Program-made: the position numbers and the translations under genes
The notes under the pieces: model-generated
Seen by the model: only the letters and a program-made list of their open reading frames with translations
Told to the model about the DNA's origin: nothing
Databases searched by the model: none
Shown: positions 1 through 64,000 of the stretch, piece after piece
How positions within the stretch are numbered: position 1 is the stretch's first letter
Layout of the letters: each line of letters opens with the position of its first letter
Assembly (NCBI GenBank): GCA_043821645.1
Contig: JBDRCO010000043.1
Coordinates: 32,001-96,000 of the forward strand
Length of the DNA stretch: 64,000 nt
Direction: 5' to 3'
Origin: Pseudomonadota bacterium
Lineage (GTDB): Bacteria > Myxococcota > JACRCW01 > JAFGSX01

Positions 1-221
1 CGCTGACCATGTACCTGTGCGATGTGTACACGGTGCCTGCCAACCTGGCGGGACTGCCGGCCTTGAGCCTGCCCAGCGGCTTTTGCGAACACCCGCGACC
101 GCTTCCCCTGGGCGTGCAGCTGGTGGGTCGCCACCTCGACGAGGCGACGCTGCTGCGGCTGGCCGGCGCGTACCAGCGCGTCACCGACTTTCACGCCCGT
201 CGCCCGCAGGGGGGCGCATGA
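1..221 (+). CDS. gatA: Glu/Asp-tRNA amidotransferase subunit A, C-terminal fragment (truncated by window edge)
   Basis: [22 protein letters not shown]...LPLGVQLVG amidase/GatA C-terminal motif; stop overlaps gatB start (ATGA). Confidence 0.95.
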
Positions 222-1678
222 GTGACGGCAGCGACAGGGGCTACGAGGCCGTGATCGGACTCGAGGTGCACGCCCAGCTCCTCACGCAGACCAAGATCTT
301 CTGCGGCTGCGCCAACCACTTTGGCGACCCGCCCAATCACAACGTGTGCCCGGTCTGCCTCGGACACCCCGGCGCCCTGCCCGTGCTCAACCGTCGTGCG
401 GTCGAGCTGGCCATTCGCTTCGGTCTGGCCGTGGGCGCGCAGGTGGCACCGCGCAGCGTGTTCGCGCGCAAGAACTACTTTTACCCCGACCTGCCCAAGG
501 GCTATCAGATCAGCCAGTTCGACCTGCCCATCTGCGTGGGGGGTGCTCTCGACGTCGAGGTCGACGGAGCGATCCGGCACATCGGGCTGGTGCGCGCGCA
601 CCTCGAGGAAGACGCCGGCAAGAACCTGCACGATCACGGCACCGCGGCACGCAGCCACGTCGATTTCAACCGGGCGGGTACGCCACTGCTCGAGATCGTG
701 AGCGCGCCGGATCTGCGCAGCAGCGCCGAGGCCGTGGCGTACCTCAAGGCGCTGCACGGCCTGGTGGTGCAGCTCGATCTGTGCGACGGCAACATGCAGG
801 AGGGCTCGTTTCGCTGCGACGCCAACGTGTCGGTGCGGCCGCGCGGTCAGCACACCCTGGGGACCCGCACCGAGCTGAAGAACCTGAACAGCTTTCGCTT
901 CATTGGCCTCGCCCTGGAGCACGAGATCGCACGCCAGATCGACCTCGTGACCGCCGGCGGCGAGGTCCGGCTGGAGACCCGTCTGTACGACGAGGCCACG
1001 CGCAGCACGCGACCCATGCGCAGCAAAGAGGAGTCGCACGACTACCGCTATTTTCCCGACCCGGACCTGTTGCCCCTGGACCTCGCCGAGGACTGGATCG
1101 ACGCCCTGCGTGCCAGCCAGCCCGAGCTGCCCGCGGCTCGGCGGGCACGCTACCTGGGCCTGGGTGTGGCGGAACAGGATGCCACCCAGCTCGCCGAGGA
1201 CAGGTCGGCAGCGCGTTACTTCGACGCGGTGATCGCCCTGCGTCCTTTGGACTCGCGCGGCGCGGCCAACTGGGTGCTCAACGAGGTGCTGCGGGCGAGC
1301 AAGCAGGCTGGTGTCGATGCCGAGGCCTGCCCTGTGCCACCCGCGGCCGTCGCGGGGATCCTGGACATGCTGCAGCAGCGTCGCATCTCCAGCACCGTGG
1401 CGAGGGACGTCTTCGCCCGGATCGAGGCAGGCCACGGTACAGATCCCACCCGCATCGTCGAACAGCAGGGTTGGGGGCTGGTGCAGGACAGCAAGGCCCT
1501 GGCTCAGGCGGTACAGCGCGTCCTCGACCAGCATCCGTCCCAGGTCGCGAGCTATCGCGCAGGCAAGACGCAGGTCCTGGGTTTCCTGATGGGCCAGGTG
1601 ATGCGGAGCATGCAGGGCAAGGCCGACGCCCGCGCGGTCAACGCCCTGCTGCGCGACTTGCTCGACCAACAGCCGTGA
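218..1678 (+). CDS. gatB: Asp/Glu-tRNA amidotransferase subunit B
   Basis: [56 protein letters not shown] motifs; ATG at 218 overlaps gatA stop. Confidence 0.98.
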
Positions 1679-1708
1679 GGGGACGCAGGGGCAGGAAACC
1701 GCGGCTCG

Positions 1709-2863
1709 TCAGCGCCGGCGCGAACGCCGTGGGGATCGTCCCTTTTGCTCCTGCGCCGCGCGGTTGTCCTTGAGCACCCGGCAACCCTCGGCATTCCCCA
1801 TCTCGCAGGCGCGGCGCGCGTCCTCGAGGGCGGTGGTGAAGTCCCCGCTCTTGACGGCGATCGCAGCCCGCAGCTGATAGGCGCGGCCCTTCTGGTAGCC
1901 AGGTTCCAGCGCGATGAGCCGGGTGAGGGTGGTCGAGGCCTCGTCGCTGCGACCGAGTTCCAGCGCGGTGGTCGCGACCAGCATGAGGGCCTCTGGATTC
2001 TTGTCGTCCAGCTTTGACCAGCGCACGAAATCGGCCAGGGCCTTGTTGCCATCCCCGAGCGCCAGCCGGGCCAGAGCACGGCCTCGATATCCCTCGGCCA
2101 GGTCGGGATCCGTGCCCAGGGCGCGCTCGAACTCCGCCAGGGCTTGAGCGTACTGCTTGGCCTCGAGCGCCCTGGTGCCGGCGGCGATGGCCAGCGGCGC
2201 GGCCTGCATCTGCTGGGCCTCGGCGAGGGCCGCGACCAGCTCCGCTGCCGTGCGCAGGCGCACACGCCCCTCGACCTCGATCTCGACGGGGACCTCGCGC
2301 CTGGCGTCGCCCGCGACCACGAACAGCGCCGGGAACACGGTGACCTGGTAGCGCACGGACAGCGGGACCTCGGCCGAATCGGGCTGGACCCGGACGTGAA
2401 CCTTGAGCGCGCTCTCGATGGCTTTGAGCGCCTGGGCGTCACCGAGCACGCTCGCGGCAAATTCCCGGCAGCGCACGCAGCCCGGCTGGTCAAAGTACAC
2501 CACCATGATCTGGGGCGACGTGGACTGCAGGGTGTGCGCGAGCTCGTGGCCAGCGGCCCCCTGCAGCCAGGAGCCAAGAAAGCGCGGATCCCTGTCCAGG
2601 ATGACACGGGTCACCAGGATGCCAGTCAAGATCAGCGCCACGGCTGCGACGCCGATCAGGGCCAGCAACAAGGGCCGTCGGTTGGAGGTCTTCTCGATGC
2701 TGGCAGCGTGGCGAGCGCTCAGCTCCGAGCGCTGGTTGGGGGTGAGGAACTTGGCGAGCACCAGACCGCAGCGCGGACACTCGGCTCCGGTCACCTGGGT
2801 GAAGCCGCAGCTGGGACAGGTCTCGTAGGTCCCTCGCACTCGCTTGTCACGGACGGGGCCCAT
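1709..2863 (-). CDS. Zinc-ribbon / TM / thioredoxin-like / TPR membrane protein
   Basis: CPSCG..CPRCG at N-terminus, one hydrophobic helix, YFDQPGCVRC (CxxC) Trx-like fold, C-terminal TPRs ending ARRACEMGNAEGC; start trimmed from long ORF. Confidence 0.75.
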   Translation of the reverse strand: MGPVRDKRVRGTYETCPSCGFTQVTGAECPRCGLVLAKFLTPNQRSELSARHAASIEKTSNRRPLLLALIGVAAVALILTGILVTRVILDRDPRFLGSWLQGAAGHELAHTLQSTSPQIMVVYFDQPGCVRCREFAASVLGDAQALKAIESALKVHVRVQPDSAEVPLSVRYQVTVFPALFVVAGDARREVPVEIEVEGRVRLRTAAELVAALAEAQQMQAAPLAIAAGTRALEAKQYAQALAEFERALGTDPDLAEGYRGRALARLALGDGNKALADFVRWSKLDDKNPEALMLVATTALELGRSDEASTTLTRLIALEPGYQKGRAYQLRAAIAVKSGDFTTALEDARRACEMGNAEGCRVLKDNRAAQEQKGRSPRRSRRR

Positions 2864-3085
2864 GGCGCCATTGTAGGTGCGGGGCGCACGTCGACACAAG
2901 TTTGTGTTCGCACCGAGCCTCGAGGCAGCAGCGAGTGCGCCGTGCACACCCCGTCCAGGACCGATTGTGGCTTGAGCCCAGTCGTCCCGCATGCTCCTGT
3001 TGGGCCCAGCGCCGCCTACCCTGGTGCCAACCGCCAGGGGTTCTGGAGGGGCTGGGCGCTGGACACCACTGCGAGAGGTTTGCCG

Positions 3086-4144
3086 ATGTACATCGAAAGC
3101 ACCATCCAGGCCGTCGGCTACGACGCGGCCACGGGCACCCTGCTGCTGCTCGACCAGACGCGCATCCCGGCCGAGGAGCGGACGCTGCGCCTCGAGGACG
3201 TGGACGCCATCTGCGAGGCCATCTACATGCTGCGGGTGCGCGGCGCGCCGGCCATAGGCGTGGCCGCGGCCTACGGCATCTGCGCTGTGGCGCGCCACAG
3301 CGAGGCACACAGCGTCGAGGATCTGCGTGCGGACGTCGAGAGCAAGGCCGCGCAGATCGAAGCCACACGCCCCACCGCGATCAACCTGCGCGCCGCGGTG
3401 CAGCGCCTGCGGCCCCTGTGGCAGCGCGGCGTGACCGGCCGCGAGCAGTTGCTGCAGGCCCTGGAGGCCGAGGCCCGGGCCCTGGATCGCTACGAGATCG
3501 AGGCCAGCCAGGCCATGGGCCAGCATGCCTTCGAGATCTTCGGCGACGGCGACGGCGTGATCACGCACTGCAACACCGGCGCCCTCGCTGCGCCAGGCAT
3601 CGGCACGGCCCTGGGAACGGTGCTGTGGGCCCTGCGCCACGGCAAGCGGCTGCGCGTGTTCGCCGACGAGACGCGCCCCCTGTTGCAGGGCGGCCGGCTC
3701 ACGACCTGGGAGTGCCTCAAGAACGACATCCCCTGCACCCTCATCACCGACAACATGGCGGCGGTGGTGCTGCGCGATCGCAAGGTGCAGCTCGCCATCG
3801 TCGGCTCGGACCGCATCGCGGCCAACGGCGACGCCGCCAACAAGATCGGCACCTATGGCCTGGCCGTGCTGTGCAAGCACCACGGAGTGCCGTTCTACAT
3901 CGCAGCCCCCATGACCACGGTGGACTTCGAGTGCCCCACCGGCGCCGAGATCCCCATCGAGCAGCGCAGGCCCGAGGAGGTGCGCGGCGCCTTCGGCACC
4001 ACCTGGGCACCCGAGGCTGTCGACGTGTTCAATCCGGCCTTCGACGTCACCCCGGGCGAGCTCATCGCCGGCATCGTCACCGACCGCGGACTCGCGCGAC
4101 CGCCCTACACGGCGAGCCTGGCGGCCATGCGGTCAGACGGATAG
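3086..4144 (+). CDS. mtnA: S-methyl-5-thioribose-1-phosphate isomerase
   Basis: LLDQT, MLRVRGAPAIG, RPTAINL, THCNTGALA, DETRPLLQG, NGDAANKIGTY, NPAFDVTP motifs. Confidence 0.96.
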   Translation: MYIESTIQAVGYDAATGTLLLLDQTRIPAEERTLRLEDVDAICEAIYMLRVRGAPAIGVAAAYGICAVARHSEAHSVEDLRADVESKAAQIEATRPTAINLRAAVQRLRPLWQRGVTGREQLLQALEAEARALDRYEIEASQAMGQHAFEIFGDGDGVITHCNTGALAAPGIGTALGTVLWALRHGKRLRVFADETRPLLQGGRLTTWECLKNDIPCTLITDNMAAVVLRDRKVQLAIVGSDRIAANGDAANKIGTYGLAVLCKHHGVPFYIAAPMTTVDFECPTGAEIPIEQRRPEEVRGAFGTTWAPEAVDVFNPAFDVTPGELIAGIVTDRGLARPPYTASLAAMRSDG

Positions 4145-4163
4145 GTGCTGGCGCGACGCGCGC

Positions 4164-4805
4164 CTACTCGAGGGTGATGACCACGGTGCCCTTGTCGGAA
4201 TTGAGCAGCGTGTAGATCAGCACGCCCGCTCCCACACCGCCGCCGACCAGCAATGCGGCACCGCCGGCCACGCCGCCCCAGAACCAGGGGCTCTCGAACA
4301 CCGAGCTGTCCTCGTCGACCTGCCCGACGCGGCCACCCTCGCCACCGACCTGGACCTCGTGCACGTCATCATCCACCGGTCGGCGCCCGGAACCCTGCTC
4401 GGCCTGCAGGTCCTCGTCGATCCAGGGCTTGTCGGGGTCCGTTGCCGCAGCACCGTCGGGCTCGATGACGGGCGTGTGCGCCGAACCTGCGTCGCCACGG
4501 TCGTCGGGCGGAGGCGTCAGATCTTCGTCGGGTCCGGGCGGCGTCACCGGTGTGCGATCTGGCTTGGGCTCCGGCTTCGGCTCCGGCTTGGGCTTGGGCT
4601 CCGGCTTGGGCTCCGGCTTCGGCTTCGGCTTGGGATCCGGCGTGACCGCGGGATCGTCCTCGTCGCCATCGGGCAGGTCGAGCTCACCATCGGGCAACTC
4701 GTCCTGCACCGCCACTGCGGGTAGCCTGTCCCACTGTGCTCTGGCTGCAGGCGCCAGGACCAAGGCCAGACCCACCAGCCACGTCGTCATGCTTCGCGGG
4801 CTCAC
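4164..4805 (-). CDS. Secreted Pro/acidic-rich protein with PKPE repeats and C-terminal WFW-TM segment
   Basis: Signal peptide (..LAPAARA), PKPE repeats, SPWFWGGVAGGAALLV tail; GTG start overlaps upstream stop (alt ATG 4790). Confidence 0.7.
   Translation of the reverse strand: MSPRSMTTWLVGLALVLAPAARAQWDRLPAVAVQDELPDGELDLPDGDEDDPAVTPDPKPKPKPEPKPEPKPKPEPKPEPKPDRTPVTPPGPDEDLTPPPDDRGDAGSAHTPVIEPDGAAATDPDKPWIDEDLQAEQGSGRRPVDDDVHEVQVGGEGGRVGQVDEDSSVFESPWFWGGVAGGAALLVGGGVGAGVLIYTLLNSDKGTVVITLE
4561..4632 (-). repeat. Coding tandem repeat (PK/PE)n
   Basis: Repeated ggcttgggctcc/ggcttcggctcc units. Confidence 0.85.
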
Positions 4806-6508
4806 AGCTGCGGCTCCAGTTTGTCAGTGTAGATCTCGGCGGTATCCACCACCATGTGATTGCCGTTGCCGTCCTTGTCTTCACCACCGATGGCGACCAC
4901 CGCGCCACCACCGACGTGCACCAGGGACAGACCGCCCCGCGCCTGGCGCAGCAGCACGGACTCCTCGGCCACGGTGATGTCGGGCATGAAGCCACCCTGC
5001 TGCCCGCTGTCACCCGCCGCGTCGAAGATATCGAAGCGGTTGGAGGGTGTCAGACCAAGGTCGCGATACCCTCCGGCGAAGAACCCTCGCCCGTCGACAC
5101 CCAGGGGCACGGCCTCGTGCAGCAGGCGCGGGCCACCCATGCGAAAGGGCGGGCCCCCCACCGAATTTCCGATGGTCTCGATGTAGTTGGCGTACAGGAA
5201 GGCGCTGTCGGTCGGCGGCAGGAACTGCAATGGCAGGGTGCTGCCATCGCGCAGGAGGCCGCCGGCAATGACCACACCGTAGGATCCAATACGCGTCGCC
5301 GCGGCAAAGAACAGGTTGCTGGCCGGACCCGCACCGCCGACCGGGTTGCCGACGTCGACCGCCACAAAAGCGGGTTCTCCACGCGCATCGAGGTCAGGAC
5401 GCCACCACTCCGGGCACTGGGTCACGCCCGCCGAATCGCAGCTGGTGCCACTGGCCCCGGCGTCGGTGACGCCGCCCCACACGAACACGCGCCCGTCGTC
5501 GAGCAGGGTCGCGGTGTGGCCGATGCGGGGGTAGCGCATGGGCGAGCTCGAGGTGCAGACCACCTGCCCACCCGCGACCTGGCACAGCGCGGTCTTCTTG
5601 CTCGCGTCCGCGGCCGAGACCTGGGCGCCACCGCCGGCGATGAGCAGGCGGCCGTCGTCGAGGCGGGTGACGGTGTGAAACACGCGAGGCACGAAGTCCG
5701 GATCGTCGGGCCCGGCGCTGAAGCTGCTGGTGACCGGATCGAAGATCTCCATCGCCACCCGGTGCAGCGAGGGCACCAGGGGGAAGGACTGCGCCGGGTC
5801 GTAGCGCAGCTCGCCGGCGCCACCCACCAGCAGCACGCGCCCGTCGGACAGCAGGGCGGCCTTGTGCAGACCGCGCGCCTCGATCAGATCCCCCACCGAG
5901 CTGAAGGTGCCCTTGAAGGGATCGTAGATCTCGGCGGTGGGCGTGGCCGTGTACTTGCGGCAATTCGGGCTGGTATCGGGACAGTTGACGTTGGCGATCT
6001 CGAAGAAGCCGCCCGCGAGCAGCACGCGCCCGTCCGCAAGGGGAGTGGCGCTGGCGAAAACGCGGCCGCTGGTCATGGGCGAGCGCGAGCAGGTCATGGC
6101 CGCCAGACGCGTGATCAGCACCCCGACCTCGGTCTGCTGACCCGCCTCGATGTTGACGCCGAGGTGCACGCCGCGCCACAGCCCGACCTTGCCGAGCAGC
6201 CCGTTGACCTGGATGTTGCGGCCCGTGCCCGCCTGCACGCCATCGAGCTGCAGGCGCGCCTTGTCCGCCAGATCGACGGTGGGGAAGTCCTTGCGCAGGG
6301 CCGCCTGGCCGGGTGCGGTCACCTGCACCCGGAAGGTATCGATCTCGGCGGTGTAGTTGGGCTTGGCCACCGGCTGCGACGGGCACGGCCCCTCGATGCT
6401 GCGCGGCAGGTAGCCAAAGCGTGCACGGAAGCTCAACCCATCGTCGGGGGTACAGCCCCACAGGCTGAGCGCGAGCAGTGTGGTCCCCACCCTGGTGACA
6501 ACATGCAT
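4802..6508 (-). CDS. Kelch/galactose-oxidase-type beta-propeller lipoprotein
   Basis: Lipobox LSLWGC; repeated R..H.AT.L.DGRVL..GG kelch motifs. Confidence 0.85.
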   Translation of the reverse strand: MHVVTRVGTTLLALSLWGCTPDDGLSFRARFGYLPRSIEGPCPSQPVAKPNYTAEIDTFRVQVTAPGQAALRKDFPTVDLADKARLQLDGVQAGTGRNIQVNGLLGKVGLWRGVHLGVNIEAGQQTEVGVLITRLAAMTCSRSPMTSGRVFASATPLADGRVLLAGGFFEIANVNCPDTSPNCRKYTATPTAEIYDPFKGTFSSVGDLIEARGLHKAALLSDGRVLLVGGAGELRYDPAQSFPLVPSLHRVAMEIFDPVTSSFSAGPDDPDFVPRVFHTVTRLDDGRLLIAGGGAQVSAADASKKTALCQVAGGQVVCTSSSPMRYPRIGHTATLLDDGRVFVWGGVTDAGASGTSCDSAGVTQCPEWWRPDLDARGEPAFVAVDVGNPVGGAGPASNLFFAAATRIGSYGVVIAGGLLRDGSTLPLQFLPPTDSAFLYANYIETIGNSVGGPPFRMGGPRLLHEAVPLGVDGRGFFAGGYRDLGLTPSNRFDIFDAAGDSGQQGGFMPDITVAEESVLLRQARGGLSLVHVGGGAVVAIGGEDKDGNGNHMVVDTAEIYTDKLEPQL

Positions 6509-6650
6509 GAGCCTGCCTCGTCGCGTTGCGGCCAGGCGATCGTGCCCGGTCCACGCGTCCATTCTCGACGCCAGCGCCACGCCCTGGCCTGCCGCTTCCA
6601 TACCACGCTGGCCGGGCCGTCGCCACAACCTGCGGACGCGCCGCCTGGCA

Positions 6651-8009
6651 TCAGCGGGCGGTGCCGAAGATGTCGACCCGCTTGAACTGCCCGCCCCGGA
6701 CGCGCAGGTAAAATCCCAGCGCGATCAAGGCGTAGCACAGCGAGGCCGCCGCCCACAGCTCGACCACCTGGCCATGCCCCAGGGCGTTCATGGCCGTCAC
6801 CAGCGGCACGGCCACCAGCCACACCACGCCCATGGAATAGATCATGGGGAAGCGGGTGTCGCCGCCGCCGGTCATCACGCCATTACCAACGATCTGCAGG
6901 CCGTCAAAGATCTGAAATACCGCTGCGGCCGTCGCCAGGCCGCCCGCCAGCGCCAGCACCTCGGGGTCGACGCTGAACAGGCGGAACAGGTACGAGCCAA
7001 AACCCAGCAGCAGCAGCGCACAGGGCGCCAGGTAGGCCAGGGCCACCAGGTAGGTCTCGCGGGCATAGCGGCCTGCCTTGTCCGGATTTTTTTCACCCAG
7101 GGCATTGCCCACCAGCACGCTCACCGCCTGGCTCAGCCCGTACAGCGGCATGAAGGAAAAACTCAGAAGCTGCACCACGATCTGACTCGCGGCCAGGGAC
7201 GCCACGCCGGCGCGGCCGACGATGGAGGTGAACACCGCGAAGAAGACCATGTCCAGAAAGCCCTGCACGCTGGCGGGCATGCCGACCCGCAACAGGTCGC
7301 GGAGCTGCCCGGCGTGTGGTGGGCGCGGGACATGGATGAGGTAGCGCGCGCGGTGAGCGGCGGGGAGCAGGGTTGCTGCCAGCAGGAACAGCGCCTGCAC
7401 CCAGGTGGCGACGCTGGTGGCGATGGCCGCGCCGTCGAGGCCGGAGGCCGCGATGCCCAGCGACGACACGCCGAAGATCAGCATGACATCGAGCACCACG
7501 TTGACCACGTTGGCCACGATGCCAGCCCACATCGGTGTGGTCACATCCTTGCGGCCCTGGAAGAAGCCCGCGAGACAGAAGGCCAGCTGGTTGCCCACGG
7601 CACTCAGACCGCGCAGCTTGAGGTAGCGGTGCGTGGCGTCCTCGACCGCGGGGCCATTGCCTGTCCACCACAGGAACAGGTCGCTGTGCCAGCACACGAG
7701 GGTGAGCAGCAGTCCCGCGGCCAGCGCCAGGTAGGTGCTCTGCCAGGTGTAGTCGCCGATCGCGCGGTCGTCACCGCGGCCGTTGGCCTGAGAGACAAAG
7801 GTGGCGTTGATGCGCGAGAGGTTGTTGAACAGCGAGTACAGGGTCCAGCCGATGATGCCGCCCAGCCCGGCGGCGCCCTGGGCCAGGCTCGACACGCGGC
7901 CGAGCAGGGCCGTGTCCACGGTCCACATCAGGGTCATGGACAGCATGGTCACCACCGTCGGGGTGGCCAAGCGAAAGATCTCGGAGCCGTGTTGAAGCTT
8001 GAAGCGCAT
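6651..8009 (-). CDS. MATE family efflux transporter
   Basis: IFRLATP..VDTALLGR, VSQANG, GFFQGRKD..TPM, FQIFDGLQ, GGGDTRFPM; about 12 TM. Confidence 0.93.
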   Translation of the reverse strand: MRFKLQHGSEIFRLATPTVVTMLSMTLMWTVDTALLGRVSSLAQGAAGLGGIIGWTLYSLFNNLSRINATFVSQANGRGDDRAIGDYTWQSTYLALAAGLLLTLVCWHSDLFLWWTGNGPAVEDATHRYLKLRGLSAVGNQLAFCLAGFFQGRKDVTTPMWAGIVANVVNVVLDVMLIFGVSSLGIAASGLDGAAIATSVATWVQALFLLAATLLPAAHRARYLIHVPRPPHAGQLRDLLRVGMPASVQGFLDMVFFAVFTSIVGRAGVASLAASQIVVQLLSFSFMPLYGLSQAVSVLVGNALGEKNPDKAGRYARETYLVALAYLAPCALLLLGFGSYLFRLFSVDPEVLALAGGLATAAAVFQIFDGLQIVGNGVMTGGGDTRFPMIYSMGVVWLVAVPLVTAMNALGHGQVVELWAAASLCYALIALGFYLRVRGGQFKRVDIFGTAR

Positions 8010-8062
8010 GGGCCTCTGCGGGGTGCGGACGCTCGGATCGCGAGCAGCATGGTCGGTTCGGA

Positions 8063-8512
8063 TCAGGAATCCTCGACCCCCGCGTCGCTGTGAATGCAGC
8101 GCTGCTCACCGTCGCAGCGCAGACCTGGCTGGCACGGCCACTGCGCGCAGCTCGCGCCCGCAGCCCCGAGGCACCAGGATCCGTCGTCGAGCTCGGGCTG
8201 CGCGCCACAGCTCCGTTGCCCGGCTGCGCAGTCGACGCGCACGGGTTCACCGTCGTCACACCAGCGCAGCACCGCCCCGTCCTCGCAGCGCCCCAGCACG
8301 CCGAGGCCGTCGCAGCCAGACGCCGCATCCGGCGGGGACCAGGGCAGGTCGGGCTGCGGACTCACGTCGAAGGGCACGCTGTGATCCCGGCCTCGCGCGT
8401 CGGCGTTCGAGCCTCCACCGTCGGTGGTCTCGCCGTCCGGGCAGGCGGCGGCGGCGAGCACCAGCAGACCCGCCACCCCGATATGCCAGCAGGGCCTGTG
8501 CCTGAACGCCAT
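8063..8512 (-). CDS. Small Cys-rich lipoprotein
   Basis: Lipobox LAAAAC; GRCEDGAVLRWC..DC..SC Cys pattern; start trimmed from long ORF. Confidence 0.7.
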   Translation of the reverse strand: MAFRHRPCWHIGVAGLLVLAAAACPDGETTDGGGSNADARGRDHSVPFDVSPQPDLPWSPPDAASGCDGLGVLGRCEDGAVLRWCDDGEPVRVDCAAGQRSCGAQPELDDGSWCLGAAGASCAQWPCQPGLRCDGEQRCIHSDAGVEDS

Positions 8513-8656
8513 GTCCGCGCTCTCCCTCGCTCGCGACGCTGCTCGCGCGTGGCCCGTCCGATGGCCGTGCTGTGCTATACCTGAGCCAGGCGCCCAGATC
8601 CCGCACAAACCGAAGCGCGGCGACGGAGACGGCGGGCGCTGGGCCTGGGGAGCGCG

Positions 8657-9262
8657 ATGCCACCATTGTTCCCGCCTGACGTCCGGCGCTGGCCAGCGCA
8701 CCCTCTCGCCGCGCCAGAGCACCCCGTACCGCTCAAAGAACTTCCTGCGGTGACGCTGCGACCGCTGCAGGACAGCGACTACCCCGTGCTCGAGGACTGG
8801 GTGCAGATCCCCGACGTGTGCCAGCAACTCGAGTACGAGGCGCCACCCAACAGACACGAGCTCAAGGTCGCCGTGCTGGGGCGGCAGTTCGAACTCCTGA
8901 TGATACAGGGCGACGCGCAGCCGGTAGGTTTCTTCCTGGTCTACTTTCGCGGCCTGGTGGCCCACCGCAGCCGCGAGTTCGACATCGCCGTGCCGGCGAA
9001 GGTGCAGCGCCAGCAGGGCCTGGCCCAGGCCGCCATCCGCGCCCTCGAGCACTGGGCTTTCGACGAGCAAGGGCTGGTCGGCGTGTGGGCCAAGATCTTC
9101 GCCGACAACCACCCCTGCCTGGAGCTGGTGCGCGCCTGCGGCTGGCCCCGCTCGGCGACCGTGGAGCGGGCCTACCCCGTGGGCGACGCGCTGCGCGACG
9201 TGGTCTTCACCTGGATGACGCCGGAGATCCGCGCGACCTTGAAACAGCGTCGGGGGTTCTAG
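8657..9262 (+). CDS. GNAT family N-acetyltransferase (RimJ/RimL-like)
   Basis: VTLRPLQDSD, VQRQQGLAQAAI acetyl-CoA motif, WAFDEQGL..V.AKIFADN; start may be downstream. Confidence 0.8.
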   Translation: MPPLFPPDVRRWPAHPLAAPEHPVPLKELPAVTLRPLQDSDYPVLEDWVQIPDVCQQLEYEAPPNRHELKVAVLGRQFELLMIQGDAQPVGFFLVYFRGLVAHRSREFDIAVPAKVQRQQGLAQAAIRALEHWAFDEQGLVGVWAKIFADNHPCLELVRACGWPRSATVERAYPVGDALRDVVFTWMTPEIRATLKQRRGF

Positions 9263-9296
9263 CGACTGGCGCAACGGTGCGTGCAGGTCCCGCGGT

Positions 9297-10196
9297 TCAT
9301 GGGAGACACAGGTTGGGGGTGGTGCCGGTGTCGCAGGTCCGGTCCGAGGGGCAGCCGCCGTTCTGGAGACAGGGCAGACGGCAGCTGGTGGTTCCCTCAG
9401 CGCAGATCAGGGGCACCAGGCAGCCAGTATCCACTTGGCAGCTTTCGCCCTCGGCCGAGGGACAGCCGTCGGCGTCGCACCTCACGCAGTCCACGCAGCT
9501 CGTCTCGGTCTCGTCGGTGTCACAGTTGCCGTCAAAATTACAGGCGCAGTCCCACGGGCAGCTGAACGCGCTCTCGCCGGTGTCGCAGATGCCATCGTCG
9601 TCGCAGGAGCAGTCGTGTGGGCAGGTGTAGGCGTTCTCCTTGAAGGGATCGCAGATGTCGTCCTCGAGACATTCACATTCGCTGCAGGCGCCCGTCCGGT
9701 AGGCCGTGCAGTGTGCGTCGGTGGCGCCGGAGCACACCTCGGGACAATCGCGGCCGCAGTTGTCCGGGTCCTCGAGGCTGTCGGGCTGACAGAGCAGATC
9801 GCCGCACTTGGGTTCACCGTCCTGCAGACAGCTGCCGAGGTCACGATCGGCCTGGTCGAGGTTGTCGCCGCCGATGCAGCCCATGTAGCTGTCGTAGTCC
9901 GCCGCGCAGGGAAGCCTGGCTCCCACATCCGAGCAGCTCGGCTCGCTATCGCGCAGGCAGCGGACCCATGTATCCCAGCGCTCGCGGCACTCAGACCCCT
10001 CGGGGCGCATGCAATCGACCACGTCGAGGCAGATATCCGTTTCCCTGATGCTGTTGCAGCCGCTCCAGATCCGCTTCACCTCGTCACAGATCTCGTCGTC
10101 GGTGAAGAGCGCGGGCCCGAGCAGCCCCTCGACCAGGGCACAGCCTGCCAGCGCGATCAGGATGAGGGCGATGGCGACCTGGATGCGGCGTCGCAT
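9297..10196 (-). CDS. Cys-rich lipoprotein with repeated C.DG.CD..E...CP.DC modules
   Basis: Lipobox LAGC; repeats CDDDGICDTGESAFSCPWDC, CNFDGNCDTDE. Confidence 0.8.
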   Translation of the reverse strand: MRRRIQVAIALILIALAGCALVEGLLGPALFTDDEICDEVKRIWSGCNSIRETDICLDVVDCMRPEGSECRERWDTWVRCLRDSEPSCSDVGARLPCAADYDSYMGCIGGDNLDQADRDLGSCLQDGEPKCGDLLCQPDSLEDPDNCGRDCPEVCSGATDAHCTAYRTGACSECECLEDDICDPFKENAYTCPHDCSCDDDGICDTGESAFSCPWDCACNFDGNCDTDETETSCVDCVRCDADGCPSAEGESCQVDTGCLVPLICAEGTTSCRLPCLQNGGCPSDRTCDTGTTPNLCLP

Positions 10197-11395
10197 CACT
10201 CGCTCTCCTCGAAGGGGTTGAGAAGCAATCCAGCCCCGACGCAGAGCGCGGCGCCTCCGTACATGACCAGGGGGATACCATCGAACAGATCGACCTGGTG
10301 GTCGCGGCTGGTGTCCGGGAAGTAGTCCAGGGCGAGGCCACCTGCCGCCAGGCCGCCGCCCAGCGCCAGCAGGCCCCATTGCCACAGATGGCCGGCCAAG
10401 GGCAGCCCGTTGCCATCGAGGGCAGTGCCCAGGGCGAAAACCCCGAGCCCGGCCGCCGAGCCCACGGCCAGCAAAGCCTCGGCTCCACCGATGCCGTAGG
10501 AGAGAGGGACAGCCCAGGCCTGGTCGCTCGACCCTCCCGACGGATCCTTGTTGATCTCATCCTGCAACATGCTCGCGGACTGCACGGGCCCGACCACGGG
10601 AATGGCCATGAGCTGCAAAAACTCGCCCGGAGCGCCACTCTGCAGGGCGATGAACAACCCGCTGAAGTAGGTCGCAGCCAGCGCCACGGCGCTGACGCTG
10701 CCGACGATCGCACCTGTCCACAGCATCCAGCCCAGGTCGTTGTCATTGGCCTTGCCCGCGGCCGACGCTGGCGCGGTCGTCGTCGTCGCAACAGGCAACT
10801 GGTTCGCGGGCAGCAAGCCGCGCAGCAGATCGGCCATGGCGGGCTCCACCTCCACTGCCAGCGCCTCGTGACTGGTCACCTTGATGCTGCGGCGGGCCAC
10901 GGCCTGCGCCCTGTCGGCGTCGAACAGGCTGAGCTGCACCACGGTGGTCGTGCCGAGCATGCCCACGTTGCCGAAGATCACGTACTCGGCGCCCATGGCG
11001 CCGGCCACCTCGGCGAGACAGGAATTGCTGTCACAGCCCACCTGTTGCTTGCCGCTCTCGAGTTCCACCAGGTTGCGGATATCGGTGGTGGAGATGGTCT
11101 GCAGGCTGGGGTAGCGCGCCACCGCGTCGGTGATGAGCCCCCCCAGTACCGTGACCATGGACTTGTCCACACCCACGGGAGTCAGGTCCATGATCAGGAT
11201 GCGCCGGCGACGGGGGGGCGGATCCACCGCGGGCTCGGTGCTGGCGGAACCCACGGCCTGTCCCGAGACCCCGTCCGCCCTGCCATGGTGGGTGGTGGCG
11301 CTGGCCGAACCCTGTGCCCGGAGCTGGGGACACAGCAGCATCCCGGCAAGGGCAAGCACAGCGCAAGAGGGCGCGACGGCGGGATGACGACTCAT
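10196..11395 (-). CDS. Secreted/membrane protein with CsgG/TolB-N-like alpha/beta domain
   Basis: Signal peptide; ILIMDL..GV...GCDSNSCLAEVAGAMGAEYVIFGNVG pattern; C-terminal TM helices. Confidence 0.65.
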   Translation of the reverse strand: MSRHPAVAPSCAVLALAGMLLCPQLRAQGSASATTHHGRADGVSGQAVGSASTEPAVDPPPRRRRILIMDLTPVGVDKSMVTVLGGLITDAVARYPSLQTISTTDIRNLVELESGKQQVGCDSNSCLAEVAGAMGAEYVIFGNVGMLGTTTVVQLSLFDADRAQAVARRSIKVTSHEALAVEVEPAMADLLRGLLPANQLPVATTTTAPASAAGKANDNDLGWMLWTGAIVGSVSAVALAATYFSGLFIALQSGAPGEFLQLMAIPVVGPVQSASMLQDEINKDPSGGSSDQAWAVPLSYGIGGAEALLAVGSAAGLGVFALGTALDGNGLPLAGHLWQWGLLALGGGLAAGGLALDYFPDTSRDHQVDLFDGIPLVMYGGAALCVGAGLLLNPFEESE

Positions 11396-11500
11396 GGCAG
11401 CGCAGTATGCATGGCCTCGTCGGAGCTGTCGATCCTGGAGGCTGCGCCGGGTGGCAGCAGCCGGATCCCAGGATGCTGTTCGAAGCCCGAGGTGGCGACG

Positions 11501-11529
11501 TTGACAGCCCCCCCCAGCACCCATAAATT
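11501..11529 (+). promoter_or_regulatory. sigma70-type promoter of TPAT operon
   Basis: TTGACA-17 nt-TAAATT, 80 bp upstream of tatT GTG (AAGGAGG RBS). Confidence 0.75.
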
Positions 11530-11609
11530 GCCGGCCAGCTCGTCCTCTGGGTGGGGGACCTGAGCCCACAATCGATCTGACGCAGTGCGCATCACGCAAG
11601 GAGGCAGCG

Positions 11610-12509
11610 GTGCGGATACACAATGCTCTGACAATCTCGATGGGATTTGTTCTCGCTGCGCAGCTGGGCTGCGGCGCCTCGCGCCAGACCGCCTACCTGC
11701 AGGACAGCGCCGACGCCAAGACCCCCGAGGGCGCCTCGGATGAGACGGCACTGCAGAGCCTGCACGACCAGGCGGAGGCTGCCTGGCAAGCGCGCGAGGA
11801 CACCGCCAAGCTGCGCGAGGCCATTGCCCTGTACGAGCAGGTCCTGACCAAGAAGTCCGACGATCGCGAGCTGCTGACCCGACTGGCGCGCGCCTATTAC
11901 TTCTTGGGCAATGGCCACCTGACCGAGAAGGACGAGGTGCTGGCCGCCTTTGACAGGGGCGCGCGCTACGGCGAGCAGGCCATGGCGCTCAACACGGAGT
12001 TCAAGAAAGCCGTGGCTGGCGGCGCAGATGACGACGAGGCTCTCAAGCACCTGACCAAGGACGACGTGGGCGGTCTGTACTGGGCGTACAGCAACCTCGG
12101 CAAGTGGTCGGTGCTCATGGGTTTCACCACCGTGCTCAAGTACAAGAACAAGCTCAAGCGCTTCATCGACCGCGTGACCGAGCTCGATCCCAGCTTCTTT
12201 TACGGTGCGGCCGATCGTGGCCAGGGTGCGTTCTACGCCAAGGCGCCGGATTTTGCCGGTGGCGACCTCGACAAGGCCAAGACCCACTTCACGCGCTCGC
12301 TCAACATCGCGCCCGACTACCTCGGCACCAAGGTGCTCATCGCCGAGTACTGGGCCACCAAGAAGCAGGACAAGGACATGTACCAGAAGCTGCTCAAGGA
12401 GGTGCTGGAGGCGGACCCGGCCAGCCTTCCGGACATCGTGCCCGAGCAGAAGGCCGAGCAGAAGAATGCTCAGAAGCTGCTCGACGAGATGGACGACCGC
12501 TTCGAGTAG
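11610..12509 (+). CDS. TRAP transporter TatT-like TPR lipoprotein
   Basis: Lipobox QLGC; LYWAYSN.G.W, ELDP.FFYGA, APDFAGGDLDKAK.HF; first gene of TRAP operon. Confidence 0.8.
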   Translation: MRIHNALTISMGFVLAAQLGCGASRQTAYLQDSADAKTPEGASDETALQSLHDQAEAAWQAREDTAKLREAIALYEQVLTKKSDDRELLTRLARAYYFLGNGHLTEKDEVLAAFDRGARYGEQAMALNTEFKKAVAGGADDDEALKHLTKDDVGGLYWAYSNLGKWSVLMGFTTVLKYKNKLKRFIDRVTELDPSFFYGAADRGQGAFYAKAPDFAGGDLDKAKTHFTRSLNIAPDYLGTKVLIAEYWATKKQDKDMYQKLLKEVLEADPASLPDIVPEQKAEQKNAQKLLDEMDDRFE

Positions 12510-12585
12510 TGTCTGACGGCGAGCGCCCTTCTCCTTTCGCGCTCACGACCTGCGCAGCCCGCGCGCTGCGTACCCGGAGGCTCTG

Positions 12586-13605
12586 ATGAGACATCTCGCG
12601 ATCGTGGCGACGCTGTGTGCTGCTGTCTTCGCCCTGCTGGTCCTGCCCTCGACCATCCGCGCCGACAAGGCCGAGTTCGTGATCAAGTTCGGCACCGTGG
12701 CCCCCGACGGCACGCCCTGGGCGGACCAGCTCCGCTCCATCAAGAAGCGCGTCGAGAGCGAGAGCAAGGGCCGCATCAAGATGAAGCTGTTTTTGGGCGG
12801 TACCCTGGGCGGCGAGGTCGAGATGGTGCGCGCCCTGCGGCGCGGCCGCATCCAGGGCTGGGGCGGCTCCACCGCGGCCCTCGCCGAAGGCGCGAGCCTG
12901 GATCCGCTGCTGGTGTTCGAGCTGCCCTTCTTCTTCCGCAGCTTCGAGGAGGCGGACTACATCGCCGACAAGGTGGTCAAGGACGACTTCGTCACGCTGC
13001 TCAACAAGAACGGCTTCGTGTTCGGCCACTGGAACGAGAACGGCTGGCGCAACTTCGGTACCACCAAGCCCGCGCACACGCTCGCGGACCTGCGCACCAT
13101 GAAGATGCGCTCGCAGGAGGCCCCCACCCACCTGGCCATGTACCAGGCCCTGGGCGTGCAGGCCGAGAGCATCCCGGTGCCCGAGGTCCTGGGTGCCCTG
13201 AAGACCAGCATGGTCGATGGCTTCGACAACACCCCGCTGTTCTCGTCGGCCACCGGCTGGTACGAGGGCATCAAGCACTACACCATCTCGCGCCACATCT
13301 ACCAGCCAGCCATCATCGTCTACTCCAAGAAGTTCGTCGACGAGCTGCCGCCCGACCTGCAGAAGATCCTCATCGGCGACCCCGACAAGGAGAGTGTCGA
13401 GGCGCGCAAGAACGTGCGCGCCATGGCGACCCCGCTGATGCAGAACTTCAAGGAGGCGGGCATCACCGTCTACGAGCTGACGCCGGCAGAGCGCAAGCCC
13501 TTCGAGGATGCCTGCGCCAAGGTGCCGGACCAGTTCGAGAAGAAGATTGGCAAGAAGCTCCTGGACAAGGTCAAGGCCGCGCTGGCCGAGATACGAAAGA
13601 AGTAG
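12586..13605 (+). CDS. dctP: TRAP substrate-binding protein DctP (TatP)
   Basis: IKFGTVAPDGTPW, GGTLGGE, ENGWR, MKMRSQ, LKTSMVDG motifs; signal peptide. Confidence 0.92.
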   Translation: MRHLAIVATLCAAVFALLVLPSTIRADKAEFVIKFGTVAPDGTPWADQLRSIKKRVESESKGRIKMKLFLGGTLGGEVEMVRALRRGRIQGWGGSTAALAEGASLDPLLVFELPFFFRSFEEADYIADKVVKDDFVTLLNKNGFVFGHWNENGWRNFGTTKPAHTLADLRTMKMRSQEAPTHLAMYQALGVQAESIPVPEVLGALKTSMVDGFDNTPLFSSATGWYEGIKHYTISRHIYQPAIIVYSKKFVDELPPDLQKILIGDPDKESVEARKNVRAMATPLMQNFKEAGITVYELTPAERKPFEDACAKVPDQFEKKIGKKLLDKVKAALAEIRKK

Positions 13606-13611
13606 GCGTCC

Positions 13612-15534
13612 ATGGTCAGCCTGACCCTCAAGCACCTGGTGCAGACCGATCCCGAAGGCGTCGCCCTGAAACCCGAGAACGTGCTCGCCGTGGGTGGCTA
13701 TCGCAGCGTCGGCGAGATGTTCGAGGCCGCCATCGAGCGTTTTAACGATCGCGTGGCCATGCGCCACCGCGACCGCACCGCCCAGCAATGGCTCGACCTG
13801 AGCTGGCTCGACCTGCGCAAGGCCGTGCACGAGGTGGCTGCGGGGCTCATCGACGTCGGCGTGCAGCACGGCGATCGCGTGGCCATCCTGTCGGCCAGCC
13901 GCCTCGAGTGGGCGCTGACCGACCTGGCTTGCCTGGTCAGCGGTGCAGTGACCGTCCCCATCTACCCCAGCAACCTGTCGCACGAGGTCCACTACGTGCT
14001 CGAGCACAGCGGCGCGCGGGTGGTGGTGTGCGAGGACCGCGAGCAGCTGGGCAAGGTGCTCGAGGTGTGGGACCGCCTGCCCGAGCTCGAGCTGGCGGTG
14101 CTCCTCGACGGCAAGGTCAAGGCCGACGACGAGCGCCTGTGCACCTTTGTCCGCCTGCGCGAGCGCGGTCGGGCCCGGCTCGCCGAGCATCCCGCGTGCG
14201 TGGCCGGGCGCCGCGACCAGGTGCGGCCCCCCGACGCCGCCACCATCGTGTACACCTCGGGCACCACGGGCCCACCCAAGGGCGCCCTGCTCACCCACAC
14301 CAACGTGCTGTTCGAGCTGCACGCCATGCGCGGCGTGCTCGAGGTCGACACCAGCGACGAGACCCTGCTGTTCTTGCCCCTGGCCCACATCTTTGGCCGC
14401 GTGGGCTTTCTGGCCATGCTGCAGTTCGGCTACATCGTCAGCTTCGCCGAGAGCATCGACCGCGCCATCGACAACATGCAGGAGGTGCGCCCCACCTTCG
14501 TGTTCAGCGTGCCGCGCATCTACGAGAAGGTGTACGAGAAGGTCATGGCCGGGGTGCGCGGGGGCGGCCGCATAAAGCGCCAGCTCTTCGCCTTCTCCAT
14601 GGCCGTGGGCCGCGCCGTGAGCCAGCGCCGGCAGGCGCAGAAGGGCATCCCGCCCCACCTGTACTTCAGCTTTCAGGCCGCCAAGCTGCTGGTGTTCAAC
14701 ACCCTCAAGAACACCTTCGGTGGCGAGCTGCGCTTCTTCATCTCCGGCGGTGCGCCCCTGGCGCGCGAGATCGCCGAGTTCCTGCACGCTGCCGACATTT
14801 TGGTGCTCGAGGGCTACGGCCTGACCGAGGACGTCGCCGCGGCCAACGTCAATCGCCTGGGCAGCTTCGCCTTCGGCACCGTGGGGCCGCCCCTGGACGG
14901 CGTCGAGCAGAAGATCGCCACCGACGGTGAGATCCTGATTCGCGGCCACAACGTGTTCAAGGAGTACTACAAGAATCCCGAGGCCACTGCCGAGGCCATA
15001 GACCCCGAGGGTTGGTTCCACACCGGCGACATTGGCGAGTTCGACGCCGCGGGCCGCCTGCGCATCACTGACCGCAAGAAGGATCTCATCGTCACCGCGG
15101 GCGGCAAGAACGTGGCGCCCCAGAACCTCGAGAACCTGCTCAAGACCCAGGCCATCGTCAGCCAGGCCATGATCGTCGGCGACAAGCGCAAGTACCTGGT
15201 GGCCATCCTGACCCTCAATCCCGACGAACTTTTGCGCATCGCCGAGCGGCACGCGATCGCCTTCGATGACCTGGGAGACCTGGTCGAGCACCCCGAGGTT
15301 CAGCGCCAGGTCGACAAGGCCGTGGCCCGGGTCAACCGCGACCTGGCCTCGTACGAGACCATCAAGCGCTTTGCCTGCGTGTGGCCAGATTTCGAGGTGG
15401 GCGAGGAGCTCACTCCCTCGCTCAAGATCAAGCGCAAGGTCACCGGTCAGAAGTACCGAGACAAGATCGAGGCGCTGTACGCCGACGCCGGCGCGACCGG
15501 AGGCGACATCAGATCGGAGGCGGCACCTTCATGA
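13612..15534 (+). CDS. Long-chain fatty acid-CoA ligase
   Basis: YTSGTTGPPKG, FLPLAHIF, VPRIYEK, EGYGLTE, GWFHTGDIG, ITDRKKDLIVTAGGKNVAP. Confidence 0.94.
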   Translation: MVSLTLKHLVQTDPEGVALKPENVLAVGGYRSVGEMFEAAIERFNDRVAMRHRDRTAQQWLDLSWLDLRKAVHEVAAGLIDVGVQHGDRVAILSASRLEWALTDLACLVSGAVTVPIYPSNLSHEVHYVLEHSGARVVVCEDREQLGKVLEVWDRLPELELAVLLDGKVKADDERLCTFVRLRERGRARLAEHPACVAGRRDQVRPPDAATIVYTSGTTGPPKGALLTHTNVLFELHAMRGVLEVDTSDETLLFLPLAHIFGRVGFLAMLQFGYIVSFAESIDRAIDNMQEVRPTFVFSVPRIYEKVYEKVMAGVRGGGRIKRQLFAFSMAVGRAVSQRRQAQKGIPPHLYFSFQAAKLLVFNTLKNTFGGELRFFISGGAPLAREIAEFLHAADILVLEGYGLTEDVAAANVNRLGSFAFGTVGPPLDGVEQKIATDGEILIRGHNVFKEYYKNPEATAEAIDPEGWFHTGDIGEFDAAGRLRITDRKKDLIVTAGGKNVAPQNLENLLKTQAIVSQAMIVGDKRKYLVAILTLNPDELLRIAERHAIAFDDLGDLVEHPEVQRQVDKAVARVNRDLASYETIKRFACVWPDFEVGEELTPSLKIKRKVTGQKYRDKIEALYADAGATGGDIRSEAAPS

Positions 15535-18065
15535 GCCAGGCCCTCCTGTTCATCCGCAACAACATGTACCTGCCCGTCGAGCGCGGCTGGGTGGGCTTGT
15601 GGTCGCTCATCGGCTGGCTCATCCAGCAGCTGGTGTTCGCCATCATCGTCGTCGTGGCCCACGCCCTGGTGGCGATCCGCGATGTGTACCGGGTGGTCGA
15701 CCGGGTGATCCTGTTCGTCGAGAAGACCATCCTGGTCGTCGGACTGTGGGTGATGTCCCTGGCCGTGTTCGTGGTGGCGGTAGACCGCTGGCTCGACGTC
15801 ATCAACCTCGGCTGGTTCTGGGCCACCAAGCTGGCCCTGTTCCTGATGATCTGGGTCGGTTTCATCGGCGCCAGCGTGGCGGTCAAGGAGCGCAAGCACC
15901 TGACCATCGACGTGGCCAGCCGCGCCCTCGGCCCCCGGGGCGGACGCATGGCCGCATTCTTTGCCAACATCGCCTCGGCAGCGTTCTGCCTTGTGCTGCT
16001 CAAGCCCTCGATCGCCTACGTGCAGGAAGCCTTCAAGTTCGGCGACGTCGAGGGCGTGTTCCCGGTGCCGCTGTGGATCGTCGAGCTGGTCATCCCCTTC
16101 AGCTTGCTGGTCATGGCCGCCCGCTTTGTCGAGAACATCTTTCGCGAACCCGTGGACGTCGAGCTCCTGCGCGCCGAAGGCAAGCGCCCCGGTCCGCGCG
16201 CCAGCATGGGTTTGGCCCGCGACCCCATGGCCGCCAAGGACGTGATCATCGCGGGGCTTCTGCCCGGCTTTTTGCTCGGCGCGGTCGCGGTCTTTTACTT
16301 CAACGCCAGCCCGGGCTGGCTCACCCTGGTGGCCTGCATCCTGCTGCTGGTCATCGGTGCGCCGCTGTTCGTGCTCATCGGCGTCGCCACCCTGCTGGCG
16401 GTGGGCGTCATGGGCAACGGCGAGCTGGTCAGCGTCACCGAGGACATGTTCGGCGCGGTCAAGAAGGAGGTGCTGCTGGCCATCCCCTTCTTCATCCTGT
16501 CCGGCGCCATCATGACCGCGGGCAGCATCGCCACCCGCCTCATCGGCTTCGCACGCTCCCTGGTGGCGGGAATTCCGGGCGGCATGCTGGCAGCGACGGT
16601 GGTGGCCTGCGTGCTGTTCGGGGCGATCTCGGGCTCGGCGCCCGTCACGGTCATCGCCATCGGCGGCATCATGCTGCCGGCCCTGGTCAAGGAGCGCTAC
16701 AGCGAGGACCTGTCCATCGGCCTGGTGACGACGGCAGGCGCCATCGGCATCCTTATCCCGCCCAGCATTCCGCTCATCATCTACGCCATCATGGCGCCGG
16801 TCGAGGGCCACGCCCTGTCCATCCGCGACCTGTTCATCGCCGGCGTCCTGCCAGGCCTGCTGGTGGCCGTGGTGCTGGCCACCTACGCCATCTTCAAGCT
16901 GCCCGACGAGCGCTTTCGCAACCACGAGCACTTCTCGCTGAGCGGCATCGGTCGCGCCTTCAAGGACGGCGTGTTCTCGGTGCTGCTGATCCTGCTCATC
17001 TTCGTCGGTATCTACTTTGGCTTCTTCACCGTGGTCGAGGCCGCCGCGGTGTCTGTGATCTACGCCGTGCTGGTCGAGCTGGTGCTGCAGCCCACGCTCA
17101 ACCTGCTGAGCGCGCCCGCGGGCGAGCGCAAGCGCTTTGGCGACTACATCGAGTTCAAGCCCAGGGACATGCCGCGCACCTTCATCGACTCCAGCGTGAT
17201 GATGGGCTCCATCTTCCTGATCCTGGTGCTGGCCATGGCCCTGAACCGCTTCCTCACCGAGGAGCAGATCCCCGACGCTGCCACCGCCTGGATCTCGGGT
17301 TTCATCTCCAGCAAGCTCAGCTTCCTCATCATCATGAACCTGTTCTTGCTGGTGCTCGGCTGCCTCATGGACATCATGTCCGCGATCATGATCGTGGCGC
17401 CCCTGCTGGCTCCCATTGCGATTCACTACGGCATCGACCCCATCCACTTCGGCATCATCTTCGTCGTCAACTTGAGCATCGGCTACATCACGCCGCCCAT
17501 CGGCCTGAGCCTGTTCGTGGCGTCGAGCGTGTTCAACAAGCCGCTCACCCAGGTCATCCGCGCCTCCTTCCCCTACACCGTGATCATGCTGGTGGCCCTG
17601 GTCGGGGTCACCTACGTGCCGGCTTTCAGCCTGTTTTTGCTCGGTGACGCCTCGGCACCCCAAAGCGAGGCCTGCCAGCAGTACGTGGCCTGCCAGAAGG
17701 CGGTTGACCAGAAGCGCGGCAGCGCCACCCCGGATCTCGATGCGCGCTTCGGGCCCGAAGCAGAGTGCTGGGAGCGGCCCTTCTTCACGTCCAAGGCCAC
17801 CGCGGCTTGCACCGAGGCCCTCGAGGAGCTGCGCGACGACGACGAGTTGCATCCCCTGCCGGCGGTCTGTGGGGGGGATGGGGACGAGGATGAAGCGGGC
17901 GACGACTCCGAGGATGCCGTGGACGCTGCGCCTGCCACCGATGACGTGCAGCCCGCCCCGGGCGTGCCGGCACCCGACAAAGGTGCACATGCGGACGCCT
18001 CGGCACCCCCGGAACCGATCGATGACAGCGAGACCGCCGGCGAGGCGGCCGCAGACACACCCTGA
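15531..18065 (+). CDS. Fused TRAP permease DctQ-DctM with Cys-rich/acidic C-terminal extension
   Basis: DctQ (W.GFIGAS...RKHLTID) then DctM (LLAIPFFIL, FGAISGSAP, GILIPPSIP, GIDPIHFG, ITPPIG); ATGA overlap. Confidence 0.92.
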   Translation: MSQALLFIRNNMYLPVERGWVGLWSLIGWLIQQLVFAIIVVVAHALVAIRDVYRVVDRVILFVEKTILVVGLWVMSLAVFVVAVDRWLDVINLGWFWATKLALFLMIWVGFIGASVAVKERKHLTIDVASRALGPRGGRMAAFFANIASAAFCLVLLKPSIAYVQEAFKFGDVEGVFPVPLWIVELVIPFSLLVMAARFVENIFREPVDVELLRAEGKRPGPRASMGLARDPMAAKDVIIAGLLPGFLLGAVAVFYFNASPGWLTLVACILLLVIGAPLFVLIGVATLLAVGVMGNGELVSVTEDMFGAVKKEVLLAIPFFILSGAIMTAGSIATRLIGFARSLVAGIPGGMLAATVVACVLFGAISGSAPVTVIAIGGIMLPALVKERYSEDLSIGLVTTAGAIGILIPPSIPLIIYAIMAPVEGHALSIRDLFIAGVLPGLLVAVVLATYAIFKLPDERFRNHEHFSLSGIGRAFKDGVFSVLLILLIFVGIYFGFFTVVEAAAVSVIYAVLVELVLQPTLNLLSAPAGERKRFGDYIEFKPRDMPRTFIDSSVMMGSIFLILVLAMALNRFLTEEQIPDAATAWISGFISSKLSFLIIMNLFLLVLGCLMDIMSAIMIVAPLLAPIAIHYGIDPIHFGIIFVVNLSIGYITPPIGLSLFVASSVFNKPLTQVIRASFPYTVIMLVALVGVTYVPAFSLFLLGDASAPQSEACQQYVACQKAVDQKRGSATPDLDARFGPEAECWERPFFTSKATAACTEALEELRDDDELHPLPAVCGGDGDEDEAGDDSEDAVDAAPATDDVQPAPGVPAPDKGAHADASAPPEPIDDSETAGEAAADTP

Positions 18066-18084
18066 GGTCCTCCCCCGGGACCTC
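18064..18084 (+). terminator. Possible hairpin after dctQM
   Basis: GAGGTCC-N7-GGACCTC inverted repeat at stop codon; no U-tract. Confidence 0.3.
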
Positions 18085-18215
18085 GCGCCCCTTCTCTCGT
18101 GACCCCCGTCCTTTCCGGTGCCCATCTCGACAGCCCTTGCGACCCTGCGAGGCCCGTGGAAGCATGCGCGCCGTGTGATCACCGACGTCAATCGGGGGAC
18201 CAAGGAGCGTCACGC

Positions 18216-21212
18216 ATGGCCAAGGTCGACGTTCTCGAAGCCAAAATCCACGCCATAGGCGCCGAGCTGTTCGCGGCCACCAAGGGCACCCAGCCCTCGA
18301 TCTTCGACAAGGGTTTCTGGAACGGGAAGATCATCGACTACTGCATGGCCCACGAGGCCTTCAAGGTCGAGATGTTCCGCTTCGTCGACGTCATGCCCAT
18401 GCTACGCGACGCCGACAACCTGGCCCGCCACGTCAAGGAGTACTTCACCCGCCAGGGGCTGGAGCTTCCGGCGCCGGTCAAGACCGCCGTGCTCGGCGCC
18501 ACCGCCTTCGGCGGGCTGGGCGCGCGCATGGCCGCGGGCACCATCGAGAAAAACGTGCTCGACATGGCCCGACGCTTCGTCGTCGGTTCGTCGCCGACCG
18601 AGGCCCTGCCGGCGCTGAAGAAGCTGCGCGACGACAACATCACCTTCACCGTGGATCTGCTGGGCGAGGCCACGGTGAGCGAGGAGGAGAGCGAGGCCTA
18701 CCAGAAGCGCTACCTCGAGGTCATCGACGTGCTCACGGCCGAGAAGGACCGCTGGCGCGACAACGACATCCTCGACCGCGGCCCCGACGGCCCGCTGCCC
18801 AAGGTCAACGTGTCCATCAAGGTCAGCGCCCTGTACTCGCAGATGGACTCCCTGGCTCACGACGCCAGCCTCGCCGCCCTCAAGCAGCGGCTGCGCCCCA
18901 TCCTGCTGCGGGCGCGAGAGACCGGCGCCTTCGTCAACCTCGACCTCGAGCAGTACGCCCTCAAGGACCTGACCTTCGACCTGTTCATGCAGCTCGTCGA
19001 CGAGCCCGCCTTTGCCGATTACCCGCACTGGGGCGTGGTCATCCAGGCCTACCTTGTGGATTCCTTTGCCGACGCCGAGCGCCTGATCAAGTGGGCCAAG
19101 AAGCGCAAGGTCCCGACCACGGTGCGCCTGGTCAAGGGCGCCTACTGGGAGTCCGAGACCATCTGGGCCCGGCAGCGCGGCCACGCGGCCCCGGTGTTCA
19201 CCCGCAAGCAGGACACCGACGCCAACTACGAGCGGGTGACCCGCTTGCTGCTGGACGCCTACCCGACCATCCGCCTGGCCGTGGCCAGCCACAACATTCG
19301 CTCCATCGCCCACGCCATCGCCTACACCCGCGAGCGGGGCCTTCCCGACAGCGCTCTCGAGCTGCAATCGCTCATTGGCATGGCCGAGCCCATCCGTGCC
19401 GGCACGGTGAAGATGGGCCTGCGACAGCGCGTGTACGCGCCCGTGGGCGAGCTGCTGCCCGGCATGGCCTACTTCGTGCGCCGCCTGCTCGAGAACACCT
19501 CGAACGAGGGTTTCATGCGGCAGAGCTTCGTCGAGGGTGCCTCGATGGACGAACTGCTGCGAGCGCCCCAGGCGAGCGCGCCCGTCGTCGAGGGCACGAA
19601 CAAGAAGGCCGCCTCCGAGATCCCGCCCTTTCGCAACGAGACGCCCACGGGCTGGGCCAGCGCCGACAACCGCCAGCGCATGCTCAAGGCCCTTGAGAAG
19701 GCACAGAAGAACCTGGGCCGCGAGCTGCCCGTGGTCGTCGACGGCAAGGAGATCCGCACCGGCCAGCTGCACGACAGCCACAATCCCTCGCGCAGCGAGC
19801 AGGTGGTGGCCAGACAGCACCTGGCCCGCGGCGACGAGGCCGAGGCCGCGGTGAAGGCCGCGCGGGCCGGTTTTGCCGCCTGGCGCGATACCCCGGCCAC
19901 CGAGCGCGCCCAGGTGCTGCTGCGCGCGGCCCAGCTGATGCGCGAGCGACGCTTCGACCTCGACGCCCTGGTCGTGCTCGAAGCCGGCAAGACCTGGCGC
20001 GAGGCCGATGCCGACGTGGCCGAGGCCATCGACTACCTCGAGTACTACGCCCGCGAGGTGATCCGCCTGGGCACCGCGCGGCGCATGCAGCCCTACATGC
20101 CCGGCGAGGACAACCTGTACCTGTACGAGGCCCGGGGCGTGGCGGTGGTGCTCGGGCCCTTCAACTTCCCCCTGGCCCTGCTGTGCAACATGACCGCCGC
20201 CGCCCTGGGCGCGGGCAACACCGTCGTCATGAAGCCCTCGCGCGCCACACCGGCGGTGGGGTACGAGCTGTTCCGCATCCTGCGAGAAGCCAAGGCTCCC
20301 GCTGGCGCGCTTCACCACGTGCCCGGTACCGGCGCCGAGATCGGCCGCTTGCTGGTCGAGCATCGCGACGTGGATCTCATCGCCTTCACCGGTTCCACCG
20401 AGGCCGGGGTAGACATCCTGCAGCGCGCCGCCGTTCTGCAGCCCGGCCAGCAGCACATCAAGAGCGTGATCTGCGAGATGAGCGCCAAGAATGCGATCAT
20501 CGTCGACGACGACGCGGACCTCGACGAGGCCGTGCGCGCGGTGCTGGCCGCGGCCTTTGGCTACGCCGGCCAGAAGTGCTCGGCCTGCTCCCGTGCCGTG
20601 GTCCTGGACAAGGTGTACGAGGCCTTCGCCGGCCGCCTGATCGAGGCCACGCGCTCCTTGCAGGTGGGCGAGGCCACGGATCCCGCCACCATCATCCCCC
20701 CCGTCATCGACGCCGACGCCCGGCAGCGCGTGCTGGACCTTGTGCGCGTCGGACGCGACGAGGCCACGGTGTTGCTCGAGGTCGAGCCCCCGCCGGGAGG
20801 CTGCTTCGTGGGACCCGTGATCTTCGGTGAGGTGCCCAGGCAGGCGCGCATCGCCCAGGAGGAGATCTTTGGCCCCGTGCTCTGCATGCAGCGCGCCCGC
20901 GACTTCGACGAGGCCCTGGCCATCGCCATGGACAGCCGCTACGCACTGACCGGCGGACTGTTCTCGCGCAGCCCGGCGCACATCGAGCAGGCCAGGCGCG
21001 AGTTTCGCGTCGGCAACCTGTACATCAACCGCAGCATCACCGGCAGCACCGTCGAGCGGCACCCCTATGGTGGCCTGCGCCTGTCTGGCATGGGCAGCAA
21101 GTCTGGCGGTCCGGACTACCTCAGGCAGTTCATGCACGCGCGTTCGATCGCCGAGAACTCCATGCGCCGAGGCTTCGCACCGGAAGCGGAGGCCGAGGCC
21201 GGCGACAGCTGA
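18216..21212 (+). CDS. putA: Bifunctional proline dehydrogenase / P5C dehydrogenase
   Basis: FRFVDV, DLLGE, RLVKGAYW, ASHN, YFVRRLLENTSN; ALDH FTGST, AGQKCSA, EEIFGP, GNLYINR; AAGGAG RBS. Confidence 0.95.
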   Translation: MAKVDVLEAKIHAIGAELFAATKGTQPSIFDKGFWNGKIIDYCMAHEAFKVEMFRFVDVMPMLRDADNLARHVKEYFTRQGLELPAPVKTAVLGATAFGGLGARMAAGTIEKNVLDMARRFVVGSSPTEALPALKKLRDDNITFTVDLLGEATVSEEESEAYQKRYLEVIDVLTAEKDRWRDNDILDRGPDGPLPKVNVSIKVSALYSQMDSLAHDASLAALKQRLRPILLRARETGAFVNLDLEQYALKDLTFDLFMQLVDEPAFADYPHWGVVIQAYLVDSFADAERLIKWAKKRKVPTTVRLVKGAYWESETIWARQRGHAAPVFTRKQDTDANYERVTRLLLDAYPTIRLAVASHNIRSIAHAIAYTRERGLPDSALELQSLIGMAEPIRAGTVKMGLRQRVYAPVGELLPGMAYFVRRLLENTSNEGFMRQSFVEGASMDELLRAPQASAPVVEGTNKKAASEIPPFRNETPTGWASADNRQRMLKALEKAQKNLGRELPVVVDGKEIRTGQLHDSHNPSRSEQVVARQHLARGDEAEAAVKAARAGFAAWRDTPATERAQVLLRAAQLMRERRFDLDALVVLEAGKTWREADADVAEAIDYLEYYAREVIRLGTARRMQPYMPGEDNLYLYEARGVAVVLGPFNFPLALLCNMTAAALGAGNTVVMKPSRATPAVGYELFRILREAKAPAGALHHVPGTGAEIGRLLVEHRDVDLIAFTGSTEAGVDILQRAAVLQPGQQHIKSVICEMSAKNAIIVDDDADLDEAVRAVLAAAFGYAGQKCSACSRAVVLDKVYEAFAGRLIEATRSLQVGEATDPATIIPPVIDADARQRVLDLVRVGRDEATVLLEVEPPPGGCFVGPVIFGEVPRQARIAQEEIFGPVLCMQRARDFDEALAIAMDSRYALTGGLFSRSPAHIEQARREFRVGNLYINRSITGSTVERHPYGGLRLSGMGSKSGGPDYLRQFMHARSIAENSMRRGFAPEAEAEAGDS

Positions 21213-21253
21213 ACGCAGCCGGGCGTCAGGTCACGACGCGCGGCCCCACGCCT

Positions 21254-22345
21254 TCACCACACCACACTACCTCGAAGCCACACCAGGTGCAGGTCGGTGT
21301 CGTACCAGGCGCTGTTGGACCACTGCCGCGTGTAGGCATATTCCACCCGGCCATCCAGCGCCGGGATCCACGGGCTGGCCTCGTCGTCGGGAGCCCAGCC
21401 CAGGCCCAGACTCGCGCGCGGGGTGAGTCTCAGGTCGTGGCGGTCCTGGCCCGTGCTGGCCCCGGCGGCATCGAGGGCCACCCAGCCATCGTAGGCACGC
21501 TCCTCGACGTCGACGGCGAGCTCGAGGACCCCGTCGAGGGGCAGCAGCAGCTTGAACACGGCGCCGCCGCGGTGACCAGAGTAAAAGAACTCGTCCCCGA
21601 GGAAGGAGAACTGCGACTCGCTCAGCTTGCGTGTGAGCAGACCACTGGGGCCAATGGCCCAGCGATAGCTGTAGTCGAGCTGCAGGCCCGCGCTGTCCCA
21701 CAGGCCCTGCCCCAGGTGAACACCGGCCTCCAGCTGCTGATCCAGGGGATCCCTGGCCGCCGCCGGACGCGGGTACCAGCGCAAGCCGTAGCGCAGGCGC
21801 GGAGACAGGGTGCTGCGCGTGGGCAAGGTCCAGGCCAGTCCCGTGCCGAGCCAGGTATCCACCGAATCCGAGGGGGTGTCGTCATAGAACCAGCGGTAGG
21901 CAGCCTCGACGCTGCCGTGCACCCGGAGTCCCAACAGCGGTTCGATCGCGAGCCGCGCCCTGGCAGCCGGGCGAACGACATTGAGCACGGCGAAGCTGTC
22001 GTCGTTGCGCAGGGTGTCGACGGTGGCCTCGAGCACCAGCTCGTTTTCACCGTCGTCGCCCCAGGCCGGGTTGGCGAAGAGGTAGAGCTGGTGCTGGTGC
22101 GACAGCAGCTCGGGATGCAACATGTACGCGTGCAGGTCCCCGGCATAACCCGCGGACCAGATGTCCGCGAAGTCCATCCCCAGGTCGACGCTCGGCCATA
22201 GCAGCAGGTCGCCTTCCCGGGATCCGTCCTGGTACACATTGCTGGTGTAGACACTTCCCAGGGCCAGCTCTGCGCGAGGCCCCTCGGCGCGGAGCCCGGG
22301 GCCAAGCCAGAGCAGCGCGAGGGCAAGGACAGGCCCAGGGCGCAG
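21254..22345 (-). CDS. Putative outer-membrane beta-barrel protein
   Basis: Signal-like LALALLWLGPGLRA, YTSNVY, amphipathic aromatic strands, C-terminal W; start uncertain (CTG about 22345). Confidence 0.65.
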   Translation of the reverse strand: MRPGPVLALALLWLGPGLRAEGPRAELALGSVYTSNVYQDGSREGDLLLWPSVDLGMDFADIWSAGYAGDLHAYMLHPELLSHQHQLYLFANPAWGDDGENELVLEATVDTLRNDDSFAVLNVVRPAARARLAIEPLLGLRVHGSVEAAYRWFYDDTPSDSVDTWLGTGLAWTLPTRSTLSPRLRYGLRWYPRPAAARDPLDQQLEAGVHLGQGLWDSAGLQLDYSYRWAIGPSGLLTRKLSESQFSFLGDEFFYSGHRGGAVFKLLLPLDGVLELAVDVEERAYDGWVALDAAGASTGQDRHDLRLTPRASLGLGWAPDDEASPWIPALDGRVEYAYTRQWSNSAWYDTDLHLVWLRGSVVW

Positions 22346-22352
22346 CGTGCGT

Positions 22353-22667
22353 TCAGTTCGAACCTTTGCCCTGCGAATCGTTCTTGCCCTTGTCGCCGCC
22401 ACCCGGACCCTCGTGCTTGCGGATGCGCCGTTGATCGTCGCCGCGCTTGCGGTCCCGGTGACGTCGCCGGAAGCGATGTTCCTTGCCGTCCTGGATGCCA
22501 TCGCCATCGCGATCGACGAAGGGTTCTTTTTTGTCCGCATCGCCGTCCTGGTCCTTGCGCTGCTGGGGAGGGGCGGGCTGGCTGCTCGGTGGCGAGGGCT
22601 CGGCGCGCAGGGGGCCGGTCTCGATCAGGAGTCCCACACCGATCACGAGGAGCAGCTTGCGCAGCAC
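22353..22667 (-). CDS. Small secreted protein with FVDRDGDGIQD motif and basic tail
   Basis: GAGGAG RBS, GTG start, signal peptide, DxDxDG loop. Confidence 0.7.
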   Translation of the reverse strand: MLRKLLLVIGVGLLIETGPLRAEPSPPSSQPAPPQQRKDQDGDADKKEPFVDRDGDGIQDGKEHRFRRRHRDRKRGDDQRRIRKHEGPGGGDKGKNDSQGKGSN

Positions 22668-22707
22668 GACATCTCCTCATCAGCCCAGGCCACAGGGGTG
22701 CCGCCGG

Positions 22708-23424
22708 CTAGCGACCGCGACCGCGGGTCGAACCCGGGCTGGTGGTTCCCTGGTAATTATCGCACACGCCATCGCCATCGCCATCGACGAAGCCCAGGCC
22801 GTGTCCTGCCCCGCCGCCAGGGCCGCGGGATGTTCCCTGCATCCTGCCCGCACGCAATGCCTGGCGATGCTGGCCGCGCTTCATGGCGCCGTTTCGCTCG
22901 CCCTTGCCGCCCTGTGACTCCAGCGTGCCTCGCGCGTGGTCGTTGACACCATCCTCGTTGCGATCGCTGTAGGCCTTGCTGCGACCCTGCGCCTGCGAGC
23001 CCTTGCCGTTGTGCGAACCGTCGCGGAGCTGGGTTTGCGTCCGGGTCTGAGTACGCTGTTGCACCTGGGCACCCTGCGCGGTCTGCTCGCCGTCGCGAAG
23101 CTGGCTGCGGGTCTGGGTCTGGGTGCGGGTCTGGGTCTGGGTGCGGGTCTGGGTCTGGGTGCGCTGTTGCACCTGGGCACCCTGCGCGGTGTGCTCGCCG
23201 TCGCGAAGCTGGCTGCGGGTCTGGGTCTGGCTGCGCTGTTGCACCTGTGTCCCCTGAGGCTCCTGGTTCTGCGCCTGGCTCTCGTCCTGAGCCTGCTCAC
23301 TGCTCGTGGCCGACGCCTGCTGCTCGTGCCCCGCGGGTGCCGAGCTGGGCTCACTTGCGGCGCGCAGGGCGGGAGCCAGGGCCAGTGCTGCACAGGATGT
23401 CCAGATCATGAGTTGCGACGACAT
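22708..23424 (-). CDS. Secreted Q/T/R-repeat low-complexity protein with FVDGDGDGVCD motif
   Basis: GAAGGAG RBS; signal peptide; (QTQTRT)n and QLRDG repeats; DRNEDGVND and DGDGDGVCD. Confidence 0.75.
   Translation of the reverse strand: MSSQLMIWTSCAALALAPALRAASEPSSAPAGHEQQASATSSEQAQDESQAQNQEPQGTQVQQRSQTQTRSQLRDGEHTAQGAQVQQRTQTQTRTQTQTRTQTQTRSQLRDGEQTAQGAQVQQRTQTRTQTQLRDGSHNGKGSQAQGRSKAYSDRNEDGVNDHARGTLESQGGKGERNGAMKRGQHRQALRAGRMQGTSRGPGGGAGHGLGFVDGDGDGVCDNYQGTTSPGSTRGRGR
23040..23250 (-). repeat. Coding direct repeats (QG.QVQQRTQTQTRSQLRDG) and gggtct hexamer array
   Basis: Repeated gcgctgttgcacctgggcaccctgcgcgg blocks and gggtctgggtct runs. Confidence 0.8.
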
Positions 23425-23484
23425 GGTCTCTCCTTCTGTCGCGGGTCTTGTTTCCCGCTTCCCCCGTGGTCTGGGCACTGAGAG

Positions 23485-23500
23485 AGCACGAATCAGGCCA
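23485..23500 (-). promoter_or_regulatory. sigma54 -24/-12 promoter
   Basis: TGGCCTGATTCGTGCT (GG-N10-GC) 60 bp upstream of 23424 start; AT-rich tract 23517-23547 upstream. Confidence 0.7.
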
Positions 23501-23572
23501 TGCGGAGAAAACATGCAAAATACCGTAATTATTAATGTTATTAATACTCGCCGACACGCCGGGGTGGCCATC

Positions 23573-23611
23573 TCGACGTCTTGGTCGAACCATCCTCGAC
23601 CTGAGCGTCGA
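23573..23611. promoter_or_regulatory. Tandem enhancer palindromes (candidate bEBP binding sites)
   Basis: TCGAC-N6-GTCGA at 23573-23588 and 23596-23611. Confidence 0.65.
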
Positions 23612-23619
23612 CGACACAC

Positions 23620-24995
<1,376 letters not shown>

Positions 24996-24999
<4 letters not shown>

Positions 25000-26621
25000 G
25001 GCAACCTCGTTGTGGCTGGAATTCGCACCTCGACCGTGGTGCCATCCCCCGCGCTGGATCGGAGCTGGAGGTCCCCTCCGTGGGCCTCGACCAGACGGCG
25101 CACGATGGGCAGGCCCAGCCCCGTGCCCCTGGCCTTGGTGGTCACGAAGGGCTGCTGCACCCGGGCCAGAGTCTCGCCGTCCATGCCGGGACCATTGTCC
25201 TCGATGTGCAGGCTCAGCGTACCGTCGGCGAGGACCGCGCGCAGCTTCACTTCACCGTGCGCGGGTACCGCGTCGAGAGCGTTGCCCACCAGGTTGGTCA
25301 GGATCTGGCCCAGGCGCTGGGTGTCAAGCACGACGCTGCCATCCGCTCCAAGGTCGACGGCCAGGCGCTTGTCCTCGACCTGGGCGCGCAATAGCAGCGG
25401 AGCCAGCACCTCGTCGAGCAGGGCCCGCAGGGGCACCTGTCGGCGCTCCAGTGTCAGCGGCTTGCCCAGCTCCAGGAACTCGCTCACCACCCTGTTGACG
25501 CGCTCGGACTCTCCCTGCAGCACGCCGAGCAGCTGCTCGAACTCGGCGCGCTCGGCCGCCGGTACCTCGAACTCCCGGCGCAGGCGCTGCCCGACCATGC
25601 CCAGAGTGTTGAGGGGATTGCGCAGCTCGTGGGCCACCGTCGCCGCCATCTCCCCGAGAACCTGCCAGTGCCGGGCCTGGTCCTCCCGCGCCTGCAGGGC
25701 GAGCTCCTGTCGTCGACGAGCCCGTTCGCGGCGCTCGAGCAGCGCCGTCACCCCCAGGGCGAGAAATACCAGCCCAACCAGCACCGCAAGCAAGACCCTT
25801 TGCTGCCGCGCCAGGTGCGCCCGCGCCTGCACCAGGGGTGTGGCGTCGATGCCGATGCGCAGCAGTGCCCGACTGTCGTCGGGGAGTGTGAAGGGCATCA
25901 GCCCCTCGAGGACCGGGGACTCGCCGGGTTGATGGCGAAGCTGTAGTTGCCTGCCGTGCAGCGCTGCGTCGAGCGCCGCGTCCTCGCTCCAACCCAACAG
26001 TGCGGGTGGCTGCCGCGATGAAGCCAGGATGCCCTCCTGGTCCTGCAGCACGACGTAGCGCACGCCGTCGCCTACCACGCTGTTGAGCAGCCTCGCCATC
26101 CCCGTTTCGCGGCGCAGGTCCTGCAGCTCCTGCAAGCTGCGGCACCCCAGGACCCTGCGATCGTCGTCCAGGGCGCGGGAGCAATACAGACTCGCAGCCG
26201 CCACCGCGCCGTCGTCGACCAGGACGCCCGGCGGTGCCTTCAGTACCTGTGCGCGCACGGCGGCAAAGCGAACGGCGTCGAGCACACCAGGATCCCCCCC
26301 GGCGTCGGCGGCGGACCACCACGCCACCAGGTCTTCTTCCTTTGCAACCGTGGCGCGCGTCGCGTGGTCACTGGCTCCCGCCAGGCGCCCGACCGCGTGC
26401 ACCAGCTGCTGCTCGCCCAGGTCCATCACCAGGTCCAAAGCCGTGGTGGCCTGGCGCGTTCCCTCAACCACCAGCCTCGCCACCGAGTTCGCGTGCTGGG
26501 CAAAGCCCAGCTCGAGCTGGTCCAGGCTGCGATCCATCTGGCGCAGCGCCACTCCACCCGCCACCGCGGCCACGGATACCGCGAGCAGGGGGAGCAGCCA
26601 GGCATACCGCGAGCTGGACAT
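24996..26621 (-). CDS. Membrane sensor histidine kinase
   Basis: Two TM, AHELRNPL, QILTNLVGNA, DNGPG, PFVTTK..GTGLGL. Confidence 0.95.
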
Positions 26622-26701
26622 GTCAGCGCCTCACAACGAACCAGATGGCGATCACCGGAAAGGAGCGATGACCAGGCGTGGTTCGCGCTTGCTGTAACAA
26701 A

Positions 26702-26717
26702 AGCAGGGACAGTGCCA
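26702..26717 (-). promoter_or_regulatory. sigma54 -24/-12 promoter for kinase/regulator operon
   Basis: TGGCACTGTCCCTGCT, close to consensus TGGCAC-N5-TTGCW. Confidence 0.75.
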
Positions 26718-26811
26718 GCTTCGCAAGCTGCCCTGCGCGGTCCGTCGACGAGCCGGAGCCCCGCTCGACAGCGTGTCTGCGAGCCCTGGAGTCGATACCT
26801 GTTTTGGTCCT

Positions 26812-26847
26812 TCGACGGTGTCGTCGCGCCTTCGACGTTTTTGTCGG
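26812..26847. promoter_or_regulatory. Tandem enhancer palindromes between divergent sigma54 promoters
   Basis: TCGAC-N6-GTCG at 26812-26826 and 26832-26846. Confidence 0.65.
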
Positions 26848-26930
26848 GTCGCGTCCACGCCATGGTGAGCTACCTCACGGCGCGCCCCAACTGTCATGGC
26901 CGCGGACGCCGTGAGGACCCGCGCCGGAGC

Positions 26931-26946
26931 TGGCCCGCCCTATGCT
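26931..26946 (+). promoter_or_regulatory. sigma54 -24/-12 promoter for barrel/Ig-lipoprotein operon
   Basis: TGGCCCGCCCTATGCT (GG-N10-GC), 63 bp before ATG 27010 with AAGGAGGT RBS. Confidence 0.65.
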
Positions 26947-27009
26947 TCAGAGCGGCCGCAGCTCTGCGCGGTCACAGTCAGCGCAGTCGCCATGATGAAG
27001 GAGGTGTTC

Positions 27010-27885
27010 ATGCGGACATCGTCGGGAATTTTTTTGTCTCGGGCCGCCTGGCTGTGCACCACCGCGGTGCTCCTGGCGCCTCTCGCTGCGCGGGGCGAAG
27101 AGACGGACGCGCCGCTGCAGCTCGACGCCACAGCCGTCGATGCACCGGTCACCGCGAACAGTTCCGGGACGGTTGCCACGCCCCTTACCGCCGAGACCGA
27201 GGCCACTGTCAACCCGCGCTGGCATCAAGATCTTGGCATCGATCTGGCCTTGCGTCTGGACGCCTTCGTGACCCAGGGACAAACCTTCGCGGTGGACCTG
27301 GCCGACGGACACAGCGAGGGCTGGCACGGCGTCAATGGCGCCCTGGATATCGAGCTGGCCTACGCGCCTCCCCTGCCCTCTCCCTGGCGCATTGTTTCCG
27401 TCGCCCTGGGCGTGGGGTACACGCCCTTCATCGGCACCGGCCTGGCCTCGTGGCGCGCCTACACCCCCACCGGCGAGGGTGTGAGTCACCTCACCACGAC
27501 CTACCGCTACGACTGGGCCGTGCACCTGATCCCCATCTCCTTCGGGCTCCGCGTACAGCTCCCCCTCGAGACCTTCACGGGGCCGCTGCCGGTTCGCGTC
27601 GACACCGAAGCGGGCTTTGCCGGCGGCCTGGCCTTTGCCTCGTCGAGCCTGACCGTGGATGGCGCCGACGTCCCCTTTGCCCGCGATGTGGGGAGTTCGG
27701 ATTTCGGACTGGGCTACTACCTGGGCGCCGGCATCAGCGTTCCCGTACCACCCGCCCTGGGCAGCGTGGTCGTGAGCTACCGCTACAGCGCCGTGCGCCT
27801 GGACTTTCACCGCCCCGACTTCAACGCCACCTGGGGCGATCTCGGTGGCCACCACGGGATGGTGGGCTACCGGCTGGAGCTGTGA
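27010..27885 (+). CDS. Putative outer-membrane beta-barrel protein
   Basis: Signal peptide; alternating strands (LIPISFGLRVQ, FGLGYYLGAGISV, GMVGYRLEL). Confidence 0.7.
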   Translation: MRTSSGIFLSRAAWLCTTAVLLAPLAARGEETDAPLQLDATAVDAPVTANSSGTVATPLTAETEATVNPRWHQDLGIDLALRLDAFVTQGQTFAVDLADGHSEGWHGVNGALDIELAYAPPLPSPWRIVSVALGVGYTPFIGTGLASWRAYTPTGEGVSHLTTTYRYDWAVHLIPISFGLRVQLPLETFTGPLPVRVDTEAGFAGGLAFASSSLTVDGADVPFARDVGSSDFGLGYYLGAGISVPVPPALGSVVVSYRYSAVRLDFHRPDFNATWGDLGGHHGMVGYRLEL

Positions 27886-27928
27886 CCGTGCACAGGCAAC
27901 TCGAGCAGTTCACGAGGAGGATTGCAGC

Positions 27929-30900
27929 ATGACACGACATATCGCATGGACCCTGATGCTGGGGACGAGCCTGGTCTCGCTGAGCTGCGACGACAGGCCC
28001 TTTGTCACGGCCGTGGACCTGCCGCTGCAGGTCATCGCGCTGACACCGGGACACCAGGCCACGCGTGTGGGCCGGGACAGCACAGTGACCGCGGTCTTCA
28101 ACCTCGACCTGGTGCCAACCAGCGTCGAGAACAGCGCCAACTTCTACCTGGAGGCCCTGCCCGAAGGTGAAGCGCCGCTGCGCATCGAGGCCACCATCGT
28201 TTATCAGGGGGCGAGTGGAGACACGGCGCCCCGGGCCGTGCTCACGCCCGCGGTGCTGCTCGACTACTCCAGGCGCTACCGCGTCACCCTGGGGACCGGG
28301 ATCCAGCGCCAGGCCGACGAGGATCAAAACCTCCCGGCAGGACAGCTGCCGGTGCAGGTCCAGGCCGTGTTCACCACGGAAGATCCACCGCCGCTGCTGC
28401 TCGTCTCGGCGCAACCGGGAGCAGGTGTGGTCGGCGTGGCACGCGCAGCCCAGCTGACCCTGACCTTCAGCGAGCCCTTGAACTGCGATTCCCTCGAGGC
28501 TGGCGTGCAGGTGCTGGAACAGTTCGATGGGCATCCGCACACCAGCGCCGCCGACCGCAGCGTCCCGGGACAGTGGGATTGCCGGGAGCCGGCAGACCCC
28601 GAAGACAGCTCCTGCGAGAATGGGCAATGCAGCGCCGTGTTCACGCCTGGGCAGGCTTTCGCCTACTCCTCGACCCTCCGGGTGCGTTTGAGCGGAGGCC
28701 GCCGTGACGACGGCGCCATCGAGAGTTTCCGCGCCACGGCCAGCGGCGGCCAGCTCCCGGCCAGCATCGAGGTCGCCTTCGTCGTGGAGCACCCCGACCC
28801 GCTGGCGCTGATCGCGCTCAGCCCGGGCCCCGATACCGAGCAGGTCCCCCTGGATGCGGTGATCGCGGCCGGCTTCTCCGAGGCGCTGGAGTGCGGCACG
28901 GTCAACCTCGACACGGTGCACGTGGCCATGCTGCGCGACCCTCTGCGCGGCGGTGATCGCATCGATCTCACCGGCACCATCAGCTGCAGTGGCGACGAGA
29001 TGCTGGGCTTCGAAGCAGATATCGACTTTGACTGGTCGGCTCAGATCGAGCTGACCCTGGCCGGGGGTGCCTTCGTGGCCAGCAGCTACCCCGGCGATGC
29101 CATCGAGAGCGCCCGGGCCACCTCGCAGGGCGGTCAGCTGGCGGACGACGTGGTGATGCGTTTTTGGGCCCTGGATCCCCCCGCCTTGAGCGTGCTGTCC
29201 ACCACCCCGGGCGCGGGTGCCCAGGATGTGGCCGTGGACAGCCACGTCACCGTCGTGTTCAGCGAGGCCATCGCCTGCGACTCGGTACAGGCTGCGGTGT
29301 CCGACACCTCGCTGCACGTGACCGAGCTCGCAGACGATGGCAGCGCGATCCTGCACACGGTGGACCTTGTGTCCTGCGCCGGCGCCACCCTGGAGCTGGA
29401 TGGCGTGCCGGACTACAGCCTCAGTGGCGTCGTCACCTGGACCCTCCCCGCGACCCTGGCCTCGCTGCGCGCCACCAGCCGTGGCGGTCATCTGGACGGC
29501 GGCTACAGCTTCAGCTTCCGGGCACAAGACCCGCCACCGCTGCGCGTGCTGTCGACGAACCCCGCCGCCGGTGCTGAGGGGGTCTCGCTGGACGCCAACA
29601 TCACCCTGACCTTCAGCGAGCCCGTGAACTGCGCCACGGTCCAGGCCGCGATCTCCGACACCACCCTGCACCTGGCCGAGGTCGACGACCAGGGCGGCAG
29701 CGTGGCGCACACGCTGGCACTGCTGTCGTGCAGTGACGCCACCGTGGTGCTGGATCCCGCGCCCTCGTTCACCCTCTCCGGCCTGGTCACGGTGACCGTT
29801 CCGGCGACGCTGGCGTCCCTGCGCCAGACCAGCCACGGTGGCACCCTCGAGGGTGGTGTCGTCTTCGGCTTCCGGGCCGCGGATCCCCCGCCGTTGCTGG
29901 TCACCAGCACCTTCCCGGGAGGTGGCGCCACCACCGCAGATCTGGGCACCGATCTGGTCGTCACCTTCAGCGAGGCCATCGACTGCAGCACGGTGGAAGT
30001 TGCGGGCATCATCATCCAGGAGACGCTGGACGACGGCAGCATCGACAGTGGTCACAGTGTCACCATCACAGCCTGCAGCGCTGCGGTGCTTCGGCTCGAC
30101 CTGGCCCGCGACCTCCAGCTGTCGTCGACGGTGGTGGTGAGCCTGCCCGAGGCCATCCGCTCGGCCCGGGCCACCAGCCGCGGCGGCAGCCTGGCCGGTG
30201 GCTACACCTGGGTCTTCGGCACCGCCAACCCCCCCGCTCTGCTGGTGGTGTACACCTCACCGGGTGACGGGAACATCCTGGTGCCCGTCGACAAGGTGAT
30301 CCAGATTCGCTTCAGCGAGGGGCTCGACCCGGCCACCGTGAACGAGACCAGCGTCGTGATCGAGGACGTCACCGACGCCATGGCCGTGGTCAGGCTGTGC
30401 GACAGCGCGGCCGGACGCACCTGCCAGTATGCCCTCAGCGACGGCGACACCACGATCACGGTGACACCAGCCAGCGACTTTGCCTTCGATCACCGCATCC
30501 GCTTCACCCTGACCTCTGCCCTGGCCAGCGCGCGTTCAACGAGCCAGGGCGGTTTTCTGGGCCTCGATCTGGTCTACACCTTCGAGACCACGCCGGTACC
30601 GCCCATCGAGGTGGTGAGCCTGGTCCCACCGCCGGGCAGCGCCAGCATTCCGCTGCGGCCCCTGATCTCGGTCGAGTTCAACCAGGATGTGCTGGGCTCC
30701 ACCGTCGTGGTTGGCGGCTCGCCCGCAGACCTGACCGTGTGGCTCAACCCTGGCACCGCTCCGAACGCCGGGGGCGCGGTGGCACTCACGTGCACGGGCT
30801 GCGCTTCGACCGGAACCAGCTTCAGCTTTCAGCCCAGCGTCGACCTCGTCGCGGGCAGCACCTACGTGTTCGCCATCAAGGGCAACATCAATGGTATCCG

Positions 30901-33085
30901 CGGTGCCTCGGGTGGTGCCTTCATGGTCGACGACTATCTGGCCAGCTACAGCACCAGCACCGGCACCCTGGTGTCCTTCGCCAGCCCCGCGGACATGGAG
31001 ACCGCGGTGGCGGTCCAGCGCCCGGTGTGCGTGATCTTCGTCGAGGATATCGAGCCGACCTCGATCGACAGCGACAGCTTCGCCGTCGCCTTCGTCAATG
31101 ACCTGGGTGGCCCAAGTCCGCTGCTGCCTGACCTGGGGTCGACCCCTGCGGGCTACCTGTTCGACGGCGTGGACCCGGCCACGGGCCAGCCCGACTCAGG
31201 CTACAGCAGCAACCGCGTGTGCTTCGTGCCAGGACCCGCTCTGTACGGCTGCCGTGCCATCGAAGAACTGCTGCCAGCCGGCGCAGAGATCCAGGTCCAC
31301 CTCAGCGACGACGTGATCAGCACGGGCGGCACGGCTCTCACCGGTGGCTACAGCCTCCGCTTCTTCACCGGTGGCCTCGAACACCTCGTCGCGTTTGCAC
31401 ACCGCAATACCGTGGGCGGCTCCGGTGCGCTCGAGGGCGCGCAGGAGATCCCGGTCAATGCCTCGTTCGTGCTGCAGTTCAGCGCTCCCGTCCAGGCTTC
31501 CAGCGTCGATGCCGCGCTGCAACTGGTGCGCCTGGACAGCGGCGCCGACATCCCGCTCGCGCCTGCCACCCTGGAGGCCGGCGACACCGTGGCCGTGGTG
31601 CAGGCCAGCGCCTTGATGCCCTACCTCGGCACGCTTCCCGAAGGCCTGGAACTTCGTGTCACCGGCGGCGCCGAGGGCGTGCGCATGGCCGACGGGCTCT
31701 ACCTGGACGCGCACCGCAGCGCGCGCTTCTTCACCAGCCCGGCAACCACGGTCGCGCTGTCTCCTCCCCAGGGCGAGAACGCGTACCAGGGCATGACCAC
31801 GCCCGCCATGTTCAGCCGCCCCATGTACCTGCCCTCGCTCAACACCGGCAGCTTCTTCGCCGTGGACAACACGGATGTGGTGGCGCTGACCGCCATCGTC
31901 GCCACCGCCATCGACGATGTGGACTCCGCCGTGCTGGTCCCGGTCCCGGCCTACGTGCTGGGACATGCGATCGAGGTCACAGTGACGTCGGACGCTCGCG
32001 ACTACCTGGGCAATCCTCTGCCGCAGGACTTCTCGGTCAGCTACGGCGCGATCCAGAGCGGCGCACAGCAGACCTCCTACCTGCCAGATCCCCTCAACGC
32101 GGGCAGCGTGAGCCCGACCCAGGGCGCCACGGTGGCCGGGGATCAGGTCTTCACCCTGACCTTCTCCAGCAACATGGCGCGTCTCAAGAACCGCATGCTG
32201 GCCACCTCGCTCAACAACGCCAGCCTGAGGATGCGTGAGACCGCCTGCCCCGGTGGCGGCGAGCGGGGCGTTCTCAACCAGTCCAACCGTTTCCTCCTCG
32301 GCACGCCAGGACAGCCGGACCGGCTGCAGTTCTGGGCCGACGATCTGTTGCGGCACGGCTGCAGCTACGAGATCCGGCTGGTGCAGAGTGAGTTCGCCAA
32401 CGTCTACGCCTTCTCCGATGGGGGTTTCAGCGATATCCTCGTCACCGTCACCGCGGAGAGCACGGCACCGACCCTGGCAAGCACGGTCCCTGCCGCGGGT
32501 GCCACCAACGTTGCGGCAGACGCCGCACTGGTGGCTCAGTTCAGCGAAGCCATGGACCCGGCGACCTTCGATGCCGCGACCAGCTTCGTGCTCAGTGACG
32601 GTGCCCCGGTCAGCGGACAGGTTGTGGTGAGCGGCAGCAGCGCCCGCTTCGAGCCGGACCACGCGCTGCTCGGTGGCGTCAGCTACACCTGGACATTGGG
32701 CAACACCCTGACCGACCTGGCGGGAAATGCCTTCGCAGGCGCCACCCGCACCTTCACGGTGGAAGCCATCGCGCCACAGGTGCAGACCATCAGCATCCCC
32801 GCGCTCGACAGCCTGCGCGTCACCTTCGACGAGGCCATGGATCCCGCAACCCTCCTCGCGGACGTGGTCGGCAGCGACGGCAGCATCCAGGTTCGCGCCC
32901 AGACCGGCGGGGCCACGGTGTGGGGCTGCTGGGAGCTCGACGCGAGCGGTAGCGCGGCCCTCTTCACGCCGCTGGAGCTGTTGAGCCCGGGCGCCAGCTA
33001 CCAGGTGACGGTCACCACCACACTGACAGACCTGGGTGGCACTGCCATCGCTGCCCCGGTGGTGCAGGTCGTGGTCGCGCCCTGA
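27929..33085 (+). CDS. Large surface lipoprotein with many SbsA/Big_5-type Ig-like repeats
   Basis: GAGGAGG RBS; lipobox LSC; repeated P..GA..V......TFSE modules; C-terminal LTDLAGN motif. Confidence 0.85.
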   Translation: MTRHIAWTLMLGTSLVSLSCDDRPFVTAVDLPLQVIALTPGHQATRVGRDSTVTAVFNLDLVPTSVENSANFYLEALPEGEAPLRIEATIVYQGASGDTAPRAVLTPAVLLDYSRRYRVTLGTGIQRQADEDQNLPAGQLPVQVQAVFTTEDPPPLLLVSAQPGAGVVGVARAAQLTLTFSEPLNCDSLEAGVQVLEQFDGHPHTSAADRSVPGQWDCREPADPEDSSCENGQCSAVFTPGQAFAYSSTLRVRLSGGRRDDGAIESFRATASGGQLPASIEVAFVVEHPDPLALIALSPGPDTEQVPLDAVIAAGFSEALECGTVNLDTVHVAMLRDPLRGGDRIDLTGTISCSGDEMLGFEADIDFDWSAQIELTLAGGAFVASSYPGDAIESARATSQGGQLADDVVMRFWALDPPALSVLSTTPGAGAQDVAVDSHVTVVFSEAIACDSVQAAVSDTSLHVTELADDGSAILHTVDLVSCAGATLELDGVPDYSLSGVVTWTLPATLASLRATSRGGHLDGGYSFSFRAQDPPPLRVLSTNPAAGAEGVSLDANITLTFSEPVNCATVQAAISDTTLHLAEVDDQGGSVAHTLALLSCSDATVVLDPAPSFTLSGLVTVTVPATLASLRQTSHGGTLEGGVVFGFRAADPPPLLVTSTFPGGGATTADLGTDLVVTFSEAIDCSTVEVAGIIIQETLDDGSIDSGHSVTITACSAAVLRLDLARDLQLSSTVVVSLPEAIRSARATSRGGSLAGGYTWVFGTANPPALLVVYTSPGDGNILVPVDKVIQIRFSEGLDPATVNETSVVIEDVTDAMAVVRLCDSAAGRTCQYALSDGDTTITVTPASDFAFDHRIRFTLTSALASARSTSQGGFLGLDLVYTFETTPVPPIEVVSLVPPPGSASIPLRPLISVEFNQDVLGSTVVVGGSPADLTVWLNPGTAPNAGGAVALTCTGCASTGTSFSFQPSVDLVAGSTYVFAIKGNINGIRGASGGAFMVDDYLASYSTSTGTLVSFASPADMETAVAVQRPVCVIFVEDIEPTSIDSDSFAVAFVNDLGGPSPLLPDLGSTPAGYLFDGVDPATGQPDSGYSSNRVCFVPGPALYGCRAIEELLPAGAEIQVHLSDDVISTGGTALTGGYSLRFFTGGLEHLVAFAHRNTVGGSGALEGAQEIPVNASFVLQFSAPVQASSVDAALQLVRLDSGADIPLAPATLEAGDTVAVVQASALMPYLGTLPEGLELRVTGGAEGVRMADGLYLDAHRSARFFTSPATTVALSPPQGENAYQGMTTPAMFSRPMYLPSLNTGSFFAVDNTDVVALTAIVATAIDDVDSAVLVPVPAYVLGHAIEVTVTSDARDYLGNPLPQDFSVSYGAIQSGAQQTSYLPDPLNAGSVSPTQGATVAGDQVFTLTFSSNMARLKNRMLATSLNNASLRMRETACPGGGERGVLNQSNRFLLGTPGQPDRLQFWADDLLRHGCSYEIRLVQSEFANVYAFSDGGFSDILVTVTAESTAPTLASTVPAAGATNVAADAALVAQFSEAMDPATFDAATSFVLSDGAPVSGQVVVSGSSARFEPDHALLGGVSYTWTLGNTLTDLAGNAFAGATRTFTVEAIAPQVQTISIPALDSLRVTFDEAMDPATLLADVVGSDGSIQVRAQTGGATVWGCWELDASGSAALFTPLELLSPGASYQVTVTTTLTDLGGTAIAAPVVQVVVAP

Positions 33086-33193
33086 CCTCACACGTGGTCG
33101 GATCCGGCCGCCCACCATTGCTCACCACCGCCACCAGCCGTACACTGACTCGACGTCACGTGCCGACCTGAACGGATCGCGGGTCTGGCGAGG

Positions 33194-34138
33194 ATGGGCA
33201 TGCGCATGCATGAACGGGCTTTTTTTTCACCCTGGCCCATCGTCGTGGGCGCCCTGGCGCTGGTCCTGGCGCCGCTGCGCCCCGCACTCGCCCAGGACAG
33301 CACCACACCGGCCTCCGTCGCCCCGGCCTCCCTTCCCGACGAGCCCCCCTTCCCTCCACCTGCGCTTGAAGGCGAGGCCCCGCTGCTTGCCGACGAGCCA
33401 GCACCCGCCACCAGCCAGATGGACGCTCCCCCTGCGGCGGTCCCGGTGCCGCCTCCCGCCGACGAGAAAGCCGGCAATCAGGCCGCGCCACGCCGTCCGC
33501 CGGCGGCCAGGAACCCGACCTTTGTACAGCCACCGCCACTGCCCCCGGCACCCGACCAGCCGCGCCCGGCCGGACCCGTGCCCGACGACGTCAAGCACGC
33601 GCGCGGTATCGCGCTGATGATGATGCAGATCCCGATCGGTGCGCTGTGGGGAGCTGCCGTGGCCGGCACCGGTTTCTTCGCCGCCAGCGCCCTGCTCGCG
33701 GCTCCGGGCCTGACCTTGTTCCCGGCTGGTGGCCTGCTCGCGATCGCACCCCTGGCCGTGTCCATCGCCGGCGGCGGCGTGGCCGTGCTGGTCAACCTGG
33801 GCACCGCCGTCGTCGTGGACATGCTGTCCGGACATGCCGCCCCCGAGGGCACCACGGGCAAGCTGCTGCTGTGGAGCAGCCTGTACGCGGGGATGGTGGC
33901 GGTGGTGGCGGGCCTGCCCCTGGCCATCCCGGTGGCTCTCGCGGCCAGCGGCGTGTTCTCCAATGCCGAGGTCAGTAATGTGCTGGCGTACACCCTCGTG
34001 GCCGCCTTGATCCCGGTGGCGGTCGCACCCATGGCGATGCTCGAAGCTGCCAACGAGGCGGGCTACCAGTCTGACCTGCCAGCCTGGTGCTGGCACGCCA
34101 TGTCCATCTGCAGTCTTGGAACCTATGTCTTCTTCTAG
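33194..34138 (+). CDS. Pro-rich membrane protein
   Basis: Signal peptide (PALA-Q), Pro-rich linker, several hydrophobic helices. Confidence 0.6.
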   Translation: MGMRMHERAFFSPWPIVVGALALVLAPLRPALAQDSTTPASVAPASLPDEPPFPPPALEGEAPLLADEPAPATSQMDAPPAAVPVPPPADEKAGNQAAPRRPPAARNPTFVQPPPLPPAPDQPRPAGPVPDDVKHARGIALMMMQIPIGALWGAAVAGTGFFAASALLAAPGLTLFPAGGLLAIAPLAVSIAGGGVAVLVNLGTAVVVDMLSGHAAPEGTTGKLLLWSSLYAGMVAVVAGLPLAIPVALAASGVFSNAEVSNVLAYTLVAALIPVAVAPMAMLEAANEAGYQSDLPAWCWHAMSICSLGTYVFF

Positions 34139-35558
34139 CCGTGGGGCGCTGCTGCTGGGAGTGCTGCTCGTGCTCGTCGCCGCGCGCGGCGCGCAGCACC
34201 CGGCGCGCATCCTCGCCTTCGCGGGGAGCGTGGGTCCTGATCAGACACCCCTTGCCCTCGAGCGCGCTATGCAAGCTCTCGACGACGGCAACCGCGTGCC
34301 GGCAGAGGTCCTGCTGTTTGGCAGCGGTCAAGCGCTCTGGCCGTCGGTGATGGTGGAGCCTGCCGAGCCGTCTCCATCGCTCGTCGAGGAACTCGGCCGG
34401 GTCATGGGCCAGGGCGCCACCCTCGGCGTGCACTACAGGCCCACCAGGCTGCGCGGTGTCGACGGACCGGTCACGCGAGAGGCGCTGCTCGCATCCCTGG
34501 GGGCCATGGCCAGGTCCCTCGATCCGCAGGACACCCTGCTGGTGCTGGGCGCAGGTCACGGGGAGCTGACGCCCGACGGAAGCGGCAGCGAGGTCCTGCT
34601 GTGGGGTGCGGACCGGCTACGGGTCGAGGATCTGACCACCCTGCTCGACGACGTGGCGCCACAGGCCAGGGTCGCCCTGGTCATCGGCCATTGCTTCGGT
34701 GGCGATCTCGCTCGCATCGCCTTTCGCGGTGCAGACCCGGCCTCGCCCCTGGCGCCACGCTGCGGCCTCTTTGCCAGTCCCGGCGATCGCCTGGCCGACG
34801 GCTGCGGTGCCCGCCGTGACGACGCGCCGAACTTCGTCGAGCTGGTGTCCCGGGCCCTAGCGCAGGGAGACGCCCGGCTGGACCTCGACGGCGACGGCGC
34901 CCTGAGTCTGGTCGAGCTGCATCGCCACCTGCTGCAGACCGATCGCAGCATCAACGTGCCGCTGCTCAGCAGCCAGAGCATCCTGCGGCTGCACCTGGAA
35001 CCCGCGCCTCTGGTCCAGACGCGACAGATCGGCGAGGTCCTGGCACACAGCTCCGCGCCCCAGGCCGAGTCTCTGCGTCTCCTCGCACGATCGCTTTTTG
35101 TCGACGACAGCGCGACAGGCGGCGAGCTGCGCGCTCGCCTCGATGGCCTCGGTGAGGCGATGCAGAGCGCGGCCGCACAGCGCGCGCTGCTACAGGAGGA
35201 GCAGGAGCTGTCGCGCCAGGAGCTGGTGGACCGCATCGCCGAGCGCTGGCCATCGCTGCTCAACGCCTACCGCGCGGACTTCGCAGCCACCCTGCACCAG
35301 GCCGAGCCCGAGCTGGCAGGCCTGCTTGACGAGGATCTCGCCGCCGCGACCTGGTACGAGGTCGAGCAGGAGCTGCAGCTCCTCGACCGCTGGCAGGGCG
35401 AGCAAGAACTCGAACAGGCCCTGTTGCTGCGCCTGGTCCATGCGCTCGAGGAGGCCGTCGTCCTCCCCCTGCTCGAGCAGGAGGACCCGGCCTGGCGGCA
35501 TGCCCTGCAACCTGTCCTCGACTGCGAGCACGCTCCCCTGGTGCGCGTTCGTATCTGA
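34125..35558 (+). CDS. Secreted caspase/legumain-fold (clan CD) peptidase-like protein
   Basis: Signal peptide; DTLLVLGAGHG and LVIGHCFGG dyad-like motifs; DLDGDGALSLVE loop; coiled-coil C-terminus. Confidence 0.6.
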   Translation: MSSSSRGALLLGVLLVLVAARGAQHPARILAFAGSVGPDQTPLALERAMQALDDGNRVPAEVLLFGSGQALWPSVMVEPAEPSPSLVEELGRVMGQGATLGVHYRPTRLRGVDGPVTREALLASLGAMARSLDPQDTLLVLGAGHGELTPDGSGSEVLLWGADRLRVEDLTTLLDDVAPQARVALVIGHCFGGDLARIAFRGADPASPLAPRCGLFASPGDRLADGCGARRDDAPNFVELVSRALAQGDARLDLDGDGALSLVELHRHLLQTDRSINVPLLSSQSILRLHLEPAPLVQTRQIGEVLAHSSAPQAESLRLLARSLFVDDSATGGELRARLDGLGEAMQSAAAQRALLQEEQELSRQELVDRIAERWPSLLNAYRADFAATLHQAEPELAGLLDEDLAAATWYEVEQELQLLDRWQGEQELEQALLLRLVHALEEAVVLPLLEQEDPAWRHALQPVLDCEHAPLVRVRI

Positions 35559-35637
35559 GCGGCGGCGGACGCGAGCACACTGCACGGCTCGACATCTGTC
35601 CGTTGGCAGCCTCGCGCTTTGAGGCTAGCGTCGGGCC

Positions 35638-36978
35638 ATGACCACCCAGGACGTCGACACCCTGATCCTCGGCGCCGGCCTCGCCGGCCTGTCCACCGCC
35701 CTCCACCTCGGCGACGGCTACCGCATCCTCGAACGCGAGGCCCACGTCGGTGGCAAGGCTCATACTTTTGTCGAACACGGCCACCACTTCGACGTCACCG
35801 GGCACTGGCTGCACCTGCGCACCCCCGAGGTGCAAGCCCTGGTGCAGCGCCTGCTTGGCGACGCCATGGTGCAGCGCGCCCGCCGCGCCAGGGTCTACTC
35901 GCACGGCGTGTACACGCTCTATCCCTACCAGGCCAACACCTATGGCCTGCCGCCCGAGGTCGCCGCCGAGTGCGTGACCGGCTTCGTGCGCGCCCGCTGC
36001 TGGGATCGCCTCAGTGACACCGCCCCCGAGCCCCAGCTCGCGCCCACGACCTTTGCCGAGTTCATCCTGCAGCGCCTGGGCGAGGGTATCGCCCACAACT
36101 TCATGTTCCCCTACAACCAGAAGCTGTGGACCGTGCACCCGCGCGAACTCGATGCCTCGTGGTGCGCCCGCTTCGTGCCCGTGCCCTCGCTCGACGACGT
36201 GATCCTGGGCGCACTGGGCCAGTCGCCTCAGGCCCTGGGCTACAACGTGCACTTCCAGTATCCCACCCAGGGTGGCATCGCGCGCCTGCCTCGAGCTCTG
36301 CACGGCGCTCTCGACGGGCCGGTCGAGCTGGGCGCTCAGGTCGCCCGCATCGATCTCGACGCGCGCCAGGCCGTGACCGCCGACGGCCGCCGCCTGGGCT
36401 TTCGCCACCTGGTGACGACGACGCCCCTCAACCAGCTCTTGGCCATGATGACAGCGCTGCCCGACGACGTGCGCGAGGCCGCCACCCACCTGCGCCACAC
36501 CACCATCACTTACTTCGACGTCGCTGCGCGCGGCGCCAACCCCGAGCAGCCGCACTGGGTGTACGTTCCCGAGCCACACTTTCCCTTTTACCGCATCGGC
36601 TCCTTCACCGCGGTCGAACCCACCATGTCGCCGCCCGACACGCGCAGCTTCTACGTCGAGATCTCGCACCAGGGCGACACCCTGTCCCTCGACGACGCCG
36701 AGGGCCAGGTGGTGGCGCAGCTGTGCGAGATGAAGCTCATCGATCACCCCGACGATGTGTTGTTCATCAAGCGCCGCCACATCGACGTGGCCTACGTGCT
36801 CGAGGGCGCCGACGTGGCCCCGGCGCGACGCACCATCCTCGACTACCTTCGCTCGCGCCGCGTGCTCAGCACCGGCCGCTACGGGGCCTGGGTCTACGCG
36901 GCGATGGAGGATGCCATCCTCGACGGCATGCAGGCTGCGGAGCAGGTCAAGGCGTGGCGTGCGGAGCCAGCCGGCTGA
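35638..36978 (+). CDS. FAD-dependent oxidoreductase (protoporphyrinogen oxidase-like family)
   Basis: ILGAGLAGLS, E.....GG, FD.TGHWLH, PYN.KLW, GYN..F.YP..GG, GRYG.W.Y. Confidence 0.85.
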   Translation: MTTQDVDTLILGAGLAGLSTALHLGDGYRILEREAHVGGKAHTFVEHGHHFDVTGHWLHLRTPEVQALVQRLLGDAMVQRARRARVYSHGVYTLYPYQANTYGLPPEVAAECVTGFVRARCWDRLSDTAPEPQLAPTTFAEFILQRLGEGIAHNFMFPYNQKLWTVHPRELDASWCARFVPVPSLDDVILGALGQSPQALGYNVHFQYPTQGGIARLPRALHGALDGPVELGAQVARIDLDARQAVTADGRRLGFRHLVTTTPLNQLLAMMTALPDDVREAATHLRHTTITYFDVAARGANPEQPHWVYVPEPHFPFYRIGSFTAVEPTMSPPDTRSFYVEISHQGDTLSLDDAEGQVVAQLCEMKLIDHPDDVLFIKRRHIDVAYVLEGADVAPARRTILDYLRSRRVLSTGRYGAWVYAAMEDAILDGMQAAEQVKAWRAEPAG

Positions 36979-37043
36979 CGTTGGCCCACCCGTCGGCAGA
37001 TCCGTCTGCTTCGCTTCATTAGGTCTGTCTGGCGGACAAGGTG

Positions 37044-39269
37044 CTACTGGCAGTGCTGCTGCAGGCGACGCGCAAGCGCGCCCTGGAAGGGACTGCTGGG
37101 CAGGCACAGGGGTTCGGCCTGGCGCCAGCGACTGCAGGCCTCGTCCTGTTTTCCGAGCTGCAACGAGATCATCCCGGCGTCGAAGAGCTGCTCGACCTGG
37201 GGATCGAGCGCGCTGGCGAGCTTCTTCATGCGCCGGCCTATCACCGGGTCAAAGGGGTTGATGCCCTGGGCGCGACGCAGTGTCGCTGCAGCCTCTGCCA
37301 GATCATCGCTCTCCTCCTGCTGCTGCGCCTGCGCGAGCAGAGGGGCCACCTCCTGCTGCAAGGCGGCCAGGATCTCGTCGCTGCGCTCGCGTGCCTGGCT
37401 CGCGATCGCGCCGTGCGGAGCTGCGGCAGCGGCCTTTTGAAGTGTGCGCACCGCGGCCACGCGTTCCCCACGCTCGGCCTCGGCCAGACCCTGGTCGAGC
37501 AGGGCCTGGGCCGCGCTGGTGTCGACGGGGACCGCAGGCCGTGGCTCCGCAGGACGCTTCACGGAGCGTGGTGGCCTGGGCCGGACGGGCCTGTCGTCGT
37601 CCACCGCTTTCGCGGGCTCCGCTGACGGGTCCGGTGCGTCCCCGGGCTCGACAGCTGCCGTGGGCCCGACGGCTGCGGCGGGCTCGTCGCCGCTGTGCTC
37701 GGGCGTGTCAGGTTGCGGGATCGCAGCCGCCACCGCAGGTTCCTCGCCATCCCCGGCACCCTCGGCCGGCGGAGTCTCGCCAGCCCCCGGAGCATCCGCG
37801 GGAGGTTGCTCGGCCACCGGCTCGTCCGTCGTGGTCGGCGCGGCGGGTTCCTCCAAAGTGGGAACCGACGTGCCCGGCACGGCAGATGGAACAAGCGCGG
37901 TGGCCTGGGGGGGCGCTCCGCTCAGCAGAGCCTCACCCCACAGCAGGTAGACACCGCCCGCCAGTCCACCCAGCGCCACCAGCACCGCAGCGACGATGCC
38001 CAGGGTGGCCACAGCGGAGCGCCTCGGCACCGAGATCGCCGGGAGTTCCGGATGTGTGGGTTGCGACGCGACCGGGTCGAAGTTCGGCGCCTGCTGCCAG
38101 GGCAGGGACGCGTCCAGGGTGGACTCGGAGGCGTCGAAGATGGGCGGCACGAACAGCGGAGGTCTGCTGTCGGCGCTGTCCTGTGGCGGCTCGGCAGGTC
38201 GCTGCAGCTTGGTCTCGGCGTCGTGCTCGTCATGCTCCGGGTCTGTCTCGTACCCGGGCATCTCCTGCATCGCCGTGGGTGTGAACAGAGGCGCGGGCAC
38301 CGCCGCGGCGGTCTCCATCTCGGCGACCTCAGGTTCGAGAGGTCTGAGCAGCGGAGAATCCATGCGCAGGGAGGGTAGCTCCGGCGCGGTCGGCGCGATT
38401 CGCGCCTCGGGAACAGGCGCCAGGACGGTCTCGGCGTTGACGATGGAGGCGCTGCGCGGCACCGGCACTGGACGCGCTGCGGAGACCGTGTCAGCCGAGG
38501 ACAGGGCGGGCGCCATGACCACGGCTCCCGCAGCCTCGCGAGCCGGCAGCAGGGCCACGCCCTCGCTGCTGTGGACCTCGAACACAGCATTGCCCACCAG
38601 CACCCGATCACCCAGCCCCAGGGTGGTCTGCTCGATGCGCTGGCCGCCAACATAGGTGCCGACGGTGCTGCCGAGGTCGCGCACCACCAGGCTGTCGTGG
38701 CCGAGTTCGAACACGGCGTGGCGCCGACTGACATGGGGTTCTGGCAAGAAGATGTCGCACTCGGCGCCGCGGCCGATGAAGCTCTGGCCAAACTCGAGCG
38801 TGTAGCGATTCTGGGGCGCGCTTCCCTTGACCAGGCGCAGCTCGACCCGGGGCGGCGGCAAGATGCGCGTGGACTCCTCGGTCGCGCGGTCGACCACGGT
38901 GTGCTGCTCGCCTTCGGCGTCGCGCTCGATGCGCGTCAGCTCGAGCTCGAAGGGGGGGATGCCGAGACGCTCGCCAGGCTCGATCTCGGCCAGGCGCACG
39001 CGCTGGCTGCGCCAGATGACCCCGTTGGCCGAGCCCATGTCCTCGATGCCGGCCCCCTCGGCACTGATCGTCAGGTTCGCGTGCATGCGCGATACCGCGT
39101 CATCGTCCAGGCAGATGGCGCAGGAGTCGAGGCGACCAATGGAGTAGGCACCACTGACCAGGTGCAGGGAGCCGATCTTCACCCCGTGGCGGTAGATGGT
39201 CAAAATGTACAGGGCGTTGTCCGAGCTCTCGCCCGTACCACCCACACTGCCGATGCGACCCCCAGACAT
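37044..39269 (-). CDS. Double FHA domain / TM / TPR protein
   Basis: IGR...C.I.L.D..VSR.HA..ED.GS.NG and IGRG.EC.I...VSRRHA..DLGS..GT FHA motifs; TM; Pro-rich; TPR tail. Confidence 0.85.
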   Translation of the reverse strand: MSGGRIGSVGGTGESSDNALYILTIYRHGVKIGSLHLVSGAYSIGRLDSCAICLDDDAVSRMHANLTISAEGAGIEDMGSANGVIWRSQRVRLAEIEPGERLGIPPFELELTRIERDAEGEQHTVVDRATEESTRILPPPRVELRLVKGSAPQNRYTLEFGQSFIGRGAECDIFLPEPHVSRRHAVFELGHDSLVVRDLGSTVGTYVGGQRIEQTTLGLGDRVLVGNAVFEVHSSEGVALLPAREAAGAVVMAPALSSADTVSAARPVPVPRSASIVNAETVLAPVPEARIAPTAPELPSLRMDSPLLRPLEPEVAEMETAAAVPAPLFTPTAMQEMPGYETDPEHDEHDAETKLQRPAEPPQDSADSRPPLFVPPIFDASESTLDASLPWQQAPNFDPVASQPTHPELPAISVPRRSAVATLGIVAAVLVALGGLAGGVYLLWGEALLSGAPPQATALVPSAVPGTSVPTLEEPAAPTTTDEPVAEQPPADAPGAGETPPAEGAGDGEEPAVAAAIPQPDTPEHSGDEPAAAVGPTAAVEPGDAPDPSAEPAKAVDDDRPVRPRPPRSVKRPAEPRPAVPVDTSAAQALLDQGLAEAERGERVAAVRTLQKAAAAAPHGAIASQARERSDEILAALQQEVAPLLAQAQQQEESDDLAEAAATLRRAQGINPFDPVIGRRMKKLASALDPQVEQLFDAGMISLQLGKQDEACSRWRQAEPLCLPSSPFQGALARRLQQHCQ

Positions 39270-39334
39270 GGTATACAACCTATCGCGGCCAGCCCCGGGA
39301 TGGCCAGCGACTGGATGACAGGAGCGAGGAGACC

Positions 39335-39934
39335 ATGGTCGGACACCGGTTCCACTCAGGGTTCGCTCTGGCACTGGCGACGGTCCTGGGGGCCCTGCCC
39401 GCGACGAGCCGAGCGGCCGAGCCCCTGCGACCGCGCGTCTGTGTGGTGAGTGTGAGCCTGCCCGAAGGGAGCAGCGACAAGGCGACGGCGCAGCTGGTGC
39501 AAGCCCTGGAGCAAGCCCTCGAGCGCAACCGCGACGTTGAACTGGTCAAGCACGAGCGCTTTGTCCAGGTCGCCACCGAGCGCCAGCTGAGTGCCGAGCA
39601 ATGGTCCTCGGCGGAGAACCTGAACCAGCTGGGCAGTGCCCTCGAGTTGAACGCGGTGGTGCTGGCGTGGGTGTCACGCCACGGCAAGAAGTTCCGCTTG
39701 CTGGTCGGAGCCGTGGACCCCCTCGACGGAGGCCAGATGGCGACGGCCTCGACCGTGCTTCCCGCACCACGCGTCGACAAGAAGAACGCCCGCGCGGTGA
39801 CCACCACCCTGGTGCGCGACCTGCGGGCCTGGATCGCGGCAGACCTGGCCACGCCGCCACCTCCACCCGGCGCTGCTGCGCCCGTCGAGGCCACAACACC
39901 GCCCCCGCCCCCACCGCCGCCGGTGGTGCCCTAG
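39335..39934 (+). CDS. Hypothetical secreted protein with poly-Pro tail
   Basis: GAGGAG RBS; signal peptide; alpha/beta domain. Confidence 0.6.
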   Translation: MVGHRFHSGFALALATVLGALPATSRAAEPLRPRVCVVSVSLPEGSSDKATAQLVQALEQALERNRDVELVKHERFVQVATERQLSAEQWSSAENLNQLGSALELNAVVLAWVSRHGKKFRLLVGAVDPLDGGQMATASTVLPAPRVDKKNARAVTTTLVRDLRAWIAADLATPPPPPGAAAPVEATTPPPPPPPPVVP

Positions 39935-39984
39935 TCTCGACCCGGTATTCGGGATCGCGCCGGGTGTGCCGCCGGCCGGGATGC

Positions 39985-41226
39985 TCAGTCCGACGACGCC
40001 TCGCGCATCGCCGGCACACCGAAACGTCGCTCGACCTCGCTGAAGTAGTCGAGCACCTGGCGCACGTAGCCGCGCTTCGACAGGTAGCTCCCGGGGTAGA
40101 AGCTGCGCTTGAAGCCGTGCAGGATGACGGCGCGCAGATCTTTTTGCGTGAAACCCAGGTGCTCGACGGCCAGTTCCAGCTCTCGGGTCACCGTGGTGCG
40201 GCTCACCGTTCGATTGTCGGTGCAGATCGAGACGCTCAGGCGCGCGGCGCGCTGCTTGCGCAGGCTGTGCTGCGACAGGGTCTCGAGCTGCGGGATGGTC
40301 TGCAGGTTACTGGTCAGGCAGACCTCGAGCATGATGCGTCGGTCCGCGATGTACTGGGCCAGCGCCGTCACGAACTGCTCGCGATCCTTGATGTCCGGGT
40401 CGGTCACGTGGTCCGCCTCGAGCAGGAAGGTGCCGTGACCGATGCGGTCTGCGTGCAGACTGGTGATGGCGAGGAAGATGCTCTCGGGCCCGTAGGCCTC
40501 GCCGGCGTGCACGGTCTTCTTCAGGAAGTGCTGGTGCGCGTAGTCGTAAGCGGCCTTGTGATCGTCCGGAGGGTAGCCTGCCTCCTCGCCTGCGAGGTCG
40601 AAACCCACCACGGCCAGGCCATGCTTGTCGCGCGCCTCGACCGCGGCGCGAGCCAGCTCCAGGGAAGCGGCGGCATACACCTCGCGCTCGGGCGTGAACT
40701 GGTGCGCGCGGATCAGGTTGTTGTAGTACTCGCTGAAGCCTTCGGTGAAGCGGCGCATGGCACAGACGATGATCCCGTAGACAAAGGGCGGCTCCTTGCC
40801 GGCCTGGATCTCGGGCTTGCGATTGAACTCCTCGGCGGCGCGGCGCAGGCCGCGATCCACGGCCTTGAGCACCGGCACGAAGCCCAGGTGCTTGTGCATG
40901 TGCAGCTGTGGCGCGAAGCGCACCTCGACGTAGCGCACGCCCTCCTGCTGGTTGTCCTCGGCCAGCTCGAAGGCAATGCGCTCGAGGGCAGTCTCGGTCT
41001 GCATGACCTTGCAGGTGTAGCTGAAGCCATGCAGATACTCACCGAGCGAAGCGTAGCGCTCCTTGAATACTTTTTCATACAGGCCCTGCTCGGTGTAGGC
41101 CGGCAAGGTCACGCCGTAGTCGCGCGCCAGCTCGATCAGGGTGCTCGGCCGGATCGACCCATCCAGGTGCACATGTAGATCGCTCTTGGGGAGGGCCAGC
41201 AAGAATTCACGGGAGATCTTTTCCAT
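39985..41226 (-). CDS. add: Adenosine deaminase family protein
   Basis: LPKSDLHVHLDGS, EVRFAP, GFDLAGEE, TVHAGEA, RIGHG, EVCLTSN, ICTDN. Confidence 0.92.
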   Translation of the reverse strand: MEKISREFLLALPKSDLHVHLDGSIRPSTLIELARDYGVTLPAYTEQGLYEKVFKERYASLGEYLHGFSYTCKVMQTETALERIAFELAEDNQQEGVRYVEVRFAPQLHMHKHLGFVPVLKAVDRGLRRAAEEFNRKPEIQAGKEPPFVYGIIVCAMRRFTEGFSEYYNNLIRAHQFTPEREVYAAASLELARAAVEARDKHGLAVVGFDLAGEEAGYPPDDHKAAYDYAHQHFLKKTVHAGEAYGPESIFLAITSLHADRIGHGTFLLEADHVTDPDIKDREQFVTALAQYIADRRIMLEVCLTSNLQTIPQLETLSQHSLRKQRAARLSVSICTDNRTVSRTTVTRELELAVEHLGFTQKDLRAVILHGFKRSFYPGSYLSKRGYVRQVLDYFSEVERRFGVPAMREASSD

Positions 41227-41356
41227 GACAGATCTTTAGTCGAAGCGGAGTGGCCGCGCCACTTTCAGGTTGCGGGTACATTCCGAGACCGGGAGCCCCG
41301 GGGTGTTCGCCGCACCGCGCCTTGCATTGGGGGCACTGATCACGGATACCTCGGCC

Positions 41357-42220
41357 ATGCTGCGCATCATCCTCGGATACGTCGGCACCCTCAGTGGCCT
41401 CGTGCTGACCTTCTTCTGGGGCACCCTGGCCGCGCTGGGTTATCCCCTCGGCGGTCAGCGCTTTGCCATCTGGTGCGCCCACATGTGGGGGCGCACGGTG
41501 CTGCGCGCGGGCAACGTGCTGGTGGCCGTGCGCGGCGGCGATCAGCTCGACCTCAGCCGGCCGCACCTGTACGTGTCCAACCACCAGAGCGGCCTGGACA
41601 TCCTGGTGCTGTGCGGGCACCTGCCGCAGCGCGTGGTCTTCGTCGCCAAGAAGGAGCTGGCTCGCGTGCCCTTCGTGGGCTGGGGCCTCAAGCTCGGGGG
41701 CCACGTGCTCATCGACCGCGCGGACCGCAGCCAGTCCTATTCCGCCCTCGAGGCCGCCGGGGCCGAGGTGCGCGCCGGCAAGAGCGTGATCATCTTCCCC
41801 GAGGGCACGCGCAGTCCGCCCCGCGAGCTGTGGCCGTTCAAGCGCGGCGCCATGATGCTGGCGCGGGCCGCGAGGGTGCCCATCGTGCCTGTCGGCATCG
41901 TGGGCTCCGCCGAGCGCATGAAGGCGCGGCAGATTTACACCACCCCGGGTCTGGTGGGTGTGCGCATCGGTCAGCCCATCCTGCCCGAGGACTTTGACGA
42001 CGACGATCACGTGCTGATCGAGCGCGTGCGCACCGAGATCGCCAGGCTGGCCGGGTCCAGCGCCGCCAAGGTGTTGCCGGCGAGGGGGCCGCACAGCAGG
42101 CGCGCGGTGAAGAAGGACCAGGGCGCGCCGGATGAGGGAGGGTCAGAGCAGCCGACGGTGGACAAGACAGGCGACGCCACGGAGCTCAGCGCCGAGGAGG
42201 GATCAACGCCCGTTCCCTAG
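41357..42220 (+). CDS. plsC: 1-acyl-sn-glycerol-3-phosphate acyltransferase
   Basis: SNHQSGLD, FVAKKEL, IDR, FPEGTRS, PIVPV. Confidence 0.92.
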   Translation: MLRIILGYVGTLSGLVLTFFWGTLAALGYPLGGQRFAIWCAHMWGRTVLRAGNVLVAVRGGDQLDLSRPHLYVSNHQSGLDILVLCGHLPQRVVFVAKKELARVPFVGWGLKLGGHVLIDRADRSQSYSALEAAGAEVRAGKSVIIFPEGTRSPPRELWPFKRGAMMLARAARVPIVPVGIVGSAERMKARQIYTTPGLVGVRIGQPILPEDFDDDDHVLIERVRTEIARLAGSSAAKVLPARGPHSRRAVKKDQGAPDEGGSEQPTVDKTGDATELSAEEGSTPVP

Positions 42221-45200
42221 CCGCGCCAGACCGTGGCTGGTCAACACCAGCAGTTCGCCGCGGTGCTCGATCACAGCGTTGACGTCGCGCACCGGCAGGC
42301 TCAGGTGCTCGACCTGCCCCGCCGCATCGACCCGCGCCGCGGGCATGCCCAGGCCCCCCACCCACAGCGTGCCGTCGACGATGGACAGACCCTGCGGCGG
42401 CACCCATTGCGCCTCGAGCCCCGCGATGGGCTCGACCCGAGCTCCGTCATAGCGATGGACGCCGCTGTCATAGGTGCCGATGAACAGGCTGCCGTCGTGA
42501 GCGCGCAGGCTGGTGACCCAGTTCACGCCAAAACCCTGGGCCGCGGTGATCGCGTCGAGGCCCGCGTCCTCGACCACGAACAACCCCTCCTTGGTGCCGG
42601 CATAAAGCTGTCCCTCGACCTCGGCCACGGCCATGAAACTTCGTGAGCCCAGGGCGCTCTGCGCATCCAGGCGTTGCAGAACATCATCGGCCTTCAGCAG
42701 GTAGAGCCCGCGCGCACTCGCCACCGCAAGGCCCTGCGCGGTCGACACCAGATCGTGCACCGCCACCTCGTCCAGCACGGTGCGCACCACCCGATCCTGG
42801 CGCGTGTCCACCGCCAGCAGTCCGCCCTCGCTACCCAGCCACAGCAGCCCGGCGTGCGAGGCCAGCACGTTGAGCCGCCGCTGCATGGGGTTCAGGCCGG
42901 GGGCGACACCCGTCAGCTCCTGCCCGTCGACGCGGAACAGACCCGAGTCGAGACCGGCCACGTACAGGGCGCCGTCGTGGTGCAGGGCGTGGCTCAGGTC
43001 CGGAGCTCCCCGGCGCACGTTGTCGAGGGCGCTGTCCACCGCGTTGAAGCGGCCGCGGTCATCGCGCACGAAGCGCCCGAAGCCACTGTGCACCTCGAGG
43101 CCGTGGGCCGTGCTCCACAGGCCCATCACATGCTTGTGGGCAAAGCGCGTGCGCACCGCGCGGCGTCCCCGCACCTGCCACAGCCCGGTGTAGGCCGTGC
43201 CCACGAACAGCGTGTCGTCGTGCCGCGCCAGGGCCGTGACAAAGCGTGAACCGACCCTGAGCGCGCTCCGCCGCAGTCGCTGGCCCCGCAGCTCGTACAG
43301 ACCCTGGCCCAGCACCGCCACCAGGACCCGACCATTGCCCAGAGGCTCGAGGCCGGTGACCGCGTGGTGCAGGTCCACACCGGCGATGCGGCGGGCTGTG
43401 CAGCGTGCGTCGCGGCAGCTCAGGCGCAACAGATCGCCGCCCTCGGTGCCGAGCAGGATCTCGTCGCGGCCACTGGCGAGCTGCGAACTGAGCTCGAGCG
43501 ATCGCAGGTTCAGGCCATGGTTCGAGAAGCGCCGTGGGCCGCGATCGGTGGTCAGCACCAGCTCGTCTCCGTCGAGGCTCAGCCCGCTCACCGAGTGCAT
43601 GCGCGCGGGGACGGCCAGCACTTTCCCGGTCGGCTCCGGGAGGGACTGCTGCACCGCCTGCACCTCGAGCTCGTCGCCCTGGCGGCGGCACGCAAAGGCA
43701 CTGCGGTTGCCCGCGCGGTCGCGCACATACACCGTGAAGGCCGCGGGCAGATCGGCGATGGCCACCAGCCAGCTCTGGCCCACGGGCGACAAGGTCAGGG
43801 CCTTTTTGTCGTCACCGTGGATGATCACCGAAGCCACCGCCGGGGTCTCGTCGCCGGTGACCACGCTGAGCAGGCCCTGCTCGGGCTCGAACAGCAGCGA
43901 AGCCTGCGGACCGCGCTCGTCGATCTGGTAAAAGGCGTGGGCCAGCTCGACCCGGCCGTCGTCGAAGTGCTTGAACACCTCGATGCGGTAGAAGGTGGCG
44001 CTCCAGCCGCGCGGCACCAGGAAGCGATCGGTGAAAGTGTCGAGCTCGGGGTCGTGCACCAGACGCCGCTTCTCACCAAAGGGATACCAGGCCACCACCT
44101 CGACCAGACCGGGTTCGCCGTGCACGGTGAGCACCGGGTCACCGGGCAGGGTGGCGGCCACGCTCAGCTCGGGGTCCACCGCATGCAGCGAGGTGAAGGC
44201 GGTGGGGATGCGCTCGCGCAGGCTGACCTGGATGATGCGCTGCTTGAGCGCGGCGTCGGGTTCGGCGCGGTACGTCTGCATCCAGCTCGCGAGCAGGCGC
44301 CCGTACACGCTGCGCTGCACCGACGCGGCAGCGTCGCTTCCAGGCTCGGGCGTGGTGATGGCGATGTGGCGCTCGATCTCGTGACCCTCGATGTCGAGCC
44401 GCACCGTGAGGGGCCCCAGCTCGTCGAGGAGCGCGTGCAGGCGCAGCAGTCCGCCCTCGGCCACCTGCAGCGCCGGGCTTCCGATCAGGCGCAGGTCGCG
44501 ACCGGCCTGGCGGATCCCCTGCACCAGCAGCACGGGCAGGGTGATCTGATCGGCGAGCTGCAAAAGCTTCGCCGGTGCGTCCCCTTCGGTCTGGAACAGC
44601 GCGGCGTTCGCCGGTACCTGGTCGGCAAAGAACGCGGCCTCGTGGGCATCCGCGAGCAGGATGGTGCGCAGCTCCGAGCGCGCCAGCTCGGCCAGGTCGG
44701 GCAGCTGCGGGTCGGTGACCAGGGCGCAGCGAACCTCGCTCAGACCACAGCCCAGGCGCTGTGCCGCGCGCTCCAGATCGCTGGCCGAGGTCGCGACCCA
44801 GGGCTGGTCTTGCAGGGCCCGCACCAGGGTATCGGGGTTCTCGCCGTCCAGGTTCTGCAGCAGGCGTTCGCCCACCACGTGCAGCTCCACCGGCACCGGC
44901 GACTGGTCCAGCACCCGCTCGATCAGAGTGCGCAGGCTGGCGCCGCGGCGGCGCAGCGAGGGGGAACCGTCGATGAGCAGGTGCAGCGATGTGTAGGGTG
45001 CCCGCCATTCGCCGCCGTCATACAGGGCGACCTGGATCTGCACGCCGTGGCGTGCGCCTTCCTCGGCCTCACCCTCGATCAGGGACACCGCCGCGGCGCG
45101 GGTCATCAGGGGCGGCATCTCCTCGTTCCACCACAGGTCCAGGGGCGTGCTGGCACTGAGCGCCAGGCTCACCCGCTGCGGCGAGCGCGCCAGCACCTGG

Positions 45201-45796
45201 GGCTTGTGACCCTCGACCCCGAAGCCAGCCAGGCGCGCCGCGGTCTCGATCTCGCACAGCACCGTCGACGGAGTGGCCGCTTGCCCCAGAAAGCTGTCGA
45301 CGGGAAGCGCCAGGTGAAAGCGCCCCATTTCCATCTCCACCGGAATGCTCAGCTCGACCTGGATGCGCTTTTGCTCCCCGGCGCGCAGCGGGAACACCGA
45401 GAAGCTCTGGATGTTGCGCTCCGCGGTGAGCAAGGCCGTGCTGCGACCCGCGGCCGCGGCAGCGTGGTGAGCGGCCTTGGCCTCGTCCTTCTCCTTGAGC
45501 TCGGCGCGCACCAGGCGGCCGTCGGAGTAGAAGCCAAAACCCGTGACCTGGGCGCCCTCGGGCAGCAGCAGCTGGTAGTCGGCCTGCCCAAGCTCCTCGC
45601 CGTCGTTGGCAAAGATCTGGGTCAGCTCGACGCGAGCCTCGTTGCCTGAGATGCGAGCGCGAATGGCCTGGCTCACCAGAGGCAACTGGCGCGCGGTGGT
45701 GAAGAGACCCGCAGGCCTGTCCTCCTGGGCAAGGGCCAGAGCGCAGATCACAAGGGCGACCACGACGACGACGGGGCGCGCGGTGTGGCGGTTCAT
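42203..45796 (-). CDS. VIT domain / vWA-like / beta-propeller secreted protein
   Basis: Signal peptide; VIT (ARVELTQIFAN..YQLLLPEGA.V..F), LIDGSPS MIDAS-like, PGDP..PFGE..RFLVP module, propeller repeats (LFVGT..GL). Confidence 0.75.
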   Translation of the reverse strand: MNRHTARPVVVVVALVICALALAQEDRPAGLFTTARQLPLVSQAIRARISGNEARVELTQIFANDGEELGQADYQLLLPEGAQVTGFGFYSDGRLVRAELKEKDEAKAAHHAAAAAGRSTALLTAERNIQSFSVFPLRAGEQKRIQVELSIPVEMEMGRFHLALPVDSFLGQAATPSTVLCEIETAARLAGFGVEGHKPQVLARSPQRVSLALSASTPLDLWWNEEMPPLMTRAAAVSLIEGEAEEGARHGVQIQVALYDGGEWRAPYTSLHLLIDGSPSLRRRGASLRTLIERVLDQSPVPVELHVVGERLLQNLDGENPDTLVRALQDQPWVATSASDLERAAQRLGCGLSEVRCALVTDPQLPDLAELARSELRTILLADAHEAAFFADQVPANAALFQTEGDAPAKLLQLADQITLPVLLVQGIRQAGRDLRLIGSPALQVAEGGLLRLHALLDELGPLTVRLDIEGHEIERHIAITTPEPGSDAAASVQRSVYGRLLASWMQTYRAEPDAALKQRIIQVSLRERIPTAFTSLHAVDPELSVAATLPGDPVLTVHGEPGLVEVVAWYPFGEKRRLVHDPELDTFTDRFLVPRGWSATFYRIEVFKHFDDGRVELAHAFYQIDERGPQASLLFEPEQGLLSVVTGDETPAVASVIIHGDDKKALTLSPVGQSWLVAIADLPAAFTVYVRDRAGNRSAFACRRQGDELEVQAVQQSLPEPTGKVLAVPARMHSVSGLSLDGDELVLTTDRGPRRFSNHGLNLRSLELSSQLASGRDEILLGTEGGDLLRLSCRDARCTARRIAGVDLHHAVTGLEPLGNGRVLVAVLGQGLYELRGQRLRRSALRVGSRFVTALARHDDTLFVGTAYTGLWQVRGRRAVRTRFAHKHVMGLWSTAHGLEVHSGFGRFVRDDRGRFNAVDSALDNVRRGAPDLSHALHHDGALYVAGLDSGLFRVDGQELTGVAPGLNPMQRRLNVLASHAGLLWLGSEGGLLAVDTRQDRVVRTVLDEVAVHDLVSTAQGLAVASARGLYLLKADDVLQRLDAQSALGSRSFMAVAEVEGQLYAGTKEGLFVVEDAGLDAITAAQGFGVNWVTSLRAHDGSLFIGTYDSGVHRYDGARVEPIAGLEAQWVPPQGLSIVDGTLWVGGLGMPAARVDAAGQVEHLSLPVRDVNAVIEHRGELLVLTSHGLARLGNGR

Positions 45797-46785
45797 GATG
45801 CACCTCCGAACTCGACGCGAATGGGAGTGGTGATGGGCAGGCAGCGATCGAGCAGGTACTCGGTGGCGCCGCCCACGCCCTGGGTCAGGTGCAGGCGAAG
45901 CTGCAGGTCGTCGTCGCTGGCCTCGAACACGGGAGCGCCGGCCAGGCCCGTACCCTCGGGCAGCACCAGGCTCACGGTGCAGGGCGCGCCGGTGGCCTTG
46001 CTGTGCGCAGCGTCGAGCCCGCCGTGATAGACCAGCACACCCGGAGCGTTGAGCGTGTCACGCCTGTCCACCTCGCGCGCCGTCACCGCGGTGCGCGGTG
46101 TTGGCTCGGGCTCGCGCGCCAGGGTGCGCATCATGGCCTCGGCCACGCCGCTGGTCTGGGTGCTGACGCGACCTATGTGTTGGTAGCTGCCCTCGCTCTG
46201 GTACGCGATGCGCCTGAAGAAGGCCACGCCCTCGCTGGGCAACGAACGGCAGCCGATGGCGTGGATGGCCACCTGCCTGTCGTGCGCCAGCTGCACGATC
46301 TGCTCGGGGGTCGGGTGCTGGTGGTAGTCGAGGTGCGGCGGCGCGTCGCCGATCAGGAAGATCTGGCGCTCGGTCCCCACACTGCGATCCCAGTTCATGC
46401 CGTTCAGGGCCACGTGCAGGCCAGACAGCACGTCCTCGGGGCCATCGCCGCCGCCGTCGGCCACCAGAGCGGCCAGGAAGCGCTGGCTCTGCTCCACATC
46501 CTCGGTCAGGGGGGCCTGCTTGGTGACGTACTGATCGCCCTGATCGCGGTAGGCCACGACACCCAGCCGCACCCGTTCCTGGGGACGCGAGGCGCGCAGG
46601 GCCTGACTGATCTGGACCACCCGCTCCTTGACCTCGCGCAGCTCGCCCGACATCGAGCCCGTGGTGTCGAGCACGAACACCACATCGAGGTCGGCGCGCG
46701 CTGGCCTCGCACTCGCCAGCACCAGCACCGCGCCCAGCATCGCCAGGCCCGCCCTCACCGCCGCTTGCCTTGCCCCTGCCTGCAT
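45793..46785 (-). CDS. Secreted vWA domain protein
   Basis: LDVVFVLDTTGSM, VAYRD, GGGDGPEDV, LIGDAPPH; AGGAGG RBS. Confidence 0.88.
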   Translation of the reverse strand: MQAGARQAAVRAGLAMLGAVLVLASARPARADLDVVFVLDTTGSMSGELREVKERVVQISQALRASRPQERVRLGVVAYRDQGDQYVTKQAPLTEDVEQSQRFLAALVADGGGDGPEDVLSGLHVALNGMNWDRSVGTERQIFLIGDAPPHLDYHQHPTPEQIVQLAHDRQVAIHAIGCRSLPSEGVAFFRRIAYQSEGSYQHIGRVSTQTSGVAEAMMRTLAREPEPTPRTAVTAREVDRRDTLNAPGVLVYHGGLDAAHSKATGAPCTVSLVLPEGTGLAGAPVFEASDDDLQLRLHLTQGVGGATEYLLDRCLPITTPIRVEFGGAS

Positions 46786-46830
46786 CGCCCACCTCCTGCC
46801 GCGGATCCGACCGCTGTTTCAGGGGGAAGT

Positions 46831-46846
46831 AGCGTGGGGCGTGCCA
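46831..46846 (-). promoter_or_regulatory. sigma54 -24/-12 promoter for vWA/VIT operon
   Basis: TGGCACGCCCCACGCT; IHF-like AT tract GAATGTATTGATG at 46871-46883. Confidence 0.6.
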
Positions 46847-46963
46847 GCCACGCGGCCGCGAATATACGTTGAATGTATTGATGAAATCGCCGTTCCGGCG
46901 GACCCGGGTGTCGGCGTCAGAACACGATAAATGGCTGCGTGATGCTCTTCGTAGATCAAAACC

Positions 46964-47001
46964 AAGCGTTCACGGCGACCGCCGTGGCAGACGCCTTATC
47001 A
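46964..47001 (-). other. SECIS-like hairpin 2 (after terminal UGA)
   Basis: UGA UAA GGC GUC UGC CAC GGC GGU C: stem CACGGC/GCCGUG, loop GGUC at 22-25, lower stem AGGCGU/ACGCUU. Confidence 0.6.
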
Positions 47002-47337
47002 GGAACCGCCCGGCGGGCGCACCGCCGCTCCACCCAGGGCCTGCTGCATGCCCTCCTTGCCCATGACCTGCTCCAGCAGCTGCAGCAGCTTCTTCAGGAG
47101 TTCCTGCAAGCCGTCCTCGCCGCCGCCCTGTGCACCCTGCGCGCCTCCGGCTCCCTGGCTTCCTTGAGCGCTACCTGCGCTCGCGGGAGAGCCTCAGCCA
47201 CCGCTCGCTTTCTTGGCGCTGAGCTGCTCTAGGATGTCCTTCACCTTCTTGACCATCTGCTCGGGTGCCATCTGCGACGGCTTGTGCTTGATGGCCCGCC
47301 GCGCAGCTCCTGCCCTTCCTCCCGCTCCGACTTTCAT
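46996..47337 (-). CDS. Candidate selenoprotein, 113 aa, Sec48 and Sec113
   Basis: GGAGGT RBS (alt ATG 47361 with GGAGG). Frame continues through TGA 47194-47196 with coding-like codons to TGA TAA; SECIS-like hairpin after each UGA. Confidence 0.7.
47157..47196 (-). other. SECIS-like hairpin 1 (after internal UGA)
   Basis: UGA GGC UCU CCC GCG AGC GCA GGU A: stem GAGCGC/GCGCUC, loop AGGUA with G23/U24, lower stems UCC/GGA and GGCU/AGCC. Confidence 0.7.
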
Positions 47338-47411
47338 CCCGCACCTCCCGGGCGCAGCCATCGCGCCCTCCGCCTTCGAAGGATATCGCGCACACACACC
47401 TTGAGGTTGCT

Positions 47412-47420
47412 AATATACCA
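47412..47420 (-). promoter_or_regulatory. Extended -10 element for candidate selenoprotein gene
   Basis: TGGTATATT on minus strand in AT-richer divergent intergenic region. Confidence 0.4.
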
Positions 47421-47490
47421 AGAGCCAGTGTCGGGTGTTGTCGCACCACGCGCCGCGAGCCAGGCGCTCGCACGCGCCAAGGGAGGGCCC

Positions 47491-47943
47491 ATGAGCCAGC
47501 GGACCGAAAGGGAGATCGCCTCCACCCGCCTGGAGGATCTGCTCAACCAGCGCGAGACCGAGGACAGCTACAGGTACCCTCGCCACGTCATCCGCGACTT
47601 CATCGCGATGTGCGTGTTCGATCTGGGACTGGAGGTCACACCCCCGCTGCAACAGCCCATGATGGACTTCTTCGAGGAGCTCGGCCTGCCGCCGGAGGCC
47701 AGTGCCACCGAGTACGATGCGCGCATCCGCGAGTACTTTGCACAGCACCCCGTGGATCCGCAGTTGACCCAGGAGCTGGGCAGCCTGGGCCGTGACGTGT
47801 TGCTGGGGCGCGTCGAGGGCTACCGGAGCACCATCGAGGAGATGCGCGCCCTCATCAGTATCGGTGCCCAGCTGGCTACGCGCGCGCCGGTCGACGAGAT
47901 TGCGCGGCCCGTGGCGAAACCCAAAAAGGGCCTCGACTCCTGA
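47491..47943 (+). CDS. Hypothetical acidic cytoplasmic protein (150 aa)
   Basis: GGGAGG RBS, ATG 47491, typical codon usage, no signal peptide. Confidence 0.7.
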   Translation: MSQRTEREIASTRLEDLLNQRETEDSYRYPRHVIRDFIAMCVFDLGLEVTPPLQQPMMDFFEELGLPPEASATEYDARIREYFAQHPVDPQLTQELGSLGRDVLLGRVEGYRSTIEEMRALISIGAQLATRAPVDEIARPVAKPKKGLDS

Positions 47944-48156
47944 AAAAAGCTGTCCTCGATAAAGCGGCCCCCATGTCCTGCACGGCCTGACTGCGCCCGG
48001 GCCCTAGGCTGGGCCGGACCTGACAGATCTGTCGTGATCTCGGATCGCTCCCTTCTTAATTAAATCATCTTAATATAATTATTTCATAAGGTTAGAGCAC
48101 TGGCCCGATTCCTGTTTAGCATCCTCCCAAGAACGCTTAAGCAGACCGGAGCTGAC

Positions 48157-48435
48157 ATGAAAGCCAAGTGTGCGATCCTGGGCCTGGTGCTTGCGCTGGG
48201 CTGCGCGCCGCGCCCCGACATCCCGACCCAGGACCTAGGCAAGGACTGCCACAGCGACAGCGACTGCGCCCAGGGCCAGAAGTGCACCTCGTACGCGCAT
48301 CCGAGCTGCGACAACCAGCAGTGTCAGAGCTGCGAGATCGCCTGCGACGCAGACAGCGACTGTCCCGAGGGCTTGCATTGCAACCTGCCACCCGTGTTGC
48401 CGGATTCGGTGGTGAACACCTGCATGCAGGATTGA
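48157..48435 (+). CDS. Small Cys-rich lipoprotein
   Basis: Lipobox LALGC; C.SDSDC..G..C repeated twice. Confidence 0.8.
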   Translation: MKAKCAILGLVLALGCAPRPDIPTQDLGKDCHSDSDCAQGQKCTSYAHPSCDNQQCQSCEIACDADSDCPEGLHCNLPPVLPDSVVNTCMQD

Positions 48436-48518
48436 AAAGGCAAGGCGCCGCGACGCCGCGCGAGGGTTCGCGCCTGCGTTTGGTGAATCATTCAATGACG
48501 CATGATGCTGGAGGAAAA

Positions 48519-50018
48519 ATGACTCGAAGCGAGAACATGGGTGGACTTGGGGGATTCTTCACACGCATCGCCGTCGGCTTGTGGCTGATCGGCGTGCTGG
48601 CGGCCTGCTCCGACATGAGCATGGGCGGCAGCTACCTGGGAGCGACTCCGGGCGGCGCCCAGGACATGAGCCAGGCGCGCGAGATCATCGCGCAGGGAGG
48701 GGTGCCTGGCCCCCAGCAATTCACCGCCGAAGGCCTTTTCAGCGAGCACGACCTGACCCTGGCCAACCAGCCCACCTGCGCACAGGTGCTGTGCCTGGGC
48801 AGCGCGGCCGGCCTCGAGGTCGGGCTCGACGACAACCAGCGCGACCTGTTCGTGCAGATAGGCATGTCCTCCAGCATTCGCGCCGATGCCTTCGAGCGCT
48901 TGCCGCTCAACCTGGGCATCGTCGTCGATACCTCGGGCTCCATGAGCAGCGTGCTACCGGAGCTCAGGCAGGCCCTGCACGCCATGGTCGACGTGCTGCG
49001 GCCCGACGACCGTGTGGCCCTGGTGGTGTTCGAGGCGACGGCGCGCGTGATCCAGGCCTCGACCCTGGGCACCGACGCGGCCGTGCTCCACGCCGCCGTG
49101 GACAGGCTGCAGACCGGCGGCTCGACCAACATGGAAGCCGGCATGCGCCTGGGCTATGCCCAGATCGACGACCACGTCGATGCCGAGCACCTGTCGCGGC
49201 TGATGGTCTTCACCGATGCGCAGACCAACACCGGCGTCACCGACGTCGGCAGCTTCGGCGCCATGACCCAGGCAGCTGCCGCGCGCGGCATCGGTTTCAC
49301 CTTCTTCGGCTTTGGCCAGAACTTCTCGAATGAATTCGTCGACCAGATCGCGCACCTGCGCGGCGGCAACTACCGCTTCGTGCGCGCCGAGGACGTGAAG
49401 CCCATCTTCGAGGACGAGTTCGACTACCTGGTCACGCCCATCGCCTACGACCTGCGCGTGGCCCTGACCGCGACCAGCGGCGTGCAGCGCCGCGCCATCT
49501 ACGGCGTGCCCCAGGTCGACAGCCACGTCGACGGCGAGCTGTTCGACGTCAGCACGGTGTTCCTGAGCAAGCGCAAGGGCGGCATCGTGCTGCGCTTCGA
49601 CGGTCGCGACCTCGAGGCCCTGCGCGACGGTGATCAGCTCAAGCTGGGCGAGGCCGTGATCACATACGACACCGTCGACGGTGTGCCCGTGGAGCAGCGC
49701 TTGGCCGTGACCATGCCGCTGATCGGCAGCGTGGAGCCCGACGCCAGCCACTACCCGGACGTGCACATCCAGCGCACCCTCGCCGTCACCGACCAGTACC
49801 TGGCCATGCAACGGGTGTGCTCGGACTACTGGGGTGAGGGCGCGGATGAGTGGTCCCAAGTACGCGCCACCGACTTCGACCTGGCCGATGCCACCGCTCG
49901 ACTGGACGCCGCCATCGCCAAGGTGCAGGCCTCTCACGCCGTGCTCGACGACCCCAACCTGCAGCGCGAGATCGATCTGCTGACCAAGCTCAAGCAGAAC
50001 GTCGCTGCCGGCGAATGA
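48519..50018 (+). CDS. vWA (YfbK-like) lipoprotein
   Basis: GGAGG RBS; lipobox LAAC; LNLGIVVDTSGSM, GGSTNMEAG, FTDAQTN. Confidence 0.85.
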   Translation: MTRSENMGGLGGFFTRIAVGLWLIGVLAACSDMSMGGSYLGATPGGAQDMSQAREIIAQGGVPGPQQFTAEGLFSEHDLTLANQPTCAQVLCLGSAAGLEVGLDDNQRDLFVQIGMSSSIRADAFERLPLNLGIVVDTSGSMSSVLPELRQALHAMVDVLRPDDRVALVVFEATARVIQASTLGTDAAVLHAAVDRLQTGGSTNMEAGMRLGYAQIDDHVDAEHLSRLMVFTDAQTNTGVTDVGSFGAMTQAAAARGIGFTFFGFGQNFSNEFVDQIAHLRGGNYRFVRAEDVKPIFEDEFDYLVTPIAYDLRVALTATSGVQRRAIYGVPQVDSHVDGELFDVSTVFLSKRKGGIVLRFDGRDLEALRDGDQLKLGEAVITYDTVDGVPVEQRLAVTMPLIGSVEPDASHYPDVHIQRTLAVTDQYLAMQRVCSDYWGEGADEWSQVRATDFDLADATARLDAAIAKVQASHAVLDDPNLQREIDLLTKLKQNVAAGE

Positions 50019-50029
50019 GGAGGCGTCCC

Positions 50030-50293
50030 ATGGTTCGCACGTGGATGGGGCTTCTGGTTGTGACAAGCATCCTGCTGGGCGGTGCCTGCATCCCGATCGG
50101 ACCCGACGGCCAGCGCGTCTGCGCCGACCCCGTGAGCTGCGCCGAGCTGGTGCGCCTGACCTGCGGCGACGACGATCGCTGCCACGACGAGGGCTCCTGC
50201 ACCGCAGCGCGCCACCTCGAACAGAACGCCGACGCCAGCGCCTGCCAGTCGGCCTGGTGCGACCTGGGCGAGAGCTACCGCGCCTGCCCGTGA
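50030..50293 (+). CDS. Small Cys-rich lipoprotein
   Basis: GAGGAGG RBS; lipobox GGAC; 8 further Cys. Confidence 0.7.
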   Translation: MVRTWMGLLVVTSILLGGACIPIGPDGQRVCADPVSCAELVRLTCGDDDRCHDEGSCTAARHLEQNADASACQSAWCDLGESYRACP

Positions 50294-50303
50294 GCGCTCG
50301 ACC

Positions 50304-51482
50304 TCACTGGGGGGTGATGGTCACCAGGTCAAAGAAGGCCGTGCCGATGTTGTCGAAGCAGCTGAGCCCAAGCTGACGCTCGAAGAACTCGAGGAACACG
50401 GTGGCGTGCGGGTGCTGGGCCTGCAAAGAGAACACCATCCATTGCCATCCACTGCCGGTCTGCAGCCACGGGCTCCACTGCACTCCCGGGTCCTGGGCAT
50501 TGGCGCCGCCCTGCAGGTCCACGCCCAGCCTGGCCTTGGACTGCAGCGTCGGGCAGGTGGAGCTGCGATAGATGTGCACGCCGAACAGGTAGCTTGTCCC
50601 GGGCTGCAGGCCCATGGCGACCTGGTAGAGGCCACCTGTGTGCGCGTCCTCGTCGCCCACGCTGAGCGCGCAGCCGTAAAACTGGTCCCCGTTGACGGGG
50701 AGCACATCCGCGTCGTTGCCCGGCGCATGAATCGAGGGGTCGCACTTCTCACCGTAAGGCGTCCACTGCACTGGCTCGCTGCGGTTTTCCTCGAAGCTGG
50801 GGTTGAGCAGGATCACCGGCGGCACGCTGGCGTCGACAGGCGGCGCGGCGTCGACGGGCGGCGCGGCGTCGACGGGGAGTGCGGCATCAAAGGGTGGCGC
50901 GGCGTCAAAGGGCGGTGACGCATCGACGGGTGGCGCGGCGTCGGAGGGCGGTGCGGCATCGACGGGTGGCGCGGCGTCAAAGGGCGGTGTGGCGTCGACG
51001 GGCGGCACCTGGTCCAGCGCACCCGCGTCATCAGGCGGCCCCAGATCACCCCCGGCGAGATCCACACCACCGGCATCGGACAGTACGTCGGAAGGCGCCC
51101 CGTCGAGGCCGCCGCTGGCATCCCCGGCGCCATCGGGCCAGGCTCCATCGACCACGAGCGTGCTGTCGGCAAGCTCGACGTCGGGTGGGGCGCTGGCGTC
51201 GGTGTGACCCCGGTCCTGGTCCAAGCGATCGGCGAGCGTGCGGTCCGTGGTGATGGAGTCCCGGGCACCACCGCCATCGAGGCCGACCGCGTCGAGCGAC
51301 TGCCCGTCGATGGAGCTGGCATCGGCGGCGGGGCGCGCACACTGTCCCTGGATGCACTGAAAGCCTGCCGGGCAATCCTGTGCGACGGTGCACTGGCCAT
51401 CGAGTGAGGACGGCGCACAGTGCAACAACAAGGTGAACCCGAGCAGCCACACCGCCCGCCTGGCGTGTGCCGGGAGACGCAT
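50304..51482 (-). CDS. Lipoprotein: Cys knot, DA-rich stalk, C-terminal CBM-like jelly-roll
   Basis: LLLHC lipobox, CTVAQDCPAGFQCIQGQC, (PPxDAA)n, LLNPSFEE..W, GGLYQV..GL.PG.SY. Confidence 0.7.
   Translation of the reverse strand: MRLPAHARRAVWLLGFTLLLHCAPSSLDGQCTVAQDCPAGFQCIQGQCARPAADASSIDGQSLDAVGLDGGGARDSITTDRTLADRLDQDRGHTDASAPPDVELADSTLVVDGAWPDGAGDASGGLDGAPSDVLSDAGGVDLAGGDLGPPDDAGALDQVPPVDATPPFDAAPPVDAAPPSDAAPPVDASPPFDAAPPFDAALPVDAAPPVDAAPPVDASVPPVILLNPSFEENRSEPVQWTPYGEKCDPSIHAPGNDADVLPVNGDQFYGCALSVGDEDAHTGGLYQVAMGLQPGTSYLFGVHIYRSSTCPTLQSKARLGVDLQGGANAQDPGVQWSPWLQTGSGWQWMVFSLQAQHPHATVFLEFFERQLGLSCFDNIGTAFFDLVTITPQ
50821..51010 (-). repeat. 18-bp coding tandem repeat (PP[V/F/S]DA[A/S/T])n, about 10 copies
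   Basis: Repeated ggcgtcgacgggcggcgc-like units. Confidence 0.85.
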
Positions 51483-51688
51483 CGCACGCACAGAGACGCC
51501 AGCGACCATCCGCCCTCGCAGCGCGGGTGATGAGTTCATGGCTGCACGGTCGCCAGCTCGCTGCTGAGCAGGCCAGCAGTGGAGCGAGAGAGCGGCAGAT
51601 ACCTCAGGGGGCTCATGGTGTGCCGGGTTTCACGGAGTGCGCTTTGGCCCCTGGTCCGGTGTGGTCGACGAACCGAGCGGCGCTCGAC

Positions 51689-52843
51689 TCAGTCGATGAG
51701 GGCCCTGGGCTTCCTCCACCAGTCACCGCCGAACAACTTGTCGCCTTTTTCCTCGATGGCCTTGCCGATGCGGTCCGGTGTCTTGGCCAGCTCCCTGAGC
51801 TTTGCCAGCTCGGGATGCTCGGGGCCCAGCTTGCCGCCAACCAGGGCGTTGGCCTGATCCCACTCCTTGACCGTGAGCTCCTTTCCCAGGTCCTTGCGAA
51901 GGTCACGTCCGAAGCGCTGCTGGTACTCCCTTGCCGTTCCATCGAAGCCCTCGGGCCCGACCCTGCTGAGCGCGTCGTACGCTCTCTCCTCGTCGGTGCC
52001 CAAGCCCTTCATCGCATCGTGCAACACCTCAGCAGGTGAGCCCTTGAGCTGAGGGCCCAGCTGGCCGCCCACCGAGGCGTTGGCCTTTTGCCAGTTGCCA
52101 GGGCTGAGCTTCTCCGCCACAGCGTACCGGAGCTCCCGTCCTGTCTCTTTCTTGTACTCCCTGGCGAGCCGCTCGAAATTCTCCGGCCCGGCCCTCTCCA
52201 GGATGTTCTGGATCACTTCTTCGCTTGGCCCCTCGTGCTTGCCTTCAACGGCAAGCTGCAGGGATCGAGCGTCCTGGTTCCACATGCTGTCCCGCAGCGC
52301 CTCGGACATCCGGGCCTGCGAGGCGCCGGAGGTCCCGGTCGCCGAGTTCTGCGCCGCGCCGACGCTCGCGGGTGCATCCGGTCCCGCCAACTCCTTGAGG
52401 AGCTTGTAGGCCCCAGGCTCGAGCTGCCCGCTGTCGAGTGCGCGCTGGGCGAGCTTGGCCTGCGCATCCACCGGTAAATCCTTCACGTCGCGCTGCAGTT
52501 GCTTCGCGGTGTCCAGGGTCACGCCTTCGTCGCGGTCGACCGCTGCCCGGAGGTTCGCCTCGGCTTTGCGGATCTGGCCCTCGGGAGCTGGCGACTTGTT
52601 CTGCAGCAGGCTCAGCACGCCTGTCTGCTTCTTGGCGACCTGGCCCGCTTGCTCGTTTCCGGTCGCAAAGTTGCTGGCGACCTGCGCGGTCTCGCCCAGG
52701 CCAGTCTTCTGCTTGAGCTGCTCGGGGCTCAGGCGCACCTGTCCCTGGTCGAGCGCAGCGGTCTGGGTGGGGTCGCGCAGGATCGGCGTGTCCTGGCTGC
52801 GAACCTGCGGTGTCGTGGTCTGGCCCGTCTTGCGAACGCCCAT
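51689..52843 (-). CDS. Annexin-repeat protein (one clear, one degenerate repeat)
   Basis: AEVLHDAMKGLGTDEERAYDAL...EYQQRFGRDLRKDLGKELT; no signal peptide. Confidence 0.8.
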   Translation of the reverse strand: MGVRKTGQTTTPQVRSQDTPILRDPTQTAALDQGQVRLSPEQLKQKTGLGETAQVASNFATGNEQAGQVAKKQTGVLSLLQNKSPAPEGQIRKAEANLRAAVDRDEGVTLDTAKQLQRDVKDLPVDAQAKLAQRALDSGQLEPGAYKLLKELAGPDAPASVGAAQNSATGTSGASQARMSEALRDSMWNQDARSLQLAVEGKHEGPSEEVIQNILERAGPENFERLAREYKKETGRELRYAVAEKLSPGNWQKANASVGGQLGPQLKGSPAEVLHDAMKGLGTDEERAYDALSRVGPEGFDGTAREYQQRFGRDLRKDLGKELTVKEWDQANALVGGKLGPEHPELAKLRELAKTPDRIGKAIEEKGDKLFGGDWWRKPRALID

Positions 52844-52882
52844 GATGTTCCCCTTGCCGTCCTGTCGACGGAGAATGCCTGC

Positions 52883-55800
52883 CTAGTCCTGTGCGAACAG
52901 CGCCTTGAGCGCCCTGTCCTCGTCGCCGAAGCTCAGCTCGCTGCGCAGGTCCTCGATCAGGTCGCGGTTGTAGGCCTGCTGGTAGGCCTGCAGGATCTCA
53001 CCGCGCTGCTGGCGGTTGCTGCCCTCGAGCAGCTTGAACAGCGTGTCCTCGTCGGTGCCGGGCTTGAAGCCGTAGTTGCCCTTCATCGCCTTGTACAGCA
53101 CCGAGGCGTCGGCGCTGGCGCGGTCGCCCTGCATCAGCGCCATGGCGCGCGCCTCGTCCTGGCCACTGAGCTCGCCCTTGAGATCGGTGGCGAGGTCGCG
53201 ACCGGTCAGGCGCATGTACTCCTGGGACACCGCGGGCATGGCGCCGGGCGGCACGCTCTCGAGGGCCTTGAACAGCCCCTCCTCGTCGGTGCCCATCTTG
53301 AGGCCGTCGTTGCCCTTCATCGCCTGGTTGAGCGCCATGGCGGCGGCACCGGCGTTGTTGCCCTGCAAGCCCTCGTTGGCGCGCTTGAGCTCGGCGCCGC
53401 TGAGCTCGCTGGTCAGGTCGTGCTGCAGGGGCTTGCCCGTGGCGTCCTGGTAGGCCTGCTGCACCGCGGCCAGGTGCTCGGGGCTCTTGCCCTCGAGGGT
53501 CTTGAAGATGGCGTCCTCGTCGGTGCCCAGCTTGACGCCATAATTTCCATCCATGGCCTTGCGCAGGGCCTCGACGTCGGCCTGCACGGCATCGCCGTTG
53601 AGCATGGCCAGGGCGCGCCGCTCGTCGGCGCCGCTGAGGTCGCCCTTGAGGTCGGCCTCGAGGTCGCGGCCGTACATGTCCTGGTAAGCCTGGCGAATGG
53701 CCTGGGCCTGCTCGGGGGTCTTGCCGTCGAGCGCCTTGAAGATGGCGTCCTCGTCGGTACCGAAACCGCGCACGGCCTTGCGCAGCGTGGCGGCCTCGGC
53801 GGCCGGGTCGAAGCGGGCCTGCTGCTCGTCGTCACCCTCGGCCTGCTGGGTGCTGTCCACCGGCTTGTCGACGGGGAGCTCGCCGGGTCGGGTCTGGGTC
53901 GGGGTCTGGCCGGGGGCCTCGTTGACGTAGGTCATCAGCGCCTGGAAGGCCTCGGGGGTGAGCCCGCCCTCCTGCACGGCCGCCTGGTAGGCCTCGGCCT
54001 TGAGCGCCTGCTGCATCTCCGGCGGGAGCTGACGCGCGATGCTGATCAGCTGCTGCATCTCGCCCAGGGCGATCATCTCGCCGCCCTCGCTGTTCGGGTC
54101 CTCGAAGGCCTGGATGGCGCCCTGCAGGTTCATCATCACCTGCTCGACGTCCTGCTGCGCCTGCTCGCCGATGGGCGAGGGGGGGAGCTGCGCACCGGGC
54201 TGGCCCTGCGCGATGGCGGCCTGCTGCTGCGCCATCTGCTGCATGTACTGCATCATCTCGGGCGACATCTGCGACGCGGCCGGGTTGCTCTGGGCCGCGG
54301 GGTTGTAGCCAGGCGTGGCGGAGGGGCTCTGCTGCCCTGGGCCCTGCGGCGCCGCGCCCTGGCCTCCGGCCAGCGCGTTCATCTGCTGCAGGATCTCCTG
54401 CTCCTGGTTCGCGGCGTACTTCATCTGCATCAGGAACATCTGGTCTTCGAACGAGAGCGGCGGCTTCATGCCCATCTGCTGGGCCAGCATGGCGCTCTCG
54501 GGGTCCAGCTGCGACGGCACCTGGCCGTTCATCTGCGCGGCCATGTCCTGCTGCGCCTGCATCATCTGCTGGATGGCCTGTTGCTCGGCCAGGGGCTGGG
54601 CGGGCGCGCCCTGGGCCTGCGCCATGAGCTCGCCGATGGCCTGCTGCAGCTCGGGACTGCGCGCATCGACGGGCACGTTGCCCCAGTCGAAGTTGGGATC
54701 CAGGCCCTGGCTCTGACTCGGCTCCACCGAGGGCTTGGTGCTGGGCTTGTCCACCGGCGCGCTGTCCTGGGCCACGGGCGCGCCTGGCTTGGGCACGGCA
54801 GGCGGTAAAGCGTCGGGCTTGACGCCGAGGAACGCCGACAGGGTCGCGTGGGCCTCTGGCCGGAGCGCGATGCCGTTGTTCTGCAGCGCGTAAAGGAAGT
54901 TGTCCTTGAGCGCGGCCTGCTCCTTGGCCGGGACGCTCTTCAGGTTGTCGACGATCTCGCGCGCCTCCTTGCCGGTGATGGCCTTGCCACCCTCGCTCGA
55001 AGGATCGAGCACGCGCTGCGCGAGGCTCAGGAAACGATCGTTGGCACCCACTGCATCGGCTTGCTGCTGCAGCTCGGCGAGCGCGGCCTTGGGATCGACG
55101 GGTGGCTCCGAGGGCTTGGTGCTGGGTTTGTCGACGGGCAGCGCACCCTTCGTGGCCGGGGCCGCATCGGGAGCACCCAGGCCGTCCATCATCTTCTGCC
55201 AGCTGTCGTCGGAGATGCTGGCGCCCTCGCCCTTGGGCGCCTTCTTCATGAAGTCGTCGTAGACCTGCCACTTGGCCTGGGCCTCGGGCGACAACTTGTC
55301 CATGTTGCGGCCGACGAAGCGCTTGAGGTCCTTGTGGCAGTTGCGCGCCAGCGCGGGATCGGTGTCGCCCTCCACGTCGGTGATGGCCTGGTGCATGGCC
55401 TCGCCGGAGATGGGCTTCTTGTGCTCGCGCAGGTTCTCGACGGCAGCACCCGCGGTCTCGTCCAGGTAGCCGGCCTTGCCCATGTCGGCGACCATCTTGT
55501 CGTAGCGATCGGTGGGGATGCCGGTCAGGCCTTCCTTGTGCGCCTTCTTGGCGGCGTTGGAGTAGACCCTGAAGGTGGCCTTGGCGTCGGGCGACAGCTT
55601 GTCCCAGTTGTTCTTGGCAAAGCCCGCCAGCTGCTGGTACTCGGTGCTCGCCGCCGCGTTGTCGAGGTCCTTGGACCCGTCGACGATGCAGGTCTTCATG
55701 GCCTCGCCGCTGATGGGCTGCGGCGTCTTCTTGAGCTGGTCTATGGCGGCAGTCATGCTGGCGTCGACGACGGGCGACGAGGGCTTGTCGACCGGAAGGT

Positions 55801-56314
55801 CCCCGGGCCTGGGCTCGACAACCTGCTCGGCAGGCTTCTGCTCGATGGCTTGCTCGGTGGGCTGCTGCGCGACGGTCTGCGCGGCAGGCTTTTGCTGCTG
55901 GGCGTCGAGTTCCTTCTTCTGGGCGAGCAGGTTGAGGGCGCCGGTCTTCTTCGGCAGTTCGGGCGCCTTGCCCTTGTTCTCCTCGGCGAAGTTCTGGACC
56001 ACCTCACCCTGCGCGGCGAGGCCGGTCTTCTGCTCGACGCTCTTGTCGTCGAGCTTGCGCTGGCCGACCTCGGGCAAGCGCAGCTGATCGCCGGGGTAGA
56101 GCCGGTCCGGGTTGGGCACCTGCGGATTGAGGTCCGCGATCTCGCCCCAGCGCTGGGCGTCGCCGAGCTTGCTCTCGGCGAGGTTCCACAGGGTGTCGCC
56201 CGCCTCGACCGTGTGCAGTTCGCCAGGTCCCTCGGGCGCCGGGCCGTTGGGCGACTCGAACTGGGTCTGCTTGGGCTGAACCTGCTGGACGCTGGGACCT
56301 GTGACCTTGCCCAT
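52883..56314 (-). CDS. LysM domain / helical repeats / Gln-rich / four annexin repeats protein
   Basis: HTVEAGDTLWNLA...WGEIADLNPQV.NPDRLYPGDQL LysM; four L.KA..G..GTDE..F..L....Y...YGRDL..DL..ELSG repeats; GGAGGG RBS. Confidence 0.85.
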   Translation of the reverse strand: MGKVTGPSVQQVQPKQTQFESPNGPAPEGPGELHTVEAGDTLWNLAESKLGDAQRWGEIADLNPQVPNPDRLYPGDQLRLPEVGQRKLDDKSVEQKTGLAAQGEVVQNFAEENKGKAPELPKKTGALNLLAQKKELDAQQQKPAAQTVAQQPTEQAIEQKPAEQVVEPRPGDLPVDKPSSPVVDASMTAAIDQLKKTPQPISGEAMKTCIVDGSKDLDNAAASTEYQQLAGFAKNNWDKLSPDAKATFRVYSNAAKKAHKEGLTGIPTDRYDKMVADMGKAGYLDETAGAAVENLREHKKPISGEAMHQAITDVEGDTDPALARNCHKDLKRFVGRNMDKLSPEAQAKWQVYDDFMKKAPKGEGASISDDSWQKMMDGLGAPDAAPATKGALPVDKPSTKPSEPPVDPKAALAELQQQADAVGANDRFLSLAQRVLDPSSEGGKAITGKEAREIVDNLKSVPAKEQAALKDNFLYALQNNGIALRPEAHATLSAFLGVKPDALPPAVPKPGAPVAQDSAPVDKPSTKPSVEPSQSQGLDPNFDWGNVPVDARSPELQQAIGELMAQAQGAPAQPLAEQQAIQQMMQAQQDMAAQMNGQVPSQLDPESAMLAQQMGMKPPLSFEDQMFLMQMKYAANQEQEILQQMNALAGGQGAAPQGPGQQSPSATPGYNPAAQSNPAASQMSPEMMQYMQQMAQQQAAIAQGQPGAQLPPSPIGEQAQQDVEQVMMNLQGAIQAFEDPNSEGGEMIALGEMQQLISIARQLPPEMQQALKAEAYQAAVQEGGLTPEAFQALMTYVNEAPGQTPTQTRPGELPVDKPVDSTQQAEGDDEQQARFDPAAEAATLRKAVRGFGTDEDAIFKALDGKTPEQAQAIRQAYQDMYGRDLEADLKGDLSGADERRALAMLNGDAVQADVEALRKAMDGNYGVKLGTDEDAIFKTLEGKSPEHLAAVQQAYQDATGKPLQHDLTSELSGAELKRANEGLQGNNAGAAAMALNQAMKGNDGLKMGTDEEGLFKALESVPPGAMPAVSQEYMRLTGRDLATDLKGELSGQDEARAMALMQGDRASADASVLYKAMKGNYGFKPGTDEDTLFKLLEGSNRQQRGEILQAYQQAYNRDLIEDLRSELSFGDEDRALKALFAQD

Positions 56315-56569
56315 GGATAACCCTCCGGCTGCACAACACACTCGCGGATCGCACGCCTGTTCAGACGTCCATTACCTTATACATGGAGCCGGAGCTTTGG
56401 CGCGATCTCGGCAGCACCCCCCCACGGTCATCGTGCAAACGTGGACCTGCTGTCCACCTTCGCGTAATGTAAGCGCTATCTGCCGTGCGCTCGGCGTCCG
56501 CCTGCGGGGCCCCGGGCGGCCAGGCACGCGCTGAGGGCTGCTCGCCTGGAGCCCCTCCCGGGAGGCATC

Positions 56570-58030
56570 GTGACCCGACTGGCCATGCCATCATTTCGCG
56601 TCCTGCTTGCGCTGCTCGTCAGCTGTGGCCTGGTGCAGCTGGCACCCATGGCGGCGACCACAGCCCAGGCTTCAAGCCTGATGCCACTGGCGGATCTGGG
56701 TGCGGCCGTCGCCGGCAAGCGCAAGAAGAAGGCAAAGAAGAAAAAGGCGAAGAAGAAGAAGAAGAAAGACAAGGCGCCGACGCCGCCCGCGGCCGTGCCA
56801 AGCACCTCGGTGGCGATCCTGCCCTTCGATGGCGATGGCGGTGGGCAGACCATGGCCGGGCAGGTGCAGGGCGCGATCACCACCATGGCCGCGGCCGATG
56901 GCTACCAGATGGACATTGCCCTCGCCCCGGGTTCGGGCCGCTACCAGCCGCCCTCGGTCAAGGCCGCGATGGCCGCCACCGGAGCCCACGCCCTGGTGCG
57001 CGGCATGGGTGTGCGCGACAGCGACCGGGTCGAGGTCAAGGTCTTTGCCTACTCACCCGACGGTGTGCTGCGCTTTGCCAAGCTGTACACGGCACCTCCT
57101 GGCGAGGTCGACGCGCTGGCCCTGGCCCCGGCGATCGCCCGGGACCTCGACGGGGTGCTGCCCACACTCGCCAGCCGGCCGCCGGTGACCGGAGCCGACG
57201 CCGAGCCCCTGGCCCTGCCTGCCCCGACGCCCGTCGTCACCACCCCAACCCCGACCACCACCACGACGCCAGCGCCGGCCAAGACCGAGCCAACCTCCAC
57301 CGAGAACACCGCGCGCAGCACGCCGCTGTTCGCCATCGGCCTCGGCTTCGACACCCTGTACTGGAGCTACGACCTGCACTCGGCGCAGCTGGTGAGCACG
57401 GTCAACTGGCACCCGCTGGATCCCTACTTCGGCGGCTCGCTGAACCTGGCGCTGTGGCCCATCGAATGGGTGGGGGTGGACCTCGCCGTGCACGGCGGTC
57501 TGCGCAGCTACAGCGTCGATTTGCCGGTGGACCAGTCCGAGATCAGCCTCACCGCGCTCAGCGCCGAGCTCAACCTGCGCGGTCGCTACGTGTTCGGCTT
57601 CGGCGTCGGCGTGGGCGCACACCTGGGCTACCGCTACGACGGCAGCTTCGTCAGCGAGCAGACCCCGGTGGTGGTGGCGCCCGGCTTCGGCGCGCACCAG
57701 GTCAGCCCGGGGCTCGATCTGTACATCACGGCGCTGGCCCCGCTGCTCAGCGCGCGGCTGTCCGCCGACGTCGTGCCCTGGGGGTTGTACGGTGAGTCGC
57801 CCGACCAGCCTGGCGCCAGCGCGTCGATGTGGGGCTGGCGCGTCGACGGCGCCCTACGCTCGACCTTCTTCATGGGAATCTTTGCCGAGCTGAGGCTGTT
57901 TTACGGGAACAGCTACGTGACCTACAGCGGCGCGGGCAAGCGCACCAACTTCGACGGGGCAGCCATCACCGATGGCGAGGTGGTCAACGGTCTGCGCGGG
58001 CTCAGCCTGGGCCTGGGATGGTCGCTGTGA
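56570..58030 (+). CDS. Secreted protein with poly-Lys tract and C-terminal outer-membrane beta-barrel
   Basis: Signal peptide, KRKKKAKKKKAKKKKKK, VAILPFDG alpha/beta domain, Pro/Thr linker, strands ending LSLGLGWSL. Confidence 0.7.
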   Translation: MTRLAMPSFRVLLALLVSCGLVQLAPMAATTAQASSLMPLADLGAAVAGKRKKKAKKKKAKKKKKKDKAPTPPAAVPSTSVAILPFDGDGGGQTMAGQVQGAITTMAAADGYQMDIALAPGSGRYQPPSVKAAMAATGAHALVRGMGVRDSDRVEVKVFAYSPDGVLRFAKLYTAPPGEVDALALAPAIARDLDGVLPTLASRPPVTGADAEPLALPAPTPVVTTPTPTTTTTPAPAKTEPTSTENTARSTPLFAIGLGFDTLYWSYDLHSAQLVSTVNWHPLDPYFGGSLNLALWPIEWVGVDLAVHGGLRSYSVDLPVDQSEISLTALSAELNLRGRYVFGFGVGVGAHLGYRYDGSFVSEQTPVVVAPGFGAHQVSPGLDLYITALAPLLSARLSADVVPWGLYGESPDQPGASASMWGWRVDGALRSTFFMGIFAELRLFYGNSYVTYSGAGKRTNFDGAAITDGEVVNGLRGLSLGLGWSL

Positions 58031-58049
58031 CGACGAGGATGGATCGCTG

Positions 58050-59759
58050 GTGAAGCACTGCCACTCGACACCTCGACGCGCTCTCGTTTCCTGGATGCTC
58101 CCGCTTGTGGCCTGCGCCTGCGCCACCACGGACGCGGCTCAGCCGGTCGACCCGGCGCCGCTGTCCAGGGTGGCCGCCGCGCCAGAGATCGCCGCCAGCG
58201 CACCGTCGAGCGCGCCTGACGCGCCCGCCGTCGACGAGGCCCCGAGCGCAGCAGCGAACGCCGATCCTGTCACCGCCTCCAGCGCACCCACCCACGACAA
58301 CCTGGGCGCACCCGACGACGTCACCAGCGCGCAGCCCGGTGACCTGGCCGGGACCGTCCGCGACGAAGACGAGCCCATCGACGACGGCGAACCCGCGACC
58401 GAAGGCGACGAGGTTGACGACGATGCCGTGGTGCTCGAGGGCGCTCCCGAGACCCTGGACATGGCGGTCTCGGCCACGATGTCGCACCACGATCTTGCGG
58501 CCGGCGATTTTGACATTCCCGTCGTCGATCACCCGCGGGTCGACAAGTGGATGACCTACTTCACCGGCCCCGGGGCGCGGCGCTTTCGAACCTGGCTCGA
58601 GCGCCTGACGCGCTACGAGCCCTTGATGCGGCCCATGCTGCGCGAGCGCGGTCTGCCCGAGGACACCATCTACCTGGCGCTCATCGAGAGCGGACTGTCC
58701 CCGCGCGCCTACTCGCGGGCACGCGCCTCGGGCTACTGGCAGTTCATCGAACGCACCGGCGCCGCCTACGGGCTGCACGACGACTTCTGGGTCGACCAGC
58801 GTCGAGATCCGGTGCGCGCCACCGACGCCGCGGCACGCCACCTCAAGGACCTGTACGACGAGTTCGGCCACTGGCACCTGGCCTGGGCCGCCTACAACGC
58901 TGGCGCGGGAAAGATCCGCGAGGCCATCCGGCGCTACGAGACCCGCGACTTCTTCGAGCTCATCGAGCACCCCTACCTGCGGCCCGAGACCAAGGACTAC
59001 GTGCCCAAGCTCATCGCCGCGGCGCGCATCGCCAAGCACCCCGAGCGCTACGGCTTCACCGACATCCCGACGCTGCCGGCCTACGCCCATGCCACCATCG
59101 ACGTCGGTGACGCCACCGATCTGGGGCTGGTGGCCGAGGGCTGCGGCGTCGACATGGAGCTGCTGGTCGAGCTCAATCCCGAGCTCAAGCGCTGGGCCAC
59201 GCCACCCCGCGAGCGCGGCCAGCCCGGCTACCAGGTGCGCGTGCCGCCAGGCCTGGGCGAGCGCTGCCAGCAGGCTCTCGATGCCGTACCCCTGAACAAG
59301 CGGCTGACCTTCCGCCATCATCGCGTGCGCTCGGGTGAGGTACCGGGCCAGATCGCCCGTCGCTACGGCATCAGCCTGGCCACCATGATGCGCATGAACA
59401 AGGTACGCGACGCGCGACGCCTGCGCGTGGGTCAGGACCTGCTCATCCCCATCCCGGCCAGGGTTCCCGAGCGCATGTTCCGCGAGCACCGCGTGCTGCA
59501 GCGCCCCGGTGACGACGGAGAAAAAAAGAAACCGCGCACTGCCGTGGCCAAGCCGCGCGCCCCCAAGCCACCTCCCAGACCCGTGGCGCCGCCTCCGGGC
59601 ACGCACCCGGCGACCCACGTCATCGCCTCTGGCGACAGCCTGTGGACGGTGGCCCAGCGCTACAAGGTCTCGGTCGCGGACCTGCGGGCCTGGAATCACC
59701 TCAAGAAGAACGCCATCCTGCAGCCCGGGCAGGCGCTCACGGTGCATGTCCCGGATTGA
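58050..59759 (+). CDS. mltD: MltD-like lytic transglycosylase lipoprotein with LysM domains
   Basis: LPEDTIYLALIESG, ASGYWQF, AAYNAGAG, ETKDYVPK; LysM HRVRSGE and HVIASGDSLW. Confidence 0.88.
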   Translation: MKHCHSTPRRALVSWMLPLVACACATTDAAQPVDPAPLSRVAAAPEIAASAPSSAPDAPAVDEAPSAAANADPVTASSAPTHDNLGAPDDVTSAQPGDLAGTVRDEDEPIDDGEPATEGDEVDDDAVVLEGAPETLDMAVSATMSHHDLAAGDFDIPVVDHPRVDKWMTYFTGPGARRFRTWLERLTRYEPLMRPMLRERGLPEDTIYLALIESGLSPRAYSRARASGYWQFIERTGAAYGLHDDFWVDQRRDPVRATDAAARHLKDLYDEFGHWHLAWAAYNAGAGKIREAIRRYETRDFFELIEHPYLRPETKDYVPKLIAAARIAKHPERYGFTDIPTLPAYAHATIDVGDATDLGLVAEGCGVDMELLVELNPELKRWATPPRERGQPGYQVRVPPGLGERCQQALDAVPLNKRLTFRHHRVRSGEVPGQIARRYGISLATMMRMNKVRDARRLRVGQDLLIPIPARVPERMFREHRVLQRPGDDGEKKKPRTAVAKPRAPKPPPRPVAPPPGTHPATHVIASGDSLWTVAQRYKVSVADLRAWNHLKKNAILQPGQALTVHVPD

Positions 59760-59834
59760 GCGTCGCGCGCCGGCATCGCGAATCCCTGAAGTGTGAAGAA
59801 GAACCCATCGCTCGCCTCGGCAGACGAGATCGGT

Positions 59835-60875
59835 TCAGCGCTCCTCGGTCTCGTCGCTGCTGTAGGCGATGCGCCGGCGCTCGGACACGCGCTGGCCGAT
59901 GTACTTGAGCATGCGCTCCAGCCCCTGGCCGGTGACCGCGCTGATGGCGAAGAAGGTGTGGCCATCGTCTTCGACCGCCTGGCGCAAGTGGCTGGCCAGC
60001 ACCTCGCCGTCGTCGAGCTCGCACTTGCTCAACAGCACCACCTGCTCGAGCCGATCCAGGCCTTCGCCGTAGGCCGCCAGCTCGCCGCAAATGGTGCGGT
60101 AGTCGGCTGCCGGATCGCGCTCGACCTCGGGGCTGGCCTCGACCAGGTGCACGATCAGGCCCACGCGCTCGATGTGGCGCAGGAAGCGATGGCCCAGGCC
60201 ATGGCCCTCGGAGGCGCCAGCGATCAAGCCCGGAATGTCGGCGACCACGAAGCTCAGGTCGTCGCCGACGCTCACCACACCCAGGTTTGGGGTCAGGGTG
60301 GTAAAGGGATAGTCCGCGATCTTGGGCTTGGCCGCCGTGATGCGGGCAATGAGCGTGGACTTGCCGGCGTTGGGCATGCCCACCAGACCGACATCGGCGA
60401 GCAGCTTGAGCACCAGGCGGATGCGCAGGTTTTCGCCGGGCAGGCCGGGGTTGGCAAAGTCTGGAGCCTGCCGGGTGGGGGTGGCGAAGTGCTGGTTGCC
60501 CCAGCCGCCGTTACCACCGCGGGCCACCACGAAGCGCGCGTCGTGCGCCACCAGGTCGGCCAGGATCTCGCCGGTGTCGTCGTTGAGCACGGTGGTGCCC
60601 GGGGGCACCTTGACCACGCGGTCCGCGCCGGAGTGGCCGCTGCACTGCATGCCCTGACCCGGCCGGCCGTGCTCGGCGCGCTGGTGCGGGTGGTAGTAAA
60701 GATCGAGCAAGGTGCCGATCTGCGGCTCGACCAGCAGCACCACATCGCCACCCCGGCCGCCATCGCCACCGTCGGGACCTCCGCGCGGTACGTTGGCCTC
60801 GCGACGAAACGACGCCGAGCCGTTGCCGCCGTCTCCGGCGCGCACGTGCAGCACGACTTCGTCCATGAATTGCAT
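59835..60875 (-). CDS. obgE: GTPase ObgE
   Basis: AGDGGNG..SFRRE..VPRGGPDGGDGG, LLADVGLVGMPNAGKST, YPFTTL, DIPGLI. Confidence 0.97.
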   Translation of the reverse strand: MQFMDEVVLHVRAGDGGNGSASFRREANVPRGGPDGGDGGRGGDVVLLVEPQIGTLLDLYYHPHQRAEHGRPGQGMQCSGHSGADRVVKVPPGTTVLNDDTGEILADLVAHDARFVVARGGNGGWGNQHFATPTRQAPDFANPGLPGENLRIRLVLKLLADVGLVGMPNAGKSTLIARITAAKPKIADYPFTTLTPNLGVVSVGDDLSFVVADIPGLIAGASEGHGLGHRFLRHIERVGLIVHLVEASPEVERDPAADYRTICGELAAYGEGLDRLEQVVLLSKCELDDGEVLASHLRQAVEDDGHTFFAISAVTGQGLERMLKYIGQRVSERRRIAYSSDETEER

Positions 60876-60931
60876 GGTGGTGTGGGTGGCGGTGCCTCGG
60901 GGAACCGCTGCGATCGGTGACGGGCGGTCGA

Positions 60932-61192
60932 TCAGTCGGCGGCGGGCAGCACCACGGCGCGCGTTCGATCGCGACCCGCGCGCTGGTAGCGCACCACGCC
61001 GTCGATCAGGGCAAACAGCGTGAAGTCCCGCCCCAGACCCACGTTGCGACCCGGGTGGATCAGGGTGCCCAGCTGCCGCACCAGGATGTTGCCAGCCTTG
61101 ACGGTCTGGCCGTCGCCACACTTGAGACCTCGAAACTTGGGCTGCGAATCACGACCGTTGCGCGACGAACCCTGACCTTTTTTATGAGCCAT
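60932..61192 (-). CDS. rpmA: 50S ribosomal protein L27
   Basis: [16 protein letters not shown]...GNILVRQ.GT..HPG.NVG.GRD.TLFAL. Confidence 0.98.
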
Positions 61193-61292
61193 CGGGGACC
61201 TCCAGCGGCGAGGGATTCCACCTCTTCCGCGTTACCAGGGGAACCTCTGTGGGTCCCGGCCTGGTCCAGGCGCACAGGCGCCGTTGACGTCG

Positions 61293-61601
61293 TCAGCCCT
61301 TGATACCGGTGATCTTGACCTCGGTGAAGGGCTGGCGATGGCCCATCTGCTTGTGGAAGCCCTTGCACTTGCGCTTGTAGACCAGGATCTTCTTGCCACG
61401 GCCGTGGCGGGCGATCTCGCCCTGGACCTGCGCGCCGGCGACCACGGGCTGGCCGATCTTGGGCTCGCCCTCGCCGCCGGTCATGAGGACCTGCTCGAAC
61501 ACGACCTTGTTGCCGACGTCACCCTCGAGCTGCTCGAGGCGCACGAGGTCACCCTCGCTGACGCGGTGTTGCTTGCCACCAGATGCGAAGACAGCGTACA
61601 T
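61293..61601 (-). CDS. rplU: 50S ribosomal protein L21
   Basis: MYAV..SGGKQ.RV..GD, GHRQPFTEVKI; rplU-rpmA-obgE order. Confidence 0.97.
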   Translation of the reverse strand: MYAVFASGGKQHRVSEGDLVRLEQLEGDVGNKVVFEQVLMTGGEGEPKIGQPVVAGAQVQGEIARHGRGKKILVYKRKCKGFHKQMGHRQPFTEVKITGIKG

Positions 61602-61652
61602 GAGTCACCTCTTTGGCCCCGGACGCGATCTCCAGGGGGGTGTGAGCCGCCC

Positions 61653-61681
61653 TGAATACTGATCCGGCTGTCAGCTGTCAA
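61653..61681 (-). promoter_or_regulatory. sigma70-type promoter of rplU operon
   Basis: TTGACA-17 nt-TATTCA on minus strand. Confidence 0.6.
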
Positions 61682-61743
61682 GGAGTGGGTTACATAGAAA
61701 GATTGATTGCGAGCGGGAACCCCTTTTTTGTGAGTTCGAAATC

Positions 61744-61956
61744 ATGCGCACGATACTCTCTGCCCTGGTCCTGGGCCTGACCCTGGCCTGCGGTGGCAGC
61801 CCTCCGGCCGACCACACCGAGGCCCACGGCCCTTATCTGCACAAGCCGGGCGGCCAGCAGGCGCGCGATAACTGCGTCGCGTGTCATGGCCAGGATCTCA
61901 AGGGTGGCGACCAGGCCCCCTCGTGCCTGTCCTGCCACGGCCAGACCTGGCAGTAG
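61744..61956 (+). CDS. Miniature diheme cytochrome c lipoprotein
   Basis: Lipobox LTLAC; CVACH and CLSCH heme-binding motifs. Confidence 0.8.
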   Translation: MRTILSALVLGLTLACGGSPPADHTEAHGPYLHKPGGQQARDNCVACHGQDLKGGDQAPSCLSCHGQTWQ

Positions 61957-61973
61957 GGCGCGGCGCGCCGGGT

Positions 61974-64000
61974 TCAGCGCTCGGTGGTCGAGCCCTCGGC
62001 ACGGGCGACACCCGTGGCAACAAGACCCGCCACCGTCGCCAGCTTGAGCGCACACAGCACGCCGGCGGTGCCCACCGCACCCAGCACAGGCAGGCCGATG
62101 AGGCCGGTGAGCAGTGCCCCCACAGCGGCGCCACCGCAGTCCGCAGCGTCTATCCAGCCCGCCACACGCCCGGGCGCTCCGCGCAGACAGGCGGCCGCGG
62201 CCACGAAGCTGAGTCCCACGCCGGTGCCACCCAGAGCCAGCGCGACGCCTAGCAGCAGGGCGCTGGGCACAGGAGCCAGGCCCGCGCTCACCACCATGAC
62301 GCCACCCAGGGCCGCGGCCAGGGCACCGTTGAGCAGCTCGCTGCCGAGCAGCACGCGCCCGGGGAGGCGAAGGCCCGAGCGCAGCAGCCGCTCACCCAGC
62401 AGGCTGCCGGTGGCGAGGCCCAGCATGAACAGGCCCACCAGGGCCGCCAGGGCGGTGTACAGCACACCCACCCTGTTCTGAAAGGCGTACACCAGGGCCA
62501 CCGCCTCGGCGGTACCGAGCAGCCCAGTGGTCGCGATGGCGAACAGTGGTGCCCGCGCCCGGGCCGCGCTCGAGGGCCGTCGGCGTCGCCACAGCGCCAT
62601 TCCGAGCCCACCCAGCAGCAGGCCAGCGACCAGCCAGGCCGCATGCAGGCCGCGCAGAGCGTGCAGCGCCGTGGCCAGCCAGGGCGCGCTGCGGTGGCCG
62701 AGCAGGATCAGGTTGTAAAAGTAGGTCGCGGGCTGCAGATCGGTATTGGCCGGGACCTCGGACGCGCGCAGCATCGCGTCGAGGGCGCGCTGGCGGTCTG
62801 GCGGCAGCAGCAGCGGCAGCTCGTCGACAGAAAAGTAGTCGCTGTGCAGACCGCGAGCGCGCAGGCGCTGCTGCAAGACCTGCGGCTGTGCCGAGACCAC
62901 CTCGTCGCTGTCGCTGGCGGCCAGGAGGGCCTCGGATCCTGGAATCACCGTGCAGTGCGCAAAGGCCTGGCACAGCGCCTTGTAGGTTGCAGCCGCCGGG
63001 CTGACCGAGGCGTCCCCCAGGTAGGCATCCGCCGCAGCAGCGCGCACCACCAGCACCCCTCCAGGCTCCAGGATGCGGCCAAGCTCTGTGAAAAACTCCA
63101 AGGTAAACGCGCGGTTAAGCATGGCGCTTGTTGGATCCGGCACATCTACCAGCGCCAGGTCGTAGCGCAGCTCGGTCGCCCGCACGAAGCGACGCGCATC
63201 CAGGCCACGCAGGGTCAAGCGCGGATCTGCAAGCGCAGCCCGCGCCTCCTCGGGCAGCTCACTGCGCAGCAGATCCAGCACGGCCGGATCCAGATCCAGG
63301 TAGTCGAGCTGGCTCAGACCATGGTCCAGGGCTTCGCCTGGAGCGCCGGGCAGGCCGCCTCCCACCACCAGCACGCGGCGGGGGCGCGGGTGCTGGGCCA
63401 GGGCCAGGTGAATCAGCGGCGCCTGGGTATAGGGATCGGGCACGGTCCAGGCGTGCTGGCCACTGGCAAACAGGCTCACGCTCTCGCGACTGCCCCGCGC
63501 GGCATCGGCCACACCGGCCAGCACCAGATTCTGGTAGGGGGAGTCGAGCTCGCGCAGCCGGCTGTAGCCGGGGCCGTAGTCCGCAAAGCGCCGCTCCCGG
63601 CTGAACTCGCCCAGGGTCTCGGGCGCACCCCACAGGGTGACCAGCCCACCTGCCACGGCCGTGAGGGCGAGCAGCACGGACACGCCACGATGCCTCAGCA
63701 ACCAGGATGCCAGCGCCGCGCAGGCCAGGACCAGCAGCCCGCCCACGGCCAGCGACAGCTCCACGCCGAGCCGCGGCAGGGCTAGCAGCGACAGCGCGAG
63801 CCCCATGGCCAGACAGGCCAGCGCCTCGGCGGCCAGCACCGTGGACAGCGGGCGCTGTGGCCGCCCGGGCGTCACCGGCCACAGCGCGCACAGGCACGGG
63901 AACAAGGCGCCCAGCAGCGCACTCATGGGCAGCACGGCCACGCAGCACAGGGCGACCAGGGCGCCTGGGCCCAGCACTTCACCCGGGATCACCCCGGCCA
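61974..64000 (-). CDS. Membrane-fused spermidine synthase-like protein (5' truncated by window)
   Basis: DSPYQN, RRVLVVGGG, LDLDP, DARRFV, YDL.LVD.PDP, F.LEF; flanking TM helices. Confidence 0.8.
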   Translation of the reverse strand, partial: AGVIPGEVLGPGALVALCCVAVLPMSALLGALFPCLCALWPVTPGRPQRPLSTVLAAEALACLAMGLALSLLALPRLGVELSLAVGGLLVLACAALASWLLRHRGVSVLLALTAVAGGLVTLWGAPETLGEFSRERRFADYGPGYSRLRELDSPYQNLVLAGVADAARGSRESVSLFASGQHAWTVPDPYTQAPLIHLALAQHPRPRRVLVVGGGLPGAPGEALDHGLSQLDYLDLDPAVLDLLRSELPEEARAALADPRLTLRGLDARRFVRATELRYDLALVDVPDPTSAMLNRAFTLEFFTELGRILEPGGVLVVRAAAADAYLGDASVSPAAATYKALCQAFAHCTVIPGSEALLAASDSDEVVSAQPQVLQQRLRARGLHSDYFSVDELPLLLPPDRQRALDAMLRASEVPANTDLQPATYFYNLILLGHRSAPWLATALHALRGLHAAWLVAGLLLGGLGMALWRRRRPSSAARARAPLFAIATTGLLGTAEAVALVYAFQNRVGVLYTALAALVGLFMLGLATGSLLGERLLRSGLRLPGRVLLGSELLNGALAAALGGVMVVSAGLAPVPSALLLGVALALGGTGVGLSFVAAAACLRGAPGRVAGWIDAADCGGAAVGALLTGLIGLPVLGAVGTAGVLCALKLATVAGLVATGVARAEGSTTER

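Follow-up and report, generated by a model that had tools for sequence, protein, structure and literature searches.

An in-frame UGA and a SECIS-like hairpin in a small Gly-rich locus: tentatively a genuine stop ahead of a second mini-ORF

The minus strand of the window, as we call the whole 64,000-nucleotide stretch of DNA that was analysed, carries a genuine small gene, or a pair of such genes, from a Gly-rich family that lacks annotation. Its first open reading frame, ORF A, runs for 47 codons to a UGA, behind which the same frame stays open. The original prediction read this UGA as selenocysteine (Sec48), inserted under the direction of a SECIS-like hairpin into a previously undescribed selenoprotein. 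We tentatively favour another explanation, to which we assign a probability of about 45%, namely that the UGA is a genuine stop and that the conserved end of the downstream frame is a separately translated mini-ORF (mini-ORF B). The features on which the argument turns are collected in Table 1.

Table 1. Features of the locus and of its surroundings. Positions are those of the window; nucleotides (nt) of the hairpin are counted from the U of UGA as 1.
Feature	Position	Strand	Basis or remark
Shine-Dalgarno sequence GGGAGGTG	47342..47349	-	read from sequence; 4-nt spacer before ATG 47337
ORF A, 47 codons, MKVGAGG...LSAKKASGG	47197..47337	-	strong Shine-Dalgarno sequence, codon score, synonymous SNPs, protein records
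In-frame TGA, genuine stop (favoured) or Sec48	47194..47196	-	sequence; unchanged in contigs of two runs
SECIS-like hairpin	47149..47193	-	RNA folds; lower stem nt 4-12/34-48, upper stem nt 15-20/26-31
Gly/Ser/Ala/Gln-rich stretch, 25 codons, GSPASAGSAQGSQGAGGAQGAQGGG, linker or spacer	47119..47193	-	no in-frame ATG, GTG or TTG
Conserved coding segment, 39 codons, EDGLQELLKKLLQLLEQVMGKEGMQQALGGAAVRPPGGS, predicted helical	47002..47118	-	codon score, P0007, predicted helices
TTG, codon 77, candidate start of mini-ORF B (36 aa)	47107..47109	-	GAGG 5 nt upstream
Tandem stops TGA TAA closing the frame	46996..47001	-	sequence
Divergent 150-aa gene of unknown family	47491..47943	+	homologues in other loci
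Small-ORF loci L080, L082, L084, L085, L086			Gly/Met-rich, 73-85 aa

Results

ORF A and the in-frame UGA

ORF A is a real small protein gene. Under a codon log-likelihood model trained on 2451 long ORFs of the same genome, it came out ahead of the other five frames, with 0.215 per codon against -0.19 for the next. Two strain SNPs fall within it (47230, CTA>CTG; 47305, GCT>GCC), both of them synonymous changes at the third position, and another strain SNP, at 47340, lies in the spacer between the Shine-Dalgarno sequence and the ATG. The exact 47-aa protein exists as an NCBI record (P0004). A 47-aa homologue with 79% identity, P0005, which is known here from its protein record and is encoded on a JGI contig of 1299 nt, ends at the same residue (...SAKKASGG), and its last 17 residues are identical to those of ORF A. 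A Gly-rich tail followed by a stop is seen in ORF A and likewise in its positional relatives (...FTGG, ...GGGQ).

The reading frame proved to be exactly as the original prediction had described it, with an ATG at 47337, an in-frame minus-strand TGA at 47196-47194, another 64 sense codons and the peptide as quoted. When the TGA was checked against other sequencing, it was present without change in Logan contigs from two sequencing runs, each of a different study, X1 (46997-47921) and X2 (47183-47413); run X1 is possibly the sample from which the assembly originated. A third Logan contig spans the downstream part without change. At the far end of the frame, a strain variant at 46996 turns the second codon of the tandem stop into TAG. 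A sequencing or assembly error at the TGA was rejected, since the TGA is present in the X1 and X2 contigs and P0005 stops at the same place. A gene on the plus strand (antisense ORF 46939-47232) was also rejected, its overall codon score being 0.23 versus 0.35 for the minus frame. A promoter and terminator scan of 46500-47700 found none. No RNA run was listed as containing the site, and the study's two RNA runs have almost none of the sequence words, so that these data carry no weight on expression. As for the open frame itself, at least 64 open codons follow in frame behind 1266 of the 2935 well-supported TGA stops of the genome (43%), so that the open frame alone carries no weight.

Two unlike segments behind the UGA

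The 64 codons behind the UGA fall into two segments. The first 25 codons are not coding-like in any frame. They scored -0.25 per codon, below the value of -0.03 that marks the 5th percentile in true coding windows. The GC content of this 75-nt stretch, 0.76, is not distinctive, because 6.9% of 75-nt post-stop stretches are at least as GC-rich. Low complexity alone does not explain the dip after the TGA either, as the Gly-rich linkers of the intact paralogue gave codon scores of 0.6-0.76. The last 39 codons are conserved and coding-like, with a score of 0.73 per codon versus a coding mean of 0.55 and 0.38 in the antisense frame. The original prediction had ascribed normal GC3-rich usage to the whole extension; this is right only in part, as GC3 is 0.78 over the 64 codons taken together, against a genome mean of 0.85, and 0.60 over the first 25.

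Conservation of the second segment comes from P0007, a separate 39-aa ORF recorded at NCBI on a contig of 4082 nt, in which 24 of 39 residues are identical to the last 39 codons and which ends at the same stop. Taken together, the P0005 and P0007 matches indicate that both halves are conserved and that the position of the ORF A stop is conserved as well. The first residue of P0007 aligns to codon 74, which is GAG here, three codons before the TTG at codon 77. Between the TGA and codon 92, no codon but this TTG could serve as a start, ATG and GTG being absent from that interval. TTG makes up 5.7% of the Leu codons of the genome and one of the eight Leu codons of the downstream half. The 36-aa ORF that would open at this TTG was absent from the protein collection searched.

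In a single-sequence AlphaFold model of the read-through protein, the mean pLDDT was 63.6 and helices were predicted at residues 7-15, 25-44, 74-92 and 94-101. Residues 44-71, residue 48 included, had pLDDT values below 50, and the putative Sec is accordingly predicted by this model to fall in a disordered Gly-rich linker. The context of the putative Sec is ASGG-U-GSPAS, and there is no Cys among the 112 residues of the read-through product. A search of the read-through peptide around residue 48 for redox or metal-binding motifs (CxxU, UxxC and the like) found none.

Relatives of the two halves

No full-length relative of the 112-aa product was found in searches of about 5.8 and 1.8 billion proteins. 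A protein search with the 64-aa downstream half alone returned nothing at E values up to 10; since it also missed P0007, the reach of that search is limited. At the genome level, 40 relatives, the three nearest genomes and 400 genomes of the phylum yielded no relative of either half, the 400-genome search giving only per-genome E values of 0.006-0.01, as chance predicts over 400 genomes. The original prediction had looked to homologues with an aligned Cys for support, and the relatives at hand offer none: P0005, at 79% identity, has a stop at the site, and the five positional relatives described below are without any Cys.

Two further records, P0002 and P0003, have their first 37 residues in common with ORF A and then diverge. 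L044, the contig of P0002, is 98.4% identical to window positions 47225-47786 and switches at 47225 to unrelated DNA of 50-54% G+C with a radical-SAM activase gene. Because of this switch, the contig was treated as most likely an assembly chimera, and its different C-terminus was set aside as evidence. The ENA record P0003 has the same junction as L044 and may derive from the same reads.

Selenocysteine machinery and verified selenoprotein genes

The genome assembly comprises 140 contigs, totals 7.07 Mb and has a G+C content of 67%. It was searched for the Sec machinery that the original prediction presupposes, and all four components are present. Profile searches gave 256.3 bits for selB (cut-off 242), 531.3 bits for selA and 387.7 bits for selD, the last being of the Sec type with one in-frame TGA (...TETVCGAG-U-ASKLGPG...). 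The tRNA-Sec scored 78.6 bits and was called by ARAGORN as tRNA-SeC with anticodon tca.

Sec genes were verified by Pfam matches with one internal TGA together with paralogues that align Cys or another TGA at the site. Seven genes of the genome were verified in this way: selD, three Prx-like genes, two HesB-like genes (G[YF]G-U-GGP) and one MvhD-like gene (CHW-U). Their hairpins have stems of 5-8 bp and loops of 3-5 nt with GG; the loops are GGUC at nt 21-24, GGG at 25-27, GGA at 24-26, AGGCU at 26-30, UGGAC at 29-33 (twice) and GGUCU at 30-34. The candidate hairpin, with a stem of 6 bp and the loop AGGUA at nt 21-25, fits these seven verified SECIS elements.

The hairpin and its chance rate

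The candidate hairpin was confirmed as the original prediction had drawn it, with a 6-bp upper stem GAGCGC/GCGCUC (47182-47166), a loop AGGUA (nt 21-25, 47176-47172) and the bases GCA GGU at nt 19-24. The lower stem proposed with it is also borne out, the MFE fold showing an extended lower stem from nt 4. From nt 10 to 48 the hairpin folds at -13.7 kcal/mol, and the distance from the UGA to the loop is 17 nt. The E. coli fdhF SECIS has GCA GGU in the same register. According to the part of PMC13188914 that sets out the bacterial SECIS (bSECIS) consensus, the loop is 3-9 nt long with a G in its first two positions, the upper stem has 4-16 bp, the distance from the UGA is 16-37 nt and the MFE is at most -7.5 kcal/mol. 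The candidate lies within every one of these limits as they are given there (PMC13188914).

How often such a hairpin arises by accident was quantified with a strict pattern, which requires 6 or more Watson-Crick pairs and a loop of 3-6 nt that includes GG and starts at nt 20-31. Five of the seven verified SECIS elements pass it; HesB-like 1 has only 5 pairs and Prx 2 is bulged. The pattern stands behind 872 of the 157477 TGAs of the genome (0.55%). At the local composition, its frequency was 1.0% in mononucleotide shuffles, 1.07% in dinucleotide shuffles and 0.96% under synonymous resampling. The fold of the 64 nt is ordinary for its composition (z = -0.62), with 56 of 200 shuffles folding at least as well. 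We then took as comparable those TGAs with at least 10 open codons before, at least 25 after and coding-like scores on both sides. Among these 477 TGAs the strict hairpin occurs at six, of which four are verified Sec genes, one is the candidate and one is C51:151507. The last was rejected as a Sec site: it is antisense to a real, strongly coding gene scoring 0.65 per codon on the other strand, and is thus a false positive. The expected number of chance matches among the 477 is 2.6, and two unexplained matches were seen. The hairpin is compatible with a SECIS; statistically, it does not go beyond the accidental yield of this genome.

Rfam, searched around the site at E values up to 10, returned no family. 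It also missed four loci with verified SECIS elements, so its blank at the candidate says nothing.

Comparison with known selenoproteins

The closest likeness to the candidate hairpin is found in the genome's own Prx-like gene G000:C112:7306(-), whose stem lies at nt 15-20/25-30 and whose loop is GGUC at nt 21-24. The two have in common an in-frame UGA, a G+C-rich stem of 6-7 bp and GGU in the loop at nt 21-24. Unlike the candidate, the Prx-like gene has Cys paralogues aligned to the U, a TxxU-type active site and a Pfam domain across the UGA. Its codon scores on either side of the UGA are 0.74 and 0.64, whereas the first 25 codons behind the candidate UGA are not coding-like.

Two other comparisons concern small proteins with Sec next to Gly. 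HesB-like selenoproteins (TIGR01911) carry the motif UxGP, as listed in the part of PMC13188914 that deals with them. The two in this genome resemble the candidate in being small proteins with the Sec between glycines (G[YF]G-U-GGP), but they are folded domains with Cys forms, while the U of the candidate would sit in a predicted disordered linker. The UXX-star and GxGU families (NF041114, NF041211) are described in the relevant part of PMC13188914 as short, little-characterised proteins with Sec beside Gly, the Sec being proposed there as a ligand rather than a classical redox site. In the families so described, the Sec is three residues from the C-terminus, whereas the candidate Sec would be the 48th of 112 residues. 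At E values up to 10, the candidate matched neither of these families in NCBIfam, and that search gave nothing beyond a spurious match at E 0.076.

The neighbouring 150-aa gene and its small Gly-rich ORFs

The candidate is divergent from the 150-aa gene at 47491-47943, for which Pfam and NCBIfam searches gave no family match. Homologues of this gene occur in 14 of 400 other genomes of the phylum, and one paralogue occurs in its own genome. Another 20 loci were fetched, and in five of them the 150-aa homologue is adjoined by a small Gly/Met-rich ORF, 73-85 aa long; three of the five were found by script, and those of L084 and L085 were read from ORF lists. The small ORF is divergent from the 150-aa gene at the two closest loci, the one in G001 and that of the paralogue in the candidate's own genome, and co-directional in G034, G142 and G150. 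The arrangement at the candidate locus is that of the small ORFs in L080 and L082. All five small ORFs are uninterrupted, without internal stops, and contain no Cys.

Like these Gly/Met-rich small proteins, the candidate alternates Gly-rich stretches with a short helical motif, and the motif P-x-x-M-[LV]-x-K-[LV]-K-[DE]-[IM]-L is found at residues 25-37 in both the candidate and P0008. It is unlike them in length, as it measures 47 aa up to the TGA and would measure 112 aa with readthrough. The match of the candidate to a profile of the small proteins is weak (hhalign E 1.1e-3, probability 20%), and the family HMM at E 1e-4 matches only the five seed loci and not the candidate locus. Both halves of the candidate align to the same profile columns, one to columns 29-48 at E 1.1e-3 and the other to columns 35-48 at E 7e-3. 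Because the N-terminal and C-terminal halves fall on the same columns, they look like two copies of one unit.

Discussion

In the explanation that we favour, the UGA at 47194-47196 would terminate translation, and the locus would make a 47-residue helical small protein from ORF A. The last 36-39 codons would be translated independently as a second mini-protein, with initiation putatively at the TTG at 47109 behind GAGG. The two units resemble repeats of one motif (KK...[IL]LEQ, then a Gly-rich tail), and such a pair probably goes back to a tandem duplication, or else to one Gly-rich small-protein gene that was split when a GGA in its linker became TGA. The 25-codon Gly-rich stretch would then be a linker in decay, and a sequence with 76% G+C would have given rise to the SECIS-like hairpin by chance. 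Our guess is that the 150-aa protein encoded next to them may be the partner of both peptides, given that small Gly-rich ORFs adjoin 150-aa homologues in five other loci.

Several lines of evidence point in this direction. P0005 ends at the same residue as ORF A, and the Gly-rich tail of ORF A runs into a stop as it does in the positional relatives. The codon score sinks to -0.25 over 25 codons and then rises to 0.73 over the following 39, against 0.6-0.76 in the linkers of the paralogue. The conserved part opens at a rare TTG with GAGG upstream, P0007 is annotated as a 39-aa ORF of its own with the same stop, and both halves occupy the same profile columns. The hairpin counts fit chance, the five positional relatives hold no Cys, no redox motif surrounds the site, and residue 48 lies in a predicted disordered stretch. 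Other observations sit less well with a genuine stop followed by mini-ORF B. The hairpin matches both the bSECIS consensus and the genome's own SECIS elements, at a chance of 0.55-1% per TGA. Both units are in the same frame, and no stop separates them. As a start codon TTG is weak and rare, and as a Shine-Dalgarno sequence GAGG is modest; moreover, the start position is not conserved (codon 77 here, codon 74 in P0007), and the 36-aa TTG ORF is missing from the protein collection. The Gly-rich stretch resembles linkers that are translated in relatives. Finally, the TGA has evidently persisted while both halves were conserved, which a recoding signal would also explain. In our weighing, the two coincidences, a chance hairpin on one side and a chance TTG with GAGG on the other, roughly cancel, and the other points lean to the genuine stop.

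The original prediction of Sec48 is the strongest alternative, and we judge it unlikely at present. Here SelB would bind the hairpin at nt 15-31 and the UGA would be decoded as selenocysteine, giving a 112-residue protein of a new family built as a helix, a Gly-rich Sec-bearing linker and a second helix. The part of this proposal that concerns the machinery stands: selA, selB, a selD with its own in-frame TGA and tRNA-Sec are all encoded, and the seven verified Sec genes show the trait in use. The TGA, present in two runs of two studies, and the hairpin, which keeps to each limit in the consensus section of PMC13188914, stand as well. The strict pattern is passed by 5/7 verified SECIS elements as compared with 0.55% of all TGAs. 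The two halves lie in one open frame with no ATG or GTG from the TGA to codon 92, and the last 39 codons are clearly coding and conserved. A relative (P0005) that stops at the same site can be counted for Sec48 too, and a Sec flanked by Gly has a precedent in the HesB-like genes of the genome (G-U-GGP).

What speaks against Sec48 is the stop in P0005, the missing Cys and the linker. Almost every selenoprotein has relatives that contain Cys, as stated in the portion of PMC13188914 on selenoprotein families, and for the candidate no Cys-containing relatives were found in our searches. A CxxU or UxxC motif is absent from the read-through peptide, and residue 48 lies in a linker of low complexity for which disorder is predicted. 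The SECIS and the linker would both be borne by 25 codons that are not coding-like. Independent initiation is suggested by the rare TTG with its GAGG and by the annotation of P0007 as an ORF of its own, and the hairpin count is within chance expectation, with a fold z of -0.62. If Sec48 is nevertheless true, a flexible tether may present the lone Sec to the 150-aa protein as a selenium or metal ligand.

Leaky readthrough of the UGA by a near-cognate tRNA, independent of Sec, seems quite improbable. It would give mostly the 47-aa product and a minority of the 112-aa product, the tandem TGA TAA enforcing the end. The same frame, open for 64 codons with a conserved and coding-like C-terminal part, the double stop that closes the extension and the lack of a canonical start in the downstream part all agree with it. 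The poor codon usage of the linker tells against regular translation, equally long open frames lie behind 43% of TGA stops, and the TTG with GAGG would be left unexplained.

Just as improbable is that only the 47-aa protein is made and that the 64 codons behind the TGA survive untranslated, as the relic of a longer ancestral gene that a nonsense mutation cut short: the stop position conserved in P0005, the codon bias lost after the TGA and the single step from GGA to TGA in a Gly-rich linker holding three GGA codons would suit such a history, but the score of the last 39 codons, 0.73 per codon, exceeds the genome coding mean, and 24/39 identity to P0007 with the same stop is not expected of a relic. 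A small remaining share of the probability is assigned to none of these readings.

The consequences differ with the reading. If Sec48 were true, it would break two rules on which selenoprotein discovery has relied, one being that a Sec is matched by Cys in homologues and the other that its place is a folded redox site, and SECIS-first searches could find families that are missed by searches for Cys/Sec pairs. If the UGA is a plain stop, as we favour, then a G+C-rich genome easily yields a consensus-grade SECIS look-alike behind a stop with an open frame, and the counts given here are measured false-positive rates for one Sec-using genome. Under either reading, the locus contributes one small unannotated protein or two, encoded next to a member of an uncharacterised 150-aa family.

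Selenoproteins and a chance look-alike in the source genome

On contigs outside the window, the source genome (G000) carries at least seven selenoprotein genes: one selenocysteine (Sec)-type SelD, three Prx-like, two HesB-like and one MvhD-like. The Sec motif is G[YF]G-U-GGP in the two HesB-like genes and CHW-U in the MvhD-like gene. None of the four molybdopterin enzymes of this genome contains an in-frame stop, and thus no Sec formate dehydrogenase is seen there. SECIS look-alikes also arise in this genome by chance, as the site C51:151507(-) clearly illustrates: a TGA is followed there at SECIS distance by a 6-bp hairpin with a GGGC loop, in a frame that runs antisense to a strongly coding gene.

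Coordinates of the genes discussed
Gene	Sequence	Position	Strand
Sec gene	C87 of G000	204011-204937	-
Sec gene	C112 of G000	7306	-
Sec gene	C132 of G000	42988	+
Sec gene	C51 of G000	176889	-
Sec gene	C51 of G000	147244	-
Sec gene	C68 of G000	307409	-
Sec gene	C9 of G000	18367	-
Gly/Met-rich small protein	L080	1103-1333	-
Gly/Met-rich small protein	L082	952-1173	-
Gly/Met-rich small protein	L084	2045-2299	-
Gly/Met-rich small protein	L085	810-1058	-
Gly/Met-rich small protein	L086	1230-1475	+
Secreted VWA protein (330 aa) and VIT-domain protein (1197 aa), downstream of the small gene	window	42203-46785	-
Another VWA protein, other side of the small gene	window	48168-50018	+

Variation at the locus

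Two strains occur side by side in sequencing run X1, with a TAA/TAG bubble at window 46996. One 925-nt contig from this run agrees with the window at every position of 46997-47229, and its 11 differences all lie at or above 47230 (47230-47901). The metagenome contig L044 (positions 1-1345) matches window 47225-47786 at 98.4% identity; beyond the matching part it turns into DNA of 50-54% G+C coding for a glycyl-radical-enzyme activase-like radical-SAM protein. L044 is probably an assembly chimera, and its junction recurs in a second record, P0003 (ENA).

Possible relatives and neighbours of the small gene

Residues 15-45 of the 47-codon ORF A, ahead of the TGA, resemble the 13 weak repeats of a giant 2282-aa library protein, P0006 (A-[LI]-x-x-KP-x-E-x-YP-x-x-Q-[IL]-x-K-[IL]; total E 2e-16, each repeat being 24-39% identical). 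The genes of the 330-aa VWA and 1197-aa VIT-domain proteins overlap by 4 nt. The latter gave weak beta-propeller matches (E 0.012-0.025). TIGR03788, a family of marine sortase targets, was matched weakly by all three VWA/VIT proteins, at scores well short of the family cut-off.

At loci with homologues of the divergent 150-aa gene (47491..47943 (+)), Gly/Met-rich proteins of 73-85 aa with repeated ML-NPMKML-like motifs form an unannotated family. Each adjoins a 150-170-aa protein that falls into no family of Pfam or NCBIfam. The gene next upstream in L085 looks, going by sequence alone, like a FliR/SctT-type export-apparatus protein.

Follow-up and report, generated by a model that had tools for sequence, protein, structure and literature searches.

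A terminal UGA followed by a SECIS-like hairpin as a candidate C-terminal selenocysteine codon in an orphan two-UGA reading frame

An open reading frame (ORF) on the minus strand of the 64,000-nt stretch of DNA analysed here (the window) runs through one in-frame TGA and reaches a second TGA that is directly followed by TAA. The locus raises the question whether the terminal UGA is an ordinary stop or is decoded as selenocysteine (Sec). Bacterial selenoproteins with Sec as the last residue are missed by gene callers and homology searches, and the known families with terminal Sec are few (DUF466/KCU-star, SaoC and the UXX-star group). On balance we hold it likely, though unproven, that the terminal UGA encodes a C-terminal Sec, decoded through a candidate SECIS in the 3′UTR. 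The features of the locus are listed in Table 1.

Table 1. Features of the two-UGA locus. Nucleotides (nt) of each hairpin are counted from the U of its UGA as nt 1.
Feature	Position in window	Strand	Remarks
Shine-Dalgarno-like GGGAGG	47344..47349	minus	about 6-7 nt upstream of ATG 47337 (read from the sequence)
Readthrough ORF	47337..46996	minus	ATG 47337, U48, U113, TAA stop; 113 codons and stop (translated with TGA as U)
N-terminal coding island MAPEQMVKKVKDILEQLSAKKASGG	47197..47271	minus	codon log-odds +6.9, 25 codons
First in-frame TGA (UGA1), candidate Sec48	47196-47194	minus	
Hairpin 1 upper stem-loop GAGCGC-AGGUA-GCGCUC	47166..47182	minus	nt 15-31 past UGA1
Gly/Ala/Ser/Gln-rich linker	47110..47193	minus	28 codons
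Possible own start of the C-part, TTG	47109	minus	GAGG upstream
C-terminal coding island LQELLKKLLQLLEQVMGKEGMQQALGGAAVRPPGGS	47002..47109	minus	codon log-odds +9.4, 36 codons
Terminal TGA (UGA2), candidate Sec113	47001-46999	minus	
TAA, proposed true stop	46998-46996	minus	
Whole hairpin 2, including lower stem AGGCGU/ACGCUU	46964..46996	minus	MFE -16.3 kcal/mol
Hairpin 2 upper stem-loop CACGGC-GGUC-GCCGUG, candidate 3′UTR SECIS	46971..46986	minus	nt 16-31
UUUU run, terminator-like	46958..46961	minus	2 nt past the lower stem

Re-reading of the minus strand gave ...GGC GGT TCC TGA TAA as the 3′ end of the ORF, with the same last codons, TCC TGA TAA, as in the original prediction. Counted from the ATG at 47337, the terminal UGA is codon 113. 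We compared contigs from three public metagenome runs (X1, X2 and X3) of two studies. The first TGA is present in X1 and X2, and the terminal TGA in X1 and X3. Since both are found in independent metagenome contigs, they are not assembly errors. In run X1 the second stop is polymorphic (46996 T>C, TAA to TAG, depth 4.3 vs 4.7). This change preserves the stop, and it also preserves the A6-U38 pair of hairpin 2 as G-U.

In hairpin 2, the lower stem pairs A6-U11 with A33-U38 and the upper stem pairs C16-C21 with G26-G31. The loop is G22 G23 U24 C25, and G39 G40 and U41-U44 come after the lower stem. In hairpin 1, nt 15-20 pair with nt 26-31 around the loop AGGUA, and a longer lower helix lies beneath. 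The stem, loop, lower stem and GGUUUU of hairpin 2 had all been described correctly beforehand, and the GGU proposed at nt 22-24 of both hairpins was confirmed by sequence and fold. A repeat-element origin was rejected, as each hairpin is unique in the genome. A known RNA family was likewise rejected, the search giving only a chance lncRNA match (E 0.78). Hairpin 2 and the Prx1 SECIS of this genome have 12 nt in common.

The published bSECIS model, as given in the available text of its source (PMC13188914), has a loop of 3-9 nt, an upper stem of 4-16 bp, a spacing of 16-37 nt and an MFE of -7.5 kcal/mol or lower. It also has a G as the first or second loop nucleotide, usually with G or U next to it on the 3′ side (PMC13188914, available text). 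Hairpin 2 has a 4-nt loop, GGUC, on a 6-bp upper stem, a spacing of 18 nt (nt 4-21) and an MFE of -16.3 kcal/mol. The model is a loose one: with a 6-bp stem, 9-11% of the TGAs in the genome pass (10.9% in a random set of 40,000 TGAs, 9.2% among 1,310 that are true stops). A UGA-anchored covariance model of 13 SECIS, which is dominated by family-specific spacer sequence, gave hairpin 2 a local match of 11.8 bits (E 0.71, rank 5 of 43 in the window), which is not significant. A synonymous-recoding MFE test of hairpin 1 (p 0.36) was discarded, as it has no power and places only one of five true SECIS at p<0.05.

We searched the genome (7.07 Mb, 140 contigs) for Sec use. It has a tRNA-Sec (78.6 bits, anticodon TCA) together with selA, selB and selD, the last with an in-frame TGA. 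The Sec machinery is complete, as a bacterial SECIS demands of its host. A codon log-odds screen and pattern scans found at least nine other Sec sites in eight proteins; a screen on GC3 alone was too noisy, and codon log-odds were used in its place. The eight proteins are SelD, two peroxiredoxins with the U inside their AhpC/TSA Pfam domain, a DUF1573/OS_HP2 Sec protein, a HesB-like and a UshA-like PCGU protein (both with significant NCBIfam scores below the curated cut-offs), redoxin_TUGYCR (214 bits, cut-off 100) and a UXX-star family 1 protein with two Sec (107.6 bits, cut-off 72). At most of these Sec sites the hairpin has its 5′ arm at nt 14-16 and a G-rich loop at nt 21-27. No Sec-containing formate dehydrogenase was found in the genome.

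Two further observations were made during this search. The HesB-like selenoprotein (G000:C51:147038-147361, minus) terminates ..GEPGCG-TGA, and no SECIS-like hairpin was seen after that TGA. IscA-type proteins carry a Cys-Gly-Cys motif where this protein has GCG-TGA. A 747-codon Gly-rich ORF (G000:C98:15117-17357, minus) has a single TGA in frame (..GDCT-U-TDSDF..), behind which lies a C[AGGCT]G hairpin. This ORF matches no family and may be a Sec protein or a broken gene.

To place hairpin 2 among the SECIS of its lineage, we compared it with sites where Sec lies near the C-terminus. The UXX-star family 1 protein of this genome (G000:C37:243880-244104, plus) terminates GYGGS-U-GV-stop, and its second SECIS, GAUCCGC-GGUC-GCGGAUC, lies in the 3′UTR. 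Of 20 phylum loci read for this family (L069-L088), 15 have the ending GG[ST]-U-xx-stop. Their loop is GGUC in 10 of the 15 by script and in one more by eye (L070), and it starts at nt 20-26. A membrane-anchored protein of the same genome, P0012 (about 130 aa; G000:C37:48776-49276, minus), terminates ..CGKVG-U-SH-stop-stop; no model of Pfam or NCBIfam matches it. Of 200 other phylum genomes, 24 were found to carry a P0012 homologue, and the one in-frame TGA is kept in 23 of these 24. All 12 loci of this family that we read (L057-L068) have the CGxxG-U-xx-stop ending and a 3′UTR hairpin whose stems covary; 11 of them have a GGUC loop, and the loop start lies at nt 21-24. Judged by sequence, the P0012 family looks like an undescribed selenoprotein family of the UXX-star type.

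As read from these loci, the predicted SECIS for near-C-terminal Sec in this lineage is a C-GGUC-G tetraloop on a G+C stem of 6-8 bp, placed just after the stop. Hairpin 2 matches this form, with C-GGUC-G, a 6-bp G+C stem and a loop start at nt 22. Unlike hairpin 2, both validated 3′UTR SECIS of this genome lack a U-tract after the hairpin.

We then calculated how often such hairpins arise by chance. The stability of hairpin 2 is unexceptional (z -1.38): among 200 shuffles, 19 reach an equally stable fold. A strict pattern with a 6-bp stem and GGT at nt 22-24 follows 101 of 157,514 TGAs, or 6.4 per 10,000; other triplets are followed by it at 2.1-9.9 per 10,000, and TGA is not enriched. A narrow geometry was found after 1.8% of random TGAs, 1.8% of true-stop TGAs and at 53 of 3,029 coding-like ORF ends. 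In local shuffles and recodings this geometry appeared at 0.6-2.7% for hairpin 1, and at 1.8% for hairpin 2 (local shuffles). A GGTC tetraloop on at least 6 bp with its loop start at nt 20-26 follows 41 of 157,514 TGAs.

Genome-wide there are 344 GGTC-tetraloop hairpins with a stem of at least 6 bp, four of which sit 16-33 nt after a TGA ending a coding-like ORF. These four are Prx1, U2 of the UXX-star protein, hairpin 2 and one unexplained small ORF, and two of them are validated Sec sites. The unexplained match (G000:C1:57706-57915, minus) reads ..KGTLP-U-RGSCGICG.., has its hairpin 31 nt after the TGA and matches no family. With all frames counted, GGTC hairpins show no TGA excess at the right offset. 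About 0.8 GGUC-hairpin matches are expected by chance among the 3,029 ORF ends, so the GGUC motif and an ORF end alone are not significant. A pentaloop C[NG(G/U)NN]G at coding-like ORF ends occurs six times genome-wide: at U1 of the UXX-star protein, HesB-like, TUGYCR, UGA1 of the studied ORF and two others, three of the six being validated Sec sites. A wider G[GU]NN tetraloop model gave seven sites, and in four of these a stop lies 0-3 codons after the TGA.

A TGA with TAA or TAG as the very next codon ends 9 of 2,328 coding-like ORFs; two of these are TGA-TAA, the studied ORF included. When the immediate second stop is added to the GGUC hairpin, the expectation drops below 0.01 per genome, and it is lower still with the hairpin of UGA1, an estimate that is partly post hoc and assumes independence. 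The shared geometry of the two hairpins had been called hard to explain by chance. Taken singly each hairpin is ordinary. What is rare is their joint occurrence in one ORF, where two in-frame TGAs in succession each bear a hairpin typical of the lineage and a TAA stands right behind the second TGA.

Whether the ORF is coding was assessed from codon usage and variation. In related populations, all three SNPs within the ORF are silent third-position changes, the TAA to TAG change being one of them. Codon log-odds of both islands favour the sense frame over all five other frames. The first 20 codons of the ORF score as non-coding. The 28 codons past UGA1 are open in the same frame; this linker has a log-odds of -4.6, a value undercut by only about 2% of true coding windows. 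Its third codon position is A or T in 10 of the 28 codons, vs about 10% genome-wide. A triplet periodicity in frame is nonetheless present in the linker (chi2 16.0, p 0.0115). AlphaFold, run on the single sequence, placed helices at residues 25-44 and 74-101 and left the linker disordered; its confidence is low (pLDDT 62), and the model is uninformative on Sec.

The predicted protein (P0001) was compared with known families. There is no Cys or redox motif near either U of the ORF. A Pfam search gave no family match, and NCBIfam gave a chance-level match alone (E 0.076) to an unrelated family. The UXX-star, KCU-star, SaoC and other NCBIfam selenoprotein HMMs do not match the ORF protein. The selenobacteriocin precursor family TIGR04081 has an SGUG motif and two Sec according to the available text of PMC13188914. 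Its HMM (27 positions) gave no match on P0001 and, searched genome-wide, none at the locus, and no radical SAM gene neighbours the ORF. Internal duplication was rejected, as BLASTP gives no alignment between N-part and C-part. Genes with vWA and VIT domains lie on both sides of the ORF (window 42203-46785, minus; 48157-50018, plus), along with a Cys-rich putative lipoprotein. No selenium-related neighbour gene was found at the locus.

A representative search of 1.84 billion proteins returned four matches. One is the N-part itself (P0003, annotated by NCBI as a 47-aa protein that terminates at TGA1), and the others are a strain variant, a repeat protein and P0005. P0005 is a stand-alone 39-aa protein with 61% identity to the C-part over 28 aa (E 8.6e-4 in 1.84 billion proteins) and is the sole homologue found for the C-terminal part. 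It begins where the coding signal of the C-part begins. Its C-terminus falls one residue short of the position of the terminal UGA, so the stop there may be ordinary. No protein spanning both halves of the ORF was found among the 1.84 billion, and no homologue with Cys or Sec at either U position was found in any search made, these 1.84 billion proteins included. Separate searches for homologous proteins gave nothing, including no longer or Cys-containing form, and locus scans of genomes and metagenomes found no homologous locus. Among 40 relatives and 400 phylum genomes there is no homologue, and the arrangement is not conserved in the 40 relatives.

Two matches concern the N-part. Residues 1-37/45 of the ORF (window 47224-47337, minus) recur unchanged in the metagenome proteins P0002 (68 aa) and P0006 (76 aa), which beyond ..KDILE carry an unrelated 31-aa tail without TGA. 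By sequence, P0002 and P0006 are best described as a strain-level structural variant with a predicted breakpoint near 47223. Residues 14-45 (window 47197-47300, minus) resemble the repeat unit A..KP.e.yP.eqi.ki..iL..l..ke of a 2,282-aa repeat protein, P0004. The match comprises 13 stretches (E 2e-16 summed), and the likeness is probably compositional.

If the terminal UGA is a Sec codon, the following course of events may be envisaged. A ribosome reaching this UGA would melt the lower stem of hairpin 2. The upper stem-loop CACGGC-GGUC-GCCGUG would then stand at the mRNA entrance and bind SelB-GTP-Sec-tRNA(Sec). Sec would be added as the last residue (..PPGGS-U-COOH), and UAA would terminate. 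UGA1, with its C[AGGUA]G hairpin at equal distance, would probably be decoded likewise. The predicted product is a 113-residue protein of helix, disordered linker and helix with Sec48 and Sec113. Hairpin 2 with its UUUU may additionally terminate the transcript. The original prediction had proposed Sec113, UAA as the true stop and a SECIS in the 3′UTR. The Sec machinery, the hairpin form of the lineage and the four ORF ends with GGUC hairpins support it in part; translation of the ORF, readthrough of UGA1, SelB binding and Sec insertion are predicted.

The main alternative is that both UGAs are ordinary stops. The locus would then hold a 47-aa N-part, a non-coding spacer and a 36-aa C-part starting from the TTG at 47109, ended by a tandem stop and a terminator that resembles a SECIS by chance and stands ahead of the promoter region of the vWA operon. 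The low log-odds (-4.6) of the linker and its 10 of 28 codons ending in A or T fit a spacer, and the stand-alone 39-aa P0005 starts with the coding signal of the C-part. The N-part is found elsewhere with another tail and no TGA (P0002, P0006), and the NCBI annotation closes it at TGA1 (P0003). Downstream, the hairpin is followed by UUUU, which makes a terminator also reasonable, and between hairpin 2 and the vWA gene lies a 170-nt stretch of lower GC. The covariance model is not significant, and the chance expectation of about 0.8 GGUC matches per genome also favours ordinary stops. The terminator role itself had been suggested earlier, and two scans for it disagree. A looser scan (stem of at least 6 bp, TTTT within 14 nt) finds a terminator-like site at 17 of 1,310 gene ends and calls the site of hairpin 2, but another terminator scan does not call it. 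Against two ordinary stops stands the fact that several coincidences are required jointly. The C-part must lie in the same frame with all 28 spacer codons open (roughly 0.2), TGA1 must by chance precede a hairpin of narrow geometry (0.6-2.7%), and TGA2 must precede one of the lineage SECIS form (41 of 157,514 TGAs) and be followed directly by TAA or TAG (9 of 2,328). Terminator-like sites are moreover rare (17 of 1,310), and the linker keeps its periodicity in frame (p 0.0115). We judge this explanation rather unlikely.

Two other explanations carry less weight. The region might be untranslated, with a frame left open by chance in intergenic DNA rich in G+C and with hairpins that have no function. 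High G+C does yield long chance ORFs here, such as a 97-codon antisense ORF at 46939..47232; the first 20 codons and the linker are non-coding by log-odds, and AlphaFold confidence is low (pLDDT 62). Yet the islands score +6.9 and +9.4 in the sense frame versus the five others, the three SNPs are all silent third-position changes, and P0005 is 61% identical over 28 aa (E 8.6e-4), and we find an untranslated region improbable. A shade less probable still is a regulatory leader, in which SelB binding or slow Sec decoding would set termination at hairpin 2 and tie expression of the vWA/VIT genes to the supply of selenium or Sec-tRNA. One hairpin would then serve as both SECIS and terminator, a selenium-responsive attenuator behind a two-UGA leader ORF and before the vWA/VIT operon. 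Decoding of Sec at the terminal UGA would be read out through SelB binding and the position of the ribosome on the leader. In E. coli, a SECIS-like element binds SelB and controls selAB expression. In favour of a leader, hairpin 2 unites a loop of SECIS form with a U-tract, only 5 nt behind the stop; the vWA gene follows on the same strand some 170 nt further downstream, and the ORF is an orphan of low-complexity content. However, the downstream vWA and VIT genes have no evident selenium link and the arrangement is not conserved in 40 relatives. The C-part is conserved as a protein in P0005, which suggests that the peptide itself matters. Were the attenuator real, it would be a new coupling of gene expression to selenium supply.

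Decoding of the terminal UGA as Sec, the reading we favour, would add an orphan protein of about 113 residues that carries two Sec but lacks a redox fold. A further consequence would be that the lineage-specific SECIS form (C-GGUC-G, nt 20-26) can find such genes where no Cys homologue exists. The same analysis revealed the conserved CGxxG-U-xx-stop family, which matches no Pfam or NCBIfam model. A C-terminal Sec with a UGA-stop ending and a downstream hairpin is in itself already known from the DUF466, SaoC and UXX-star families, as the available parts of their sources describe (PMC4607533, bioRxiv 10.1101/2022.07.06.499078, PMC13188914).

In the part of PMC4607533 available, DUF466/KCU-star of Campylobacterales is a small protein with Sec as its last residue, a UGA followed by a stop and a SECIS downstream of the coding region. 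These proteins terminate Lys-Cys-Sec and are aligned with an invariant C-terminal Cys in more than 1,000 species (PMC4607533, same part). The studied ORF has the same UGA-stop ending and downstream hairpin, but it has no neighbouring Cys and no Cys homologue was found for it. SaoC, which ends Cys-Sec-COOH, has a UGA-UAG double stop, a perfect 7-bp stem and a GGU loop from nt 21, and was accepted as a C-terminal Sec protein without alignment beyond the Sec (bioRxiv 10.1101/2022.07.06.499078, available portion). In 49 of 52 species an invariant Cys is aligned with the UGA of SaoC, whose gene lies in a conserved selenoprotein-rich operon (same portion of bioRxiv 10.1101/2022.07.06.499078). Double stop and GGU-loop hairpin are alike in SaoC and the studied ORF, whereas the Cys alignment and the selenoprotein operon are found only with SaoC.

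Compared with the Escherichia coli fdhF SECIS, hairpin 2 has a similar span (about nt 15-31), the same GGUC and the same G23/U24, but it lacks the bulged U and lies in the 3′UTR. The minimal fdhF SECIS is an upper stem-loop at about nt 15-31 with a GGUC loop, G23/U24 and a bulged U in the stem, and it lies within the coding sequence. Hairpin 2 also resembles a Rho-independent terminator, being an interrupted G+C-rich 12-bp hairpin followed by GGUUUUGAU at a gene end. Unlike in such a terminator, its U-tract is short (4 U) and offset by 2 nt, and its loop sequence and distance from the stop codon fit the SECIS form. The fdhF SECIS has a stem of 6-8 bp and a conserved loop G about 20 nt after the UGA, according to the available text of PMC4605307.

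The UXX-star family 1 protein has, like the studied ORF, two U, one internal and one C-terminal after GGS (GYGGS-U-GV-stop vs PPGGS-U-stop). In both, a pentaloop with G23 U24 forms the internal SECIS and a 3′UTR C-GGUC-G the terminal one, those of the studied ORF being candidates. The studied ORF differs in having no sequence homology to this family, no glutaredoxin fold and no UxxT motif. Its candidate Sec is the last residue vs the third from last in UXX-star family 1, and its loop starts at nt 22 vs nt 26. The P0012 family is unrelated and membrane-anchored, and 24 of the 200 other phylum genomes have it, whereas the studied ORF is an orphan. Its CGxxG-U-xx-stop members carry, like the studied ORF, a C-GGUC-G hairpin in the 3′UTR, and this family is the best template for hairpin 2.
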